Positions 1 through 64,000 of a stretch of DNA of 64,000 nt are shown here, piece after piece. Position 1 is the stretch's first letter; every line of letters starts with the position of its first letter. Source of the stretch: an uncultured Armatimonadetes bacterium (GTDB taxonomy: Bacteria > Armatimonadota > Hebobacteria > Hebobacterales > Hebobacteraceae); contig OY970296.1 in assembly GCA_963716175.1 (NCBI GenBank), positions 4,064,001-4,128,000 on the forward strand. Reading direction: 5' to 3'. Position numbers and translations under genes: made by a program. The notes below the pieces were generated by a model, which saw only the letters and a list, made by a program, of their open reading frames with translations, was not told the DNA's origin and ran no database searches.

Positions 1-743
1 CGGCCCTGATAGATGCAGCAGTGCCGCGGATCGCGCCCCTGGTGGGAACCCGGGACCTGCGTCCGATCCCGACCTTCGTCTACCTGGACCGGGCGGAGTT
101 TGAGGCGGCGGCGCCGATGGCGGCTCACTCCCCGGTCGTAGGAGTGGCCAGCTACCCGCCCGGGGTGATACACATTGACGGCAGCGGGCGGCTGGCCTCC
201 ATCGAGAAAGTCGTCCCCCATGAAGTAGCGCACGTCATGGTGGGGCGGGCGATGGGTCCCGCCCTGTCCGCCCTTCCCACCTGGGTGAACGAGGGCGTGG
301 CCGAGTATGCCGCAGGCGAGCGCGCTTCTCAGGTTGATCCCGTCACCCTCCAGGCCGTGGGCCGGGGAGAATCACTCCCGCTGTCGGAGCTTGACCGCAG
401 CTTCGAACGTGGTGGGGCGGGCCGATCGCTCGCCTATGCAGAAGCGGCCTCGGTGGTGAACTTCCTGGTGGCGGCGCGCGGGCCGCGGGCGATCGCGGAA
501 CTGCTGTCCGCCACCCGCAGGCAGGGGGATTTCGAGTCTGCGGTGAAGCAGGTGACCGGCTGGAGCAGCCAGGAGCTCGAATCCGCCTGGCGTCGGTCTG
601 TGGCTCGGCGGTGGCGCTGGCCTCTGCTGCTGGGATCACCCGCGGTGCCCTTTGGCCTGATGTTGCTCATCTTCATCGTGGGCTATCTGCGTTACCGTCG
701 AGAGCGGCGGCGCAGGCAGGAGATGGAGGAGAGAGACTGGTAG
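1..743 (+). CDS. Peptidase MA-like zinc metalloprotease with C-terminal membrane anchor (5' end outside window)
   Basis: HExxH motif (PHEVAH) plus downstream NEGVAEY; C-terminal hydrophobic helix and Arg tail; frame open to window edge. Confidence 0.8.
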   Translation, partial: ALIDAAVPRIAPLVGTRDLRPIPTFVYLDRAEFEAAAPMAAHSPVVGVASYPPGVIHIDGSGRLASIEKVVPHEVAHVMVGRAMGPALSALPTWVNEGVAEYAAGERASQVDPVTLQAVGRGESLPLSELDRSFERGGAGRSLAYAEAASVVNFLVAARGPRAIAELLSATRRQGDFESAVKQVTGWSSQELESAWRRSVARRWRWPLLLGSPAVPFGLMLLIFIVGYLRYRRERRRRQEMEERDW

Positions 744-776
744 AGGAGGCGCAGCAACTGGACTATCTGGAGGCGA

Positions 777-1709
777 GTGAAGGTGAGCGCGGGAAGCGAC
801 ATCACGCCGGCGCAGGCCGCGCCGCTCCGCTGGTCGGCGCGCAGGCCGGCCAGAGCGGCGCTGATTTACGTCATCGCCTACCTCCTGCTGTCGGCGGGAG
901 GCGGCGAGCTTTCGAAGCTCAGCCTGCGCACCATTCCCCTGGCGGCGGGCACGCTGCTGGTGGCGACGGGCATTCTGGTGTTGTCACTGCTGCTGCTGCT
1001 CAGCCTCTGCCGCCTGGAGATGCGCCCTGGCTTGGAGGCGGCCTGGGTCATCGGGATGATGGTGGTCTTCGCGCTCGCCCGGCCCGAGGTGTTCGCCATC
1101 ACCGGGCGCTGGCTGGGGCAGCCGGCAAGGGGAAGGCAGATCACCGAGCTGCTCCTGGTCAGCCCGAAGCAGCAGCTCTTCGGCAACATCGCGCTCATTG
1201 TGTGGGCGGCGTTTCTGGGGCGACTGGTGTCCCGGGTGATCCGAGAGGGGAAGCTGCTGCTGCCGGTGGCCGTGGTGGCCTCCATCGCCGACATCATCAC
1301 CGTGTTCTGGGGAGTGGTGGCCCATCTCACCAGCAAGGCGCCGGAGCTGGTGGAGGCTCTCAGCGCCCAGGCCCCGGTGGCAGCGCCGGCGGCGCTGCCG
1401 CTGCCCATCCTGACCTCGGTCGGAATCGGTGATTTCCTGTTTCTGGCGATATTCCTGGCGGTCGCCCTGCGCCATCAGATGAACGCGGTGAAAGCGATGT
1501 GGGCCACCCTGGTGCTGGTGCTGATCGCGCCGGTGACCTTTCTCATCTGGCCTCGGGCGCCGGGCATGCCCGGCCTCCCGTTCATCTCCATCGGGGTGTT
1601 GAGCGCGAACTGGCGCCATTTGAGGTTCACCCGCGAGGAGAAACGCGCGCTGCTCTTCGCGAGCGTGCTGGTCGCGGTGGTAATAGCGTGGTTGGTGCTG
1701 CGGCATTGA
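777..1709 (+). CDS. Polytopic membrane protein, GxGD (presenilin/signal peptide peptidase-like) aspartyl protease candidate
   Basis: Many TM segments; IADIITVF, GIGDFLF and PGLP (PAL-like) motifs in the expected order. Confidence 0.6.
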   Translation: MKVSAGSDITPAQAAPLRWSARRPARAALIYVIAYLLLSAGGGELSKLSLRTIPLAAGTLLVATGILVLSLLLLLSLCRLEMRPGLEAAWVIGMMVVFALARPEVFAITGRWLGQPARGRQITELLLVSPKQQLFGNIALIVWAAFLGRLVSRVIREGKLLLPVAVVASIADIITVFWGVVAHLTSKAPELVEALSAQAPVAAPAALPLPILTSVGIGDFLFLAIFLAVALRHQMNAVKAMWATLVLVLIAPVTFLIWPRAPGMPGLPFISIGVLSANWRHLRFTREEKRALLFASVLVAVVIAWLVLRH

Positions 1710-1756
1710 CGGCCGGCTGACGCGCCCGCTCGCCTCCAGCGAGGAGACGGAGAAAC

Positions 1757-4374
1757 GTGGACGAGCACTATCACCCTGAAGGGATCGAACCGAAATGGCA
1801 GCAGTGCTGGGCGGAACAGCAGCTCTACCGCACTCGTGAGGACCCCTCGCGGCCCAAGTTCTACTGCCTGGAGATGTTCCCCTACCCCAGCGGCGATGTC
1901 CACGTGGGGCACGTGCGCAACTATAGCATCGGCGATGCGGTGGCCCGCTATCATCGGATGCGCGGCTATAACGTGCTCTACCCCATGGGCTTTGACGCGT
2001 TTGGCCAGCCGGCGGAGCAGGCGGCCGTGCAGCGCAACGCTCATCCCGCGAAATGGACCTATGAATGCATTGACCGCATGCGCCGCCAGTTCCGGCAGCT
2101 CGGCAACAGCTACGACTGGGACCGAGAGGTAGTAACCTGCGACCCCGCCTACTACCGCTGGAACCAGTGGTTCTTCCTCAAGTTCCTGGAGCGCGGCCTG
2201 GCCTATCGCGCCGAAGCCCCGGTGAACTGGTGCCCCACCTGCCAGTTCGTGCTCTCCGACGAGGAGGCGCGCGGCGGCAAGTGTTGGCGTTGCGGCGGCC
2301 CGGTGGGCAAGGAGCTGCGCGAGCAGTGGTTCTTCCGGATCACCTCCTATGCCGACCGGCTGCTCGATGACCTCCAGAAGCTGACGGAGTGGCCCGAGCG
2401 AGTGCGGGTGATGCAGGCGAACTGGATCGGGCGCAGCGAGGGAGTGGAGTTCGAGTTCGCGGTGGCCGGTCGGGAGGACACGATCCGCGTCTTCACCACT
2501 CGCATAGACACGGTTTTCGGGGTCACCTATGTCGTGCTCGCCCCCGAGCATCCCCTGGTGGATCACATCGTCGCCGCGAGACAGCGCGCGGCGGTGGCCG
2601 CCTATCGCGAACGGGTTGCCTCGCGCACCAATGTTGAGCGCATCTCCGAGGCGACCCGCGATGGCGTTCCTCTCGGCGTGGAGGCCGTCAACCCCGCGAA
2701 CGGCGAGCGCATCCCGGTGTGGACCGCCGACTACGTGCTGCTGGAGTACGGCACCGGCGCCATCATGGCCGTCCCCGCCCACGATCAGCGGGACCTGGAG
2801 TTCGCCCGCGCCAACGGGCTTCCCGTGCGCGTGGTGATCCAGCCCCCGGACCACCAACTCGATCCGGCCAGCATGCCGGCCGCCTACATCGAGCCGGGGG
2901 TGCAAGCGAACTCCGGCCGGTTCGACGGCCTGCCTAGCGAAGAGGCCAAGATCAAGATCGCGGAGTGGTTCGAGAGCCGCGGTGTCGGCGGGCGGAAAGT
3001 CAATTACCGGCTGCGCGACTGGTTGGTCTCCCGCCAACGCTACTGGGGCACGCCCATCCCCATCATTTACTGCGATACTCACGGCGCCGTCCCGGTCCCC
3101 GAGTCCGATCTGCCGGTCGTGTTGCCGACCGATCTGCCCTTCAAGTCCACCGGCTCGGTTCTCCCTGAAGCCGATTCTTTCGTGCGCACCACTTGCCCCA
3201 AATGTGGCGGCCCGGCGCGCCGCGAGACCGACACCATGGCCCAGTGGATCGAGTCCTGCTGGTATTTCCTGCGCTACGCGGACCCCCACAACGATCAGGC
3301 TCCCTTCCGGCGCGAGGTGGCGGACGCGTGGATGCCGGTGGACAATTACTTCGGCGGCATCGAGCACGCGGTGCTGCATCTGTTCTACTCGCGCTTCTTC
3401 ACCAAGGTGCTGCGTGACCTTGGGATGATCAACGTCGGAGAGCCTTTCCGGCGCTACTTCGCTCATGGCATGGTCCTCCTGGACGGAGCCGTGATGAGCA
3501 AGTCGCGGGGGGAGTGGGCCCGGATGAGATGATTGCCCGCTATGGCGCGGACGCGCTGCGCACCTACGTGCTCTTCATGGGGCCACCGGAGGCGGAGGCG
3601 GACTGGAACGCGGGCGGCATCGAAGGCATCTCCCGCTTCCTCAACCGGGCCTGGCGCGCGGTGGTGGGCCGCCTCGAGCGCTTCGAGCCTGACTGGAAGC
3701 AGTGCTTCTGTAGGGCTGGCATGTCGGACGCCCGTGGACAACGGGCGAACGCATGCCAGCCGCCCGCCCCGCAACCACCTGCGGCGGGCATGCCTCGGGC
3801 GTCTCCGACGCCTTCGGACATGCCCGCCCTACAGCTAGGCCCCGCCGCCATCGCCCTCCGTCGCAAGACCCACCAGACCATCCAGCGGGTGAGCGCCGAC
3901 ATCGAGCGCTTCCATTTCAACACCGCCATCAGCGCCATGATGGAACTGGTCAACGCCATGACCGAGCTGGGAGCGGAGGCCGAACAGCCCGATGTGCGAT
4001 CCGCCTACTCCGAGGCCTGCGAGCAGCTCACGCTGCTGCTGGCGCCTTTCGCACCCCACCTGGCAGAGGAGCTGTGGCAGCGCCTGGGCCATGCCCAGAG
4101 CGTGCACCTGGCGACCTGGCCGACGTGGGACGAGGAGGCGGCGGCGGAGAAGCAGATCACGGTGGTGGTGCAAGTGAACGGCCGGCTGCGGGAGCGCCTC
4201 ACGGTTTCCCCCGGCACGCCGGAGGAGACGCTCCGGGCCCAGGCGTTGGCGTCGCCGCGGGTCCAGCCCTATCTTCAGGGCAAGTCGGTGCTCCAGGTGG
4301 TGGTGGTCCCTGATAAGCTGGTCAACATCGTAGCCACTGCGGCGACACCGAAGGATCGCCGCACCATCACGTGA
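1757..4374 (+). CDS. leuS: Leucine--tRNA ligase (one frameshift in G-run at ~3507-3512; in-frame repeat insertion 3708-3834)
   Basis: MFPYPSG/HVGH (HIGH), GTGAIMAVPAHDQRD, SRQRYWG, MSKS; C-terminal half (YGADALR, FNTAIS, VQVNGR) in ORF 3514..4374. Confidence 0.97.
3708..3834. repeat. Inverted doublet of GTAG-type REP-like hairpins inside leuS
   Basis: CTGTAGGGCTGGCATGTC ... GACATGCCCGCCCTACAG (17/18 inverted match); same family intergenic at 29461, 32462, 37264, 44887. Confidence 0.9.
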
Positions 4375-4377
4375 GCG

Positions 4378-4881
4378 ATGGTCATGTTCTACCTCTCTCG
4401 CTCGGAACAGGTAGCGCTGTTTGCTCTGCTTGCCCTCCTGCTGGCCGGCGCCGGCCTGTTGGTCTATGAGCGAGGGGCGCGGGCCGGGCGGAGCGGAAGC
4501 GAGGGGCCGCTGTTCGTTGAGGCCGCCGGGCCGCGCCAGCTCGACAGCGGCGGCTCGGCGGGGCCGGCAAGCTCGCGCACGGGCCCTGAGCCTACCGCTC
4601 GGCCACTCGCGCGAGGAGCCGAACGCATATCGGACGAGAGCGGGGGCCGCGGAAAGCCGAGCAGACCCGGCCCGAGGCGCATCTCCCTGAACTCCGCCAG
4701 CGCAGATGAGCTCGAGTCGCTTCCCGGCATCGGGCCGGTTCTTGCCGGACGCATCATCGCCTATCGGGATCGCAGGAAGAAGGACACTGGACAGGGGTTC
4801 GCGAGCGTGGACGAGCTGCTGAACGTGTCAGGCATCGGGCCCAAACGCTTGGCGGCCCTGCGGGACTCCGTGGTGCCATGA
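4378..4881 (+). CDS. comEA: ComEA-family helix-hairpin-helix DNA-binding protein
   Basis: N-terminal TM; ISLNSASADELESLPGIGP...VSGIGPK HhH motifs; follows leuS as is common. Confidence 0.85.
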   Translation: MVMFYLSRSEQVALFALLALLLAGAGLLVYERGARAGRSGSEGPLFVEAAGPRQLDSGGSAGPASSRTGPEPTARPLARGAERISDESGGRGKPSRPGPRRISLNSASADELESLPGIGPVLAGRIIAYRDRRKKDTGQGFASVDELLNVSGIGPKRLAALRDSVVP

Positions 4882-5073
4882 GCTGAGGAGGGGATTCTGT
4901 TCCGGCGTGCGCTGATTTGGAGTGAGAACTCGCGGGCGCTGGAAGGCGCGAGTGGCCAGTCCCTTGGGCCAATATCGTGACGTTCACCTGCACGGGAATC
5001 CGCCCCGCGGCTCGCCAATGCGGTATTATAGCTAGGGGCGTTGCGACTGTCAGTTACTGAGAGGGCCCCACGA

Positions 5074-7671
5074 ATGGGTCTAGACGGCGCGTCCGGCGGG
5101 GTGAGGGCCCCCACCGCGGTACTGCTATCGGCGAGCGCACAGGTTCAGAGAGCCAAGAGCGCGGCCGCCGTGGCGCGAGCGGTGGTGGAGGCTGCAGCCG
5201 AGATCTGTGGGGCGCGGGGCGCGATCTGGTGGCATGCCTCCGATCGAGGCTTCAGCGCGAAGTTTTACCATGGTGCCGGGCTGGTGCCGGGGGCCTGCAG
5301 CATCGGCGGCGGCCTGCTCAAGTTGCGCAGCAGCAGCCCCTTCCTCAAGCTCTCTCGCCAGCGACCGGACCATGTCCAGTTTCTGGACCAGGTGGGCGCG
5401 GAGCAGGCGGTGGCGATCCCCGCCCAGGATGGGCGCCGGCGCCTGGGCCTGCTCACAGTGCACGACGGCAACTTCGAACAGACTCGGCTGGACCTCCTCG
5501 TAGTTCTCGTTCAGCAGGCCGCCATAGCACTGCGCTCTCTGGCGCTGGCGGAGGAGCGGCGGAAGACAGCAGAGCACGAGGCCCCGTCGCTGAGCTCATT
5601 GGGCCCCGCGCTCACTTCGGCGCTGAGTCTGGATGAGCTGCTGAGCATGGTGTGCCAGGCGGCGGCGCGTGCGATGGCCGCGCAGGCCTGCCTGCTGTTC
5701 CTGGGAGGAGATGAGGCCCAGCTTCGCCTGCGGGCCCAGACGCCGGCCACCCTCGCGGACGCGGGCCTCTCGGCCGGGCTGCTCCAGCTAGCCGAGCTCA
5801 CTCGCTCTCATCACGATGGCGAGATGGTGTGGCGCCGGGGAGGCCAGATACCCGAGGGCGTGTCGAAAGCGCTGGAAGCGGGCCGGTTTCAGAGCGCGCT
5901 AGGGGTGGCGCTCTCGATGCGAGGTGAGGCGATCGGAGCGCTGCTGCTGCTGGCAGAGGAGCAGCACGCGTTCCCGGCGCACCAGCGGCGGACGATGCTG
6001 TCCTTCGCCGCCCAGGCGGCAGTGGCGATCGAGAACCTGCAGCTCTTCGAGAGCATCCAGCACCGGCTGCTCGAGATGGCCGACCTCACCTGGGTGAGCA
6101 CCCGTGTCGCCTCCACTCACGATGCTACCAAGATCGCAGCCACCGTGGCGGAGGCGGCCTCCCGGGCTTTGGACGTGGGCCGGGTCGCAATCCTTGTGGC
6201 GGGGCCGGACGGGCGGTTTCACCCCATCCCCGAGGGACAGCACGGGGTGCCGCCAGATGGGGATGAGCTGCTGGCGGCGGAGGGCCACCTCGGCGCAGAG
6301 GCGCTTCGGTCGGGTTCACCCCAGGCGGTGGTGGACGCGGAGCAGGAGGGGCGGTCGGACGACGCGCTGGTGCAGTGGCTTCACGCCCGCTCTCTGCTCT
6401 GCGTGCCCATGACAGCTGAGCAGGGGCTGCGAGGGATCTTCGTGGTGGGCGACGAACGCCCCCGCACCTTCCGCTCCCATGCCGTGGCCCTGGTCTCCAA
6501 CTATGCCAATCAGGCCGCGCTGGCGCTGCAGAGTGCCATGCTCTACCAGGACGTCGTCCGCCACCTGAACCAGCTCTCGAAGCTGTTCGACGTTTCCCGC
6601 ACCCTCGCCTCCTCGCTGGAGCTAAGCGCGACCCTGGATGCAGTGCTGACCTCTGCCTCGGAGCTGCTGGAGGCTCCGGTCTGCTCGGTGATGCTGATGG
6701 ACCCCGAGCGCGGGGACCTGGTGATCAAGGCTGCCCGGGGATTCGGGCCGGACGACATCCTGTACGAGCCGGTCAAGCCGGGACAGGGCCTGGCCGGGCG
6801 CGCCGCCCAAAGCGGCCTGGCGCTGACTAGCAGCGACATCACTCGGGACGGCCGCTTCACCTTCCGGGAGCGGGCGCGGGAGGAGGGCCTGCACACTGCC
6901 ATCGCCGCTCCTCTGGTCGCCCGCGGGCACACCCTGGGTGTGCTCAACCTCTATCGGAAGGAGACTCAGGAGTTCACAGAGGACGACAAACGCCTGCTGA
7001 CGTCGCTGGCCAACAGCGCGGCGGTGGCGATCGAGAACGCCCATCTCTACCAGGAAGCCCAGGAACGGGCGCAGTTCCTGAGCGCCATGATGAGCGAGAT
7101 CAACCATCGCATTCGCAACACGCTGCAGGCGATCGCCGGCCTGCTGCGGATGGAGTTGGTGCGCCCGCACGTCTCGGCCGAAGCGGCGATCAAGCGGGGG
7201 ATCGCCCGCATCCAGAGCGCGGCCGTGGTGCACGAGCTGATGAGCGCGCGGGACATCCGGTTCGTGGACATGAAGCAGGTGGCGCGGCGCATCTTCCAGC
7301 TCACCTGCCAGTCCATTACCTGCGACCATCCCCTGACCGTGAACGTGACCGGCGCGCGCGTCATGCTCCCCTCGCAAAACGCCACCAGTGCAGCTCTGGT
7401 GATGGCCGAGCTGATTGACAACGCCATCCGCCATGGGCTGGCCGGGACCACCAACGGCCGCGTTGCCATCAGCCTGGCCGAGGGTGGTGGAGAAGTGGTG
7501 ATCCAGGTCCAGGACAACGGCGTGGGCTTGCCCGAGGGCTTCGATCTGGAGGCCACCTCCGGGATGGGGTTGAAGATCGTGCGGGGCCTGGTGGAGGATG
7601 AGCTGGGTGGCAAGGTGGAGGTGGAGACGCGAGACGGGCTGCTGGTGCGCGCTCGCTTTCCCAAAGTTTAG
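5074..7671 (+). CDS. Multi-GAF sensor histidine kinase (HisKA_2/PdtaS-like)
   Basis: Repeated GAF ends (QAAVAIEN), EINHRIRNTLQ H-box, ELIDNAIRHG, DNGVG, GMGL; start could be 5041. Confidence 0.9.
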   Translation: MGLDGASGGVRAPTAVLLSASAQVQRAKSAAAVARAVVEAAAEICGARGAIWWHASDRGFSAKFYHGAGLVPGACSIGGGLLKLRSSSPFLKLSRQRPDHVQFLDQVGAEQAVAIPAQDGRRRLGLLTVHDGNFEQTRLDLLVVLVQQAAIALRSLALAEERRKTAEHEAPSLSSLGPALTSALSLDELLSMVCQAAARAMAAQACLLFLGGDEAQLRLRAQTPATLADAGLSAGLLQLAELTRSHHDGEMVWRRGGQIPEGVSKALEAGRFQSALGVALSMRGEAIGALLLLAEEQHAFPAHQRRTMLSFAAQAAVAIENLQLFESIQHRLLEMADLTWVSTRVASTHDATKIAATVAEAASRALDVGRVAILVAGPDGRFHPIPEGQHGVPPDGDELLAAEGHLGAEALRSGSPQAVVDAEQEGRSDDALVQWLHARSLLCVPMTAEQGLRGIFVVGDERPRTFRSHAVALVSNYANQAALALQSAMLYQDVVRHLNQLSKLFDVSRTLASSLELSATLDAVLTSASELLEAPVCSVMLMDPERGDLVIKAARGFGPDDILYEPVKPGQGLAGRAAQSGLALTSSDITRDGRFTFRERAREEGLHTAIAAPLVARGHTLGVLNLYRKETQEFTEDDKRLLTSLANSAAVAIENAHLYQEAQERAQFLSAMMSEINHRIRNTLQAIAGLLRMELVRPHVSAEAAIKRGIARIQSAAVVHELMSARDIRFVDMKQVARRIFQLTCQSITCDHPLTVNVTGARVMLPSQNATSAALVMAELIDNAIRHGLAGTTNGRVAISLAEGGGEVVIQVQDNGVGLPEGFDLEATSGMGLKIVRGLVEDELGGKVEVETRDGLLVRARFPKV

Positions 7672-7783
7672 GCGATAAATTGCCCAAGGAGCGGAGCCGG
7701 CTTGGAGGACGCGCTGATGCGGGGGAGAAAGCAGGGGCAACGGCAGTTGGTCTAGGCGTAACTACACGCTCAAGGGAGGTCGT

Positions 7784-8047
7784 GTGATGATCAGGATGGC
7801 GTGGTGTCTGTTGCTTCTGCTGCTCGCTGGCATGGTGATCGTCCTGGCGCCCCAGCCGGCGGCGGCGCAGGAGGGAGCGGCTGGAGGTGGGGAATATACC
7901 AATGTGTCTGGCCTGACGCCGTACGCCACAGAGGCCGACTATATGTCTCTGCCAGGCTACCTGCGGTGGCAGACCTATCTGGAGCAGAAGGTATGGATTT
8001 CAGTGCCGGAGGCGAAGCGCATCGTGGCGGAGCAGCTAGGCCAGTAG
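7784..8047 (+). CDS. Small secreted hypothetical protein
   Basis: RBS GGGAGG, signal peptide ending AAA, stop overlaps next start. Confidence 0.75.
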   Translation: MMIRMAWCLLLLLLAGMVIVLAPQPAAAQEGAAGGGEYTNVSGLTPYATEADYMSLPGYLRWQTYLEQKVWISVPEAKRIVAEQLGQ

Positions 8048-9915
8048 TGAGCAGGGCGGCAGGAAGATGGCTGACGAAGCCGGGCCCTCGGGCCCGGCTT
8101 CGTGCTATCTGGCAAGCCCTTTTCTGGGGAGCGGCCTTGCTGGCGGTGACGGCAGAGGCGGACGCGGCGGGGCCCTTTGTGGGAGCCAACATAGACCTGG
8201 CGCGTCTCCCCGCGAAGGACCGGGTGGCCGAGGTGACCCGGCTGGTGCAAAGCGGGGCCTCCGGGGTCCGGCTAGTGCTGGACTGGAACCGCGTGGAGCC
8301 CCGCCCTGGGCGCTTCACCTGGAAGGCTGACGATGCCGCCGTGCATGCGGCGCGCGCTCAAAAGCTGGAGGTGGTGCTGGTGCTGGAGCCCTGCGCCGCC
8401 TGGGCGGTGAACCCCGCCTGGCAAGTGCCTCCCAGCGAGCGCGCTCACTCTCTACCCAGGTCTCTGGCCCTCTGGCAGCGCTACGTCAAGGAAGCGGCGA
8501 AGCATTTCCGGGGCCGGGTGCGCTACTGGCAGGTGCGGGAGCAGCCGAATGTCCGCAACTTCCGCGGCGCCCGCTCGGAGTTCCTCAAGCTGGTGGTCTC
8601 GGCCTCGCGGGTGCTGCGCGCCGCCGATCCCAAAGCGGTGTTGGTGGTGCCGGAGGCTGGCGTGTTCGATATCGGCGAGGTGGACTGGACCTGCAGCTCC
8701 AAGTTCGGCTCCTCCTGCGACGTCTTCGGCCTCTATCTGCCGGGCGGGGCCGGGGACCAATCCCAGACTGCTCTGGCCTGGGCCGTGCTCGCCCAGGAGA
8801 TCCCCTACCTCTGGGCTGGTGACAGCCGGTCCTGGGTGCTGGGCGCGGACGGGACCATGGCGGCCAATCTCTGGATCGAGCACTACCTGCTGGCCTGGGC
8901 GGCCCGGGCCGGCCGCTTCTACCTTCCGGCCGAGGTCATCAACCGCTCCTGGCTGGCTCCCCTGGGCAACCTTCGCTATTGCGGCTTCCTGCGGCTCGGG
9001 CCCGACGTATGGGCCCTGGTCTTCGAGGACAAGACCGGGCCCGTGGTGGCGGCCTGGGCGAGGAGCCAGATGGAGTTGCCGGCCCCCGATCTCGGCCCCC
9101 TCCTCGACCCCAAGCTGGTAGCGCAGTCGGGCCAGCTCGGGGGCGCGCCTGGCTCCGCGGTCACGGGCGAGGGGGAGGCGTTGCGGCTCCTGATCGGGAC
9201 CTACCCGATCCTGGTCCGGGGGCTGGACGTGACCAAGCTCATGCACCCGGGCTCGCCCACGCGGGCGGATGTGCTGGCGGCCCGGCCCGGCCCCGACCCC
9301 AGCAGCAGCCAAGTGGTGTGTGTTGACTACGGCGACGAGGGATGCCCGGAGTCTGGCCTGTACAACAGATCGCTGCGCGGGCGCATCGGTGGGCGCGTCG
9401 AGGAGGAAATGCACAACGGCCGGCGCTGCCTGCGCACCAGCATCGGGGCCTCAGACTCCCAGCCCGGTGACGCCGTATCGGACAATCCTTGGATCTACTT
9501 CGACGTGGACGACCGCTGGCTCTACTTCGCCCGGGGCAAGACCTCGGTGGCGATCACGGTGGAGTGCGAGGGCTCCTACCTGGGAGAGCAGAAGCTCGGT
9601 TTCAATATCCTGTATGACTCCACCACAGGTTACCGTTTCAGTCCCTGGCAGTGGGTGGAGGCGGGGCCCGGCTGGCACAGCTATCGGTTACGGCTGGATG
9701 ACGTGAGCTTCGCCAATCGCAGCGGCTACGATTTCCGCATCAACGTCAAGGGCAGCAAGCAGGATCTGTGGGTAGCCGCCGTCAGGGTGGAGAAGCTCGC
9801 CCGCCATAGCCTTGGCGAAGGCGGGCTGCCTTCGTCCCCCGAGGCCGGGGGCGGGGCCTCCGTACCTTCGCAGCCTTCCTCAGGCGCGCCCGCCAAAGCG
9901 CCAGCGGGCGGATAG
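8047..9915 (+). CDS. Secreted GH-A clan glycoside hydrolase-like protein with C-terminal beta-sandwich domain (catalytic residues appear degenerate)
   Basis: Signal peptide; RLVLDWNRVEPRPGRFTW, GRVRYWQVREQPN, LRAADPKAVLV. Confidence 0.7.
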   Translation: MSRAAGRWLTKPGPRARLRAIWQALFWGAALLAVTAEADAAGPFVGANIDLARLPAKDRVAEVTRLVQSGASGVRLVLDWNRVEPRPGRFTWKADDAAVHAARAQKLEVVLVLEPCAAWAVNPAWQVPPSERAHSLPRSLALWQRYVKEAAKHFRGRVRYWQVREQPNVRNFRGARSEFLKLVVSASRVLRAADPKAVLVVPEAGVFDIGEVDWTCSSKFGSSCDVFGLYLPGGAGDQSQTALAWAVLAQEIPYLWAGDSRSWVLGADGTMAANLWIEHYLLAWAARAGRFYLPAEVINRSWLAPLGNLRYCGFLRLGPDVWALVFEDKTGPVVAAWARSQMELPAPDLGPLLDPKLVAQSGQLGGAPGSAVTGEGEALRLLIGTYPILVRGLDVTKLMHPGSPTRADVLAARPGPDPSSSQVVCVDYGDEGCPESGLYNRSLRGRIGGRVEEEMHNGRRCLRTSIGASDSQPGDAVSDNPWIYFDVDDRWLYFARGKTSVAITVECEGSYLGEQKLGFNILYDSTTGYRFSPWQWVEAGPGWHSYRLRLDDVSFANRSGYDFRINVKGSKQDLWVAAVRVEKLARHSLGEGGLPSSPEAGGGASVPSQPSSGAPAKAPAGG

Positions 9916-9918
9916 CGG

Positions 9919-10533
9919 TCACTTCGGCTGGGCTGCAGACGGCCTCACCAACTCCCCGATGCCTCCCTCCGGTTCGCCTGCGACTCTGACTGTGATGTCC
10001 GGTTCCAGTGCGCCTCCGGCCACCTGCAGCCTGCCCTTGTTGCGGTACTCACCCCACACCACCTGCCTCTCGCCTTCGTAGCCATCTATGAACAGGTCCC
10101 GGTCGGGTCGCTCTGCCATCAAGACCTTCATCACCTCGATGGTATCCTTGCGGAGGGTGCCGGGATCGGTCCCCAGAGAGGGCGCGAAATCCACCCGCAG
10201 TCGGTCCCCGGCCAGATAATGTACTGACAGCACCTCTCCCAACTCGAACACGGGCATGGTCTGGAGCCGCGCCCGCAGCCGCTGTTCCGCTTCCCGGCCG
10301 GGCGCCACGTTGAGCATGGCTCGCGCGCCATATCCCAGCAAGGCCACCCCTGCCAGGATGGCAAACAGCAGCGCCCACCTCCAGCCGGCCATCCGAGGCG
10401 CCTCGCTCGCTTCCTGGGTGGCCGAGGAAGGGACTTGGTTCATCAACAGGTCGCCAAAGCCCGCGGCCTCAGGCCGCTGATCCTGGCTCTTCTCTTCCGG
10501 TGCATCCGGGGCCATTTGCGTCTCCCAACCCAC
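9919..10533 (-). CDS. Hypothetical single-TM membrane protein
   Basis: Clean ORF with one TM helix; convergent with previous gene. Confidence 0.7.
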   Translation of the reverse strand: MGWETQMAPDAPEEKSQDQRPEAAGFGDLLMNQVPSSATQEASEAPRMAGWRWALLFAILAGVALLGYGARAMLNVAPGREAEQRLRARLQTMPVFELGEVLSVHYLAGDRLRVDFAPSLGTDPGTLRKDTIEVMKVLMAERPDRDLFIDGYEGERQVVWGEYRNKGRLQVAGGALEPDITVRVAGEPEGGIGELVRPSAAQPK

Positions 10534-10583
10534 GATATACCTAGTTCCGGCTTCGACGCGGCTGCCCTATCCCCTGCGTCTGC

Positions 10584-11973
10584 TCAGCCCGGCCGCGGCA
10601 GGCTGCGGGCAATCCTGTCCATCTGGAAGCCCAGCCCGGGCCCCTGAAGAGTAGACGTGTCGAGGAGGCCGTGGCGGCGGCGGAAGATGCCGGGATGCAC
10701 GGCCGCCTCGGGCTCGGAGAAGGCCGGGTAGAACTGATGCGAGTTCGCCTCCACCCCCATCATCGGGTGTAAGCGCGCTGCCATGCCGGCCGATTGCAGC
10801 AAGGCGAGCGCTGGATTCGTCAGGTCCTGGATGGAATAGGGCACGCCCATCTGCTCCGCCTTGGCTGCGATCACCAGCTCCGGGGACTGGCACTTGCAGG
10901 CCTTCAGCGAAACCCCGGACCAGCCCAGCTCCAGGGCCAGCGCGGAAATCCTCCAGGCCTGTCAAGCTCTCATCCACCAGCACCGGCTTGAGGCGCGCGA
11001 TGGGCCGCATGTCGAGTCTGCGCGCCCCCAGGTCGCGCTCGGTGGGCTGCTCCACGTAGAGGATCTCGGCGAAGGCCTGCGGGTCCCGCTCCCGCACCCG
11101 CTCCAGGAACTCGACCATGTACTCCACGGTCTCGCACATCTCGTTGGTATCGGCGCTGAAGTAGAGATCGTGCCGCCCGATGCGCTGCCGCACCTCCACC
11201 GCGATCTGCGCCACCTCCAGCATGCGCGCGATGTCCCACTCCAGATCAATCCCCCTCAGCTTCACCTTCAGGCAGAACAGGTCATCCCACTCGATCCACT
11301 CGTCCATCGAATTGGGCAGCCCGTCCTTGGGGTCGGAGTCGTCCACCTCGCTCCGCCGCAGCTTGTCCAGACCGCCGACGAGGTGGAACACCGGCACCTG
11401 GGGCCGAAAGGCCTTCTCGATGTAGTCGGCCGGGTACTTCCCTTTGAACTCGGGGCCCAGGTAGCGGCTGAGGTCGTGCTCCATGCACTCGCGGCCATAG
11501 CCCTCGTAGCTGGAGATCCCATTGGCGATGCCGAAAGCGTCGTGCACGGCCGCGTCCACTGGGGAGGCCGACACCAAGGCCCCGAGGAATGGCAGCGGCA
11601 CTGCGAACTTCAGCTCGGCGCTGATCGCGCCCGCCATCTCCCGCAGGCCATCCTCGACCTCGAAATAGAGGTCAATGGGATGGCCGAACTGCCCGAGCCC
11701 CCGTACCAGCTTGCAGTAGCGCCGGGTGACCTCCCGCATCCCCTCCAGGCGCAGGTCGTGCGGCACCCGCTCATCGGGCATCGCCCACACATCGCTCAGA
11801 AACATCCCGCCCCAGCCCGCGCCGCGCTGCCCGCGCCGGTTCTCCACCTCCACCCGCACCGTGGCGTAGTCCAGCCGGTCCATCACCACGCCGCCGAACT
11901 TCAGCGGCGTGCGCGCCATAGCCGGTATGAAATACGCCGTTGCCTCAACTACCCGGATATCGCTGTCCATCAT
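10584..11973 (-). CDS. Mandelate racemase/enolase-superfamily protein (frameshift ~10944)
   Basis: LKVKLRG, ADTNE, YVEQP, DESL motifs; C-terminus (QDLTNP, GVEAN, GPGLG) in ORF 10584..10874; RBS GAGGAGG. Confidence 0.85.
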
Positions 11974-11991
11974 CTCCTCCTCGTCGTACTC

Positions 11992-12111
11992 GTAGGGCAG
12001 GTCCCCCTAGGCCCGCTGCCGCGGTGGCTAGGCCCGAAGGGCCGCCATCCCGGCTTCGCCTAGGGACCGGGGTGGCGGCCGGCTCTGCCGGCCTAGCCAC
12101 GCGACCTGCCC
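11992..12111. repeat. GTAG-led nested palindromic element
   Basis: GTAGGGCAGGTC...GTGGCTAGGCC...GCCGCCATCCCGG / CCGGGGTGGCGGC...GGCCTAGCCAC...GACCTGCCC. Confidence 0.8.
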
Positions 12112-12117
12112 AGAACC

Positions 12118-12232
12118 TCACCGCTCAATCGCCGCCTTCTGCTCGTTGATCGCCCTTATCACCGCCGGGTCGGACTTCGCTCGCCGATCATAGGCATGCA
12201 GGCCATTGACCTCTTGCTCTATGTCGCACATC
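12118..12232 (-). pseudogene. Diverged duplicate of the last ~35 codons of the GH2 gene
   Basis: 12121-12226 matches 12314-12419 at 96/106 nt. Confidence 0.85.
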
Positions 12233-12307
12233 GTAGGGCAGGTCCGCGACCTGCCCAGGCGGGCATGCCCTGCGGCTTCGCTCAGGGTGAACTCCGACAT
12301 GCCCGAC

Positions 12308-12313
<6 letters not shown>
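12233..12313. repeat. REP-like inverted doublet that supplies the GH2 stop codon
   Basis: GTAGGGCAGGTCCGCGACCTGCCC + GGCGGGCATG...GACATGCCCGACCTACAG. Confidence 0.85.
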
Positions 12314-14039
<1,726 letters not shown>

Positions 14040-14140
14040 CCTTGATGCCTCCTGCTCAGATCACGGTGGATTACGTCCCCGGCGTCTTTCGTTGCGGGAG
14101 CCCCTAGGTCCTGCGGACCGGGGTGGCGGCGCAGAGCGCT

Positions 14141-14271
14141 TAGAAGCTGTTTCATAACCTTCCCAGGGAAGGTTATGAAACAGCACCGCATAACGTCAGG
14201 CAGTAGCAAGCGCATTTCATGCGAGGGCGTAGTGCGGCCAGCCAGCAGGTAGGTTATGAAATGCGCTCTAG
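14141..14271. mobile_element. Putative MITE/IS-end remnant
   Basis: Terminal IR TAGAAGCTGTTTCATAACCT / AGGTTATGAAATGCGCTCTA (15/20) and perfect internal 19-bp inverted repeat 14146-14184. Confidence 0.5.
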
Positions 14272-14449
14272 CCACTTGCCTCCTGCCCCCTGCGGTGCGA
14301 GACTGCGGAGGCGGCCCGCGCCGAACACTCTGGACGCCTCCTCCGTCTCTTGTTGCGGCTATCAGCACAGCCGGCAGCAGAATCCGGCGAAACTTTCCGC
14401 CCCTGGAATGCGTCTAACGGAGTGCGGGCGGATATGGGAAGAGCAAGCG

Positions 14450-14719
14450 ATGGCAACTACCGAGCTGCGTTCAACTGAGCACACCCAGCAAGCGGAGCTG
14501 ACACTCGCGCCCACCGCCGGCGACCGGCCCGTATACCTGGACAGCCGCCGGGAGGCGGCGCGCCGACTGGCCCAGCAGATAGATGCCAGGGCGCGTGAGT
14601 ACCTCTCCCTGGCCGAGCAGCTGACCACAACCCTGAGCGCAGCCCGCACCAAGCGCCAGGACGCGTGGAGACAGCAGCACAGGGCAAGGAGAAGGGACCG
14701 GCCCGGCGCAGGCACCTGA
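14450..14719 (+). CDS. Small hypothetical coiled-coil protein
   Basis: ATG at 14450, helical composition, ECF-like promoter upstream. Confidence 0.55.
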   Translation: MATTELRSTEHTQQAELTLAPTAGDRPVYLDSRREAARRLAQQIDARAREYLSLAEQLTTTLSAARTKRQDAWRQQHRARRRDRPGAGT

Positions 14720-14861
14720 CATACGCCACTACCTCCCAATTCGATCAGGGTTGGCACCCCAGAGCGGCCCGTCCTCCTCGGGCCGCTCTGGAACATCTTG
14801 CAGGCTTGCCTCCTGCTCGCCTCGCGTTGACCTGCCACTTCCTTCGTGCTAGATTACGCCG

Positions 14862-16187
14862 ATGGCGAGCTTTGCAGCACGCGGACCGAAGGGTTCCCGT
14901 CTCAAGTGGGTGTTGCTGGGGCTGCTGGTCTTTGTCACGGGCCAGCCCAAGCGGTGCGAGGGGGTGCTGCCACAGCTTCGCGTGGGTCTGCTCCAGCACC
15001 AGTCCGAGATCACTTTCTCCGGCCCCGCAGGCGTCACTGTTCAGACCTGGGGCAGGGACAAGGTGCTGGCCTGGGCGCCGCCCCACGGGCTCTGGAAGGT
15101 GCGTGAGGGCGATGGCGGCCTGGCGCTGGTGGACCCGGCGGGCGGGCAGACCGCGGTGCAGCAAAAAGGCCTGAGACTGCTGCCGCCCGAGGGCGGCGTC
15201 GTGACCATTCATGGGGTACAGGGCCACTGGGATGGGCGCACGAATCGCGACTATCGCGGCGCCATTGAGGTCAGGAGCCTGGCGGGCGGGCTGAGCGCCA
15301 TCAACCTGGTGGACCTCGAGACCTACCTGCGGGGGGTCGTGCCCTCCGAGATGCCGGCAACTTATCCCTTTGCCGCCCTCCAAGCGCAGGCCGTAGCCGC
15401 CCGCGGCCAGGCGCTGACCAAGGCCGGCCGACACCGGGCCGAGGGCTTCGATCTCTGCTCACAGCAGCACTGCCAGGTGTACGGAGGCGCAACCAGCGAG
15501 GACCCGAGGAGCGACCAGGCGGTAGCAGGCACCTGGGGAGAAGTGCTGGTGTACGAGGGCCGGCTGGCGGACACTCTGTACGCCTCCACCTGTGGAGGCC
15601 ATACTGCGAGCAACGAAGACTACTGGACCGACGCCGCACCCGTTCCCTATCTGCAAGGGGTGCCGGATTTCGAGCCGGAGGACAAGGTGGCCGCCGCTTT
15701 CCCGCTCACCGAGGCGGCGGCGAGAGACTATCTGAAATACGCGCCCCGGGTGCATTGCAACCAGCCGGCCTATGCCAAGAGCGACAAGATCCGTTGGTGG
15801 TCGGTGGTCGGCCGGGAGGAGTTGGAGAAGACGCTGCGAGAGGCGATTGGCGATTTCGGGGCCCTGCTGGAGGTGCGCGTCGCCGACCGGGCGGCCTCAG
15901 GCCTGGTGCGGAGAGTGGATATCATCGGCAGTCGCAGGCTGGTCAAAGTGCAGGGCGGGCCCGCCATCCGGAGGGCCCTCGGCGGTCTCAACTCGGCCTC
16001 CTTCGCCATTCAGGCCTATCAGGACAAGGAGGGTCTCCCGGTTGCCTTCGCCATCTGGGGGGCGGGCTGGGGGCACCAGGTCGGTATGTGCCAGGTGGGG
16101 GCGGCCGGGCTGGCTGACCGCGGGTGGGGATATCAGCGCATTCTGTCGAAGTACTATACGGGTTGCAGCGTCGAGCGGCGGTACTGA
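14862..16187 (+). CDS. SpoIID/LytB-domain lytic transglycosylase
   Basis: VDLETYLRGVVPSEM, ALQAQAVAAR, HCQVYGG, GAGWGHQVGMCQVGA. Confidence 0.93.
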   Translation: MASFAARGPKGSRLKWVLLGLLVFVTGQPKRCEGVLPQLRVGLLQHQSEITFSGPAGVTVQTWGRDKVLAWAPPHGLWKVREGDGGLALVDPAGGQTAVQQKGLRLLPPEGGVVTIHGVQGHWDGRTNRDYRGAIEVRSLAGGLSAINLVDLETYLRGVVPSEMPATYPFAALQAQAVAARGQALTKAGRHRAEGFDLCSQQHCQVYGGATSEDPRSDQAVAGTWGEVLVYEGRLADTLYASTCGGHTASNEDYWTDAAPVPYLQGVPDFEPEDKVAAAFPLTEAAARDYLKYAPRVHCNQPAYAKSDKIRWWSVVGREELEKTLREAIGDFGALLEVRVADRAASGLVRRVDIIGSRRLVKVQGGPAIRRALGGLNSASFAIQAYQDKEGLPVAFAIWGAGWGHQVGMCQVGAAGLADRGWGYQRILSKYYTGCSVERRY

Positions 16188-16209
16188 GCCTCTGCGTCCT
16201 CAGCGACCT

Positions 16210-16235
16210 GTTGGGCAGGAGCCGAAGCTCCTGCC
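16210..16235 (+). repeat. GTTG-type REP-like hairpin
   Basis: GTTGGGCAGGAGCCGAAGCTCCTGCC. Confidence 0.75.
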
Positions 16236-16255
16236 AGAGACTCCAGGAGACAAGA

Positions 16256-17236
16256 GTGAGGATCAGCGATCTGACTCCGAATAAGCGGGTGGAAGGCCGC
16301 TATCTCGTGCTGCGGAAGGAGCTCCGCCAGGGGGGCCGTGCCGGCTTCTTCCTCGACCTCACGCTCTGTGACGCGACGGGCCGGGTGCCGGCGAAGGTCT
16401 GGGAGAGCGCGGCCGCCGTTGCCGAACGGTTCCAACAGGGCGATGTGGTGGAGATCAGCGGCGTGGCCGAGACCTACCGGGATGAGCTCCAGCTCCGCCT
16501 GGAGGAGATCCGCCCGCTGCCACCCGAGGAGGCCGATTCCAGCGATTTCTTGCCGAGGAGCGAGAAGGATCTGGACGACCTGGAGCGGCGACTCGCCGAG
16601 CTAGTCAGGTCAGTTCGGAACCCGCACCTGCGAGAGCTGCTGCTCGCGCTTTTCCGAGATCAAGAATTCCGCGGGAGATTCCTCACTGCGCCAGCGGCGA
16701 AGGCGCTCCACCACAGCTACATCGGCGGACTGCTCGAACACACGGTGGAGGTGGCGGAGCTGTGCGAGAAGGTGGCCGAACTCTTCCCCGAGCTGGATCG
16801 CGACCTGCTGCTGACCGGCGCTATTCTGCACGACGCGGGGAAGATCGAGGAGCTGAGCTGGAAGACGGCCTTCGACTACACCGACCCCGGCCAACTGCTG
16901 GGCCACCTGGTGCTGGGAGAGCGCCGCATGAGGCAGGAGGCGGAGAAGATCGAGGGCTTCCCGGAGGAGCTGAAGCTGCTGCTCAGCCACATGATCCTGA
17001 GCCATCATGGGGTCCCGGAATACGGCTCGCCCAAGTCGCCTATGACCGCGGAGGCGATCGCTCTCCATCACGCCGAGGACCTGGACGCCAAGGTGAACCT
17101 CTTCCTGGGCCAGATCGGCGCGGCCCGCGAGCAGGGCCGCCGCTGGACTGAGCGGCATTTCCTGCTGGGGCGGCCATTCTACGCGGGGCCGCCGGACGCG
17201 GTCGAGCCGGAAGCGAGCGCGACTGATGCGGATTAG
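16256..17236 (+). CDS. yhaM: YhaM-family OB-fold + HD 3'-5' exoribonuclease
   Basis: OB fold, APAAKALHHSYIGGLLEH, LHDAGK, LSHHG...GSP. Confidence 0.88.
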   Translation: MRISDLTPNKRVEGRYLVLRKELRQGGRAGFFLDLTLCDATGRVPAKVWESAAAVAERFQQGDVVEISGVAETYRDELQLRLEEIRPLPPEEADSSDFLPRSEKDLDDLERRLAELVRSVRNPHLRELLLALFRDQEFRGRFLTAPAAKALHHSYIGGLLEHTVEVAELCEKVAELFPELDRDLLLTGAILHDAGKIEELSWKTAFDYTDPGQLLGHLVLGERRMRQEAEKIEGFPEELKLLLSHMILSHHGVPEYGSPKSPMTAEAIALHHAEDLDAKVNLFLGQIGAAREQGRRWTERHFLLGRPFYAGPPDAVEPEASATDAD

Positions 17237-18371
17237 CTACTCTCGATGCTCCACCTACCAGCGCTGCCCGCAGCAGTACCGGCTCCAGTACGTGGATCGC
17301 ATCCCACCTCCGCGGGCGATCGAGCTGGAGTTCGGCGCGGCCGTGCATCAGGCCTTGAAGTTCATGCACGATCCCGCGCAGATCAAGGCCCCCTCGCTCG
17401 AGGACGTGGTTGACGCCTTCGCCAGGGCCTGGAAAGAGGAGGCCCCCCCGGGGTCAGAGGAGGAAAGGCAGACCTATTTCGAGCAGGGGGTGCTGCTGCT
17501 GCAGCGCTACTACGGCAAGCACTCTCACGCCGAGAAAGACCGCTATACTGCCACTACCGAGCAGTTCTTCACCATCCCGTTCGACCGCGAGCACGCCCTG
17601 ACCGGCCGCATAGATCGCGTGGATGTGCTGCCGGACAACAGGCTGGAGGTGATAGACTACAAGACCAGTAGGCGGATGCCGCCGCAGAGTGTGCTGGCGA
17701 AAGATGCCCAGTTGGCGATCTACCGCATGGCCGCCGATGTGCTCTATCCCGGTCGAGAGGTGACCACCGCGCTGCTGTACGTCTTCCACGACTACGAGAT
17801 GCGGATGACCCAGAGCGAAGAGTTCCTGGCCGAGAAGCAGGAGGAGATCAGGGAGGTGATCGCGGGCATCCAGGCGGAGAGCTTCGACCCCCGGCCGGGG
17901 CCGCAGTGCGACTGGTGCGGCTATCAGGAATACTGCCAGCTCTACCGCGCGCCCCTCGTGCCGCCGGACCTGGCGGACCTTGACATCGGCGGCATCCTCG
18001 CCGCATGCGCAGAGTTGGATGCCCAGGGGAAGGAGACCGAGCAGCGGCTGGAGGCGCTGAAGCAGCAGATTCATGACTATCTGGATCGCTGCCAGGCGGA
18101 GCGAGTAGTGGCAGGAGGCTATGTCGCGGAGCGGCGGAAATGGCGGCGCGCGGCGGCGTGGGACGAGGCGAGGCTGCGGGAGGTCCTGGAGCCCCTGGGG
18201 CTGTGGGACAAAGCCACCCGGGTGAGCAGCTCTGCGGTGCGCGATCTGCTCCAATCTCAGCAGCTCTCGCAGGCGCAGAAGCGGGAGGTGGAGGCGGCCG
18301 CCAGCTATCGCGAGACCCAGCAGCTCAGGGTGAGGCCCGCGGCCGCGCCAGACGAGGAGAGCGAGCAATGA
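17226..18371 (+). CDS. RecB-like PD-(D/E)xK nuclease with Cys cluster
   Basis: SYSR...RCPQQY, GRIDRVD, IDYKTS, QLAIY, CDWCGYQEYC. Confidence 0.85.
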   Translation: MRISYSRCSTYQRCPQQYRLQYVDRIPPPRAIELEFGAAVHQALKFMHDPAQIKAPSLEDVVDAFARAWKEEAPPGSEEERQTYFEQGVLLLQRYYGKHSHAEKDRYTATTEQFFTIPFDREHALTGRIDRVDVLPDNRLEVIDYKTSRRMPPQSVLAKDAQLAIYRMAADVLYPGREVTTALLYVFHDYEMRMTQSEEFLAEKQEEIREVIAGIQAESFDPRPGPQCDWCGYQEYCQLYRAPLVPPDLADLDIGGILAACAELDAQGKETEQRLEALKQQIHDYLDRCQAERVVAGGYVAERRKWRRAAAWDEARLREVLEPLGLWDKATRVSSSAVRDLLQSQQLSQAQKREVEAAASYRETQQLRVRPAAAPDEESEQ

Positions 18372-19474
18372 GCAGTGTGGAACTGACCCGGCCCTGTGTG
18401 AGCGAGCTGATCCCGTACACGCCGGGGAAACCAATCCAAGAGGTGCAGCGGGAGTACGGGCTGACCGACATCGTGAAGCTGGCCTCGAACGAGAACCCGC
18501 TGGGCCCCTCGCAGAAGGCAGTGGAGGCGATCTGCAAGGCGGCCCAGGAGGTCCGGCTCTACCCGGACAACGATTGCTATCACCTCAGGAGAGCGGTCTC
18601 CAGGCACCTGGAGGTCGAGACCAACCAGGTCCTGCTGGGCCACGGCAGCGATGAGCTGATCCACAACACCGGCCTGGCCTTCATGTGCCCCGGGGATGAG
18701 GTGATGATGTGCTCCGGCCCGTTCAGCCAGTACGAGTTCAGCGCCAAGCTGATGGAGGCGACGCCGGTCTACGTCCCCCAGAGGGACTGGCGCTACGATC
18801 TGGCGGCGATGGCCCATCGGCTGACCGCGCGCACCAAGGTGGTGTTCATCGCCAATCCCAACAACCCGACCGGGACCATCGTCACCAGGGATGAGCTGGC
18901 GCGGTTCATGTCCGCGGTGCCCGATTGCACCATCGTGGTGATGGACGAGGCCTACTCCGAGTACGTGGACGATCCCGCATACCCTGACAGCCTGTCCCTG
19001 GTGCGGGAGGGCCGCCGCGTGATCGTGCTGCGCACGTTCTCGAAGATCTACGCGCTCGCCGGCCTGCGCGTCGGATACGGCGCCACTACGCCTGAGCTGG
19101 CCCAGGCCATGGAGCGAGTGCGCGAGCCCTTCACCGTCACCAGTGTGGGCCAGGCCGCGGCCCTGGCCAGCCTGGGGGACAGAGAGCAGATCGAGCGCAG
19201 CGTCACCCTCAACCGGCAGTCCAAAACTTACCTCTACCAGGAGCTGAAGCGGCTGGGACTGAGCTCCACTCCCAGCCAGGCGAATTTCGTCTGGGTGGAC
19301 CTGGGGAGGGACTGCCGAGAGGTATTCCTCGGCCTTTTGCGCCGGGGGGTGATCGTGCGCACGGGAGACATCTTCGGCGCCCCCACTCACATCCGGGTGA
19401 CCACTGGGACGCTGGAGCAGAGCCGGAAGTTCGTGGAGGCGCTGGAGCAGGTGGTCGCCGAGGTGAACCCTTGA
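18368..19474 (+). CDS. hisC: Histidinol-phosphate aminotransferase
   Basis: KLASNENP, GSDE, NPNNPTG, DEAY, RTFSKIYALAGLRVGY. Confidence 0.95.
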   Translation: MSSVELTRPCVSELIPYTPGKPIQEVQREYGLTDIVKLASNENPLGPSQKAVEAICKAAQEVRLYPDNDCYHLRRAVSRHLEVETNQVLLGHGSDELIHNTGLAFMCPGDEVMMCSGPFSQYEFSAKLMEATPVYVPQRDWRYDLAAMAHRLTARTKVVFIANPNNPTGTIVTRDELARFMSAVPDCTIVVMDEAYSEYVDDPAYPDSLSLVREGRRVIVLRTFSKIYALAGLRVGYGATTPELAQAMERVREPFTVTSVGQAAALASLGDREQIERSVTLNRQSKTYLYQELKRLGLSSTPSQANFVWVDLGRDCREVFLGLLRRGVIVRTGDIFGAPTHIRVTTGTLEQSRKFVEALEQVVAEVNP

Positions 19475-19714
19475 CCCCCGGGGCCGCCCTGCCGGGGCCG
19501 GCCCGCAGGGGGAAAGCGCCACTGGTGGAACTGGTGCACATCCTCCAGTGCCAGGCGGCAAACCTCGGGCTGGTTTGGTGGAACATAGAGCGCAGAGCGC
19601 CTATGGACAAGGCGGCCCTTGGGTAACATAATGGACGGCGAGGCCGTGACGCTGAGATCGAGCCGAGCCGGTCTGTCGGCCTCTCGACTCTAGCCAGAAG
19701 GAGCGTGCTAGCTG

Positions 19715-20560
19715 ATGCTGTGTCGCAGATGCGGTATGGAAAGCACCACCACCGATGTCTGTGAGTGGTGCCACAAGCCGATGCTGGCGGCGGGTGCGGC
19801 CGCCGCTGGGAGGCAGGCACGACCGGAAAACGGCCAGCCTGAGACGACGACGCAGCAGCACGCGCAGGTGGTCGAGCAGGAAGAAGCAGCCGCGGAAGGG
19901 CTGCCAGAGCTCAGGGCTGAGCCCGACCAGGAATCCGGCTCGGGGTCGCAGGAAGAGCTGCTTCGCCCGCTCGGGGGTGAGGTCGCGGGGCCGTCAAGGC
20001 CGAGCCCCGGGGTGCCGAGCCACGGGCTCTCAGATGATGCCACTCGCACCTCAGTGGACCTGGGCCAGTACCTGGGGGCAGACCAATCGCTCTTTCGGCC
20101 CTTGCCGCGCTCCGAGCACTCCGCTACCGCCGGCATGGACCCATTGGCTCAGAGGAGGAGCGGGCGCAAGCAGGTGAAGATGGTGTCCGATATCCCGGAC
20201 AACGTCAGGCTACTGCGATCCCTGATTACGGGCATTGTCATCTCCGTACCGCTGGCGGTGGTGCAGTTCGCCGTCGCCCACCAGGTGCCCGATAGGCTCT
20301 ACTTTCTGAAGCTGGGGTCCTCGGATAGTCTCCTCACCGCGCTCTTCTGGGGGATCAGCAGCGGAGTGCTGCTCGGCGGCGGGCTGGGCGCGCTGCTGGT
20401 GCATTTTAAGCGAGGTTCATTCCTGGGCTTGCTGGCCGGGCTCATGATCGGCTGGGTCGGTCTCTCCAACGGCTACTTCGGGATCGTCGCCGCCTCTCTC
20501 ACCGGCATCCTTGTGGGCCGCCACGCCACATATGGCTACCGTCCCGCCGTGACCGTCTAG
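19715..20560 (+). CDS. Hypothetical membrane protein with N-terminal zinc ribbon
   Basis: CRRC...CEWC, low-complexity linker, C-terminal TM helices; RBS AAGGAG. Confidence 0.75.
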   Translation: MLCRRCGMESTTTDVCEWCHKPMLAAGAAAAGRQARPENGQPETTTQQHAQVVEQEEAAAEGLPELRAEPDQESGSGSQEELLRPLGGEVAGPSRPSPGVPSHGLSDDATRTSVDLGQYLGADQSLFRPLPRSEHSATAGMDPLAQRRSGRKQVKMVSDIPDNVRLLRSLITGIVISVPLAVVQFAVAHQVPDRLYFLKLGSSDSLLTALFWGISSGVLLGGGLGALLVHFKRGSFLGLLAGLMIGWVGLSNGYFGIVAASLTGILVGRHATYGYRPAVTV

Positions 20561-20650
20561 CTTCTTCCTCAGCTGGAGGGTGCGCGCGCCTCGAAACCAG
20601 CCGCGGCTCAGGGCAGTGCGTACACACTCAGGAACTGGAGGCAGCTACAG

Positions 20651-20839
20651 GTGACCTTGGATCCGTCGCTGTTGGAGATACTGGCCTGTCCCAAGTGCAA
20701 GACCCCTGTGGAGCTGGAGGGTGACCGCCTGGTCTGCGTCCGCTGCGGCAGGCGCTACCGCGTGGAGGACGGCATTCCCATCATGCTGATTGACGAGGCC
20801 GAGCCGCCGGCTGCGGGTTGGCAGCCCAAGGGGGGATAG
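20651..20839 (+). CDS. Trm112/YcaR-like protein
   Basis: LLEILACPKCK...YRVEDGIPIMLIDEA. Confidence 0.9.
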   Translation: MTLDPSLLEILACPKCKTPVELEGDRLVCVRCGRRYRVEDGIPIMLIDEAEPPAAGWQPKGG

Positions 20840-20853
20840 CGTCCGCGCCGCTC

Positions 20854-21762
20854 ATGCCCGCCCCCGATCTCTCCGTCTGCATCGTCAACTGGAACACATC
20901 CACCGATCTCGAGCAAGCCTTGGCCTCCGTCCTCCAGCCTGAGCCCGGGCTCAGGCTGGAGGTGATCGTGCTGGATAACGCCTCGCAGGACGGCAGCGCG
21001 GACATGGTACGGGGGCGCTTCCCGGGAGTGACGCTGATCCAGAGCGCCCGGAACCTGGGCTTCGCCGCAGGCTACAACCGGGCGGCGGCCCAGGCCAGGG
21101 GCCGGCACTTGCTCATGCTCAATCCCGACACGGTGGTGGCGCCGGGAGCGCTGGGCAGATTGGTGCGTTTCCTCGACGATCACCCCGGGGCCGCCGCGGT
21201 CGGGCCCCGTTTGCTGAACAGCGATGGCAGCCTCCAGCTTTCCTGCCGGCGCTTCCCCAGGCCCATGGCCGCCCTGCTGCGAAACACCCTGCTCGGAAGG
21301 CTGATCGGGGGGCGCGACCGGTTCACCCGGGAGTACCTGATGGCCGACTGGGATCATGCCACCACCCGGGAGGTAGACTGGATCTCGGGCGCCGCCATGG
21401 CGATCCGCCGGGAGGCCTGGGGGAAAGTGGGCGGATTCGACGAAGGCTTCTTCATGTACGCCGAGGATATGGACTGGTGCCTCCGGGCCCACCAGGCGGG
21501 CTACACCATCCATTACCTTCCCGAGGCGGTCATCACCCATCGTATCGGGCGCAGCAGCGATCAACGTCCGCTTGCCATGGTGGTGGAGTTCCATCGCAGC
21601 ATGGTGCGTTTCTACCGCAAGCATTACGCGCCGCATTGGCCCCGGGGCCTGCGGTGGGTCCCCACCGCCGGAATCTGGCTGAGAGCCGGCCTGGTGCTGG
21701 CCCACACCCTCTGGGCCGAAGCGGGTGATTGGCGCCGGGTCTGGCGGAGGCGGGGCCCATGA
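20854..21762 (+). CDS. Glycosyltransferase family 2 (WbbL-like)
   Basis: IVNWN, DNASQDGS, NLGFAAGYN, LNPD, FDEGFFMYAEDMDWC. Confidence 0.92.
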   Translation: MPAPDLSVCIVNWNTSTDLEQALASVLQPEPGLRLEVIVLDNASQDGSADMVRGRFPGVTLIQSARNLGFAAGYNRAAAQARGRHLLMLNPDTVVAPGALGRLVRFLDDHPGAAAVGPRLLNSDGSLQLSCRRFPRPMAALLRNTLLGRLIGGRDRFTREYLMADWDHATTREVDWISGAAMAIRREAWGKVGGFDEGFFMYAEDMDWCLRAHQAGYTIHYLPEAVITHRIGRSSDQRPLAMVVEFHRSMVRFYRKHYAPHWPRGLRWVPTAGIWLRAGLVLAHTLWAEAGDWRRVWRRRGP

Positions 21763-24281
21763 AGCGACGCGCGCCCCGCCAGCCAGCTGGCGCCGCCGCC
21801 ATGGTGGTCCACGACGTCGCCCTGCTGGTGGTGGCTTTCTACTCCCCTATCCTGTGGGGCGCGTTCAACGCCGGCGGCCAGGCCTTCGCCTCCATCCTGA
21901 TCGGCCTCGCCGCGCTGGCCGCCCTGGCGGCGCGCTGGTCTCAAGGCCGCGGCCCGGCGCTGATCCCCAATCCCATCCACCTGCCGGCTCTGCTCTTCCT
22001 GGCGATCTCCGGGCTCAGCGCCCTGCTCGTCTCTGTCAGCCACCATGCCAGCGCCATCGAGCTGGCCAGAATCGCCGTTGGCGTGCTGCTGTTCTACCTG
22101 GTGGCCAATCGCGCGCTGCTGCCGGCGGCCCCTGCGGGGCCGGTGGCTGCGGCCTTCGCCTGGTCCGTGCTAGTCGTTCTCTTCGTGCGGGTGCCGGGGG
22201 AATCCAGCGTCACTCTGGCGTCGCTCTCCGACCCTGCCGCCTGGGATGAACTCATCCACGGCGCGGGCGCAGCCTTGCGTCTCTTCGCGGTGATCGGGGT
22301 GGCGGCCGTCACCGGCCTCGTGCTCGCGGATCGCAAGCGCCCGGATCCCATTCGCTGGTGGACCTCCGCGCTGCTCATCTCCGCCGCCTTCGCGGTGGCC
22401 ACCTATGGCTTGCGGGAGAAGCTGCTCACCCTGCGCATGCTGAAGAACCAGAGCTGGAGCATCTTCAGCACCTTCTTCAACCCCAACTCGCTCGCCGGTT
22501 TTCTCGCCATGTGCGTGTTCCTGGCGGCGGCCGCGGCCCTCGCCAATCGTGCGCTCTGGCGCCGCTTGCTCTGGGCGGGCGCGGCCCTGCTGCTGCTGGC
22601 GGCCGTTGTGCCCACCCACTCCAAAGGCGCGGTGCTAGCGGTGTTGGCAGGGGCCGTAGTCTTCGTCGCGCTGACCGCAGGCGCGACCGCACGGCGGAGG
22701 CGCAATCTGTGGATCCTGGCCGGGCTATCCCTCGCGGTTCTGCTGATGGGCGGCCTGGTGATGTGGCGCTTGCCAGCTCAGCGCACTCGGGTGGTGGAAG
22801 CACTGGACCCCCGCAGCGCCTCCAACATGTTCCGGCTGCTCGCCTGGCAAGGCACCGCCCGGATGGCCGCCGACCATCCTCTGCTGGGCATCGGCCCTGG
22901 CGGCTTCAAGTATGCATTCATGAACTACGCGGTGGGCGGGTACACGGAGGCGGCACACGAGAACTACCTCCAGATCGGCGCGGAGCAAGGCTTCGCCGGG
23001 CTCGCGGTCTTCCTCTGGATGATCGCGGCGGCGCTGTTCACCGCTCGCCGCGGGTTGGCGCGGGCGCGCGACTTCGGTCGGCGCGCGCTCATCATCGGCG
23101 CGGTCTCCAGCCTCACCGCGCTGCTCGTGCACAGCCTGCTCGATTACGACTGGTACATCGGCGCCATCGGCGTCACTTTCTGGCTGGTGGTGGGGGTGAT
23201 CGCGCACCAGGCCCATGGCCGGGAAGTGGAGCTGGCGCAGCCGCCCCAGCCAGAGGCCGCGCGCGGCAGGCGGCGGGGCTCGCGCCAGACCTCGCCTGCG
23301 AAACCGGAGGCGGCGGAGAATGCACACCTTCTGCCCTGGCCGCGGGCCGCGATCGGGCGGGGGGCAGCCTCGGCGGGAGTCACGCTGCTGCTGTTCCTGT
23401 GCCTGTGGCCCGCGCTGAGCAATGCGCTGGCCCAGACCGCGCTGGATTCCGGGAACCGGGCCGCGGGCGCGGCCATGCAGGCCTACAACCTGCGCGACAC
23501 CGTTGCCATGGGCGGGTATCTCTACCGCGCCTTGAACGCCTACCGCACCGCCACCGAGTACGACCCCGGGTGGTCCGCCGCCTGGGAGCGCTATGGGCTG
23601 ATGCTGGGGAACGTGGGGCAGCCCCAGGAGGCGGCGCAGGCGCTGCTGAAGGCGGTCAAGCTGGAGCCGACCAGCTTTCAACCGCGGCTCTCCCTGGCCA
23701 GCTTCTACTACGACCAGAAGCAGTACCGGAAGGCTGCAGACGCCTACCAGCAGTCACTCGCTCGCTATCCCGCAAACACCCGCGCCCTGCGGCGCCTCGG
23801 CATCACCTATCAGCAGCTCGGCGAGAATGATGCTGCGCTCACCATCTACCACCACATGGTGCAGATCGAAGACAGCCCTTACAACAGGTATCGCGCCCTG
23901 AGCGACATTGACGTAGACACCGAGTACGCCTATGCCCATTACCAGCTCGGGCGGGCCGCGCTGAAGGATTACACTGCCGGTCGCAGGCCGGACGCACTCC
24001 CGGTCGCCATCCACGAGTTCCAGGCCGCGCTCGCCGTGATCGCCTCCTACCAGCAGCGCGGCAAGCAGATAGACGAGATGTTCCGGCAGGTGGGCCAGCC
24101 CCGAGAAGACCGGGCCGGGGAGCTGGCGGCACTGGAGGCGAGGGCGCGGTGGCGCCTCGGCGCCGCCTACCAGATCGCCGGAGACAGAGAGAGCGCCGTC
24201 CGGGAGAGAGAGCAAGCGCTGAAGCTGTACCCGGAGGTGGCCCAGGCTGCCCTGGCCGAGGATGGGGGGAAGGCGGGATGA
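21759..24281 (+). CDS. O-antigen ligase-like membrane protein with C-terminal TPRs
   Basis: FFNPNSLAGFL, SKGA, HPLLGIGPGGF, AHENYLQ, HSLLDY; TPR tail. Confidence 0.85.
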   Translation: MKRRAPRQPAGAAAMVVHDVALLVVAFYSPILWGAFNAGGQAFASILIGLAALAALAARWSQGRGPALIPNPIHLPALLFLAISGLSALLVSVSHHASAIELARIAVGVLLFYLVANRALLPAAPAGPVAAAFAWSVLVVLFVRVPGESSVTLASLSDPAAWDELIHGAGAALRLFAVIGVAAVTGLVLADRKRPDPIRWWTSALLISAAFAVATYGLREKLLTLRMLKNQSWSIFSTFFNPNSLAGFLAMCVFLAAAAALANRALWRRLLWAGAALLLLAAVVPTHSKGAVLAVLAGAVVFVALTAGATARRRRNLWILAGLSLAVLLMGGLVMWRLPAQRTRVVEALDPRSASNMFRLLAWQGTARMAADHPLLGIGPGGFKYAFMNYAVGGYTEAAHENYLQIGAEQGFAGLAVFLWMIAAALFTARRGLARARDFGRRALIIGAVSSLTALLVHSLLDYDWYIGAIGVTFWLVVGVIAHQAHGREVELAQPPQPEAARGRRRGSRQTSPAKPEAAENAHLLPWPRAAIGRGAASAGVTLLLFLCLWPALSNALAQTALDSGNRAAGAAMQAYNLRDTVAMGGYLYRALNAYRTATEYDPGWSAAWERYGLMLGNVGQPQEAAQALLKAVKLEPTSFQPRLSLASFYYDQKQYRKAADAYQQSLARYPANTRALRRLGITYQQLGENDAALTIYHHMVQIEDSPYNRYRALSDIDVDTEYAYAHYQLGRAALKDYTAGRRPDALPVAIHEFQAALAVIASYQQRGKQIDEMFRQVGQPREDRAGELAALEARARWRLGAAYQIAGDRESAVREREQALKLYPEVAQAALAEDGGKAG

Positions 24282-25300
24282 GCGGGGCTGCCAAGCTGGC
24301 ACGGCCTTCGCTGCTGGCGCGACTGGCGGCCCTGGTGATTGGCCTGGGCGCCTTCCTGGTGCTGACCATGGTGCTGGCGGCCAATCTCGGAGCGCAGCCG
24401 ATCCCGCTGGGGGTGATCCTGGAATCGGCGAGACGAGAGACCGGCTCCAAGCTGGCAGAGATCTTCTGGCACCTGCGGCTGCCCCGGGTGGCGCTGGGGG
24501 CGATCGTGGGGATGGCCCTCACGGTCGCCGGCACCTCCCTTCAGGGGCTGCTCATGAACCCCCTGGCCGACCCTTACCTGGTCGGGGTATCGGCCGGAGC
24601 GGCGCTGGGGGCGAGCGCGGCGATGGCGCTGCATTTCGGCAACTTCCTGGGTGGGGCCGGCCGCTGCCTCATCGCCTTTGGGTCCGGCGCGCTCACCATG
24701 ATTCTCGTGCTGTGGCTGGCGCGAGAGCGCAGGCGGCTGCAGCGGGATGCCTTCATCCTCGCCGGGGTTGTGGTCGGCTCCTTCATGTGGGCCCTGGTGA
24801 CCCTGGTCATGACTCTCGCGGGGCAGGACCTCCAGACCATCGTGTTCTGGCTGATGGGCAATCTGTACGGGCAGATCAGCTGGGTGATGGTAGCGGTGAC
24901 GGGGCTGCTGGTGGCGATAGGCTGTGTCGCCCTTTACTCCTACGCGCGAGACCTCAACCTGCTGGCCCTGGGCGAGGAGCAAGCCAAGCAACTGGGGGTC
25001 GAGACCGAGAAGCTCAAAACGGGAGTGATCCTGTTCTCGGCCTTGGCCACCGCGGCGGCGGTATCGGTGAGCGGGGTGATCGGCTTCGTGGGGCTGGTGA
25101 TACCGCACATGGCGCGCAAGCTGGTGGGGCCGGACCACCGGGTGCTGATCCCCGCGGCCGGCCTGCTGGGGGCGGCCTTTCTGGTGTGGGCGGACACCGT
25201 GGCGCGGTTGATCGCGGAGATCTTCCCCGTGGGGGTGCTCACCTCTCTGCTCGGCGCGCCTTTCTTCTTCTACCTGCTGAAGAGGCGGCAGCGGGTTTAG
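24278..25300 (+). CDS. FecCD/BtuC-family ABC permease
   Basis: LRLPR, NPLADPYLVGVSAGA, GVIGFVGLVIPH. Confidence 0.92.
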   Translation: MSGAAKLARPSLLARLAALVIGLGAFLVLTMVLAANLGAQPIPLGVILESARRETGSKLAEIFWHLRLPRVALGAIVGMALTVAGTSLQGLLMNPLADPYLVGVSAGAALGASAAMALHFGNFLGGAGRCLIAFGSGALTMILVLWLARERRRLQRDAFILAGVVVGSFMWALVTLVMTLAGQDLQTIVFWLMGNLYGQISWVMVAVTGLLVAIGCVALYSYARDLNLLALGEEQAKQLGVETEKLKTGVILFSALATAAAVSVSGVIGFVGLVIPHMARKLVGPDHRVLIPAAGLLGAAFLVWADTVARLIAEIFPVGVLTSLLGAPFFFYLLKRRQRV

Positions 25301-25339
25301 TCGCCTCTGGCGACCTGCATAGTGGCCGGGCGAGGGACC

Positions 25340-26593
25340 ATGCTGGAAGCGCTGGCGATAACCGTCGGTTACGGCGATGGAGCCGTGGTGCAAGATCTGA
25401 CCCTCAGCCTATCGCGGGGCCAGTTCCTGGGCCTGGTGGGGCCGAATGGCTCGGGCAAATCCACCGTGATCCGCGCTCTCAGCCGCGTGCTCCCCCCTTC
25501 CCGGGGGCAAGTGCTGCTGGACTCCGTTGACATCTACCGCCTGCCGGCGAAGGAGCTGGCTCGGCGGCTGGCGGTGGTGGCCCAGGACAATGCCGTCGGC
25601 TTCGATTTCCTGGTGCGCGAGGTGGTGATGATGGGCCGGGCGCCCTATCTCTCGCGCTTCGGGATCGAGCGGGCGCGGGACTACGACATCGTCGAGCAGT
25701 CACTCGACGTGACTCATACCCGGGTGCTCGCCGATCGCCCCATCACCGCCCTCTCCGGCGGCGAGCGGCAGCGCTGCATGATCGCCCGCGCCCTCGCCCA
25801 GGAGGCGGAGGTGCTGCTGCTCGACGAACCGACCGCCCACTTGGATATCAACCACCAGATCGAGATCCTGGACCTCGCCCGCAGGCTGACCGCACAGCGC
25901 GGCCTGGCCACACTGGTGGTGCTGCACGATCTCAACCTCGCCAGCCAGTACTGCGACCGATTGGCCTTGATGGCGGAGGGCCGGGTGCTGGCGGCGGGCG
26001 CGCCGCGAGAGGTGGTGACCGAGGACCACATCCGCGCCGCCTACCACACTGATGTCCAGGTGCGCGCTCACCCCTCCACCGACCGGCCCTATGTCACCTT
26101 GCTCTCGCGCCTCCCGGTGGCATCGCCCCCCACCCGCCAGACCCGCGTTCACCTGATTTGCGGAGCCGGCACTGGAGTGCAGTTGATGCGCCGGCTTCGC
26201 GAGCTGGGATTCGCGGTCTCGGTGGGGGTAGTGAATGTCGCGGACAGCGATCAGCTAGAGGCGGAGGCCTTGGATCTGCCCCGGGTGGAAGAGGCCCCAT
26301 TCTCGCCGATCACCGAGGAGGCGCATCGGCGCAACAGCGATCTCGCCCGCGCCGCGGAGCTCGTGATCGTCACCGGCATCCCCTATGGCCGGGGCAACTT
26401 GCGGAACCTGGAGGCGGCAGTGAGGGCGCGGGGGGTAGGAAGGCGCGTCCTCATCATTGATGATCCCCCGATCGTCGGCCGGGACTTCACCGAGGGAGAA
26501 GCCACCGCCCTCCAGCGCCAGATCGTGAACGCCGGCGCTGAGCTTTGCCGGGACCTCGCCGATGCCCTGGCGCGCGTGGAGAGGATGGCGTGA
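25340..26593 (+). CDS. Iron-chelate/cobalamin ABC ATPase with C-terminal extension
   Basis: GPNGSGKS, LSGGERQR, LLLDEPT, VLHDLNLA; extra HLICGAGTG domain. Confidence 0.9.
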   Translation: MLEALAITVGYGDGAVVQDLTLSLSRGQFLGLVGPNGSGKSTVIRALSRVLPPSRGQVLLDSVDIYRLPAKELARRLAVVAQDNAVGFDFLVREVVMMGRAPYLSRFGIERARDYDIVEQSLDVTHTRVLADRPITALSGGERQRCMIARALAQEAEVLLLDEPTAHLDINHQIEILDLARRLTAQRGLATLVVLHDLNLASQYCDRLALMAEGRVLAAGAPREVVTEDHIRAAYHTDVQVRAHPSTDRPYVTLLSRLPVASPPTRQTRVHLICGAGTGVQLMRRLRELGFAVSVGVVNVADSDQLEAEALDLPRVEEAPFSPITEEAHRRNSDLARAAELVIVTGIPYGRGNLRNLEAAVRARGVGRRVLIIDDPPIVGRDFTEGEATALQRQIVNAGAELCRDLADALARVERMA

Positions 26594-27405
26594 CCGGCGA
26601 GGTCTGGCGCTTCATAGACTCCGGCCGGCTCGCCGGGGCCGAGAACATGGCGGTGGACGAGGCCATGCTGGAGGCCCATGCCGCGGGCGAGACGCCGCCC
26701 ACGCTCCGCGTTTACGGTTGGCAGCCCCCTGCCGTCTCGCTGGGACGCTTCCAGCGCGCGGATTCCGCCGTGGATCTGGAGGCCTGCCGGGCTCTGGGCA
26801 TAGCTGTGGTGCGCCGCCCCACTGGGGGTCGGGCCATCCTCCACACCGGCGAGGAAGTCACCTTCGCCCTGGTGATCTCGGCGAAGCGGCTCGGCACGGC
26901 TGGTGTGATGGACTCTTACCGGTCGCTGGCCGGGGGCATCGTAGCGGCCTTGCGGCTGCTCGGGTTGGAGGCGCGGCTGGTAGCGCGAGGCGCGCCCTCC
27001 TCCCCAGCGACCATCCAGGACCCGGCCTGCTTCGCGGTGAAGGCGCGGTGCGATCTGGTGGTGGGTTCGGCGAAGCTGGTGGGCAGCGCCCAGGTGCAGC
27101 GCCGCGGAGTCATCCTCCAGCAGAACTCGCTCCCGCTTCAGCTGCCACTGCGACTGTGGGCCGCGGTGTTCCGGCGCTCGGGGGAGGCACCGGAGGCAGC
27201 GGGATTGTGGGAGGCGGCGGGAAGGAAAGTGGGCCACGGCGAAGTCGCCCGCGCCCTGAGGGAAGGGTTCGCCTCCGCCTTCGGGGTCGCGCTCGTGGAT
27301 GGTATGCTCACTGACGGCGAGCTGGCGCGAACGCACCAGCTCGCCGTCAGTGGCGCTTGCCAATGGCTAGCCGAGAGGGCATCCACGGAGTTTCCTGAAT
27401 CATAG
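26590..27405 (+). CDS. Lipoate-protein ligase family (LipM-like octanoyltransferase)
   Basis: NMAVDEA, RRPTGGRAILH, PACF, KLVGSAQ. Confidence 0.88.
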   Translation: MTGEVWRFIDSGRLAGAENMAVDEAMLEAHAAGETPPTLRVYGWQPPAVSLGRFQRADSAVDLEACRALGIAVVRRPTGGRAILHTGEEVTFALVISAKRLGTAGVMDSYRSLAGGIVAALRLLGLEARLVARGAPSSPATIQDPACFAVKARCDLVVGSAKLVGSAQVQRRGVILQQNSLPLQLPLRLWAAVFRRSGEAPEAAGLWEAAGRKVGHGEVARALREGFASAFGVALVDGMLTDGELARTHQLAVSGACQWLAERASTEFPES

Positions 27406-27517
27406 TGACAGCTGATGATTCAAGAAACTCCTCAGACCCAGGCGCAGGGCTTGTGAGGCCGATTCTCTTGCATCATGGTTGCTCCCACGATGCAAGAGAA
27501 TCCGTAGCTCGAAAGGC

Positions 27518-27547
27518 GAGACCGGGGCGACAAGAAGCCCCGGTCTC
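27518..27547. terminator. Hairpin between convergent genes
   Basis: GAGACCGGGGC-N8-GCCCCGGTCTC. Confidence 0.55.
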
Positions 27548-27574
27548 TGTCCTTTGCCAGTCCACACCCCCCGG

Positions 27575-28333
27575 TTAGTGCCAAGTCCCTCCAACCGCGT
27601 AGATCTTGAAATACCCCGTCAAGGCCTCGAGGTTGGGCGCGTCGTAGACCATCCCGACGGGCAGCTTGATCTGCTGGCCCTGATACTTGAAACGCACGTA
27701 CTCCAATTGCGTGCCGTCCCAGTTCTTCTCCTTCACCAGGGTGATAGGCCCATAGAGCGCGACGAAACCCTGCAGCTTCTTCGCCTTGTCCACGTCAGAC
27801 ATCTCGCGGGGCTTGATCTGTGCCATGGCAGGCTGCGCTGCCTCCCCCGCGCCCCCGGCTGCTGCCGCACCCCCGCCACCTCTCCCGCCACCACCGCCCC
27901 GCATGCCGCCGCGGCCGCCGCCGCGGCCGCCGCCACCGCCACGGCCGCCCCGGCCTCCGCCACCGCCACCCCCACCACCGCGCATCCCGCGGCCACCTCC
28001 ACGACCGCCGGCTGCCTCCCCGGCGCCCTGTGCTCCTCCGGCCGCGCTGACCTCGGCGCCAGCGGCGCCCCCGCCTCCTCTGCCACCGCGCATGCCGCCG
28101 CGCGCCCCGCCGCGACCACCGCGGGCGCCGCGGCCGCCAGCGGCCGCTACCTGACTGCCTGCCGCCCCGGCTCCGCCGGCTCCTCGACCCCCACCGGCCG
28201 CCGGCTCTCCGGGAGCCCCGGCCCCCGTCTGCGCCTGCTTGCCTTTACACCCGGCCATCACCAGCAGCGCAGCTAGCGCCAAGAGAACGAACCAGACTGC
28301 TACCTGAGTGCTGCCACTTTTTCCCTGCCGCAT
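27575..28333 (-). CDS. Gly/Arg (RGG)-rich lipoprotein
   Basis: RBS GGGAGG, lipobox MAGC, long GGRGG low-complexity tract, small globular C-terminus. Confidence 0.8.
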   Translation of the reverse strand: MRQGKSGSTQVAVWFVLLALAALLVMAGCKGKQAQTGAGAPGEPAAGGGRGAGGAGAAGSQVAAAGGRGARGGRGGARGGMRGGRGGGGAAGAEVSAAGGAQGAGEAAGGRGGGRGMRGGGGGGGGGRGGRGGGGGRGGGRGGMRGGGGGRGGGGAAAAGGAGEAAQPAMAQIKPREMSDVDKAKKLQGFVALYGPITLVKEKNWDGTQLEYVRFKYQGQQIKLPVGMVYDAPNLEALTGYFKIYAVGGTWH

Positions 28334-28493
28334 TGCTGAGCCTCCCGTGACCTGCATCTGAACCGGCACAGACAACAGCTAGACAGCCGCGCCCGGTGCC
28401 GCCTGTCCTTTTGACCGAACCGGGAGCGTTCCTGTTCCCTCACCGGGCCTTTACAGCCCGCTCGCCTGTCCGCTAGAATAGCCCGAAAAGCCG

Positions 28494-29102
28494 ATGAAAT
28501 GCAAGTCGGATCTGCGCGGGGCCGTGCTGGCCCGGCGGGATGCCCTCTCGACTGAGGAGATCGCGGGCAAAAGCCGGGCCGCTGGCGAGCACCTCTTTTC
28601 ACTGCCGGAGTTCGCCCGGGCGCGACTGGTGATGTTCTTCGTCACCTTCGGCAGCGAGGTGGACACCTTGCCCATGATCAGGCAATCCATCGCCAGCGGG
28701 CAGCAGGTGGCCGCGCCGCAGGCCAACCGGGAGACGCGCAGCTTGCTTCCCTGCGAGATCGTGGACCCGGAGACCGACCTGGCGCCGGGCGCCTATGGCA
28801 TCCGGGAACCCAGGCCTGGCTGCCGCATAGTCACGCCGGACCAGATAGATGTGGTGCTGGTGCCGGCCGCAGTGTGGGGGGAAGACGGCTATCGCCTAGG
28901 GTACGGCGCGGGCTACTACGACCGCTTCCTGGCGCGCGCCCCGCGGGCGCGGCGGATCGGGCTAGGTCTGGAGGTGCAGGTGGTGGCTCGGGTGCCGCAC
29001 GGCAACCACGACTTGCCAGTGGACGTGCTAGTGACCGAGGCCGCAGTGCGGCGCTTCGCCCATCGCCCGGCCGTCGGCAAGGGAGGTGGTGATGGCGGAT
29101 AA
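28494..29102 (+). CDS. 5-formyltetrahydrofolate cyclo-ligase
   Basis: SEVDT, GIREP, RLGYGAGYYDR, HDLPVD. Confidence 0.93.
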   Translation: MKCKSDLRGAVLARRDALSTEEIAGKSRAAGEHLFSLPEFARARLVMFFVTFGSEVDTLPMIRQSIASGQQVAAPQANRETRSLLPCEIVDPETDLAPGAYGIREPRPGCRIVTPDQIDVVLVPAAVWGEDGYRLGYGAGYYDRFLARAPRARRIGLGLEVQVVARVPHGNHDLPVDVLVTEAAVRRFAHRPAVGKGGGDGG

Positions 29103-29466
29103 AGTCCGGCTGCACAGCATCACCGTCTATGGCTGTCACGGCGTCACGGAGGCGGAGCGCGCACTGGGCCGGCCCTTCGAGATAGATGTGGAGCTGGCGC
29201 TGGATCTCTCGGCGGCGGGAGAGAGCGATGACCTGGGTGCGACCGTGGACTACGGCGCCGTCTGCCAGCTTGTCCAGAGCGTGAATGAGGCCGGGCCCTA
29301 CCTGCTGCTGGAGGCCTTCGCCACCAGGATCGCCGAGCAGATCATGGCCGGCTTTCCGGTGCAGGAGGTGACGGTGCGAGTGCGCAAACCCCAGCCGCCG
29401 GTGGGAATGCTGGTGGAGGCGGCCGAAGTCGAGATCACGCGCCCGGGCGGCCGACCGCCCCTGTAG
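29092..29466 (+). CDS. folB: Dihydroneopterin aldolase
   Basis: YGCHGVTEAE, DDLGATVDY, LLEAFA, VRKP. Confidence 0.93.
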   Translation: MADKVRLHSITVYGCHGVTEAERALGRPFEIDVELALDLSAAGESDDLGATVDYGAVCQLVQSVNEAGPYLLLEAFATRIAEQIMAGFPVQEVTVRVRKPQPPVGMLVEAAEVEITRPGGRPPL

Positions 29467-29584
29467 GGCGGGTATGTCGCAGGTCGCCACAGGCAACCAA
29501 GCATGCCCGCCGGCCGTTTGCCGCCTGCTGTGCGGGGTACGTTGGGCAGGAGCTTCAGTCGCCTCTGGCGACTTGCCTCCTGCC
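29461..29584 (+). repeat. REP-like cluster (GTAG unit + GTTG unit)
   Basis: CTGTAGGGCGGGTATG...GCATGCCCGCCGGCCGTT; GTTGGGCAGGAGCTTCAGTCGCCTCTGGCGACTTGCCTCCTGCC. Confidence 0.85.
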
Positions 29585-29649
29585 ATGGGGTATGGTAGTC
29601 TGGTCGCGCTGATAGCACAGATAGCCCGCGAGGGCCGAAGGGGGGAAAG

Positions 29650-30867
29650 GTGAAATCGCAACCATTCACCGAGCGATGGATCATCAAGCTTGTACTCGCG
29701 CTTTGGGTTGCTCTTGCCTGTGCTCTCACGCTGTCCGCCTCCGACGCAGCGGCATCTCAGGCCGCTCCTGCCCGGCTCGCCGCGCACCCCGCCTTCGACC
29801 CCTCAGAACGGCAACTCAAGGCCTGGGTCGATGCCGGCTACAATGCGTTCACCACAGGCGTGGCCTATGACGATGCGTTCAGCGTGCCTGGTGTCAGTCA
29901 GTGGTACTGGCTCCCGTCTGAGGTCGTGGTGATTGGTAATGCTGCGGCTGTCGTCGGCCTCAGCTGCGAAACGCCTCAGTTGCTGGCCACCTACACCGCA
30001 TGGCGAGGTACGCGCAGCGCCCTCCCCGAAGCGCAAGTCATTGACGCTGTCTACTCCCAGTTGGCTCAACAGGCGGGCTACTGCCGCTTCGTGGTCGTGG
30101 GCCTTGCGAAGACCTCCTCACGGGACCTCGGACTTGAGTACGTGCTCAACGTGAATGGGATCAGGTACGGCCAGCCGCGCATCTCTAGCCCGTTTGACGA
30201 GCCTCTCAGCAGTTCCCACAGTCTGCTCGACAGGAGGGACTACCAGTGTCTCTCGGTGGAGGTGGTAGAACGCTTCGACCACGAGTATCTGGTGGATATC
30301 CAGGGCAAGACCTACACCCGGACGCAGGCCCGCTCCTCGGTCGGCTATGAGCGCCGAGCCTCGGTGAAGCAGGGGGGGGCGACAGTTGGCTACACACACC
30401 TCGTAACCGAGATCGTAGACTTCCCTCTCCTCCGGGACGATGGCGCGCCGCTTATCCCCGCTGACGCCGATATGATCACCCTGGAGATGCTGGCGCCAGA
30501 CGCGTCCTACGAAGTGAGCGTGAACCTCCGGACTGGGATATCTTCAAAGTCTCTCGGATACCTGGTATTAGCGCCGAAGAGCAGGCTGCATCAGGCGCTT
30601 GAGGATATCGCCAAGAGACCAGAGTATGCCGACTGGGTTCTGAAGATATACCAGATGGAACCCAGGGTCCCGACGATCACCATCTCTGTCCAGCCCGGAC
30701 GGTCGCCCTACGAGACCAAGAAGGCACTGAAGGCACTCGTGCTAGAGGGCCAGAAGGCCTGTGAGGATGGCAACCTAGTTGTTATCTTGGAGGTTGGTGC
30801 ACGTAGGCTCTTCGAAGCGCGCTACCACCCGGCGAGCAAGTCAGTCGTGGTCACTTCGGTGCCGTGA
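29650..30867 (+). CDS. Secreted hypothetical protein with atypical codon usage
   Basis: 405-aa ORF with few competing ORFs, signal peptide, more A/T third positions than neighbours. Confidence 0.75.
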   Translation: MKSQPFTERWIIKLVLALWVALACALTLSASDAAASQAAPARLAAHPAFDPSERQLKAWVDAGYNAFTTGVAYDDAFSVPGVSQWYWLPSEVVVIGNAAAVVGLSCETPQLLATYTAWRGTRSALPEAQVIDAVYSQLAQQAGYCRFVVVGLAKTSSRDLGLEYVLNVNGIRYGQPRISSPFDEPLSSSHSLLDRRDYQCLSVEVVERFDHEYLVDIQGKTYTRTQARSSVGYERRASVKQGGATVGYTHLVTEIVDFPLLRDDGAPLIPADADMITLEMLAPDASYEVSVNLRTGISSKSLGYLVLAPKSRLHQALEDIAKRPEYADWVLKIYQMEPRVPTITISVQPGRSPYETKKALKALVLEGQKACEDGNLVVILEVGARRLFEARYHPASKSVVVTSVP

Positions 30868-30966
30868 CCGCGGCGTCCGTTCTTGGCGATCGGCACCGGC
30901 GTAGGGGGAGATGTGCTTGTCGGTGATGCAGGAGCCATGGCCCTCCTCGGCGCGCTGGTCGGCATG

Positions 30967-31014
30967 TACGTTGGGCAGGAGCTTTAGTCGCCTCCAGCGA
31001 CTTGCCTCCTGCCC
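30967..31014 (+). repeat. GTTG-type REP-like hairpin
   Basis: 44/47 identical to 29538-29584. Confidence 0.85.
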
Positions 31015-31033
31015 GTCGTGCGACGGAGGTGAA

Positions 31034-32467
31034 ATGTCTGCTTACGAACCGAACATCGGCCTGGAAGTCCACGCTGAGCTGAACACGCGGACCAAGGTGT
31101 TCTGCGGTTGCTCGGCCGCGGTGGGAGCGCCGCCGAATGCACAGGTCTGCCCGGTGTGCCTGGGATTCCCCGGGGTGCTGCCCGTGCTCAACCGCCGGGT
31201 GGTGGACTACGCTCTGCGGATGGCGCTGGCGCTGCACTGCGAGATCGCCCGGCCCAGCATTTTCGAGCGCAAGGGATATTACTACCCGGACCTGCCCAAG
31301 AACTTCCAGATTTCCCAGAAGCGCGCGCCCCTGGGGCGCAATGGCTACCTCGATCTCGGCCTGGACGGTCGCACGTCGCGGGTTCGGATCACGGATGTGC
31401 ACATCGAGGAGGACGCGGCCAAGCTGCTGCACCCCAGCGAGAGCAAAGAAGAGACCCTGGTGGACTTCAACCGCTCCGGTATTCCGCTGTTGGAGATCGT
31501 GAGCGAGCCGGACATGCACTCGGCGGCGGAGACAGAAGCCTATATGAACGCCATTCGCAGCATCCTGCTCTATCTCGCCATCTCCGAGGCCCGCATGGAG
31601 CAGGGACAGGTGCGCTTCGAGGCCAGCGTTTCGCTGCGCCCCGCGGGCGCGTCGGAGCTGGGGACGCGAGTTGAGATCAAGAACCTGAACAGCTTCCGCG
31701 CTGTCACCGGAGCCGCTTCCTATGAGATTGCCCGCCAGACTCGCGCCCTGCAGTCAGGAGGGTTAATCGAGCAGGAGACGCGGCTGTGGGACGACGAGCG
31801 AGGCGTCACCGAGCCCATGCGGCGCAAGGAAAGCGCCATGGATTACCGCTACTTCCCGGAGCCCGACCTGGCGCCTCTGGTGATAGACGACGCCTGGATC
31901 GAGCGGGTGCGGGCCGAGCTGCCCGAGCTGCCGGAGGCGCGCCGGCAGCGCCTGATGCAGCAGTACAGTCTGTCCGACTACGATGCGGGCATCCTCACCG
32001 GGGAGAAGGCGCTGGCTGATTTCTTCGAGGCCACCGTGGCCGCGGGCGCGCCGCCCAAGGGGGCCGCGAACTGGCTGATGGTGGAGCTGCTGCGTCTGCT
32101 CAACGAGCGCCAGATGCAGATTGCCCAGGTGGCGGTCACGCCGGAGGCTCTGGCCGAGTTGGTCTCGCTGGTCGAGGCCGGCACCGTCAGCGCGCTGGCC
32201 GCGAAGAGCGTGTTCGCCCAGCTTTTCGGGCGCGGCGGCTCCGCCGCGGCCATCGTGGCCGAACTCGGCCTGGCTCAGATCAGCGACGAGGCCCAGCTCG
32301 CCGCGACCGTGGAGGAAGTGCTGACCGAGAACCCGGACGCGGTGGCCAACTTCAAGGCGGGAAACGAGAAGTCGCTGGGCTTCCTGGTCGGCCAGGTGAT
32401 GCGCAAGAGCGGCAAGCGCGCCAACCCGCAACTGGTGAACAAGCTCCTCCGAGATCGGCTCCTGTAG
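31034..32467 (+). CDS. gatB: Asp/Glu-tRNA amidotransferase subunit B
   Basis: IGLEVHAEL, CPVCLGFPGVLP, YPDLPKNFQISQ, HIEEDA, EIKNLNS, YRYFPEPDL. Confidence 0.97.
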   Translation: MSAYEPNIGLEVHAELNTRTKVFCGCSAAVGAPPNAQVCPVCLGFPGVLPVLNRRVVDYALRMALALHCEIARPSIFERKGYYYPDLPKNFQISQKRAPLGRNGYLDLGLDGRTSRVRITDVHIEEDAAKLLHPSESKEETLVDFNRSGIPLLEIVSEPDMHSAAETEAYMNAIRSILLYLAISEARMEQGQVRFEASVSLRPAGASELGTRVEIKNLNSFRAVTGAASYEIARQTRALQSGGLIEQETRLWDDERGVTEPMRRKESAMDYRYFPEPDLAPLVIDDAWIERVRAELPELPEARRQRLMQQYSLSDYDAGILTGEKALADFFEATVAAGAPPKGAANWLMVELLRLLNERQMQIAQVAVTPEALAELVSLVEAGTVSALAAKSVFAQLFGRGGSAAAIVAELGLAQISDEAQLAATVEEVLTENPDAVANFKAGNEKSLGFLVGQVMRKSGKRANPQLVNKLLRDRLL

Positions 32468-32617
32468 GGCGGGCATGTCTCTGCATGCCCGCCGGCCGTT
32501 GCCCTTCTGTAGGGCGGGCATTCCCATGCCCGCCGGGGCAGGCCTGCCCTACCCCGCGCCGTCGTTGTAGGGGCGTGATTCATCACGCCCAGGGCGCAAT
32601 GAATTGCTCCCCTACAG
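32462..32617. repeat. Cluster of GTAG-type REP-like hairpins
   Basis: Two CTGTAGGGCGGGCAT units plus GTAGGGGCGTGATTCATCACGCCC and GGGCGCAATGAATTGCTCCCCTAC. Confidence 0.9.
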
Positions 32618-32668
32618 AGGCCTCCGTATCTGGTACAATAGACCAGCTTCCATACCGAGGGACGTCCC

Positions 32669-32705
32669 CAAAAAGATCGGGGCCCGCCGAGAAAGCGGGC
32701 CCCGA
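32669..32705 (-). terminator. Intrinsic terminator
   Basis: TCGGGGCCCGC-N7-GCGGGCCCCGA followed by TCTTTTT on the minus strand. Confidence 0.85.
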
Positions 32706-32820
32706 ATCGGTTTGCGAAGGTGACGGCCAACGAGGCGATGTCACCTAGGAACGCTAGGCAACCACCTACGCGGCGGCCACCTCCGGTCTATGTAACATAG
32801 GACACCACCTCCTTTCTCTA
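32669..32820 (-). ncRNA. Candidate ~150-nt small RNA / micropeptide mRNA (ORF 32766-32798, MLHRPEVAAA)
   Basis: Own promoter, AGAAAGGAGGTG SD, 10-codon ORF, internal hairpins, terminator. Confidence 0.6.
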
Positions 32821-32825
32821 CTCAG

Positions 32826-32854
32826 AAAGTACCACATTTGGGCAGCCCGGTCAA
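32826..32854 (-). promoter_or_regulatory. Sigma70-type promoter of the small transcript
   Basis: TTGACC-17 bp-TACTTT with extended TG. Confidence 0.7.
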
Positions 32855-32899
32855 CCGCCCCGCGGCCGCTACGCGGACGCAGCCCGTCTGGTCTTCTCC

Positions 32900-32925
32900 G
32901 TTGGGCAGGAGCTGGCCTCCTGCCC
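32900..32925 (+). repeat. GTTG-type REP-like hairpin
   Basis: GTTGGGCAGGAGCTGGCCTCCTGCCC. Confidence 0.75.
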
Positions 32926-32963
32926 CCGCTGTGCCTCTGCGCCCCTGTGGTTCGGCCCTGCCG

Positions 32964-33404
32964 TCACACGTCGAACACCACGTGCCCCCGCCACAGCCCG
33001 TCCTGCTGCCAGATACGCAGCTCGTGGTAGGTCACAGCCTTCACCGGGGCGCCGGTGTGGGGCGTCTCCCGTGGCGCCGGGCCGCCCCGCGCCCGCGCCC
33101 GGAGCCGCCAGGGGTTCTCGCTCAGCGCCTCCACCTCGAACTCGCAGGGCACCGCCTCGTCCCTCTCCGCCACCCAGAGCAGCTCCGAGAGCCAGGCGTG
33201 CAGCAGATCCTCCAGGGAATCCGCCTCCACCTCTACCGCCCACTCCTGCTGGCGGCCGATGGCGTCCAAGTCCTCGCTCAGGCTGAACATCCCCTCCGCC
33301 GCCGCGCAGAAAAGCTCCGGAACCGTCCCACCCCAGGCCTCAATCGCCTTGTCCGCGGTGTGTGGAAGGAACTCAAAGCCGCGGCTTCCCGCCTCGTTCG
33401 CCAT
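32964..33404 (-). CDS. Archease
   Basis: FEFLPHTAD, WLSELL, VKAVTYH, C-terminal VFDV. Confidence 0.93.
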   Translation of the reverse strand: MANEAGSRGFEFLPHTADKAIEAWGGTVPELFCAAAEGMFSLSEDLDAIGRQQEWAVEVEADSLEDLLHAWLSELLWVAERDEAVPCEFEVEALSENPWRLRARARGGPAPRETPHTGAPVKAVTYHELRIWQQDGLWRGHVVFDV

Positions 33405-33418
33405 GCCCTAGGATTTCC

Positions 33419-33494
33419 GTTGGGCAGGGGCGTGCCCCTGCCACTATCCGCTGGGCAGCAGCTTCAGTCGCCTCTGGCGACGTGCCTCCTGCCC
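33419..33494 (+). repeat. Two GTTG/GCTG-type REP-like hairpins
   Basis: GTTGGGCAGGGGCGTGCCCCTGCC; GCTGGGCAGCAGCTTCAGTCGCCTCTGGCGACGTGCCTCCTGCCC. Confidence 0.8.
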
Positions 33495-33552
33495 GGTTCG
33501 CCGCCGTGGTATAATGGCTGTTGGCCAAGTACAGCTCTGCGCGGAGGGAGTG

Positions 33553-33756
33553 ATGGTCTTCAAGGTGTTACTCGAGCCTAGTGATGAGGGTGGCTACACC
33601 GCGCTCGTCCCTGCTCTTCCCGGGTGCATCAGCGAGGGCGAGAGCGTCGAGGAGGCCATGAAGAACATCCGTGAGGCGATAGAGCTCTACCTGGAACCTG
33701 TGGATGGAGGCAACCTCGAGAAGGAAGGCGTCCTGGTCAGGGAACTTGCGCTGTGA
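33553..33756 (+). CDS. hicB: HicB-family antitoxin (short form)
   Basis: EGGYTALVPALPGCISEGESVEEAMKNIREAI; TGGTATAAT upstream. Confidence 0.92.
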   Translation: MVFKVLLEPSDEGGYTALVPALPGCISEGESVEEAMKNIREAIELYLEPVDGGNLEKEGVLVRELAL

Positions 33757-33980
33757 GCAAGGTTCCCAGCCTTCCGTACACTGACATCATCCGCGCCCTG
33801 GAACGGACTGGCTGGACCGGCGTGCCTCAACGTGGGAGTCACATCCGCCTGCACAAGATGGTGGGCAGCGAAGTGCTTAGGCTGACCGTTCCCGCCCACA
33901 AACCAGTCAAACGCTCAACCCTCTCACACATCCTCAAGCAAGCGCGGCTGGACGTGGACGACTTTCTCGCGCTGCTCTGA
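33753..33980 (+). CDS. hicA: HicA-family mRNA interferase toxin
   Basis: QRGSHIRL...TVPAH...TLSHILKQA; GTGA overlap with hicB. Confidence 0.92.
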   Translation: MSKVPSLPYTDIIRALERTGWTGVPQRGSHIRLHKMVGSEVLRLTVPAHKPVKRSTLSHILKQARLDVDDFLALL

Positions 33981-34083
33981 CTTCGCCGAAACCAGTAGTC
34001 AGAAGAGACCTGGCTGGGCCCTTCGGGCCGCCACCCCGGCCTGCGGCAGGCAGGCTTAGAGGCTCCTGTCCTGCATCTTGTCT

Positions 34084-34111
34084 ATCTGCGCCATCTGCGT
34101 AATCTGCGGAT
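34084..34111. repeat. 9-bp-period ATCTGCG repeat (also 37334-37361, 40331-40367, 56749-56776)
   Basis: ATCTGCGCCATCTGCGTAATCTGCGGAT and close variants. Confidence 0.8.
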
Positions 34112-34115
34112 GTCC

Positions 34116-36671
34116 CTACCCCTCCCTCCCCTCCACCGCCACCCGCGCGATGTTGGCGACCTGGTCGCCGGGATCGAGGCGGATGAGGCGCACGCCCTGG
34201 GTGGAGCGGCCGATGCGGCGGAGGTCGGCGATGCGCTGGCGGATGACCTGGCCCGCGGTGGTGATGATCATCAGGTCCTCCCCCTGGTCCACGATCCGCA
34301 TCCCCACCACCGGCCCATTGCGCTTGGTGATGTTCAGGGTCTTGACCCCGATCCCACCCCGGCCCTGGGCGTGATACTCGTCCAGCGCGGTGCGCTTGCC
34401 GTGGCCCTCGCGGGTCGCCACCAGCACATCCGCGCCGGAGCGCGCCGCCCCCATGCCCACCACCACATCGCCCTTGCGCAGACGGATGCCCCGCACCCCG
34501 GTGGCGGGCCGGCCCATGGGGCGGACCTCCTCCTCCGCGAACCGGATCGCCATCCCCCGCTCTGTCACCATGATGATCTCGCGCCGGCCATCGGTCTCGA
34601 TTACCCAATGCAGCTCATCATCATCCGCCAGGCCAATGGCGATGATCCCACCCTTCACCCGGGTGTCATATTCGCTCAGGCGCGTCTTCTTCACCACCCC
34701 CCGCCTGGTGGCCATGAACAGGTAGCGGTCCTCCGAGAACTCCTTGATCGCCCGCACCCCGGTCACTCGCTCCCCGGACTCGATCTGGATCAAGTTGATC
34801 GCGGCGGTGCCGCGCGCCTGGCGGCTGGCCAGCGGCACCTCGTGCGCCCGCAGCCGGTAGACCTTGCCCCGGTTGGTGAAGAACAGGATGGTGGTGTGGG
34901 TGCTGGCGACAAACAGCTGCTCGACCACGTCCTCCTCTTTGCGGTTGAGCCCGATCACGCCCTTGCCGCCGCGGCCCTGCACCCGGTAGGTATCAACAGG
35001 CAAGCGCTTGATATAGCCATCCCGGGTCATGGTGATGACCATATCCTCTTCTGCGATCAGATCCTCCACGCTCAGGTCCTGCGCCTCACCCGCCCTGATC
35101 TGGGTGCGCCGCTCGTCCCCCCGCTGCGCCTTCAGCTCCAGCAGCTCGTTCTTCACGATCTGCATCACTTTGCGCGGCTGCCAGAGATGCTTGCGCAGCC
35201 AGGCCCGGGTTGCCGCCACCCGACCCTCGTTGCCCGCCAGGCCGGCGAGCGCGGGCCCCAGCGTATCCTCGAGCTGGGCGATAGTCTTGATCACCTCCCG
35301 ATACTCCTCCTCGATCTTCTCCCGCTCCAGGCTGGTCAGGCGCTGCAGCATGAGTTCGAGGATGGCCTGCGCCTGCCGCTCCGAGAGCTTGAACCGCCCC
35401 ATCAGGCGCTCTCGCGCGGCCGGGGGATTGGCCGCCTTGCGGATGATGGCGATCACCTCGTCCAGGTGCGTGAGCGCGACTCGATAGCCCTCCAGGATAT
35501 GCGCCCGCGCCTGCGCCCGCTCCAGGTCGTGCTGGCAGCGCAGCACCACCACTTCCCGGCGGTGGTCGAGGAACTGCTTGATCAAATCAACCAGCCCCAG
35601 GGTGCGCGGCACCAGGGGCACTCCCTCGCCCGGCTTCTGCGCGCTGTAGTCTGGGATCAGGCCCACCATGTTCGCCGGGAAGCTGGTGCGCATGCGGGTG
35701 TTCTTATAGAGCTGGTTGAGCAAGACGTGGGGGTTGCCCTCCCGCCTCAGCTCGATCACCACTCGCATCCCTTTGCGGTCGGACTCATCTCGCAGCGCGC
35801 TCACGCCCTGAATCCTCTTGCTGGTGACCAGCTCCGCGATCTGCTCCACCAGTTGCGCCTTGTTCACCTGGTAGGGCAGCTCGGTGATGATAATGGCGCT
35901 GCGGCCGCCCTCCATGGGCTCGATCGTCGCCCGCGCCTGCATAGTGATGGAACCGCGGCCGGTCTCGTAGGCCTGCTTGATGCCGGACTTGCCCAGGATC
36001 ATGGCCCCCGTGGGGAAGTCCGGGCCGGGCAGCACCTTCATCACTTCCTTCAGGCTGGCGTCCGCGTCCTGGATCAGCAAGGCGCAGGCGTCCACGACTT
36101 CACCCAGGTTCTGGGGCGGGATGTTGGTCGCCATCCCCACCGCGATCCCGGAGCCGCCGTTGCAGAGCAGGTTGGGGAAGCATCCTGGCAGCACCGTCGG
36201 CTCGGTGCGGGTCTGGTCGTAGTTGGGGACGAAGTCCACCGTGTCCCGGTCAATGTCGGCCAGCATCTCCGCGCCATAGGCCGACATGCGGGCCTCGGTG
36301 TACCGCATCGCCGCCGGCGGGTCGCCATCCACGGAGCCGAAGTTGCCGTGCCCATCCACCAGCGGATAGCGCATGTTCCAGTCCTGCGCCAGCCGCGCCA
36401 GCGTGGGATAGATCACCTCCTGGCCGTGGGGATGGTAGTTGCCCTGCGTATCGCCCGCGATCTTGGCGCACTTGCGGTGCTGCGCGCCGGCAGTGAGGTT
36501 GAGGTCGTGCATCGCGACCAGAATGCGCCGCTGCGCCGGCTTCAACCCATCTCGCACATCCGGCAGCGCCCGCGCGATAATCACGCTCATGGCGAAGGTC
36601 ATGAACGAATCGCGCATCTCCTGCTCGATCTCGACCTGCGTCTCTCCCAGTTGTCTCTTCGGCTCAGCCAT
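34116..36671 (-). CDS. gyrA: DNA gyrase subunit A
   Basis: RALPDVRDGLKP, YHPHG, AAMRYTE, GyrA box QGRGGKG. Confidence 0.98.
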   Translation of the reverse strand: MAEPKRQLGETQVEIEQEMRDSFMTFAMSVIIARALPDVRDGLKPAQRRILVAMHDLNLTAGAQHRKCAKIAGDTQGNYHPHGQEVIYPTLARLAQDWNMRYPLVDGHGNFGSVDGDPPAAMRYTEARMSAYGAEMLADIDRDTVDFVPNYDQTRTEPTVLPGCFPNLLCNGGSGIAVGMATNIPPQNLGEVVDACALLIQDADASLKEVMKVLPGPDFPTGAMILGKSGIKQAYETGRGSITMQARATIEPMEGGRSAIIITELPYQVNKAQLVEQIAELVTSKRIQGVSALRDESDRKGMRVVIELRREGNPHVLLNQLYKNTRMRTSFPANMVGLIPDYSAQKPGEGVPLVPRTLGLVDLIKQFLDHRREVVVLRCQHDLERAQARAHILEGYRVALTHLDEVIAIIRKAANPPAARERLMGRFKLSERQAQAILELMLQRLTSLEREKIEEEYREVIKTIAQLEDTLGPALAGLAGNEGRVAATRAWLRKHLWQPRKVMQIVKNELLELKAQRGDERRTQIRAGEAQDLSVEDLIAEEDMVITMTRDGYIKRLPVDTYRVQGRGGKGVIGLNRKEEDVVEQLFVASTHTTILFFTNRGKVYRLRAHEVPLASRQARGTAAINLIQIESGERVTGVRAIKEFSEDRYLFMATRRGVVKKTRLSEYDTRVKGGIIAIGLADDDELHWVIETDGRREIIMVTERGMAIRFAEEEVRPMGRPATGVRGIRLRKGDVVVGMGAARSGADVLVATREGHGKRTALDEYHAQGRGGIGVKTLNITKRNGPVVGMRIVDQGEDLMIITTAGQVIRQRIADLRRIGRSTQGVRLIRLDPGDQVANIARVAVEGREG

Positions 36672-36690
36672 ATCTCAGCACTATCTCCAA

Positions 36691-37261
36691 GTTGTCATCC
36701 TGAGCGAGGGCGAAGCCCGACGCGAAGGACCCCGCCGTTTGAGTGGCACAGGCGCCTGCCCTTCGGGGCCTTCGCGAAGGAGGGTCCCGCCTGTGACCGT
36801 TGGGCAGGAGCTTGTCTCCTGCCAGTTGTTCAACTCGCTAGACGGGGGCGCGTCTCCTGCGCTAGCGGATTCGACCTGACGTAGCGGTCAGCGGCACCAT
36901 CCAAGGGAACTCACTTGGACTGGCGATACTGCCGCTTCTCCACTGCCCTCTGAAACTTCGTCCAATCAAGCTCGAAAAAGACCTTCTTGCTATTGGCGGG
37001 CCACCACTCTATCGTCCCCTCGCTGATCTTCAGAGTACCCAACGTCTTGGTCTTGGGAGTACCCGAAGCAGGTCTCATCTTGACCTTGAATACGACGTCT
37101 GCCTTACCCAGTGTTACCTCTGGAACCTTGGATAACGTCACCGTGTGGTCCACTGCCTGACCTCCTCTCTCGACACGCTGTAGTCAGGTTCGGCAGGAGC
37201 TTGCTCCTGCCCTAACTGCCCAGACCACGGCGGGATTCTTCGCTGCGCTCAGAATGACAAC
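36691..37261. mobile_element. Inverted-repeat-bracketed unit carrying one small gene
   Basis: Outer IR GTTGTCATCCTGAGCG / CGCTCAGAATGACAAC (15/16); inner inverted REP pair 36799-36823 and 37192-37216. Confidence 0.55.
36911..37153 (-). CDS. Small basic hypothetical protein (80 aa)
   Basis: RBS GAGGAGGT, AT-richer codons, LGTLKISEGTIEWWP. Confidence 0.8.
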   Translation of the reverse strand: MDHTVTLSKVPEVTLGKADVVFKVKMRPASGTPKTKTLGTLKISEGTIEWWPANSKKVFFELDWTKFQRAVEKRQYRQSK

Positions 37262-37263
37262 AG

Positions 37264-37327
37264 AACGGCCGGCGGGCATGCCCTTCGACCGCGCATCAGG
37301 GTGAACTCCGACATGCCCGCCCTACAG
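37264..37327 (-). repeat. GTAG-type REP-like unit with loop insert
   Basis: AACGGCCGGCGGGCATGC...GACATGCCCGCCCTACAG. Confidence 0.85.
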
Positions 37328-37375
37328 CATCTCATCTGTGCCATCTGCGTAATCTGCGGATAGTGTCGTTCGCCG

Positions 37376-39365
<1,990 letters not shown>

Positions 39366-39490
39366 GAACTCCTTCGTAACCACCTGACTGGCGATTTCGC
39401 GGCCCCGTGGAACCCCCCGCTCAGAGCTCTCTCAGCCCGGCCGCCAGGCGAGAAAATGCTAGGCTAGGCCTAGCTTTTTCCGACCCACTG

Positions 39491-39519
39491 AGTATACCAT
39501 TTCCGGCCCGAAGAATCAA
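39491..39519 (-). promoter_or_regulatory. gyrB promoter
   Basis: TTGATT-17 bp-TATACT with extended TG. Confidence 0.7.
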
Positions 39520-39659
39520 GCGAAACCGGGGTCCACGCCACCTCTATTTCGCCCTCGGCCACGCCTTCTTTCGAGCATAAGTGCATACATCGCAGTGTAT
39601 ATCAAAACACACAGCATGCTGAGAACCCGTACCCCGGCCTGCCTCCCGGACCTGGCCAC

Positions 39660-40181
39660 CTAGATCCCCAGGTCCCTCTTCCGAAACAGTGCCGCGGGCT
39701 CGAACCCGGCCGCCGTGATGTTAGCTTCGGCGCCCTCCTCACGGTCAATCACGTAGAGAATGCGGACAACTTGCAGGCCCAGGTTGGTGAGGCGCTGGGC
39801 GGCCGAGATGGCCTGGGAGGCCGTGGTCAGCACGTCCTCCACCAGCACCACTCGCTCGCCGGGGTTCATGACTCCCTCGATCTCTTTGGCGGTGCCGTAC
39901 TCCTTTGCCTCCCGGCGCACGATCAGATACGGGATGCCGGTCTCGAGGGCGAGCGCGGTCGCCAGAGGCACGCCGCCCAGCTCCACCCCAGCGATCCTAT
40001 CCGGGGGCGGCGAGGGCAGCAGACCGGCCAAGGCCTTCGCGATCTCACCCAGCAGCTTGGGCTCAGTCTCGAACCGCCACTTGTCGAGGTAGTACCTGCT
40101 CCGCTTCCCGGAGGAGAGGATGAAATCACCCTCGAGATAGGCGGCGGCCTTGACGGCCTGAGCCAGTTCCGTTCGAGTCAA
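39660..40181 (-). CDS. pyrE: Orotate phosphoribosyltransferase
   Basis: FILSSGKRSRYYLDK, AKEYGT, VLVEDVLTT, VIDREEG. Confidence 0.93.
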   Translation of the reverse strand: MTRTELAQAVKAAAYLEGDFILSSGKRSRYYLDKWRFETEPKLLGEIAKALAGLLPSPPPDRIAGVELGGVPLATALALETGIPYLIVRREAKEYGTAKEIEGVMNPGERVVLVEDVLTTASQAISAAQRLTNLGLQVVRILYVIDREEGAEANITAAGFEPAALFRKRDLGI

Positions 40182-40211
40182 GGCAATGCTCCTCAACGGC
40201 CGATCTGTGGA

Positions 40212-40367
40212 CTACGCGGATTGCACAGATCCGAGGCGGCCATGCGCATGCCCGCCCGTGGCATTTCCGTTGGGCAGGAGCTTTAGTCGCCTCTGGCGAC
40301 CTGCTCCTGCCCGCTTCTCGCCTTTCCCTCATCTGTGTAATCTGCGCAATCTGCGTAATCTGCGGAT
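40212..40367. repeat. Composite repeat cluster (ATCTGCG arms enclosing REP-like hairpins)
   Basis: CTACGCGGATTGCACAGAT ... GTTGGGCAGGAGCTTTAGTCGCCTCTGGCGACCTGCTCCTGCCC ... ATCTGTGTAATCTGCGCAATCTGCGTAATCTGCGGAT. Confidence 0.8.
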
Positions 40368-40371
40368 ACTT

Positions 40372-40935
40372 CTAGTATTCGATCCCCGGCCGCGCGCTCA
40401 CTCCCTGCCCATAGGGATGCTTGACCGCTTTCATCTCGGTCACCAGATCCGCGGCCCGGATGATCTCTTCCGGCGCGCCGCGGCCCGTGAGGACAAGCTC
40501 GACCGCCGGCGGCTTGGCGCAGACCAGCTCCATGAGCTGATCGAGCGAGAGCAGCTGATACTGCAGGGCCTGGAAGATCTCGTCCAGCACCACCAGATCA
40601 TAGCTTCCGCTGGAGAGGGCGCGCCGGGCGAAGACGGTCCCCTCCTGGGCCTTGGCGCGGTCTTCCTCCGACGGTGGGAGCTGCCACCAGGGCGTGCCCT
40701 CCGGCGCCTTGCTGGGATCACCCCACCGGGCTGCGGAGAACCAATGGAACTCCAGCTCGGGGCCCAGGCGAGCCGCGGCTTTGCGCTCTCCCAGGTCCCA
40801 GTTCCCTTTCATAAACTGGATGAAGCAGACCCGCAGTCCGTGGCCCGCCGCGCGCAGCGCCAGGCCCAAGGCGGCCGTGGTCTTGCCCTTGCCATCACCC
40901 GTGTAGACTTGCACCAGGCCGCGAGCTAGTGGCAT
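40372..40935 (-). CDS. cobO: Cob(I)alamin adenosyltransferase (CobO/BtuR)
   Basis: YTGDGKGKTTAALG, IQFMKG, VLDEI, LTGR, KHPY...GIEY. Confidence 0.93.
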   Translation of the reverse strand: MPLARGLVQVYTGDGKGKTTAALGLALRAAGHGLRVCFIQFMKGNWDLGERKAAARLGPELEFHWFSAARWGDPSKAPEGTPWWQLPPSEEDRAKAQEGTVFARRALSSGSYDLVVLDEIFQALQYQLLSLDQLMELVCAKPPAVELVLTGRGAPEEIIRAADLVTEMKAVKHPYGQGVSARPGIEY

Positions 40936-40938
40936 GCT

Positions 40939-41634
40939 CTACTCCAGCGCCTCGCTGGGCCCGGGCGCCAGGCCTTCCAGATGGCAAATGTCGTTCAAGG
41001 TCACCAGCCGCAGCACATCCACAGTGCCGCGGAGCGTGGTGATGGAGCCATTCGCAATGAAGCTCAGGCTCCACAACGACATGGGGATGCGCAGGGTGTC
41101 GTAGACCACAGACTTGATCGGGCCTCCGTGGGTGGCGATGGCGACATTCCCCCCAGCGTGAGACTCAATGATGCGCCGCATGACTTCCATTACCCGCTCG
41201 CACATCTCCGGCTGTCTCTCCCCGTCCGGCGGGGACTTGAGCAGGCGATTGGCCTGCCACCCGAGGAACCAGCTCCCGGAAGTGCGGGCGGCCTCTTGCA
41301 GGGTCTTTCCTTCCAGCACCCCAAAGCTGCGCTCGCGCAGGGCCGGTGATACCGTGACCTTCAGGCCCCGGCCGGCCGCAATCAACTCGGCCGTTTCCTG
41401 GGCCCGCGGCAGGTCGCTGGCGTAGATGGCATCCAGCTTGATCCCGGCCAGCCGCTGCGCCGCGCGCCGGCCCTGCTCTCGCCCCCGCTGGGTGAGGCCG
41501 GAGTGCTGCTGTCCCTGCACTCGGCCCGCCACATTCCACACCGTCTCGCCGTGGCGGACCAGGAACAGCGTGGTCTCCCGCTCCTCCTCTTCCTCCGGCC
41601 TTCCCCATGTCATGCTGCCTGCGGAACTCGTCAT
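40939..41634 (-). CDS. Histidine phosphatase family protein
   Basis: LVRHGET, ASDLPRAQETA, LRERSFG, THGG. Confidence 0.9.
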   Translation of the reverse strand: MTSSAGSMTWGRPEEEEERETTLFLVRHGETVWNVAGRVQGQQHSGLTQRGREQGRRAAQRLAGIKLDAIYASDLPRAQETAELIAAGRGLKVTVSPALRERSFGVLEGKTLQEAARTSGSWFLGWQANRLLKSPPDGERQPEMCERVMEVMRRIIESHAGGNVAIATHGGPIKSVVYDTLRIPMSLWSLSFIANGSITTLRGTVDVLRLVTLNDICHLEGLAPGPSEALE

Positions 41635-42734
41635 CCCAGTTCTCCCGGATCATTCCAGCCCAGTTCCGTCCCATCTCGCGCCACCCGCACCGCGCCCAGG
41701 CGCACACCCTTCGCCTTGTCGAGGTCACTTATCGGCGTGAAGATGCGCAGCCGGCGAGAGCCGAACTCAACTCCTTCCAGGATCCCGACGCCCAGGGTCT
41801 CGCCTCGCTCTCCCAGTAGGCCAACCAGCAGATGCTGAAGCGCGGCGGCGTCAATGGCGCGGGCGCTGCCTCCGAAGTCGGCGCCCAGCGAGCGCAGGCC
41901 CTCCGCATTGGGCCTCCCGGAGACGATCAGCAGCAACCCGTCGGCGCGCAGCTCGGCATGGAGCACCTCGCACTCGACCCGTTCCTCCGCGAAGGCGCGG
42001 ATGTGACCGGGGGCAGTCTCACCGGTAGTCCAGGCGGTGTTCTCCATGGGCAGCTGATCCCACGCCACCTCGGCGGCGCGGCCGCCCGCGAAATAGGCGG
42101 CGAACAGGCCCTGGCGCCGGGCAGTGCGCTGCTCCCGGGTGCGAACCTTGACGCGGCGCGAGCGCCGCAGCCGCAGCACGCGGGGCCTGGCTCTGTGCGC
42201 GAAAGCGGCGAGCAGGTGCTCGACCTCATCTTCGGCCTGCACCGCCACCACCACGTCCGGGTCCAGCAGGCGCACTTTGGCCGACTTGAGCGCCCGCGCC
42301 ACACCCCCCGAGACCAGGCCGGTGGTGTCCACAATGATGGTCTCGGCTCCCAGGCGGCGAGCCGCGGTGGCCATCGCCTGGGCGCTGGCCGCAGCATTGA
42401 GCAGATGCCCCACCGGGGAAGAGCTGCCCACGAAGTCAATCGCCTCCGCGGAGAGCTCCTCCAAGCGGCGAATGGGATGAGTGACGCGGGCCATGCCCAC
42501 ACACGTGGGCGGGCCCAGGTTGGACTGCCCGGTATCGGCGTCAACCACGGCCGCGGCTCGCCCCGCTTCCACCGCGGCGCTGGCGAGGATGGCGGCCAGC
42601 GTGCTCTTCCCGGAGTCAATCGCGCCGATGAGGAACAGTGTGGCGCCAGCGCGGGCCGCCTCCACGGCGGGAGACCAGGAAGGTGGAATGTCCCAAGCGG
42701 GTTGGGACGAGGTCATGACGGTCTGTTTAGCCAA
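41631..42734 (-). CDS. Clp1/Grc3-like polynucleotide 5'-hydroxyl kinase
   Basis: GAIDSGKST, DADTGQSNLGPP, FVGSSSPVGH, VDTTGLV, Arg-rich lid. Confidence 0.88.
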   Translation of the reverse strand: MAKQTVMTSSQPAWDIPPSWSPAVEAARAGATLFLIGAIDSGKSTLAAILASAAVEAGRAAAVVDADTGQSNLGPPTCVGMARVTHPIRRLEELSAEAIDFVGSSSPVGHLLNAAASAQAMATAARRLGAETIIVDTTGLVSGGVARALKSAKVRLLDPDVVVAVQAEDEVEHLLAAFAHRARPRVLRLRRSRRVKVRTREQRTARRQGLFAAYFAGGRAAEVAWDQLPMENTAWTTGETAPGHIRAFAEERVECEVLHAELRADGLLLIVSGRPNAEGLRSLGADFGGSARAIDAAALQHLLVGLLGERGETLGVGILEGVEFGSRRLRIFTPISDLDKAKGVRLGAVRVARDGTELGWNDPGELG

Positions 42735-42814
42735 GGCGAGTGCGTTTCCTGCCCGCGCCGGGGCGGCCAGAGGCCAGCTTGCGTCGCGGCCTGGCCAGAG
42801 GGTAGAATAGCAAG

Positions 42815-43291
42815 GTGTGGAAGCATATTACTGGAGTAGTGCTGGCGCTGGCGCTGGCCGGGGGGCTGGCCTGGTGGTTCTTCCACCCCCGGCCGACCGA
42901 CCGCGAACTGGTTGACAACCTGATCGCGAAAGCGGTGCATGGGGTGGAAACAAAGTCGGTGGACGAGATCATGGGCTGTGTCGCCGACGACTATCGAGAC
43001 GGGATCGGGCTGACCCGCACCGACATCTGGCGTGCGGCCAATAGCTGGGTGCGCAATCCCGACCAGGCCCAGGTGGTGATTGACGACTACGTGGTGGACA
43101 TCCAGCCTCCGACCGCGACCGGCAGCTTTGAGGTTAGACTGCTGCTGAACCAGAACAGCCAGTCTCTGGAGTCGGGCCTGCTGCACCTTAGCGTGGAGTT
43201 CGAGCAGCAGAAGCGGCGGTGGCGGAAGGTGTGGCTGGTCAAATCGGTCTCCGGGCCTGAGCTGGGCAAGCTTTTCGAGGACTACATGTGA
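42815..43291 (+). CDS. Membrane-anchored hypothetical protein (NTF2-like fold possible)
   Basis: N-terminal TM; coupled to next gene by GTGA overlap. Confidence 0.7.
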   Translation: MWKHITGVVLALALAGGLAWWFFHPRPTDRELVDNLIAKAVHGVETKSVDEIMGCVADDYRDGIGLTRTDIWRAANSWVRNPDQAQVVIDDYVVDIQPPTATGSFEVRLLLNQNSQSLESGLLHLSVEFEQQKRRWRKVWLVKSVSGPELGKLFEDYM

Positions 43292-44214
43292 GCACAGAGG
43301 ACAGCCAGGGCGGGGTCGAGCTTGAGATCGGCGATCCGTACGAGCAGGAACGGGTCATCCGGCACCACGCGCGGATGCAGGCCGAGGACGAGCAGCGCCG
43401 GCACGAGGACATGTCGGTGCAGGCGCGCACGGCCTACCTGTGCATGCGCCTGGGCGATTTCTACATCCGCTGCGGGAAGATAGACCGGGCCTTGGGCGAG
43501 TACAAGCGCGCGGTCAAGATGGATCAGAACAACGCGATCTTCCGGACCCGGCTGGGCGACACCTATGTGCTGAAAGACATGTTCGAGCCGGCGCTCACCC
43601 AGTATCGGCAGGCGATCCGCAGCGACCCCCAGACTCCGGAGCCGCGGGTGAGCCTCGGCGATCTCTATCGGCGCTTCGGCATGAACATTCAGGCCATGGA
43701 GCAGTACCGCGTGGCGGTGAAGGCTGAGCCGAACCGGGCCTACTATCGCTTCAAGCTGGCCGACACGCTGACCGCCGCAGGGCACATGAACGGGGCCATG
43801 GAGGAGCTGCGGCTGACCGTCTCCCTCGCCCCCAACGACGCCTTCTACCGATTCCGCATGGGCGACCTCTGCCTCAAGCTGGGCCGGGTGAGAGAGGCGG
43901 TGCGGGAGCTGAAGGCCGCCGCCCGGCTCGCCCCCTACGATGGGTATTACCTGATCCGGTTCGCCATTGCCTCGCTGGCGGTGGGAGCGGTGGTGGAGGC
44001 GGTTGACGCCCTGCGAGCCGCGCTGCGGACGGAGCCGGGCAATCGCTGCTACCGGGTGCTGCTGGCTGACGCCTACCTGGAGGCCGGGCTGGAGAGTGAA
44101 GCGGTGCGGCTGATGGCGGCGGTGGGCGAGCTGGACAGCTACGAGATGGAGTTCGTCGGTCGCCGGCGACTAGAGCTGAACCGGGCGGAGAACGACGCCG
44201 CCGGACTGGCATGA
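43288..44214 (+). CDS. Tetratricopeptide repeat protein
   Basis: Repeated LGD.Y...A...Y..A TPR pattern. Confidence 0.88.
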   Translation: MSTEDSQGGVELEIGDPYEQERVIRHHARMQAEDEQRRHEDMSVQARTAYLCMRLGDFYIRCGKIDRALGEYKRAVKMDQNNAIFRTRLGDTYVLKDMFEPALTQYRQAIRSDPQTPEPRVSLGDLYRRFGMNIQAMEQYRVAVKAEPNRAYYRFKLADTLTAAGHMNGAMEELRLTVSLAPNDAFYRFRMGDLCLKLGRVREAVRELKAAARLAPYDGYYLIRFAIASLAVGAVVEAVDALRAALRTEPGNRCYRVLLADAYLEAGLESEAVRLMAAVGELDSYEMEFVGRRRLELNRAENDAAGLA

Positions 44215-44840
44215 ATGTCGCCACCCTCACCCTCGGGCCCATCGCCACCAACTGCTACCTGGTCTGGCAAGAGGGCCTGAGCCCGGCCCTGCTGGTGGAC
44301 TGCGCGGGTGACTCCGACGAAATCCAGCAAGCCGCCCAAGCGCGCGAGCTGCAGATCCGGCTGATCGTCATCACCCACGCCCATGCCGATCACTTCGATG
44401 CCCTGGCCGCAGTGAAGAAGCAGACCGGGGCCGCGGTGGCCATCCACGAGTTGGAGGCGCCACTGCTGGCCGACCCCACGCGCAATCTCACCGCCATGCT
44501 GGGCTATCCGAACCAACCGCTGGCGGCAGAACGGTTGCTTCACGAGGCCGATGTGATTCGCCTGGAGGGGAGCGAGATCGCGCTCACCGTGCTGCACACC
44601 CCAGGCCACACCCCAGCGAGCATATGCCTGCTGGGCAAGGGAGTGCTGTTCTCTGGCGACTGCCTCTTCGCCGGGGGCATTGGCCGGATGGACCTCCCCG
44701 GCGCGGACGAGCGGGCGATGGCAGCCTCCCTGGCGCGACTGATGAAGCTCGACCCTGATCTCACCGTCTACCCAGGCCACGGCCCCGCCACCACCATCGG
44801 GGAGGAGGGGAAGAGCAACCCGTGGGTGAGAGGGCTGTAG
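44211..44840 (+). CDS. MBL-fold metallo-hydrolase (glyoxalase II-like)
   Basis: THAHADH, HTPGHT, FSGDCLF, PGHG. Confidence 0.92.
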   Translation: MNVATLTLGPIATNCYLVWQEGLSPALLVDCAGDSDEIQQAAQARELQIRLIVITHAHADHFDALAAVKKQTGAAVAIHELEAPLLADPTRNLTAMLGYPNQPLAAERLLHEADVIRLEGSEIALTVLHTPGHTPASICLLGKGVLFSGDCLFAGGIGRMDLPGADERAMAASLARLMKLDPDLTVYPGHGPATTIGEEGKSNPWVRGL

Positions 44841-44886
44841 CCCCAGCCGGAGGTGTGATCCTCTTCTTTCGGTCCCGCGGGCCGTG

Positions 44887-45073
44887 TGTAGGGCGGGCAT
44901 GTCCTGATCCTACGAAGCCCTTGGCAAAATAGGACCCATACCCGCCGGCCGTTGCCGTTCTGTAGGGCGGCCATGCGAAGTCCGCCGGAGGCGGACAAGC
45001 ATCGCCGCCGAGCCTTCCGTCCCGTAGGGGAGCCCCCGAGTCCACCCTGAGCGGAGCCGAAGGGCCGGCCCCC
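44887..45073 (+). repeat. Cluster of three GTAG-led hairpins with loop inserts
   Basis: TGTAGGGCGGGCATG...CATACCCGCCGGCCGTTGCCGTTCTGTAGGGCGGCCATGC...; same linker as at 32462. Confidence 0.85.
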
Positions 45074-45105
45074 CTGGCTTGGTCGTATGGTATAATGTGC
45101 CGCGA

Positions 45106-45177
45106 GGGCCCGTAGCTCAGTGGCAGAGCAGGCGGCTCATAACCGCTCGGTCGCAGGTTCGAATCCTGCCGGGCCCA
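45106..45177 (+). tRNA. tRNA with CAT anticodon, most like tRNA-Ile2 (lysidine); complete CCA not encoded
   Basis: GGGCCCG/CGGGCCC acceptor stem, TAGCTCAGTGG D-arm, CTCATAA loop, GGTTCGAATCC T-arm; TGGTATAAT just upstream. Confidence 0.93.
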
Positions 45178-45246
45178 CCGGCCCGCTGCGCTCTTCTCCG
45201 CTGACTCGCGATAGGCGCGGGCCGGGGCCGCGGCGAAATCATCCAC

Positions 45247-46344
45247 ATGCGCTCCATCACGCTGCTCGCGTTGTGCCTGCTCGTCTGCGGCCTGGCCGCC
45301 GGCCAGGAGAACCCTCCGGCCGGCCTCCAGGTGGTGTATGCGCTGACGGCGACGACGCAGAAGCAGATGCTCAGCGCCATCTACGCCTACGAGCCGGCCT
45401 CCGGGCTGCGCTCTCTCCTCTACCGAGACACCCCGGAGGGGAGCCGGCTGCTCCTCAAGATGGGCGGGTCCGACCTCCAGGGAGTGGCGCGCGCCATTCC
45501 GCCCGGGGATGTCTACGGGGTAATGGGCCCGACTACCGCGCCCGGCGGCCCAGCTCCGAGCGACGCGCTCAGCCGAATTCGCCTCAGCGAGCAGGGGGGC
45601 AAGCCACCAATCCCGGAGCGCGTGTTCCCACTGCCGCTCTGTTTCAGCCTCGCATCGGCCTACGGGCTGTGGAACCGGGCGCCAGTTTTCGCGGTTTCCC
45701 CGGATGCCACCCGCTTCGCAGTCTATGCCCTGCGCGTGGGCGAGGTCCGGCTGGACCGCCCCACCATCCGACTCCTCTCCGCCAGCGGGGCTGAGGAATG
45801 GCGGATCCCTCTCGATCATCCCGACCTCTACGTCGCCGATCTCGCCTTCTCGCCAGATGGCGGATCGCTGGCCTACAGCGTCATGCCCCAGGGCGATGAG
45901 CACACCCTGGACGAGGCCCTTCTGCCCAAGGCCGGGGTCTACCTGGCCGACATCGCAGCCCGCACCACCCGCCAGCTCTACCCTGGCTTCGTGGACGCCG
46001 TCGCCTGGGGGCCCAGGCCCGATCAGATCACCGCCGCCGCCCGGGTCGGCGATTTCTGGAGCACGCGCTACATCGGGCTGGTGCTCGTCCTGCCCCTTGG
46101 GCGGAAGGTGAGGGAGTTCTCGCTCCGGGGCGCAGTGACCGCGCTCGCCTACTCGGATGACGGCGAGTGGCTGGCGGTAGCCGCCCATTACCAGAGGGCC
46201 GAGCGGATCTGGATCTACCCGGTGAGCGGCGGATGGGGCCAGCAGGCGAAGATCGAGCCGCAGAGCGGAGAACGCATCGCCTTGCTGGGCTGGGCGCGAC
46301 TCGCGCTACAAACGAGGGCCGAAAGTGCGCCTGCCAGGCCATAG
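45247..46344 (+). CDS. Secreted beta-propeller (TolB/WD40-like) protein
   Basis: Signal peptide; AVSPDA, AFSPDG, AYSDDG blade motifs. Confidence 0.72.
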   Translation: MRSITLLALCLLVCGLAAGQENPPAGLQVVYALTATTQKQMLSAIYAYEPASGLRSLLYRDTPEGSRLLLKMGGSDLQGVARAIPPGDVYGVMGPTTAPGGPAPSDALSRIRLSEQGGKPPIPERVFPLPLCFSLASAYGLWNRAPVFAVSPDATRFAVYALRVGEVRLDRPTIRLLSASGAEEWRIPLDHPDLYVADLAFSPDGGSLAYSVMPQGDEHTLDEALLPKAGVYLADIAARTTRQLYPGFVDAVAWGPRPDQITAAARVGDFWSTRYIGLVLVLPLGRKVREFSLRGAVTALAYSDDGEWLAVAAHYQRAERIWIYPVSGGWGQQAKIEPQSGERIALLGWARLALQTRAESAPARP

Positions 46345-46415
46345 CCATTCGCCATCGCCGGGCATCCGGGGTAATATCAGGCTGGGAAGCGGTTCTCCGA
46401 ACTGGATATAAGGCC

Positions 46416-47369
46416 ATGGCAACCCCGCACAGCCACATGAGCGAGTCGCCGCACCAGTTCTCCACTGCGCGGGCATCGGAACCCACCAGAAGGCGGCTGC
46501 TTTTCGCCATCGGGCTCACCGTCATCGTGCTGGCAGCCGAGGTGGCGGGAGGCCTCTGGTCGGGCAGCCTGGCCCTGCTCAGCGATGCCGCCCACGTTTT
46601 CACAGACCTGGTCTCTCTCGCTCTCAGCCTGGGCGCCATCGTGATCGCCTCTCGGCCGGTGAGCAAGGAGCATACCTTTGGCTGGCACCGGGCCGAGGTG
46701 TTCGCCGCGCTGATCAACGGGCTGCTGCTCCTGTTCATCTCGGGCGAGCTGCTGCGGGCGGCCTATCTCCGCCTGCACCATCCCCCGCAAGTGAAGGTAG
46801 AGGGGATGCTGATCATCGCGGTGGCGGGCCTGATCGCCAATGGCGTGATCGCCCTTCGCTTGCGCGGGCATACGCACAATGATCTGAATGTCCGCAGCGC
46901 CTACCTGCACGTGCTGGCCGACTTGGGGGGCAGTGTCGGCGTGGTGGTGGCGGCCGGCGTCATGATGGTCACCGGCTGGTACCTTGCTGACCCGGTGATC
47001 AGCATCTTCATCACCCTGCTCATTCTTCTGGGCTCGCTCCACCTGCTCCGCGAAACCGCCCACATCCTGCTCGAGGGTGTGCCCGCGGGCGTGGATCTCG
47101 AGGCGGTGGCAGAGGCGGTGCGGTCCGTGCCAGGCGTGCTCGCCATCCACGATCTTCACATCTGGACCATCTGCTCCAATCTCCTGGCGCTCAGCGTCCA
47201 CGCCACAGTCGGGGACTGCCCGGCCGAGGAGCGGGACCGGATCGTGTGCGAGATCACGGAGCGGCTGAGCAAGCAGTTCGACATCGCCGAGACCACAGTG
47301 CAGACGGAGAGCATCCCGTGCCGCACGGACGAGCTCATCCACATCGTGCCCCATCGCCGCGAGTTCTGA
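46416..47369 (+). CDS. Cation diffusion facilitator (CzcD/ZitB-like)
   Basis: SLALLSDAAHVFTD, TFGWHRAE, AYLHVLAD, HDLHIW. Confidence 0.93.
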   Translation: MATPHSHMSESPHQFSTARASEPTRRRLLFAIGLTVIVLAAEVAGGLWSGSLALLSDAAHVFTDLVSLALSLGAIVIASRPVSKEHTFGWHRAEVFAALINGLLLLFISGELLRAAYLRLHHPPQVKVEGMLIIAVAGLIANGVIALRLRGHTHNDLNVRSAYLHVLADLGGSVGVVVAAGVMMVTGWYLADPVISIFITLLILLGSLHLLRETAHILLEGVPAGVDLEAVAEAVRSVPGVLAIHDLHIWTICSNLLALSVHATVGDCPAEERDRIVCEITERLSKQFDIAETTVQTESIPCRTDELIHIVPHRREF

Positions 47370-47492
47370 TCCACAGGTGGCCCGGCTAGACCCCAGGGTC
47401 TGTTGCTGAATTGGACGCCTCAGGGCGAGAAGGTCCGAGGAGGCATGGCGGGCCCGGAGAAGAGGCGGTTATCACCTTCATGGGAGGTGCCC

Positions 47493-48557
47493 GTGAGAAT
47501 CCTGGCTTTGGCCCTGCTGGTGCTGGCGGCATGTGGGACGGCCTATACGGCGGGAGGAGGCGCCTCCGCTCCGCCGGAGTTGCTGGCCGCGCAGGAGGCG
47601 CTGAAGCAGAACCTTGCCCTCGGAGCTGCTCTCGACGGGCGATCTGCCACGTCTGAGCAGGCAGATGAGGCCACCCAGCTCGTGGAAGACGGCCTGGCGA
47701 AAGCTCGCGCTTATGCCACGCAGCAGCCGCGAGCCGCAGAGGCCCACCACCTGATCGGCCTCTTCCTGCTGTTCGCCTATCGGCCGGTTAAGTCCGGGTC
47801 CGCCTCCGTCACTGACAGCAAGACCGGCCAGGTGAGCCAGACCACGCTCACCGTCCTGCGCCTTGGTGGCAAGGAGGCCTGCGAAGAGGGCCTGGCAGAG
47901 CTGCGGACCGCGGCGAGACTCGACGCCGGTGATGTCGGCATCCAGCTCGACTACGCCGAGGCCCTGCAGCAGTGCGACCAGGCGAAGCATTCCGGCAACC
48001 TGCTCTCTGCGCTCTGGCAGCGCAGGACCGGCCTCACCGGAGCGCAGCGGGCGCGGGCGGCGCGTCTCGCAGCCCAGGCCTACCGAGCCCAGAACCAACC
48101 CGGGGACGAGGTGCGCTGGCTGCACGAGGTGCTGGCGAGCGACCCCAAGGACGAGGCGGCGCGGCAGCGGCTGGCTGAGCTCGCCCCCGCCTCCGGCTCT
48201 GCCATCGCCTGGGAGAGCTACCAGGTCGGCATGAACCAGAGGCGGCCGGTGATGATGGACTTCATGGCCGAGTGGTGCGGATGGTGCAAGAAGCTGGACA
48301 AGGAGGTCTACACCGACCCCGAGGTGCTGAAGGTCAGCAGGCAGTTCTCATGCATCAAAGTAGATGGCGATCGGAACCGGGAGCTGGTGCGCAGCTATCG
48401 CGTGGATGGCTACCCGACTATCGTCTTCCTGGACGCGAGCGGAAAGGAAGTCCATCGCGTGGTCGGCTACCGGCCGGCCCAGGCCTTCCTGGCCGAGATG
48501 CAGAAAGCTCTGGCGGCTAACGCGCCGTTACCGAAATCTGGAGGTGGGAGGCGATGA
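47493..48557 (+). CDS. Exported TPR-like protein with C-terminal thioredoxin domain
   Basis: Signal/lipobox-like LAAC; DFMAEWCGWC, GYPT. Confidence 0.82.
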   Translation: MRILALALLVLAACGTAYTAGGGASAPPELLAAQEALKQNLALGAALDGRSATSEQADEATQLVEDGLAKARAYATQQPRAAEAHHLIGLFLLFAYRPVKSGSASVTDSKTGQVSQTTLTVLRLGGKEACEEGLAELRTAARLDAGDVGIQLDYAEALQQCDQAKHSGNLLSALWQRRTGLTGAQRARAARLAAQAYRAQNQPGDEVRWLHEVLASDPKDEAARQRLAELAPASGSAIAWESYQVGMNQRRPVMMDFMAEWCGWCKKLDKEVYTDPEVLKVSRQFSCIKVDGDRNRELVRSYRVDGYPTIVFLDASGKEVHRVVGYRPAQAFLAEMQKALAANAPLPKSGGGRR

Positions 48558-49477
48558 AGCTCTCTTGCTGGGCGATGGGACTGATCCTTCTGACCGGGCT
48601 GGCCTGCGCAGGCGCGGCCGCTCCCCCCAAGCAGCCGGCTTCGGTGGCGGCGGGGATGCACGACTTCGACCGCAATACCACCCTGGGAGGGGAGCTGACC
48701 GGCCGCCCTGGGACGAAGCAGGAACTGGCGCAACTGCAGGCCCTGGCCGACCGCGGCCTGAACACAGCGCGGAAGCTGGTGGCGGCCGATCCCAAGTCGG
48801 CGGACGCCCAGTACCTGCTGGGCAGTTGGCTGATCTACGGCTATGGCGTGGTCCCGAGTGAAGAGACCTACACCAATGAGGACGGCGAGACCGAGGTGCA
48901 GCAAGTGCAGCAGGTCGTGGTGGGGCTCAGCGAGGATCCTCAGGAGGGATTGGATGCCCTGCAGAAGGCCGCCGCGCTGGCTCCCAACCGGGGCGACTAC
49001 ACCCTCGATTACGCCGCCGCACTGCTGGACACCGATCACCCGGATGAAGCGATAGCCGTGTTGAAGACAGCCTGGGCGGGACAGCCAGAGCTGACCCCGG
49101 CCGAGAAGATGCGGGCCGGGCTCATGGTGAGCGATGCGCTGGCGGGGCAAGGTCTGCTGTCACAAGCCCGCGAGTGGATCTATGCCGCCCTCCTGGTGAA
49201 CCCGGACAACGTCGAGGCGGTCAGGCGGCTGCGGCTGCTCGATGCCGGCCTGGTGCCGGCCGAAGCTCCGCCCGCCGCCGAGGCCTTCCCTGAAGCCCCG
49301 GCCCCCGAAGAGGAAGTGGCTCCAGAGGGCCCCGAGGCAGCCCCAGAGGAAGTCGCTCCGGAAGCGCCGGCGGAGCCGGGCGAGGAAGCGGCGCCCCCGG
49401 CGGCCGAGGAGCCATCCGAGGAGTACGCACCGGAGTCGGATGAGGAGGCCCCTGAAGAAGCTGCGCCGGAGAATTAG
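48554..49477 (+). CDS. Exported TPR-like protein with acidic Pro/Glu tail
   Basis: Signal peptide; similar to N-terminal part of the upstream gene. Confidence 0.78.
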   Translation: MKLSCWAMGLILLTGLACAGAAAPPKQPASVAAGMHDFDRNTTLGGELTGRPGTKQELAQLQALADRGLNTARKLVAADPKSADAQYLLGSWLIYGYGVVPSEETYTNEDGETEVQQVQQVVVGLSEDPQEGLDALQKAAALAPNRGDYTLDYAAALLDTDHPDEAIAVLKTAWAGQPELTPAEKMRAGLMVSDALAGQGLLSQAREWIYAALLVNPDNVEAVRRLRLLDAGLVPAEAPPAAEAFPEAPAPEEEVAPEGPEAAPEEVAPEAPAEPGEEAAPPAAEEPSEEYAPESDEEAPEEAAPEN

Positions 49478-49599
49478 GGCCCCGAGCAGGAGGACAGCGG
49501 CAGTCTCGGCGGTGATACACTGCCGCAGATGCTGGGCGAGGAATAGCGCGCCTGAGGGCGAACCGGGACGATAGCGGGCTGCGTACCGGAGCGACGACG

Positions 49600-50295
49600 A
49601 TGGTGATCACGGTCTCCCGAGAGGCCGAATCCGGCGGAGAAGAGCTGGCGCGCCTGGTGGCCGAACGGCACGGCCTCCAGCTAGCCGATCGGGCGATCCT
49701 GGAGCGCATCGCCCAGCAGGAAGGCACTCCGGCGGCCCACCTGAGCGTTTTCGATGAGACCGTGCCGGGAACGATCGAGGCCCTGATCGCTGAGTGGCAG
49801 ACCTCCATCAGCCAGACCGTCTACTTGCGGCACCTCGTGCATTTGCTGGCGCTGCTCGAGCGCGAGGATAACGTCGTGATCATGGGGCGCGGCGGGGCCT
49901 TCGTGCTCACGAATCCGGGCACGCTCCATATCCGCGTGGTCGCCCCCATGCCCTGCCGCGTCGCCCGCCTGGTGCAGAGAGGTGTGCCGCGCACGGAGGG
50001 GGAGCGGCTGCTGCGGCGCAGCGACTCCGAGCGGGCGAAATTCGTGCGGCAGACCTTCGATGCCGACATCGAGTCACCCACCCACTATGACCTGGTAATC
50101 AACACCGCCGAGCTTTCCGCCGAGGCCGGGGCCGAGATCGTTGGCCTCGCCGCCCTGCGCAAGGCGACGCGGCGGGTGGCGGCCGGGGCCTCAGAGGACT
50201 TCCTCAGCCACCTTTCGCGCTTGCGGCGCCGACCGCGCCTACCCCGGGTGAGTGAGATCACCTGGGAGCGCTGCCGGCGTCGCGTGCAGTGGTAG
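49600..50295 (+). CDS. Cytidylate kinase-like family protein
   Basis: VITVSREAESGG, VIMGRGG, YDLVINT. Confidence 0.88.
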   Translation: MVITVSREAESGGEELARLVAERHGLQLADRAILERIAQQEGTPAAHLSVFDETVPGTIEALIAEWQTSISQTVYLRHLVHLLALLEREDNVVIMGRGGAFVLTNPGTLHIRVVAPMPCRVARLVQRGVPRTEGERLLRRSDSERAKFVRQTFDADIESPTHYDLVINTAELSAEAGAEIVGLAALRKATRRVAAGASEDFLSHLSRLRRRPRLPRVSEITWERCRRRVQW

Positions 50296-50310
50296 CGCCG
50301 CGCCGTCGGC

Positions 50311-51384
50311 TCACCCGATCAGGCCGGGCACGGCGCGGGCCTGTTGCGCCGCGTGGTAGGCGGCATCCAGGAAGTCCTCGGGTTCTCCGCTCCTATCCAC
50401 CACGCCCATGATGAGTCGCACCTCCGCTGGCAGCTCGCCGGACGCGTTCAGATCATTGATCTGCCCCCTGACGCGCGCCAGGGCGATCATCGCCTCCGGG
50501 CGCGAAGTCTCGGGGAAGAGCAGGGCGAACTCGTCTCCCCCGACCCGCGCCACCAAGTCAGTCTGCCTGACAGTGGAGGCGAGGCATTGGGCGACGCTGC
50601 GCAGCACGGCGTCACCAGTGTCGTGCCCAAACTCATCGTTCACGCTGTGGAAGCCCTCGATGTCCAGCACCGCCACCGACAAGGTGCGCTTGTAGCGCCG
50701 CACTCGCAGCACCTCTGCCTCCAGAACGGCGCAGAACCGCCGCCGGTTGGCCACTCCGGTCACCGGGTCAATGGTCACATGCTCCTGAATCCACCGGCTC
50801 TGCTCGCGGATGCGCTCGGCCAGGCGCAGATTGCGCCGCCGCGTGGCCGCCAGCGTGCCGGCTACGGAGGCCAGTACCGAGATTCCGGCTGCCGCGCTTT
50901 CCATTTCCGCGTGGGACCGCCGGTCCAGCCGGGCCAGGAACGCGAGCCCTTCCTCCGCCTCCCCGGGCTGCTCCTCCCCGGTGGGCCCGAGGCCCACGCA
51001 TTCGCCCTCCAGGCTCACCTGCGCAGTCACCAGGTAGCCCAGGGTTTCGCCAGCTGCGCGCACGGGAGCTGCGGCGTCAGCCAGGCCTAACGGGCAGATG
51101 TGGACCAAGGAGCTGAGTCTGAGCGTTTCTCCGTCGGCCTCGGCGAGCCGTTCCAACTGCTCGCAGCGGCCGCACTCCAGGCAGGGACGAGACAGGGTGA
51201 CGGTGCGGGTGAACCAACGGCAGAAGTCCGATAGATCCTCACAAGCGGCGAGCGGCCAACCGGCGGCATGAACGAACAGGATCGGTAGGCCCAGCGCGCC
51301 GCTGAAACTATCTTGCACCTCTTGCAGGTTGTCCGGCCACAAGCGTTCGGCCAGATCCTCGCATCTGCGCCCCATTGCTTTCAC
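50311..51384 (-). CDS. PocR-sensor diguanylate cyclase
   Basis: LQEVQDSFS...FC...C...CPLGL (PocR); DPVTG, NDEFGHDTGD, RVGGDEF. Confidence 0.85.
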   Translation of the reverse strand: MKAMGRRCEDLAERLWPDNLQEVQDSFSGALGLPILFVHAAGWPLAACEDLSDFCRWFTRTVTLSRPCLECGRCEQLERLAEADGETLRLSSLVHICPLGLADAAAPVRAAGETLGYLVTAQVSLEGECVGLGPTGEEQPGEAEEGLAFLARLDRRSHAEMESAAAGISVLASVAGTLAATRRRNLRLAERIREQSRWIQEHVTIDPVTGVANRRRFCAVLEAEVLRVRRYKRTLSVAVLDIEGFHSVNDEFGHDTGDAVLRSVAQCLASTVRQTDLVARVGGDEFALLFPETSRPEAMIALARVRGQINDLNASGELPAEVRLIMGVVDRSGEPEDFLDAAYHAAQQARAVPGLIG

Positions 51385-51495
51385 CTCGATGGGAGGGGCC
51401 TGGCCTGCTCACCTAGCAGGCTATTCCACGTTTTCTGGGCCTGCGAGGCGGGATGGGCGACGGCCGTCAGCATGCACGCGGCCAATCACGCGACA

Positions 51496-51535
51496 CAAAC
51501 TGACGTTTGACAACGCCCCCCGGCTGTGCTAATCT
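51496..51535 (+). promoter_or_regulatory. Sigma70 promoter overlapped by SOS-box-like palindrome
   Basis: TTGACA-17 bp-TAATCT; CAAAC-TGAC-GTTTG overlaps the -35. Confidence 0.6.
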
Positions 51536-51545
51536 CTCGCCGGGA

Positions 51546-52749
51546 ATGACGATGGCCGCCTCCCTCGACGAAAAGCTCGCCCTCCTCTCCGCGGCCGCGG
51601 AGTTCGACATCTGCACCTCTTGCGGCACGCGCGCTGGCTACCAGTTCGCGCCCTCCATCACCCGCCTCTACCTTCCCAACGGCGGCGCTCTCTCTGTGCT
51701 GAAGATCCTGATGACCGATGCCTGCCACTATGACTGCTACTACTGCGCGAACCGGGCAGAGCGGCGCCGTCGCCGCCACTCCTTCCGGCCCGGAGGAGCT
51801 GGCCAACGCTTTCCGCGAGCTGCACCATCGAGGCCTGGCGAGTGGGCTCTTCCTCAGCTCCGGGATTCACGGTTCCGCGGCCGAGACCATGGAGAGGATG
51901 ATCGCGGCGGCGGAGATGGTGCGGGAGAGGGATCGCTTCCGCGGCTATCTGCATCTGAAGATCCTCCCGGGCGCCCCCTATCAGGCCGTGGCGCGGGCGG
52001 TGGAGCTGGCCGATCGCGTATCGGTCAACATGGAGGCCCCCAGCCAGAAAGCCCTCAGTCTGCTCTCCGGCAGAAAGAGAACCGCCGAAGACGTGATCAC
52101 CCGTATGCACTGGATTCGTCAGGCCGCCGACCGGGCTGGACCCGGCGCGCTCCGGTCAGGTCAGACCACGCAGTTCATCGTTGGAGCCGCAGGTGAGTCG
52201 GACCGGGAGGTCCTCACCGCCAGCGAAGGGCTGCGCCGCAGCGTCGGCCTACGCCGCGCCTACTTCTCGGCCTTCCGCCCGGTGCCCGACACCCCGCTGG
52301 AGGGTGAGCCGCCCACTCCTCCTCTCCGCCAGCACCGGCTCTACCAGGCGGATTGGCTGCTGCGCTGCTATGGCTTCGATTTCTCCGACCTGCCCTTCGA
52401 CCAGCAGGGCCGCCTGCCGCTGGGCCTCGACCCCAAGCTGGGCTTCGCCCTCCGCCACCCTGAGTGCTTCCCGGTCGAGGTCAACCGCGCCTCCCGGCAG
52501 GAGCTGCTGCACGTTCCCGGCATTGGGGTGCGTTCGGCCGACCGCATCCTGGCCGCCCGGCGCCAGGGCCGGCTCACCTCGCTCGACGACCTGCGCAACC
52601 TTGGAGCGGTCACCCGTCGCGCCGCCCCGTTCCTGCTCGTGAACGGGCGGCGGGAAGGCCCAAGCAGCGCCCCGCGAGAGGGTCGTGCGGCCGCAGAGCA
52701 GATGGAGCTGAGCCTATCCCCCCCCTCCGCCTCCGCGGCGGCGGTATGA
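51546..52749 (+). CDS. Putative DNA modification/repair radical SAM + HhH protein (frameshift ~51790)
   Basis: CHYDCYYC, GLFLSSG, YLHLKILPG, GQTTQFIVG, RLYQADWLLR, VPGIG. Confidence 0.9.
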
Positions 52750-52818
52750 GGCCTCCAGCCGCCAGGCGGGCAGGGCTGGTGGGCCCAGCGTGGAACCTGC
52801 TACCTGAGGGATCGGCAA

Positions 52819-53436
52819 ATGGTTGACCCCACTTACTTCGGCTACGGGGGCTTCAGCTTCTCCTGGGGCGACCATATCTGTGCCATCTTCGAGGAACCCT
52901 CCCAGCAGGATGAGATCATGGGCGGGTTCATGGCACAGGGCCTGCGCGCCGCGCAGCGGTGCGTGTGGGTGGCTCCAGGCAACTCGGCCCAGCACCTCCG
53001 AGATTCCCTGGCGAATATGCGCGCTGATCTGCCCACCCTGGAAGCCTCGGAACAGCTCCTGGTGATCTCCGATGTTGACTTCTACCTCCAGGATAACCTG
53101 TTCGAGCCGGATCGCGTGATGGCGCTGCTGGAAGCTCTTCTCGCGGACGGCCAGCGCGCCGGCTATCCCACCATGCGCATCGCCACCGACTTGTCGTGGC
53201 TGCGAGGCAACCGGATCGACCCCGACCTGTGGGAGGAGTTCGAGGGTCGCCAGACCCAGGACCTGGCGGGCCTGCCCGTAGTGCTGGTTTGTCAATATGA
53301 CCGGCGCCAGCTCTCCGGGTCAATCATGGTGTCCGCCTTCCGCACCCACCCCATCGTCATCGTGGGCGATGCCATCCACCAGAACCCGTTCTTCGTCGCC
53401 CGCGCTGCCGGGCCTGCCATCTCGGAGATCATGTGA
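52819..53436 (+). CDS. Stand-alone MEDS-domain protein
   Basis: GDHICAIFE, FMAQGL, CQYDRR, THP. Confidence 0.85.
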   Translation: MVDPTYFGYGGFSFSWGDHICAIFEEPSQQDEIMGGFMAQGLRAAQRCVWVAPGNSAQHLRDSLANMRADLPTLEASEQLLVISDVDFYLQDNLFEPDRVMALLEALLADGQRAGYPTMRIATDLSWLRGNRIDPDLWEEFEGRQTQDLAGLPVVLVCQYDRRQLSGSIMVSAFRTHPIVIVGDAIHQNPFFVARAAGPAISEIM

Positions 53437-54702
53437 TCATCCCGCGGGAAGGGCGCGGCGCAGCAGCTCCGTGAGGTGCAGCACCTCCACTGGCACGCCG
53501 AATCGCCTGGCGCCGTATCTGAGTTGCATCATACAGGCCGGACAGGGCGTGACCACGATCCCGGCCCCGGTGGACCGGATGTTCTCCATCTTTCGCGCCA
53601 GAATCTGGCTGGCCAGCTCGTGGTGTGTCAGCGCGTAGCTGCCCGCGCCCCCGCAGCACCAGTCGGCCTCCGGCAGCTCGCGGTACTCCACGCCCGGGAT
53701 GCGCCGGAGCAGCTCCCGTGGCTGGCGCACGATCTTCTGATAGCGGCTGAGGTGACAGGGATCGTGGTAGGTGACCACCGCGGGGACGGGCCGCAGACCT
53801 TCCGGAAGTTCGAGCTCGGCGAGGAACTCCGAGAGATCACGCACGCGGGAGGCCATCGCTTCCGCCTCCTCGCGCCGGGGGTCGTCAGCCGCAAACAGCC
53901 GCGGGTAGTCCTTGAGGAAGGAAGAGCAGCTCGCGCAATCGGTGACGATGGCGCTGCTTCCCAGGGGGCGCAGCGCCTCCAGGTTTCTCCCCGCCAGTTT
54001 GCGCGCTGACTCCAGGTCGCCATAGGCATAGGGCGGCAACCCGCAGCAGACGTTGGGCGCGATGGCCACCTGATAGCCGGCGGCCGCGAGCAGGTCCAGG
54101 CTGGCCTCGCCCACCTCGGGGAGAGCATAGTCAATGGCGCAGCCCAGGAAATAGGTGACCTGCCTGACGCCGGTGGCCTGCGAGGTCATGCCGGCCACCC
54201 GGTCGCGGAGGAACGATGACGGGGCGGGCAGCATGGCCGGCGCCTCTCCCAGCCCCCGATCGAGCCAGGGCAGCAGGCGAACCAGTTTCGCCAGGCTGGT
54301 GAGGCGAGTCCGCTTCAGCCACCCCAGCCCGCGGACCACCGTCCGAAGCGCGGCCGGGTTGGGCAGAATCCGCCGGAACAGGAAGCGCTGCAGGCGCGAT
54401 TGGCGCTGCGCCAGATAGCTGGCACGGGCGGCGGCGATGATCCGATCGGTCTCGATTGCCGGCGGGCATTCGGCGGTGCAAGCGCGGCACATCAGGCAGG
54501 CGAAAAGCGAGGCGCGGATATCACCATCGAGCGGCAGATCCTCCTCCACCACCGCCTGGAGGCGAGCGAAATGCCCTCTCGCCACAGACGATTCCAGGCC
54601 GGTGATGCGATAGACGGGACATCGGGTCTGGCAGAAGCCGCACCGGTTGCACTTGTAGAGCTCGTCAGCTACAGCTTGAACCAGCGGAGGGGCCTCCGGC
54701 AC
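53437..54702 (-). CDS. Fe-S oxidoreductase (GlcF-like, 2x4Fe-4S + CCG domains)
   Basis: CNRCGFCQTRCP, CLMCRACTAECP, CCG, YHDPCHL, CCGGAG. Confidence 0.92.
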   Translation of the reverse strand: MPEAPPLVQAVADELYKCNRCGFCQTRCPVYRITGLESSVARGHFARLQAVVEEDLPLDGDIRASLFACLMCRACTAECPPAIETDRIIAAARASYLAQRQSRLQRFLFRRILPNPAALRTVVRGLGWLKRTRLTSLAKLVRLLPWLDRGLGEAPAMLPAPSSFLRDRVAGMTSQATGVRQVTYFLGCAIDYALPEVGEASLDLLAAAGYQVAIAPNVCCGLPPYAYGDLESARKLAGRNLEALRPLGSSAIVTDCASCSSFLKDYPRLFAADDPRREEAEAMASRVRDLSEFLAELELPEGLRPVPAVVTYHDPCHLSRYQKIVRQPRELLRRIPGVEYRELPEADWCCGGAGSYALTHHELASQILARKMENIRSTGAGIVVTPCPACMMQLRYGARRFGVPVEVLHLTELLRRALPAG

Positions 54703-54766
54703 TACGCACTCCTGATTGCTGGCGGCGATAGCTCATTATACCACGCCGCTCACTGCCGCCGCCACA

Positions 54767-56098
54767 TCACGCCGCCTCGCGGCCCAGCGCCTGCATCGCC
54801 TCCCCCACCACGTAGAGCGACCCTGTCACCACGATGGCATCGCTGGGGCGGGCCTGATCCAGCGCCTCCCGCAGCGCCAGCGAAACCGGGGTGTAGGCCG
54901 CGGTGTGCCGGCAGTGAGTGTAGACCACGCGCTGGAGTTCCTCCGCCGGCACGGCGCGGGGCGAGGAGCTGGCGGTGACGATCACCCGGTCGGCGATCGG
55001 GCACAGCCGAACGGCAACCGCCTCCGGGTCGTGGCCGCGCTGAACGCCCAACACCAGGATGATGCGATAGCCCGAGAACAGGGATTCCAGCGTGGCCGCC
55101 AGCGCCTCGGCGCTGGGCGCGTTGTGCGCGCCATCGAGGATGAGATAGGGCCGGCGGTTCACGATCTCGAACCTGCCAGGCCACTTCACGGACTCGATGC
55201 CCTGGCGGATGGCCTCGGCCGACACCGGGATGCCATGCGCTGCCAGGCCCTCGATCAGACCTACTGCCACCGCCGCGTTCTCGGCCTGGTGAGGTCCGAG
55301 GAGATGGCACTCCAGGTCGGCATAGGTGGCCTTCGCGGTCTGGATAGTGAAGACCTGGCGGTGGTGATTGGCGCTGCTGATGGAGACACGCGGTCCTCCC
55401 GGCTCCCCCACCACGATGAGCTGGGCCCGGCGCTCCAGGCAGACCTCCTGGAACAGATCGAGCACCTCTGGGGACTGAGGAGCGGAGATCACCGCCACGC
55501 CGGGCTTGATGATCCCGGCCTTCTCGGCCGCGATCTGTGGGATGGTATCGCCCAGTTCCTGCATGTGATCGAAGCCGATGCGAGTGATCGCGCAGATCAG
55601 GGGCTTGACGATATTGGTGGCATCCAGGCGGCCCCCCAGGCCGGTCTCGATCACGGCCAGATCAACCTGCTGTTGGGCGAAGTAGAGAAAGCCGAGGAGG
55701 GTGTAGGCCTCGAAGAAGCTGGGCTCGCCCAGCTCGGACCCGCGCAGCGACTCGATCACCGGGAAGGCCTGCTCCACCAGAGAGACCACGTCGGCCTCCG
55801 GGATCATCTTGCCCTCCACGCGGATGCGCTCGCGAAACGAGATCAGGTGGGGCTTGCTGTAGAGGCCGATCTTCAGCCCGGCCGCGGCCAGCATGGAGGC
55901 CGTGATCGCCGCGGTGGAACCCTTGCCCTTGGTGCCGGCGATGTGCACGCAGCGCAGCCCCAGGTGCGGGTCGCCGAACTCGTGCAGCATGTGTCCGATT
56001 CGATCCAGGTTCCACAGCCGCGCCGCGGCCGCGCCCGCGGGTGTGCGCTCATAGTCAATCAGGGATTCGAGGTAGGCGACCGCCTCGGCATAGGTCAT
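54767..56098 (-). CDS. folC: Folylpolyglutamate synthase/dihydrofolate synthase
   Basis: HIAGTKGKGS, ETGLGGRLDATN, EKAGIIK, WPGRFE, DGAHN, TGSLY. Confidence 0.95.
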   Translation of the reverse strand: MTYAEAVAYLESLIDYERTPAGAAAARLWNLDRIGHMLHEFGDPHLGLRCVHIAGTKGKGSTAAITASMLAAAGLKIGLYSKPHLISFRERIRVEGKMIPEADVVSLVEQAFPVIESLRGSELGEPSFFEAYTLLGFLYFAQQQVDLAVIETGLGGRLDATNIVKPLICAITRIGFDHMQELGDTIPQIAAEKAGIIKPGVAVISAPQSPEVLDLFQEVCLERRAQLIVVGEPGGPRVSISSANHHRQVFTIQTAKATYADLECHLLGPHQAENAAVAVGLIEGLAAHGIPVSAEAIRQGIESVKWPGRFEIVNRRPYLILDGAHNAPSAEALAATLESLFSGYRIILVLGVQRGHDPEAVAVRLCPIADRVIVTASSSPRAVPAEELQRVVYTHCRHTAAYTPVSLALREALDQARPSDAIVVTGSLYVVGEAMQALGREAA

Positions 56099-56346
56099 GG
56101 CTGGCGGTAGACGACGTCGCGCTTCCGTATTCGGGTTACGATGGTCACCCCTTCGGAGTGCCGATAGAGCATCCGGTAGTTGCCGACGCGCAACGACCGT
56201 CCTCCGCCAAACTCGCCGCGTAGCCGTTTCCCGACCGCTGGGTTCTCCCTCAACCTATCGAGAGCTTCCAGCAGACGCGGGCGCTCGCTTCGAGGAGCCG
56301 CGCTTAGGTCGCGCTCGGCGCCCGCGGTGAGCTGCATCGGAGGCAT
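56095..56346 (-). CDS. RelE/ParE-family toxin
   Basis: LRENPAVGKRLRG...LRVGNYRMLY...RDVVY. Confidence 0.85.
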   Translation of the reverse strand: MPPMQLTAGAERDLSAAPRSERPRLLEALDRLRENPAVGKRLRGEFGGGRSLRVGNYRMLYRHSEGVTIVTRIRKRDVVYRQP

Positions 56347-56617
56347 CTCTCAGTAGCCTCTCCTTCACAACCTCGTAGTCCACAGTCCGACCCGCGCGGA
56401 TGTCCTCTTCGCCCTCCCGGATCGCTTTCACCAGCTCCGGGTCGGACATGATCTCGATGGTCTCCTGCATCCCATCGTAATCATCGTACGCGAGAAGCAC
56501 GGCCGCGGGATGCCCGCCCCGCGTGATGATGACCCGATCGAACGTCTCGTCGGTCTCCCGGACCAGCTCGCAGAAGGACTTCTTGGCTTCTGTCACCGTC
56601 AGGAATCGCTCTGGCAT
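56255..56617 (-). CDS. Phd/YefM-family antitoxin
   Basis: [35 protein letters not shown]; C-terminus runs into the toxin gene. Confidence 0.88.
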
Positions 56618-56644
56618 GGTCTTCACCTTCTCGATCGCCTGCGG

Positions 56645-56686
56645 CGATCTGACCATTATTATGGTCAGATCGGGTGGCGCTGTCAA
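56645..56686 (-). promoter_or_regulatory. TA promoter with palindromic operator
   Basis: TTGACA-17 bp-CATAAT; CGATCTGACCAT-N4-ATGGTCAGATCG over the -10. Confidence 0.85.
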
Positions 56687-56713
56687 TGGCCTCAACGAGG
56701 AAGGAAGAGCGCT

Positions 56714-56776
56714 CTGGGCAGGAGATACGCTCCTGCCCTACCAGCTCCATCCGCGTTCATCGGCGTCCATCTGCGG
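56714..56776. repeat. REP-like hairpin plus ATCTGCG-type repeat
   Basis: CTGGGCAGGAGATACGCTCCTGCCCTAC; ATCCGCGTTCATCGGCGTCCATCTGCGG. Confidence 0.7.
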
Positions 56777-56798
56777 CTCAGGCCGTTCTCGCGCGTCC

Positions 56799-58064
56799 TC
56801 AATCCACCTCCAGCTCATCGTAGATCGGGAACCGCGCGCAAAGCTTGCCCACTTCCTCTCTCACCTGCCTGCGCACTTCCGGGTTGAGGGGGCTGCGCAG
56901 CACCCGCCCCATCATCTCACCAATCTGCGCCATCTCCGGCTCCTTCATGCCCCGGGTGGTGACCGCGGGCGTGCCCGGCCGGATGCCGGAGGCGATGGCG
57001 GGAGGCTGATGGTCGTAGGGGATGCTGTTCTTGTTCACGATAATGCCGGCCTCCTCCAGTATGTTGGCCGCATCCCGCCCGCTCAATGGCAGGGGCCGGA
57101 GGTCGCACAGCACGAGGTGGGTATCGGTGCCGCCGCTCACCAGCCGGATGCCCTGGCCCTGCAAGCTCTCGGCCAGGGCGCGGGCATTCTTCACGATCTG
57201 ATGCTGATAGGCGCGGAAGCTCTCCGTCATCGCCTCCTTGAAGGCCACCGCCTTGGCCGCGATCACGTGCATCAGCGGCCCGGCCTGGATGCCGGGGAAG
57301 ATCGCCCGGTCAACGGCATCCGCGAGGTGGCGCTTGCACATGATGAAGGCGCCGCGCGGGCCTCGCAGCGTCTTGTGCGTGGTGGAGGTCACGATGTCGG
57401 CATAGGGCACCGGGCTGGGGTGGGCGTCGGCCGCGATCAGGCCCACGATATGGGCGATGTCCGCCATCAAGAAGGCGCTAACCTCATCTGCGATCAAGCG
57501 CCAGGCCTCCCAATCTATGGTGCGGGGATAGGCGCTGAAGCCGACCACGATCAGTTTCGGCCGATAGAGCTGGGCGATCTTGCGCGCGGATTCGTAGTCC
57601 AGCAGCTCCGTATCCCGGTCCAGCGGGTAATGGTGGACGCGGTAGTAGCGGCCCGAGAAATTGACCGCCTGCCCGTGGCTGAGGTGACCCCCGTGGTCCA
57701 CGGACAGAGAAAGGATAGTGTCGCCCGGCTCCAGCACCGCATAGTAGGCGGCCATGTTGGCCTGGGAGCCGGTATGGGCCTGCACGTTGACGTGGTCGGC
57801 CCCGAACAGCTCCTTGGCGCGGTCTATCGCCAGCTGCTCCGCCCGGTCCACGGGCCCGCAGCCATTGTACCAGCGGGCGCCAGGGTAGCCCTCCGCGTAC
57901 TTGTTGGTCATGATGCAGCCCTGGGCCTGGAGCACGGCCTTGGAGGCGTAGTTCTCGGAAGGGATCATCACCAGGCAGGTGCGCTGGCGCTCCAGTTCCT
58001 CCTCGAGCGCGGCGGCGATCTCGGGGTCGGACTGGCGCAGGGTGAGGTTCATCATCTTCGTCAT
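56799..58064 (-). CDS. glyA: Serine hydroxymethyltransferase
   Basis: [34 protein letters not shown]. Confidence 0.97.
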
Positions 58065-58105
58065 CTCTCCGGGTGGAATGGCGGAACCATCGGCCAACGA
58101 TCGGC

Positions 58106-59665
58106 TCAGTGTCGGAAGTGCCGGACTCCGGTGAACACCATGGCCATGCCATGCTCGTCGCAGGCCGCGATCGCCTGCTCGTCGCCGCGCGACCCTCCGG
58201 GCTGGATGATAGCGGTGACGCCCGCCTTCGCCGCCGCCTCCACCGCGTCCGGGTAGGGGAAGTAAGCATCGGAGGCCAGCACCGCTCCCTGCGCGCGCTC
58301 GCCGGCCTTCTTCACCGCCAGCTCGGCCGCATCCACCCGGCTGGTCACCCCGCCGCCGATACCAACCGCCTTGGAGCCCTGGGCGATGACGATGGCGTTG
58401 GACTTGGTGTGCTTGCAGACCACCCAGGCAAAGCGCAGCGCGGCCCGCTCCTCCGGGGTGGGAGCGCGCTTGGTCACCCCTCGCATTTCCTCCGGCTCGC
58501 CGGGGGTGTCGCGCGTCTGCACGATCAGGCCCCCAGTGACCTGCTTGAAGGCCCACGGGTCGGTCGCGCTCAGATTGGGCAGCTCCAACAGGCGGAGGTC
58601 CTTCTTGACTGACAGGGCCGCCGCCGCCTCCTGGTGGTAGCCGGGCGCGAGCACGCACTCCATGAAGCCGTACTGCTGGATGCCATCCAGGATGGCCTGC
58701 GCCGTCGCCAGGTCAACTGGCTGGTTGCACCCGATGATCCCGCCGAAGGCCGACATGGGGTCGGTGGCGAGGGCATCCAGGTAGGCCTGGCGCAGGTTGT
58801 CCGCCGCGGCCGCCCCGCAGGGGCTGTTGTGCTTGACGATGATGGCGGCCGGCCGCTGGAACTCCCGCACGAACCCCAGCACCGCCTCCAGGTCGAGGTA
58901 GTTGTTGAAGGAGAGCGCTTTGCCATGAAGCTGGCGCGCGGCCGCCAGGCCCAATGGCGTCAGCGTGAGGCGGCGGTAGAAGGCGCCCTCCTGATGGGGG
59001 TTCTCCCCGTACCGGAGGTCCGTGGTCTTCTGATATGGGTGCAGAAAGAGACCGGGGAAAGTCTCGGCCCCCACGATGTGGTGCGCCAGATAGTTGTAGA
59101 TGGCGGCGTCGTAGCGGGCGGTATGGGCAAAGGCCTCCCGCGCCAGCCGCGCTCGCGAGTCCTCGGGCACCTCGCCCCCGAGCTTCTGCATCTCGTCCAG
59201 CACGCCTGGATAGCGCTGCGGATTGCAGATCGCGGTGACGTAGCGATGGTTCTTCGCGGCCGAGCGGAGCATGGCGGGCCCGCCGATGTCAATGTTCTCG
59301 ATGGCTTCGGCGAGGGTGACATCGGGCCGCGCCACCGTCTGCTCGAAGGGATAGAGATTCACCACTACCAGGTCAATCATGGTGATGCCATGCTTCTCCG
59401 CAGCCGCCATGTGCACCGGGTTGTCGCGCAGCGCGAGCAGACCCCCATGCACCCTGGGGTGAAGGGTCTTCACCCGCCCATCCATCATCTCCGGGAAACC
59501 AGTGTACTCGGAGACATCGGTGACCGGAATCCCGGCCTGGCGGAGATGCGCGGCGGTCCCTCCCGAGGAGAGGATGGTGACCTCCAGCGCGATCAGGCCC
59601 TTGGCGAACTCGCGCAGGCCGGCCTTATCCGAGACGCTCATCAAAGCAGTGCGAACCCGGGCCAT
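58106..59665 (-). CDS. purH: Bifunctional AICAR transformylase/IMP cyclohydrolase
   Basis: [45 protein letters not shown]. Confidence 0.97.
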
Positions 59666-59699
59666 GTCAGGGGGCCTCCGTGGAGAATCCGACCGGGCG

Positions 59700-59728
59700 A
59701 GTATAGCAGGCCGGCCGGGGGGTGTCAA
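59700..59728 (-). promoter_or_regulatory. purH promoter
   Basis: TTGACA-17 bp-TATACT. Confidence 0.75.
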
Positions 59729-59741
59729 AGCGCAGAGCGCG

Positions 59742-60419
59742 TTAGAGACCGCCGCCGCGGCGCGGCCCCAGCTTGGCGAGCAGGCGCTTCGGATTGGTCA
59801 CCAGCGCGGCCTCCATCTCCTCCCGGGACAGGCCCGCCCCGGCCGCGACGCGGCGCGCGAAGTCCTCGGTCAGGATATCCTCCGGCGCGTGGGCATCGCT
59901 GTTGACCAGAAGCAGCGCCCCGGCCTGCCTGGCGGCCGCAGCCACCGCGCCGTTGCCAAGCGAATGGCCCTGGCGCGCGGAGATCTCGAGCCAGATGCCA
60001 TTGCCCGCGGCCAGCCCAGCCAGCTCCGCGTCGATGGGCCCGGGGTGGGCCAGAATGTCCACCTCCGGGCAGCGCAGCGCCGCCAGATTCGTGCCGGCAG
60101 CGACCGGCTCCACCGGGGTCTCCCCATGCACCACCACGATCTGAGCGCCGCGGCGGCGCGCCTCTCGCGCCAGCTCGGGGATGGCCGCCGGGGGCAGATG
60201 AGTGAGCTCCACACCGGGGATCGCGCGAATCTCCCAATGCTCTTCCGCCAGCCGACACTCCGCCACCAGAGCAGTAACGACCGAGTCGAGATTGCCGCGG
60301 GAAACGTGGTCCGTGAGGGCGATCGCGGTGTAGCCCCGGCAGATCGCCCGGCGAATCAGCTCGATTGGCAGAAGCCCACCGTCGCTCAGCAGAGTATGAG
60401 TGTGGAAATCGTAGAGCAT
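59742..60419 (-). CDS. PHP-domain protein (histidinol-phosphate phosphatase-like)
   Basis: DFHTHT, LTDH, GVELTH, LAHPG, NSDAH. Confidence 0.9.
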   Translation of the reverse strand: MLYDFHTHTLLSDGGLLPIELIRRAICRGYTAIALTDHVSRGNLDSVVTALVAECRLAEEHWEIRAIPGVELTHLPPAAIPELAREARRRGAQIVVVHGETPVEPVAAGTNLAALRCPEVDILAHPGPIDAELAGLAAGNGIWLEISARQGHSLGNGAVAAAARQAGALLLVNSDAHAPEDILTEDFARRVAAGAGLSREEMEAALVTNPKRLLAKLGPRRGGGL

Positions 60420-60434
60420 AGCTCTCTCTCTCGG

Positions 60435-61556
60435 TCAAGCATCCGGAGCGGCCCCGACTGCGATCAGGGCTCGCGCTAGCGCCTCCTCGGGCACTTCGAC
60501 GCCAATCTCGACCACGCCGATCGCTCTCGGCAGCACGAACCGCGGCGCTCCGCCCGCGGCCTTCTTGTCAGACCTCATCGCCGCCAATACCTCCCGCGCC
60601 GGGATGGCAGGAGAGCGCGTGGGGAGTCCACAGCGCTCCAGCAGGCCCTGAATCTGGTCGGCAGTGCTCTCTTCCAGCCTCCCCAGATCCTGGGCTAGAC
60701 GAGACGCGGCGGCCATGCCGATAGCAACGGCCTCGCCGTGCCGCAGGCCGCGATAGCCGGCCAGGGTCTCCAGGGCGTGGCCGACTGTGTGCCCGAGGTT
60801 CAACATCGCGCGCGGCCCGGCCTCCCGCTCATCCTGGCGGACTACGTCGGCCTTGATCTCGCAGCTCCGCCGCACTACGTGGGCGATGGCATCGGGCTGG
60901 CGCTTACTCAGCGCCTCGGCGTTCTCCTCCAGCCACCGGAAGAGCCCGGCGTCGGCGATGATGGCGTGTTTCACCACTTCCGCCAGGCCCGCGCGGTAAT
61001 CTCGCGCGCTCAGCGTACGGAGCACGCCGGAATCGGCGATCACCGCCCGGGGCTGGTAGAAAGCGCCGACCAGGTTCTTGGCCTGCGGGCGGTCCACCGC
61101 CACTTTGCCCCCGACGGAGGCGTCCACTTGGGCGAGCAGGGTGGTGGGGATCTGGACATAGGGCAGGCCCCGCATGTACGTGGCGGCGACGAAGCCGGCC
61201 AGATCGCCGATCACCCCTCCCCCGAAGGCGATCACCGCCGAGCCCCGATCGGCTCCCCGGGAGAGGAGCTGGTCGTAGAGGATCGCTGCCTGCCGCAGGG
61301 ATTTGTGCCGCTCTCCGGCGGGCACGGCGATGGTGTCGAAGGGGAGACCGGCGAGGCCCCGCCGCAGCGACTCACCATGGAGTCGGTCGACGCGAGGATG
61401 AGTGATGACGAAGCCGCGATTCGCTGCCACCGCGTCGGCGATGAGCTGGCCCGCACGCTCCAGCAACCCCTGGCCCAGATGGATCTGGTAGGACCGCGGG
61501 CCCAGCTCGACGCGCAGGGAGATGGTGCACTCCGGGTGGTGCGACGGTGATAGCAT
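60435..61556 (-). CDS. aroB: 3-dehydroquinate synthase
   Basis: GGGVIGDLAGF, PTTLLAQVDASVGGK, KNLVGAFYQP, LNLGHTVGHALE, DKK; exact start uncertain. Confidence 0.96.
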   Translation of the reverse strand: MLSPSHHPECTISLRVELGPRSYQIHLGQGLLERAGQLIADAVAANRGFVITHPRVDRLHGESLRRGLAGLPFDTIAVPAGERHKSLRQAAILYDQLLSRGADRGSAVIAFGGGVIGDLAGFVAATYMRGLPYVQIPTTLLAQVDASVGGKVAVDRPQAKNLVGAFYQPRAVIADSGVLRTLSARDYRAGLAEVVKHAIIADAGLFRWLEENAEALSKRQPDAIAHVVRRSCEIKADVVRQDEREAGPRAMLNLGHTVGHALETLAGYRGLRHGEAVAIGMAAASRLAQDLGRLEESTADQIQGLLERCGLPTRSPAIPAREVLAAMRSDKKAAGGAPRFVLPRAIGVVEIGVEVPEEALARALIAVGAAPDA

Positions 61557-61636
61557 GCTCAGGCTCCACAGGTTGAAGGAAGCGGCACCCCGGGGGGAGC
61601 GCCGCTTCCGGACGCATGCTCGTCCTCAGGCTGCGG

Positions 61637-63274
61637 CTAGATCGGCCCCAGGCTGGCCGGCACCGCCTCTTCCTTCACGATGCGCGGGGTGATGAAGAGC
61701 AAGGTCTCCGTCTCGGAGAAGTGGTGGGTGCGTGTCGTGAACAGGAGGTCTCCGATCAAAGGCAGGCTGCCCAGGATCGGAAGCCTGAGCTCGGTGTCCT
61801 GGACCTCGCCTCCGATGAACCCGCCCACCACGAAAGTCTCGCCGTCTCGCACGTTCACCGTGGTGAGCAGTTGGTTGGTAGTCCAGATCGGGGCGTTGTA
61901 GCTGCCGTAGTTGGCGAGCGGGACCGGGACGGTGCCGGTCTGTCTGGTCCTGACGTACGGGATCACCATGTTGATGGTCCCATCCCCCAGGATCTGGGGC
62001 AGAATGCTCAACTGGGTGAGAATGGGCATGTAAGTGATGCTGACGGTTTGCACCCCGCCGCCGCCCAGGCCGCCGCCGGCCACGCCTCCCACCTGGACTA
62101 GCGGGTAGGTGACGGTGACCGAGTTGTAGGCGGGAAGCAGGTTCATGGTAGAGATGCGGATCGCGTCGGTGACTCGGCCGCGGCCGGTGGTGAGCAAGTA
62201 TTGCAGGGTGGCCTGGAAGTTGTGGCGACCCGCATACCCGATGCGCAGGCTGTTGGCTCCCGGCGGAAGGAAGCCGACCGGCTGGATGGTGGTGTCGCCG
62301 ACAGAGTAGAACCACTGAATGCCGAAGCTCTTCTCCAACTCGGTGCTGACCGCCACCGACTGCAGCTCCACGATGATCTGCTGAGGCTTCCGGTCAATGA
62401 TCTTGATGAACTCGATCAGCTTGTCAACGCCCTCCTCGCTGCCGCGGATGATGATCCCGTTGAGGATGGGCACGGCCACGACATCGGTGACATCGGCCGG
62501 CATGAACTGAGTCAGAGTCCCGCCGCCCCCGGCGGCCCCGCCCAGGCCACCGCCCCGGCCGCCGCCACCCGCACCCCCGCCGCGGCCACCTCCACCCGCA
62601 CCCCCGCCGCGGCCACCTCCACCCGCACCGCCGCCCCGGCCGCCACCGCCGCCTCCACCCATTCCGCCTCCACCCATTCCGCCTCCGCCGCCGCCGCCTC
62701 GGCCGCCTCCAGCCAACTCACCGAGGCCGCCCGCGCCAACTCCCGGCCCCACGGGAAGGGCAGGGCCCGCCTGCGAGAAGTAGTGGCTATCGGCATAGGG
62801 TACGGGGCCCGGGTCGTCCATGGTGCCGAAGAGATAGCAGAGGTACTGAGGCGGCCAGAAGTGCACGGTGTGCATCCTGGAGATGATGGCCGGCTTGGCG
62901 TCAGCCGCCGCGGCCGGCGCGGCGCTGGGCTGCGAGTTGGGAGCCGGCTGGGCATGGGTGGAGACGAAGTAAGTGCCGTCCTGATCCCGCCACCAGTAGA
63001 AGCCCTTGGCCTGGTAGATGTCCTCCAGCACGCGCTCGACCGGGACGTTGTCGCGGGAGAGTGTGATGGGCCCGCGGACATCACCGTCCAGCACGATGTT
63101 GGCGCCGGCGTTCTTCATGATGGTCTGGATCACATCCGGGATGCTGGCGTCGCGCACGTGAATGCTTATCGGTCCACCCGCGGCCTGCTCCGGGGCCTCG
63201 GCCGCGACTGCGGCCAGGGTGGCCAGGCCTACGATCAGGCTGCCCAGGACCAGCGCGATGACACTTCGCCTCAT
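61637..63274 (-). CDS. Secretin (type II/III secretion protein D-like) with long Gly-rich loop
   Basis: RBS GGAGG + signal peptide; N0-like domain; IDRKPQQIIVE, VRDGETFVVGG, PILGSLPLIGDLLF, LLFITPRIV. Confidence 0.88.
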   Translation of the reverse strand: MRRSVIALVLGSLIVGLATLAAVAAEAPEQAAGGPISIHVRDASIPDVIQTIMKNAGANIVLDGDVRGPITLSRDNVPVERVLEDIYQAKGFYWWRDQDGTYFVSTHAQPAPNSQPSAAPAAAADAKPAIISRMHTVHFWPPQYLCYLFGTMDDPGPVPYADSHYFSQAGPALPVGPGVGAGGLGELAGGGRGGGGGGGMGGGGMGGGGGGGRGGGAGGGGRGGGAGGGGRGGGAGGGGRGGGLGGAAGGGGTLTQFMPADVTDVVAVPILNGIIIRGSEEGVDKLIEFIKIIDRKPQQIIVELQSVAVSTELEKSFGIQWFYSVGDTTIQPVGFLPPGANSLRIGYAGRHNFQATLQYLLTTGRGRVTDAIRISTMNLLPAYNSVTVTYPLVQVGGVAGGGLGGGGVQTVSITYMPILTQLSILPQILGDGTINMVIPYVRTRQTGTVPVPLANYGSYNAPIWTTNQLLTTVNVRDGETFVVGGFIGGEVQDTELRLPILGSLPLIGDLLFTTRTHHFSETETLLFITPRIVKEEAVPASLGPI

Positions 63275-63417
63275 CTCATGACCTCCGAACTCAGTGACTG
63301 GCGCCGCCAGCATGACGCGACTGGCCAACCCGCGAGGAGATTCCCCTCGCCCTTCAATCGCGGCTCTCCCCTCGCCCCTCCGTTGCTCACCGACCCTCGC
63401 CCGGAACCGGCTCGAGG

Positions 63418-64000
63418 TTACCCGCCGCCTCCGATGCCGCCCCCTCCACCGCCGCCGGTGCGACCGCCACCGCCACCACCGCCGGTCCCGCCACCACCAC
63501 CACCGGTCCCGCCGCCACCACCACCGGTCCCGCCGCCACCACCGCCGGTCCCGCCACCTCCACCGCCCGTACCGCCGCCACCAGCGCCGCCGGTGCGAAC
63601 TCCACCGCCACCGCCGCCGCCAGCGCCACCGCCTCCGCCTCCGCCGGTGCGAACTCCACCGCCGCCGCCACCACCGAGGCCGCCACCGCCACCACCGATG
63701 CCGCCGCCACCGCCGCCCAGGCCGCCAAGGCCGCCACCACCAGCGCCGCCGATGCCGCCACCACCACCCATGCCGCCGCCACCGCCGCCGCCACCGTAGC
63801 CGCCGCCCATGCCGCCCATACCGCCGCCGGCGCCTCCGGCGCTGGGGGTGGCCACCGCATATGGGACCGGCGATGGGTTGATCGAGTAGCCACCGAACCA
63901 CTGCGCGATGTAGCGGCTGTCAAGCGCTTGCAGCTCGTAGCGCCCGCCGGGGCCGATCCAGAACACGGGGTACTCGGAGGCCGGGGTCTCCACCGCGGGA
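63418..64000 (-). CDS. Protein with poly-Gly C-terminal tail (5' end outside window)
   Basis: Frame open to window edge; ...SRYIAQWFGG then ~135 aa of G-rich repeats. Confidence 0.7.
   Translation of the reverse strand, partial: PAVETPASEYPVFWIGPGGRYELQALDSRYIAQWFGGYSINPSPVPYAVATPSAGGAGGGMGGMGGGYGGGGGGGGMGGGGGIGGAGGGGLGGLGGGGGGIGGGGGGLGGGGGGGVRTGGGGGGGAGGGGGGGVRTGGAGGGGTGGGGGGTGGGGGGTGGGGGGTGGGGGGTGGGGGGGRTGGGGGGGIGGGG

Follow-up and report, generated by a model that had tools for sequence, protein, structure and literature searches.

In leader-peptide attenuators of the trpL and ermCL types, translation of a short ORF decides which helices form, and an intrinsic terminator follows. Dual-function sRNAs such as SgrS/SgrT, RNAIII/hld and SR1/SR1P are stand-alone sRNAs with a translated small ORF, and the peptide is conserved and functional. 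In tmRNA, an ORF of about 10 codons is embedded in a structured RNA with the stop codon in a hairpin; this RNA has a tRNA-like domain and functions without a Shine-Dalgarno sequence (SD) or an AUG. Sponge RNAs of the CsrB/RsmZ type expose many GGA motifs in hairpin loops.

The locus described here resembles Ms_IGR-5 (RF02471), an Rfam family that was known only as an actinobacterial sRNA. Ms_IGR-5 is listed as RNA-seq-validated in S. lividans (PMC8079986), and in S. avermitilis it is reported to form an sRNA transcription unit (PMC8780764). Its homologues in M. abscessus and M. smegmatis gave ribosome-protected reads (PMC4974804, section 9), and the authors caution that footprints arise on many non-coding RNAs. 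No account of a function of Ms_IGR-5 or of a mini-ORF was found in these three papers or in the literature searched. Searches on Armatimonadetes small RNAs returned nothing relevant by title or abstract, those on mycobacterial small ORFs and sRNAs gave a single paper, on an E. coli uORF, and among the papers listed on anti-SD decoy sRNAs (15 of 44) no title or abstract describes such an RNA. As far as the literature searched extends, Ms_IGR-5 is known as an uncharacterised sRNA family, and no description of its conserved translation unit was found.

A small RNA gene in Armatimonadota

The element is encoded on the minus strand of the window, by which we mean the whole stretch of 64,000 nucleotides that was analysed. 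All minus-strand features listed in the first-pass annotation, i.e. the promoter, the SD, the ORF, the hairpins and the terminator, were found at the locus by direct reading. A −35 box TTGACC (32849..32854) is separated by a 17-nt spacer from the extended −10 region TGG+TACTTT (TGnTAnnnT, 32826..32834, with TACTTT at 32831-32826). This TTGACC-17-TACTTT promoter is present and conserved, but a consensus promoter scan reported 0 promoters at the locus and TACTTT matches TATAAT at only 3/6 positions. Because the consensus scan reports none, the support for the promoter comes from conservation at the same place in the relatives. TTGAC-17-TGnTAnnnT is kept in 12/12 relatives with upstream DNA present in the family alignment; the −35 variants are TTGAC(C/G/T/A) or TTTACA, and the −35 is also kept in distant homologues.

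The putative transcript of about 150 nt would cover 32670..32819, with a start at about A32819, as judged from the −10 spacing and a conserved AG, and an end in the U-tract. An intrinsic terminator with a U-tract lies at 32670..32705 (stem 32705-32677). Its stem has 12 pairs, one more than the 11 bp noted before; 10 of the 12 are G-C, and the tail reads TCTTTTT. In the family alignment, compensatory changes were seen at four pairs. Among the matches listed, the sequencing runs matching the window sequence were 20 DNA and 0 RNA runs. The putative plus-strand promoter TGGTACAAT (32631-32639), suggested earlier as the source of an antisense RNA, is present, but it lies past the terminator, where the DNA of the relatives does not align. 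It was rejected as a part of the element, since it is not conserved in the family alignment.

Downstream of the element lies the convergent gatB (30911-32467, plus strand), and archease (32964-33404, minus strand) is located upstream on the same strand. In the relatives, the downstream genes are a convergent gatB, PFK, a gene for a POTRA protein, a tyrS/trpS-type synthetase gene, panB, greA and mraZ. A convergent gene comes next in the window and at seven further loci (L010, L012, L013, L029, L030, L033 and L047), and a convergent pdxH is found in Streptomyces. Archease is just upstream in 7 of 12 relatives and is preceded by gyrA in 6. Because the downstream gene varies, the element is not a leader, and the earlier view of a stand-alone RNA next to a convergent gene was confirmed. 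Judged from its sequence and that of its relatives, the element is a real, free-standing small RNA gene with its own promoter and terminator.

The distribution of the element was followed with several searches. A DNA search found it in 13/41 genomes, comprising 12 of the 14 further family genomes and 0 of the 26 outside the family; with homologues in 12/14 family genomes, the element is not a chance arrangement. In the 13-sequence alignment, the −35, TGnTAnnnT, GAAAGGAGGTGGTG, the ATG hairpin, GGAGGTGGC, GGTGAC, GTCACCT and the terminator are kept and the spacers drift. The covariance model R1, built from the family, matched in 22/31 genomes of the class. When further R1 loci were read, 7/12 and 4/6 were true copies. 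All 11 R1-found copies had the promoter, GAAAGGAGGTGGTG, a start, a 10-13 codon ORF with GGAGGTG or CGAGGTG, the hairpins and the terminator. The R1 matches L031, L036-L039, L045 and L048 were rejected as terminator-only or part of a longer gene.

With R2, a model of the 5' part of the element, one copy each was found in 70 (E<=1e-3) or 54 (E<=1e-4) of 151 genomes of the phylum. Among the high-quality phylum genomes, 63/134 were matched at E<=1e-3. Twenty of the 29 weakest R2 matches were read and all 20 showed the layout; 18 had an NUG start and 10-14 codons, one had 18 codons and one had an AUU start only. For a control, R2 was run at E<=1e-4 on 151 genomes of the Chloroflexota side, where 0 matched, and on 121 genomes of the phylum of a Bdellovibrionales MAG, where the one match was that MAG itself. 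This locus, L129 on a 3.6-kb contig with a Bdellovibrionales title, has the layout. It was not counted as a third phylum because it is the sole match among the 121 genomes of that phylum.

A scan of named genome contigs for the SD-ATG-box pattern yielded at least 119 loci. Among the matches listed (at least 119), 50 score at least 34.8 bits with R2, a score that is not independent because R2 was partly trained on pattern-scan loci; all 50 have 10-13 codon ORFs. Of these 50 among the matches listed, 32 bear titles with Armatimonadota, Chthonomonadales, Chthonomonadaceae, Chthonomonas or Candidatus Hebobacteria (a class of Armatimonadota), 17 carry no phylum in the title and 1 is titled Bacillota. 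The RNA is also present at L078 and L097, from MAGs with a Chthonomonas calidirosea title. As far as these searches reach, the RNA gene is found across the phylum Armatimonadota, where it is widespread and not annotated.

Relationship to Ms_IGR-5

At gathering scores, Rfam gave no match at the locus. A permissive Rfam search of 701 nt returned RF02471, Ms_IGR-5, along the full model (1-184) with 22.2 bits versus a cut-off of 45 and an E of 0.0062. A match to a known Rfam family, raised in the first-pass annotation, was thus found as a likeness to RF02471 with the same layout, but below the cut-off. Because its score does not reach the curated cut-off, the element is not filed as a formal member of RF02471. 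In whole-genome searches with RF02471, 0/15 genomes of the family pass the cut-off, i.e. the matches are at noise level. The only sub-threshold match on the element in the family genomes was in G008 (16.8 bits), and the best match in G000 was elsewhere. The sub-threshold matches to suhB/mmgR, rnk_pseudo, mir-346, mir-504, TLS-PK1 and CC2171 (E 0.087-2.6) were dropped as terminator or chance matches.

For comparison, Ms_IGR-5 copies were collected in Streptomyces (three genomes, with 97, 83 and 83 bits), in a single Actinomycetota MAG and in a set of 121 Actinomycetota genomes. RF02471 matched in 36 of the 121 genomes and 17 passed the cut-off; when four genomes flagged unpublished are set aside, 32/117 match and 16/117 pass, and the loci of those four are not among the copies read. 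In the 30 actinobacterial copies that were read, the parts follow in the same order as in the window. Their 5' end is ACAC..GAAAGGAGGTG(G/A)TCC, followed by a GGTCC..GGACC hairpin whose loop holds a start-like codon. The box is GAGGTG(G/A)CTGC with the stop exactly 15 nt past the box start, as in MYGNRTREVAAG and LIASRTCEVAAR, and just before the terminator stands GCAGTCACC, which is complementary to the box. In some copies, the complement of the 16S tail is perfect over 15-16 nt.

Ms_IGR-5 is like the element in the 5' GAAAGGAGGUG(G/A)U, the start-codon hairpin, the GAGGUG(G/A)C box and the ORF, which has 12-13 codons. Likewise, the GCAGUCACC strand pairs with the box before the terminator, there is one copy per genome and the neighbours are variable. 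The window carries the 5' GAAAGGAGGUGGU and then the hairpin enclosing the start codon, as the Ms_IGR-5 copies do, and in the folds its GAGGUG(G/A)C box is paired with the GUCACC strand by the terminator, as in Ms_IGR-5. The tail of the window ORF, GAG GUG GCC GCC GCG UAG, has the frame and length of the actinobacterial GAG GUG GCU GCC CGC UAG. Codon strings common to both phyla were also observed (UUG CAU AAA CCG versus UUA CAU AGA CCC, and AUA GAU AGU AGU UAU versus AUG GAC AGU AGU UAU). In contrast to Ms_IGR-5, most Armatimonadota read the box one base off the actinobacterial frame, and many carry an extra GUUUUAGCC...GGUYAUGAAC module enclosing a variable hairpin. This module occurs in duplicate in the HR16-type clade and is absent from the window's family.

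An HMM of the 30 actinobacterial 5' parts ranked the element best in the 4.56-Mb genome, but with an E of 0.062 and 14.4 bits; its second match was the complement of the 16S 3' end. In the reverse direction, R1 matched at the right place in 1/4 Ms_IGR-5 loci (9.3 bits, E 0.034), and with R2 the locus ranked first genome-wide in 1/4 Ms_IGR-5 genomes (22.4 bits, E 0.01). The statistical support is weak, and we consider it highly probable, from the layout that the element and Ms_IGR-5 have in common, that the two are distant homologues.

Start site, reading frame and helices

The SD AGAAAGGAGGTG (32806..32817, minus strand) was compared with the 16S rRNA of the same genome. The single 16S gene ends ...GGATCACCTCCTTTCT, and the 12-mer is therefore the full complement of this tail. 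The SD is very strong, but the term maximal, used for it at first, goes too far, since 25 of 24,407 GGAGG sites have at least 12 contiguous complementary bases; for this reason, a description as the strongest SD in the genome was rejected. GAAAGGAGGTGGTG is invariant in 13/13 family sequences, and AAGGAGGTGGTG in 61/61 sequences of a set partly selected by that very pattern. Together with the start codon and the 10-13 codon ORF, the SD belongs to the most conserved parts of the element. Of the proposed SD echoes, GGAGGTGG and GGTGAC/GTCACCT are conserved, but the AGGTGG after the stop is unique to this genome.

The mini-ORF (32766..32798, minus strand) reads ATG TTA CAT AGA CCG GAG GTG GCC GCC GCG TAG and has 10 codons (MLHRPEVAAA). 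ORFs of 10-13 codons were present in all family members read. The distance from the AUG to the box is 13, 16, 19, 22 or 25, i.e. in one phase, in 58/61 distinct Armatimonadota sequences, a count that is not unbiased because at least one true member (L055) and the look-alike L129 were lost to the filter. The set of 61 had been chosen partly by the pattern SD+ATG+GRGGTG plus an ORF/peptide filter. In the 3/61 exceptions, namely this window, L013 and L078, the stretch from the box to the stop is changed to match (box offset plus stop distance 15+15 or 17+16, versus 16+14 or 16+17 otherwise). Because of this compensating change, their stop is in frame at the same place. In the window, the box offset is 15 and the stop follows 15 nt after the box start in the GAG GUG frame; across both branches, the stop sits 14-17 nt after the box start.

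Less biased sets are the homologues found by the models and the 30 actinobacterial copies, which were chosen by Rfam alone. In 28/30 of the latter, the GAG GUG frame is open from an NUG start to a nearby stop, whereas the other two frames gave complete ORFs in 3/30 and 0/30. The NUG start is 5-10 nt past the SD core. Seven SD-to-box distances occur, from 22 to 37 nt, and they do not differ by multiples of three; the start codon shifts, and the frame is therefore kept despite this variation. By our reading, CUG is the start in 8/30 copies, and 1/30 each has AUA only or AUU only.

The encoded peptides differ by lineage: MLHRPEVAAA in the window, MLHRPGGGVS in most of the family, xxSQRG[DE]xxx elsewhere and xxxRTREVAAR in Actinomycetota. 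Across the lineages, the box is read in three ways, as GAG GUG, G GAG GUG or GA GGU G. It encodes E-V in Actinomycetota, the window and L013, and G-G or R-G in most Armatimonadota, and L078 uses the third frame. AGU CAA CGA GGU is invariant at synonymous sites over dozens of sequences. The changes from Ser to Cys in L093 and L121 are compensatory changes that keep the hairpin P1 paired, and the window tail EVAAA differs from the GGGVS of its nearest relatives by a compensated frameshift. In the comparison with the relatives, the SD motifs were conserved and the peptide was not.

Since the ORF is kept in different frames by lineage, translation of the short frame seems to be selected, and its product does not. 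The restriction to UAG, UAA or UGA at the stop is weak evidence here, because A/G changes opposite U leave the helix pairing intact. The C-terminal Ala-Ala of the window peptide had been likened to an ssrA-type degron. This was rejected because the Ala-Ala end is present only in this genome and is not conserved in the family alignment; ARAGORN found 0 genes in 32300-33200 and Rfam gave no tmRNA match.

The 157-nt RNA was predicted to fold with −79.1 kcal/mol, versus −55.8 ± 4.2 for shuffled sequences (z −5.5, 0/200 shuffles equal). The AUG hairpin CTATG-TTA-CATAG is present as annotated and extends to GUC-C-UAUG/CAUA-GAC. This hairpin P1 (32786..32803, minus strand) has the AUG at the loop/stem edge. 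In alignment A2, P1 was 78.4% paired, versus 67.8 ± 1.6 after shuffling (0/500 reach this value) and 17-35% when slid; 3/5 pairs are changed on both sides, a kind of count that is inflated by the kinship of the sequences. The hairpin P4 (32718..32746, minus strand), also described before, is formed by AGGTGAC (32746-32740) and GTCACCT (32724-32718). GGTGAC and GTCACCT are invariant in 13/13, and the inner pairs co-vary, with two sequences changed on both sides of one pair.

A long-range helix is formed by the internal SD-like box GGAGGTGG (32777..32784) and the following bases with the strand directly 5' of the terminator, the anti-SD-like GGCCGTCACCTTC (32716..32728); both are on the minus strand, and the box pairs with 32728-32716 in the minimum-energy fold. 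The partners co-vary, as seen with GGUGGCUGUCC:GGACAGUCACC in L012 and L013, GGUGACUGCG:CGCAGUCACC in Streptomyces and AGGUGAGCAGGC:GCCUGUUCGCCU in the group with Chthonomonadaceae titles. The long-range duplex beats 200 shuffles (p<=0.05) in only 20/56 Armatimonadota and 10/30 Actinomycetota, and the sequences are related. For the window, the duplex energy of −14.2 kcal/mol (p 0.095) is weak alone; the minimum-energy fold of the window RNA (−75.9 kcal/mol) contains the helix.

When 30 nt around the stop were held open, as they would be under a ribosome, the 5' SD paired with ACAUCGCCUC in the predicted fold. By duplex energy, the anti-SD-like ACATCGCCTC (32732..32741, minus strand) is complementary to GAGGUGGUGU at the 5' end. 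The SD/anti-SD duplex of the window has −19.7 kcal/mol (z −3.4, 0/200 shuffles equal). Such self-pairing was significant (p<=0.05) in 14/50 sequences overall, mainly in the window's family, and it was therefore rejected as a property common to all members.

A proposed ribosome-responsive RNA and the competing explanations

Taken together, the results suggest that the element is an RNA that senses or engages ribosomes. With modest confidence, we favour the view that it is an independently transcribed relative of Ms_IGR-5 of about 150 nt, that the conserved core is a translation unit and that translation opens the SD/anti-SD-like helix. Transcription, translation and the switch are what we infer from the conservation, the layout, the frame-keeping and the helices. 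The 5' end, where 12-16 nt complement the 16S 3' tail, is located directly before P1, which presents the start codon. Binding of the 30S subunit would compete with P1 and open it. The ORF of 10-13 codons runs through P1 and the internal GAGGUG box, and the box and the next codons are predicted to pair with the GUCACC strand 5' of the terminator; a translating ribosome would unzip this long-range helix and remodel the RNA. At the stop, the box would be about 6 nt before the P-site codon, which is a normal SD spacing, and the box could be held there by the anti-SD of the terminating ribosome. Once released, the anti-SD-like strand in the window's family could close the 5' SD, and loading may thus be self-limiting. 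The shape of the RNA, and whatever the RNA acts on, would be coupled to the availability of ribosomes. A target or output of the RNA was not found in this analysis.

No nucleotides are more invariant than those of the SD and the GAGGUG box, some actinobacterial copies match the 16S tail with a perfect complement of 15-16 nt, 10/30 actinobacterial copies have CUG, AUA or AUU as the 'start', and the promoter elements are strong and conserved. These observations would also fit an untranslated decoy or sponge that titrates the 16S anti-SD or another partner of the SD box, such as a C-rich sRNA or a protein, with the ORF being incidental or a ribosome exit. We regard such a decoy as possible but unlikely, because a start, a frame and a stop that are kept through indels and compensated frameshifts are needless for a pure binding site, and in the predicted ground state the box is engaged in pairing. 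A sponge for a CsrA-type protein is argued against by the boxes of most Armatimonadota, CGAGGUGA, which have no GGA; with 1-3 G-rich boxes per RNA, by reading only, a sponge of the CsrB/RsmZ type was rejected. A functional peptide of 10-13 residues as the product of a micropeptide gene, one of the possibilities named in the first-pass annotation, is very improbable. The box is read in three frames depending on the lineage, the tail varies from EVAAA to GGGVS, the synonymous positions are invariant and the changes from Ser to Cys follow base pairing, so that amino-acid conservation in one frame fails, even though the strong SD, the AUG and the stop would suit such a gene and the peptides are alike within the sub-groups.

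With its short ORF, alternative helices and terminator, the element also has the layout of a leader-peptide attenuator that would control a downstream gene by terminator read-through, and a co-oriented gene does follow at a few loci (greA at L046, mraZ at L049 and PFK at L003). The next gene is often convergent, however, and no gene family recurs downstream; unlike the attenuators, the element stands alone without a regulated gene or conserved sensing codons, and we give this explanation hardly any weight. It also differs from the dual-function sRNAs, since its frame changes between lineages and no base-pairing target is known. A further reading, which we hold to be quite unlikely, is a 'ribosome-parking' mini-mRNA of two phyla that would capture the 16S anti-SD first at the start, by a 12-16 bp duplex, and a second time at the stop, by the GAGGUG box. 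If this were true, ribosomes would be held or capped and the 16S 3' tail may be protected, similar to the action of anti-SD-masking hibernation factors, and an abundant RNA could shift the balance of SD-led versus leaderless translation.

The design of the element is unusual in that a very long SD right at the 5' end is combined with an ORF that persists through changes of frame and with an SD/anti-SD-like helix inside the RNA. Both branches have the translation unit in common, and the peptide is free to change. An Rfam family that was known only from actinobacteria now reaches a second, poorly studied phylum, and the genomes of Armatimonadota gain a widespread, so far unannotated RNA gene.

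Gene order and the DNA downstream of the RNA

The gene order gyrA - archease - RNA was conserved in several genera of the family (loci L002, L004, L005, L007, L008 and L011, and also L003). Archease is a known partner of the RNA ligase RtcB. On the other side, the interval from gatB to the terminator of the RNA was occupied by REP-like palindromic repeats (CTGTAGGGCGGGCATG...CATGCCCGCCCTACAG, window 32459-32618), which comprise two direct copies spaced 45 nt together with inverted partners. Palindromes of the type GTAGGGCGGGC that resemble these repeats were observed at L037 and L038, two loci in other genomes of the same family that matched the model and were rejected as copies of the RNA.

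An antisense promoter on the plus strand had been proposed at 32631 by the first-pass annotation. The extended -10 consensus TGGTACAAT is indeed present there (32631-32639, +), in DNA that was not conserved. The same consensus was found again on the minus strand at 57864-57872, giving two occurrences in the window versus 0.05 expected.

Other loci in the source genome

Within the window, the only Rfam match at the gathering score was a tRNA gene (45106-45177, +). When the whole source genome was searched with RF02471 (the actinobacterial Ms_IGR-5 family), the top sub-threshold match scored 19.4 bits and was located outside the window at G000:C1:2371189-2371318 (-), a locus separate from the mini-ORF RNA. 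At G000:C1:240097-240111 (-), likewise beyond the window, the 15-nt sequence GAAAGGAGGTGATCC is perfectly complementary to the 16S tail and is followed by CTTCCTTTC, which is complementary to GAAAGGAGGTGATCC. The gene about 65 nt downstream encodes a product that starts with a prepilin-type GFTLIELLVV motif, and the two complementary segments may form a self-sequestering Shine-Dalgarno in its 5' UTR.

Copies and layouts in other lineages

A low-G+C contig of 3.6 kb titled Bdellovibrionales (L129, the same locus as L230) had the same layout as the RNA, with a Shine-Dalgarno, an ATG, MNDLLTSTAEVDAS, a stop 15 nt after GAGGTG and a terminator. In 121 genomes searched from its phylum, no further example of this layout was found. 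One MAG titled Chthonomonadales carried a copy on each of two contigs (L056 and L116), and the encoded peptides were MNDSQRGEQAV and MNDSQRGGQAV, respectively. Either the genome has two paralogues, or the bin combines two strains.

In the HR16-type clade (L057, L077, L095, L103, L115 and L158), each RNA contained two tandem copies of a GUUUUAGC...AUGAAC module. The module has the look of a hairpin with invariant bases in its internal loop that would bind a protein or a ligand.
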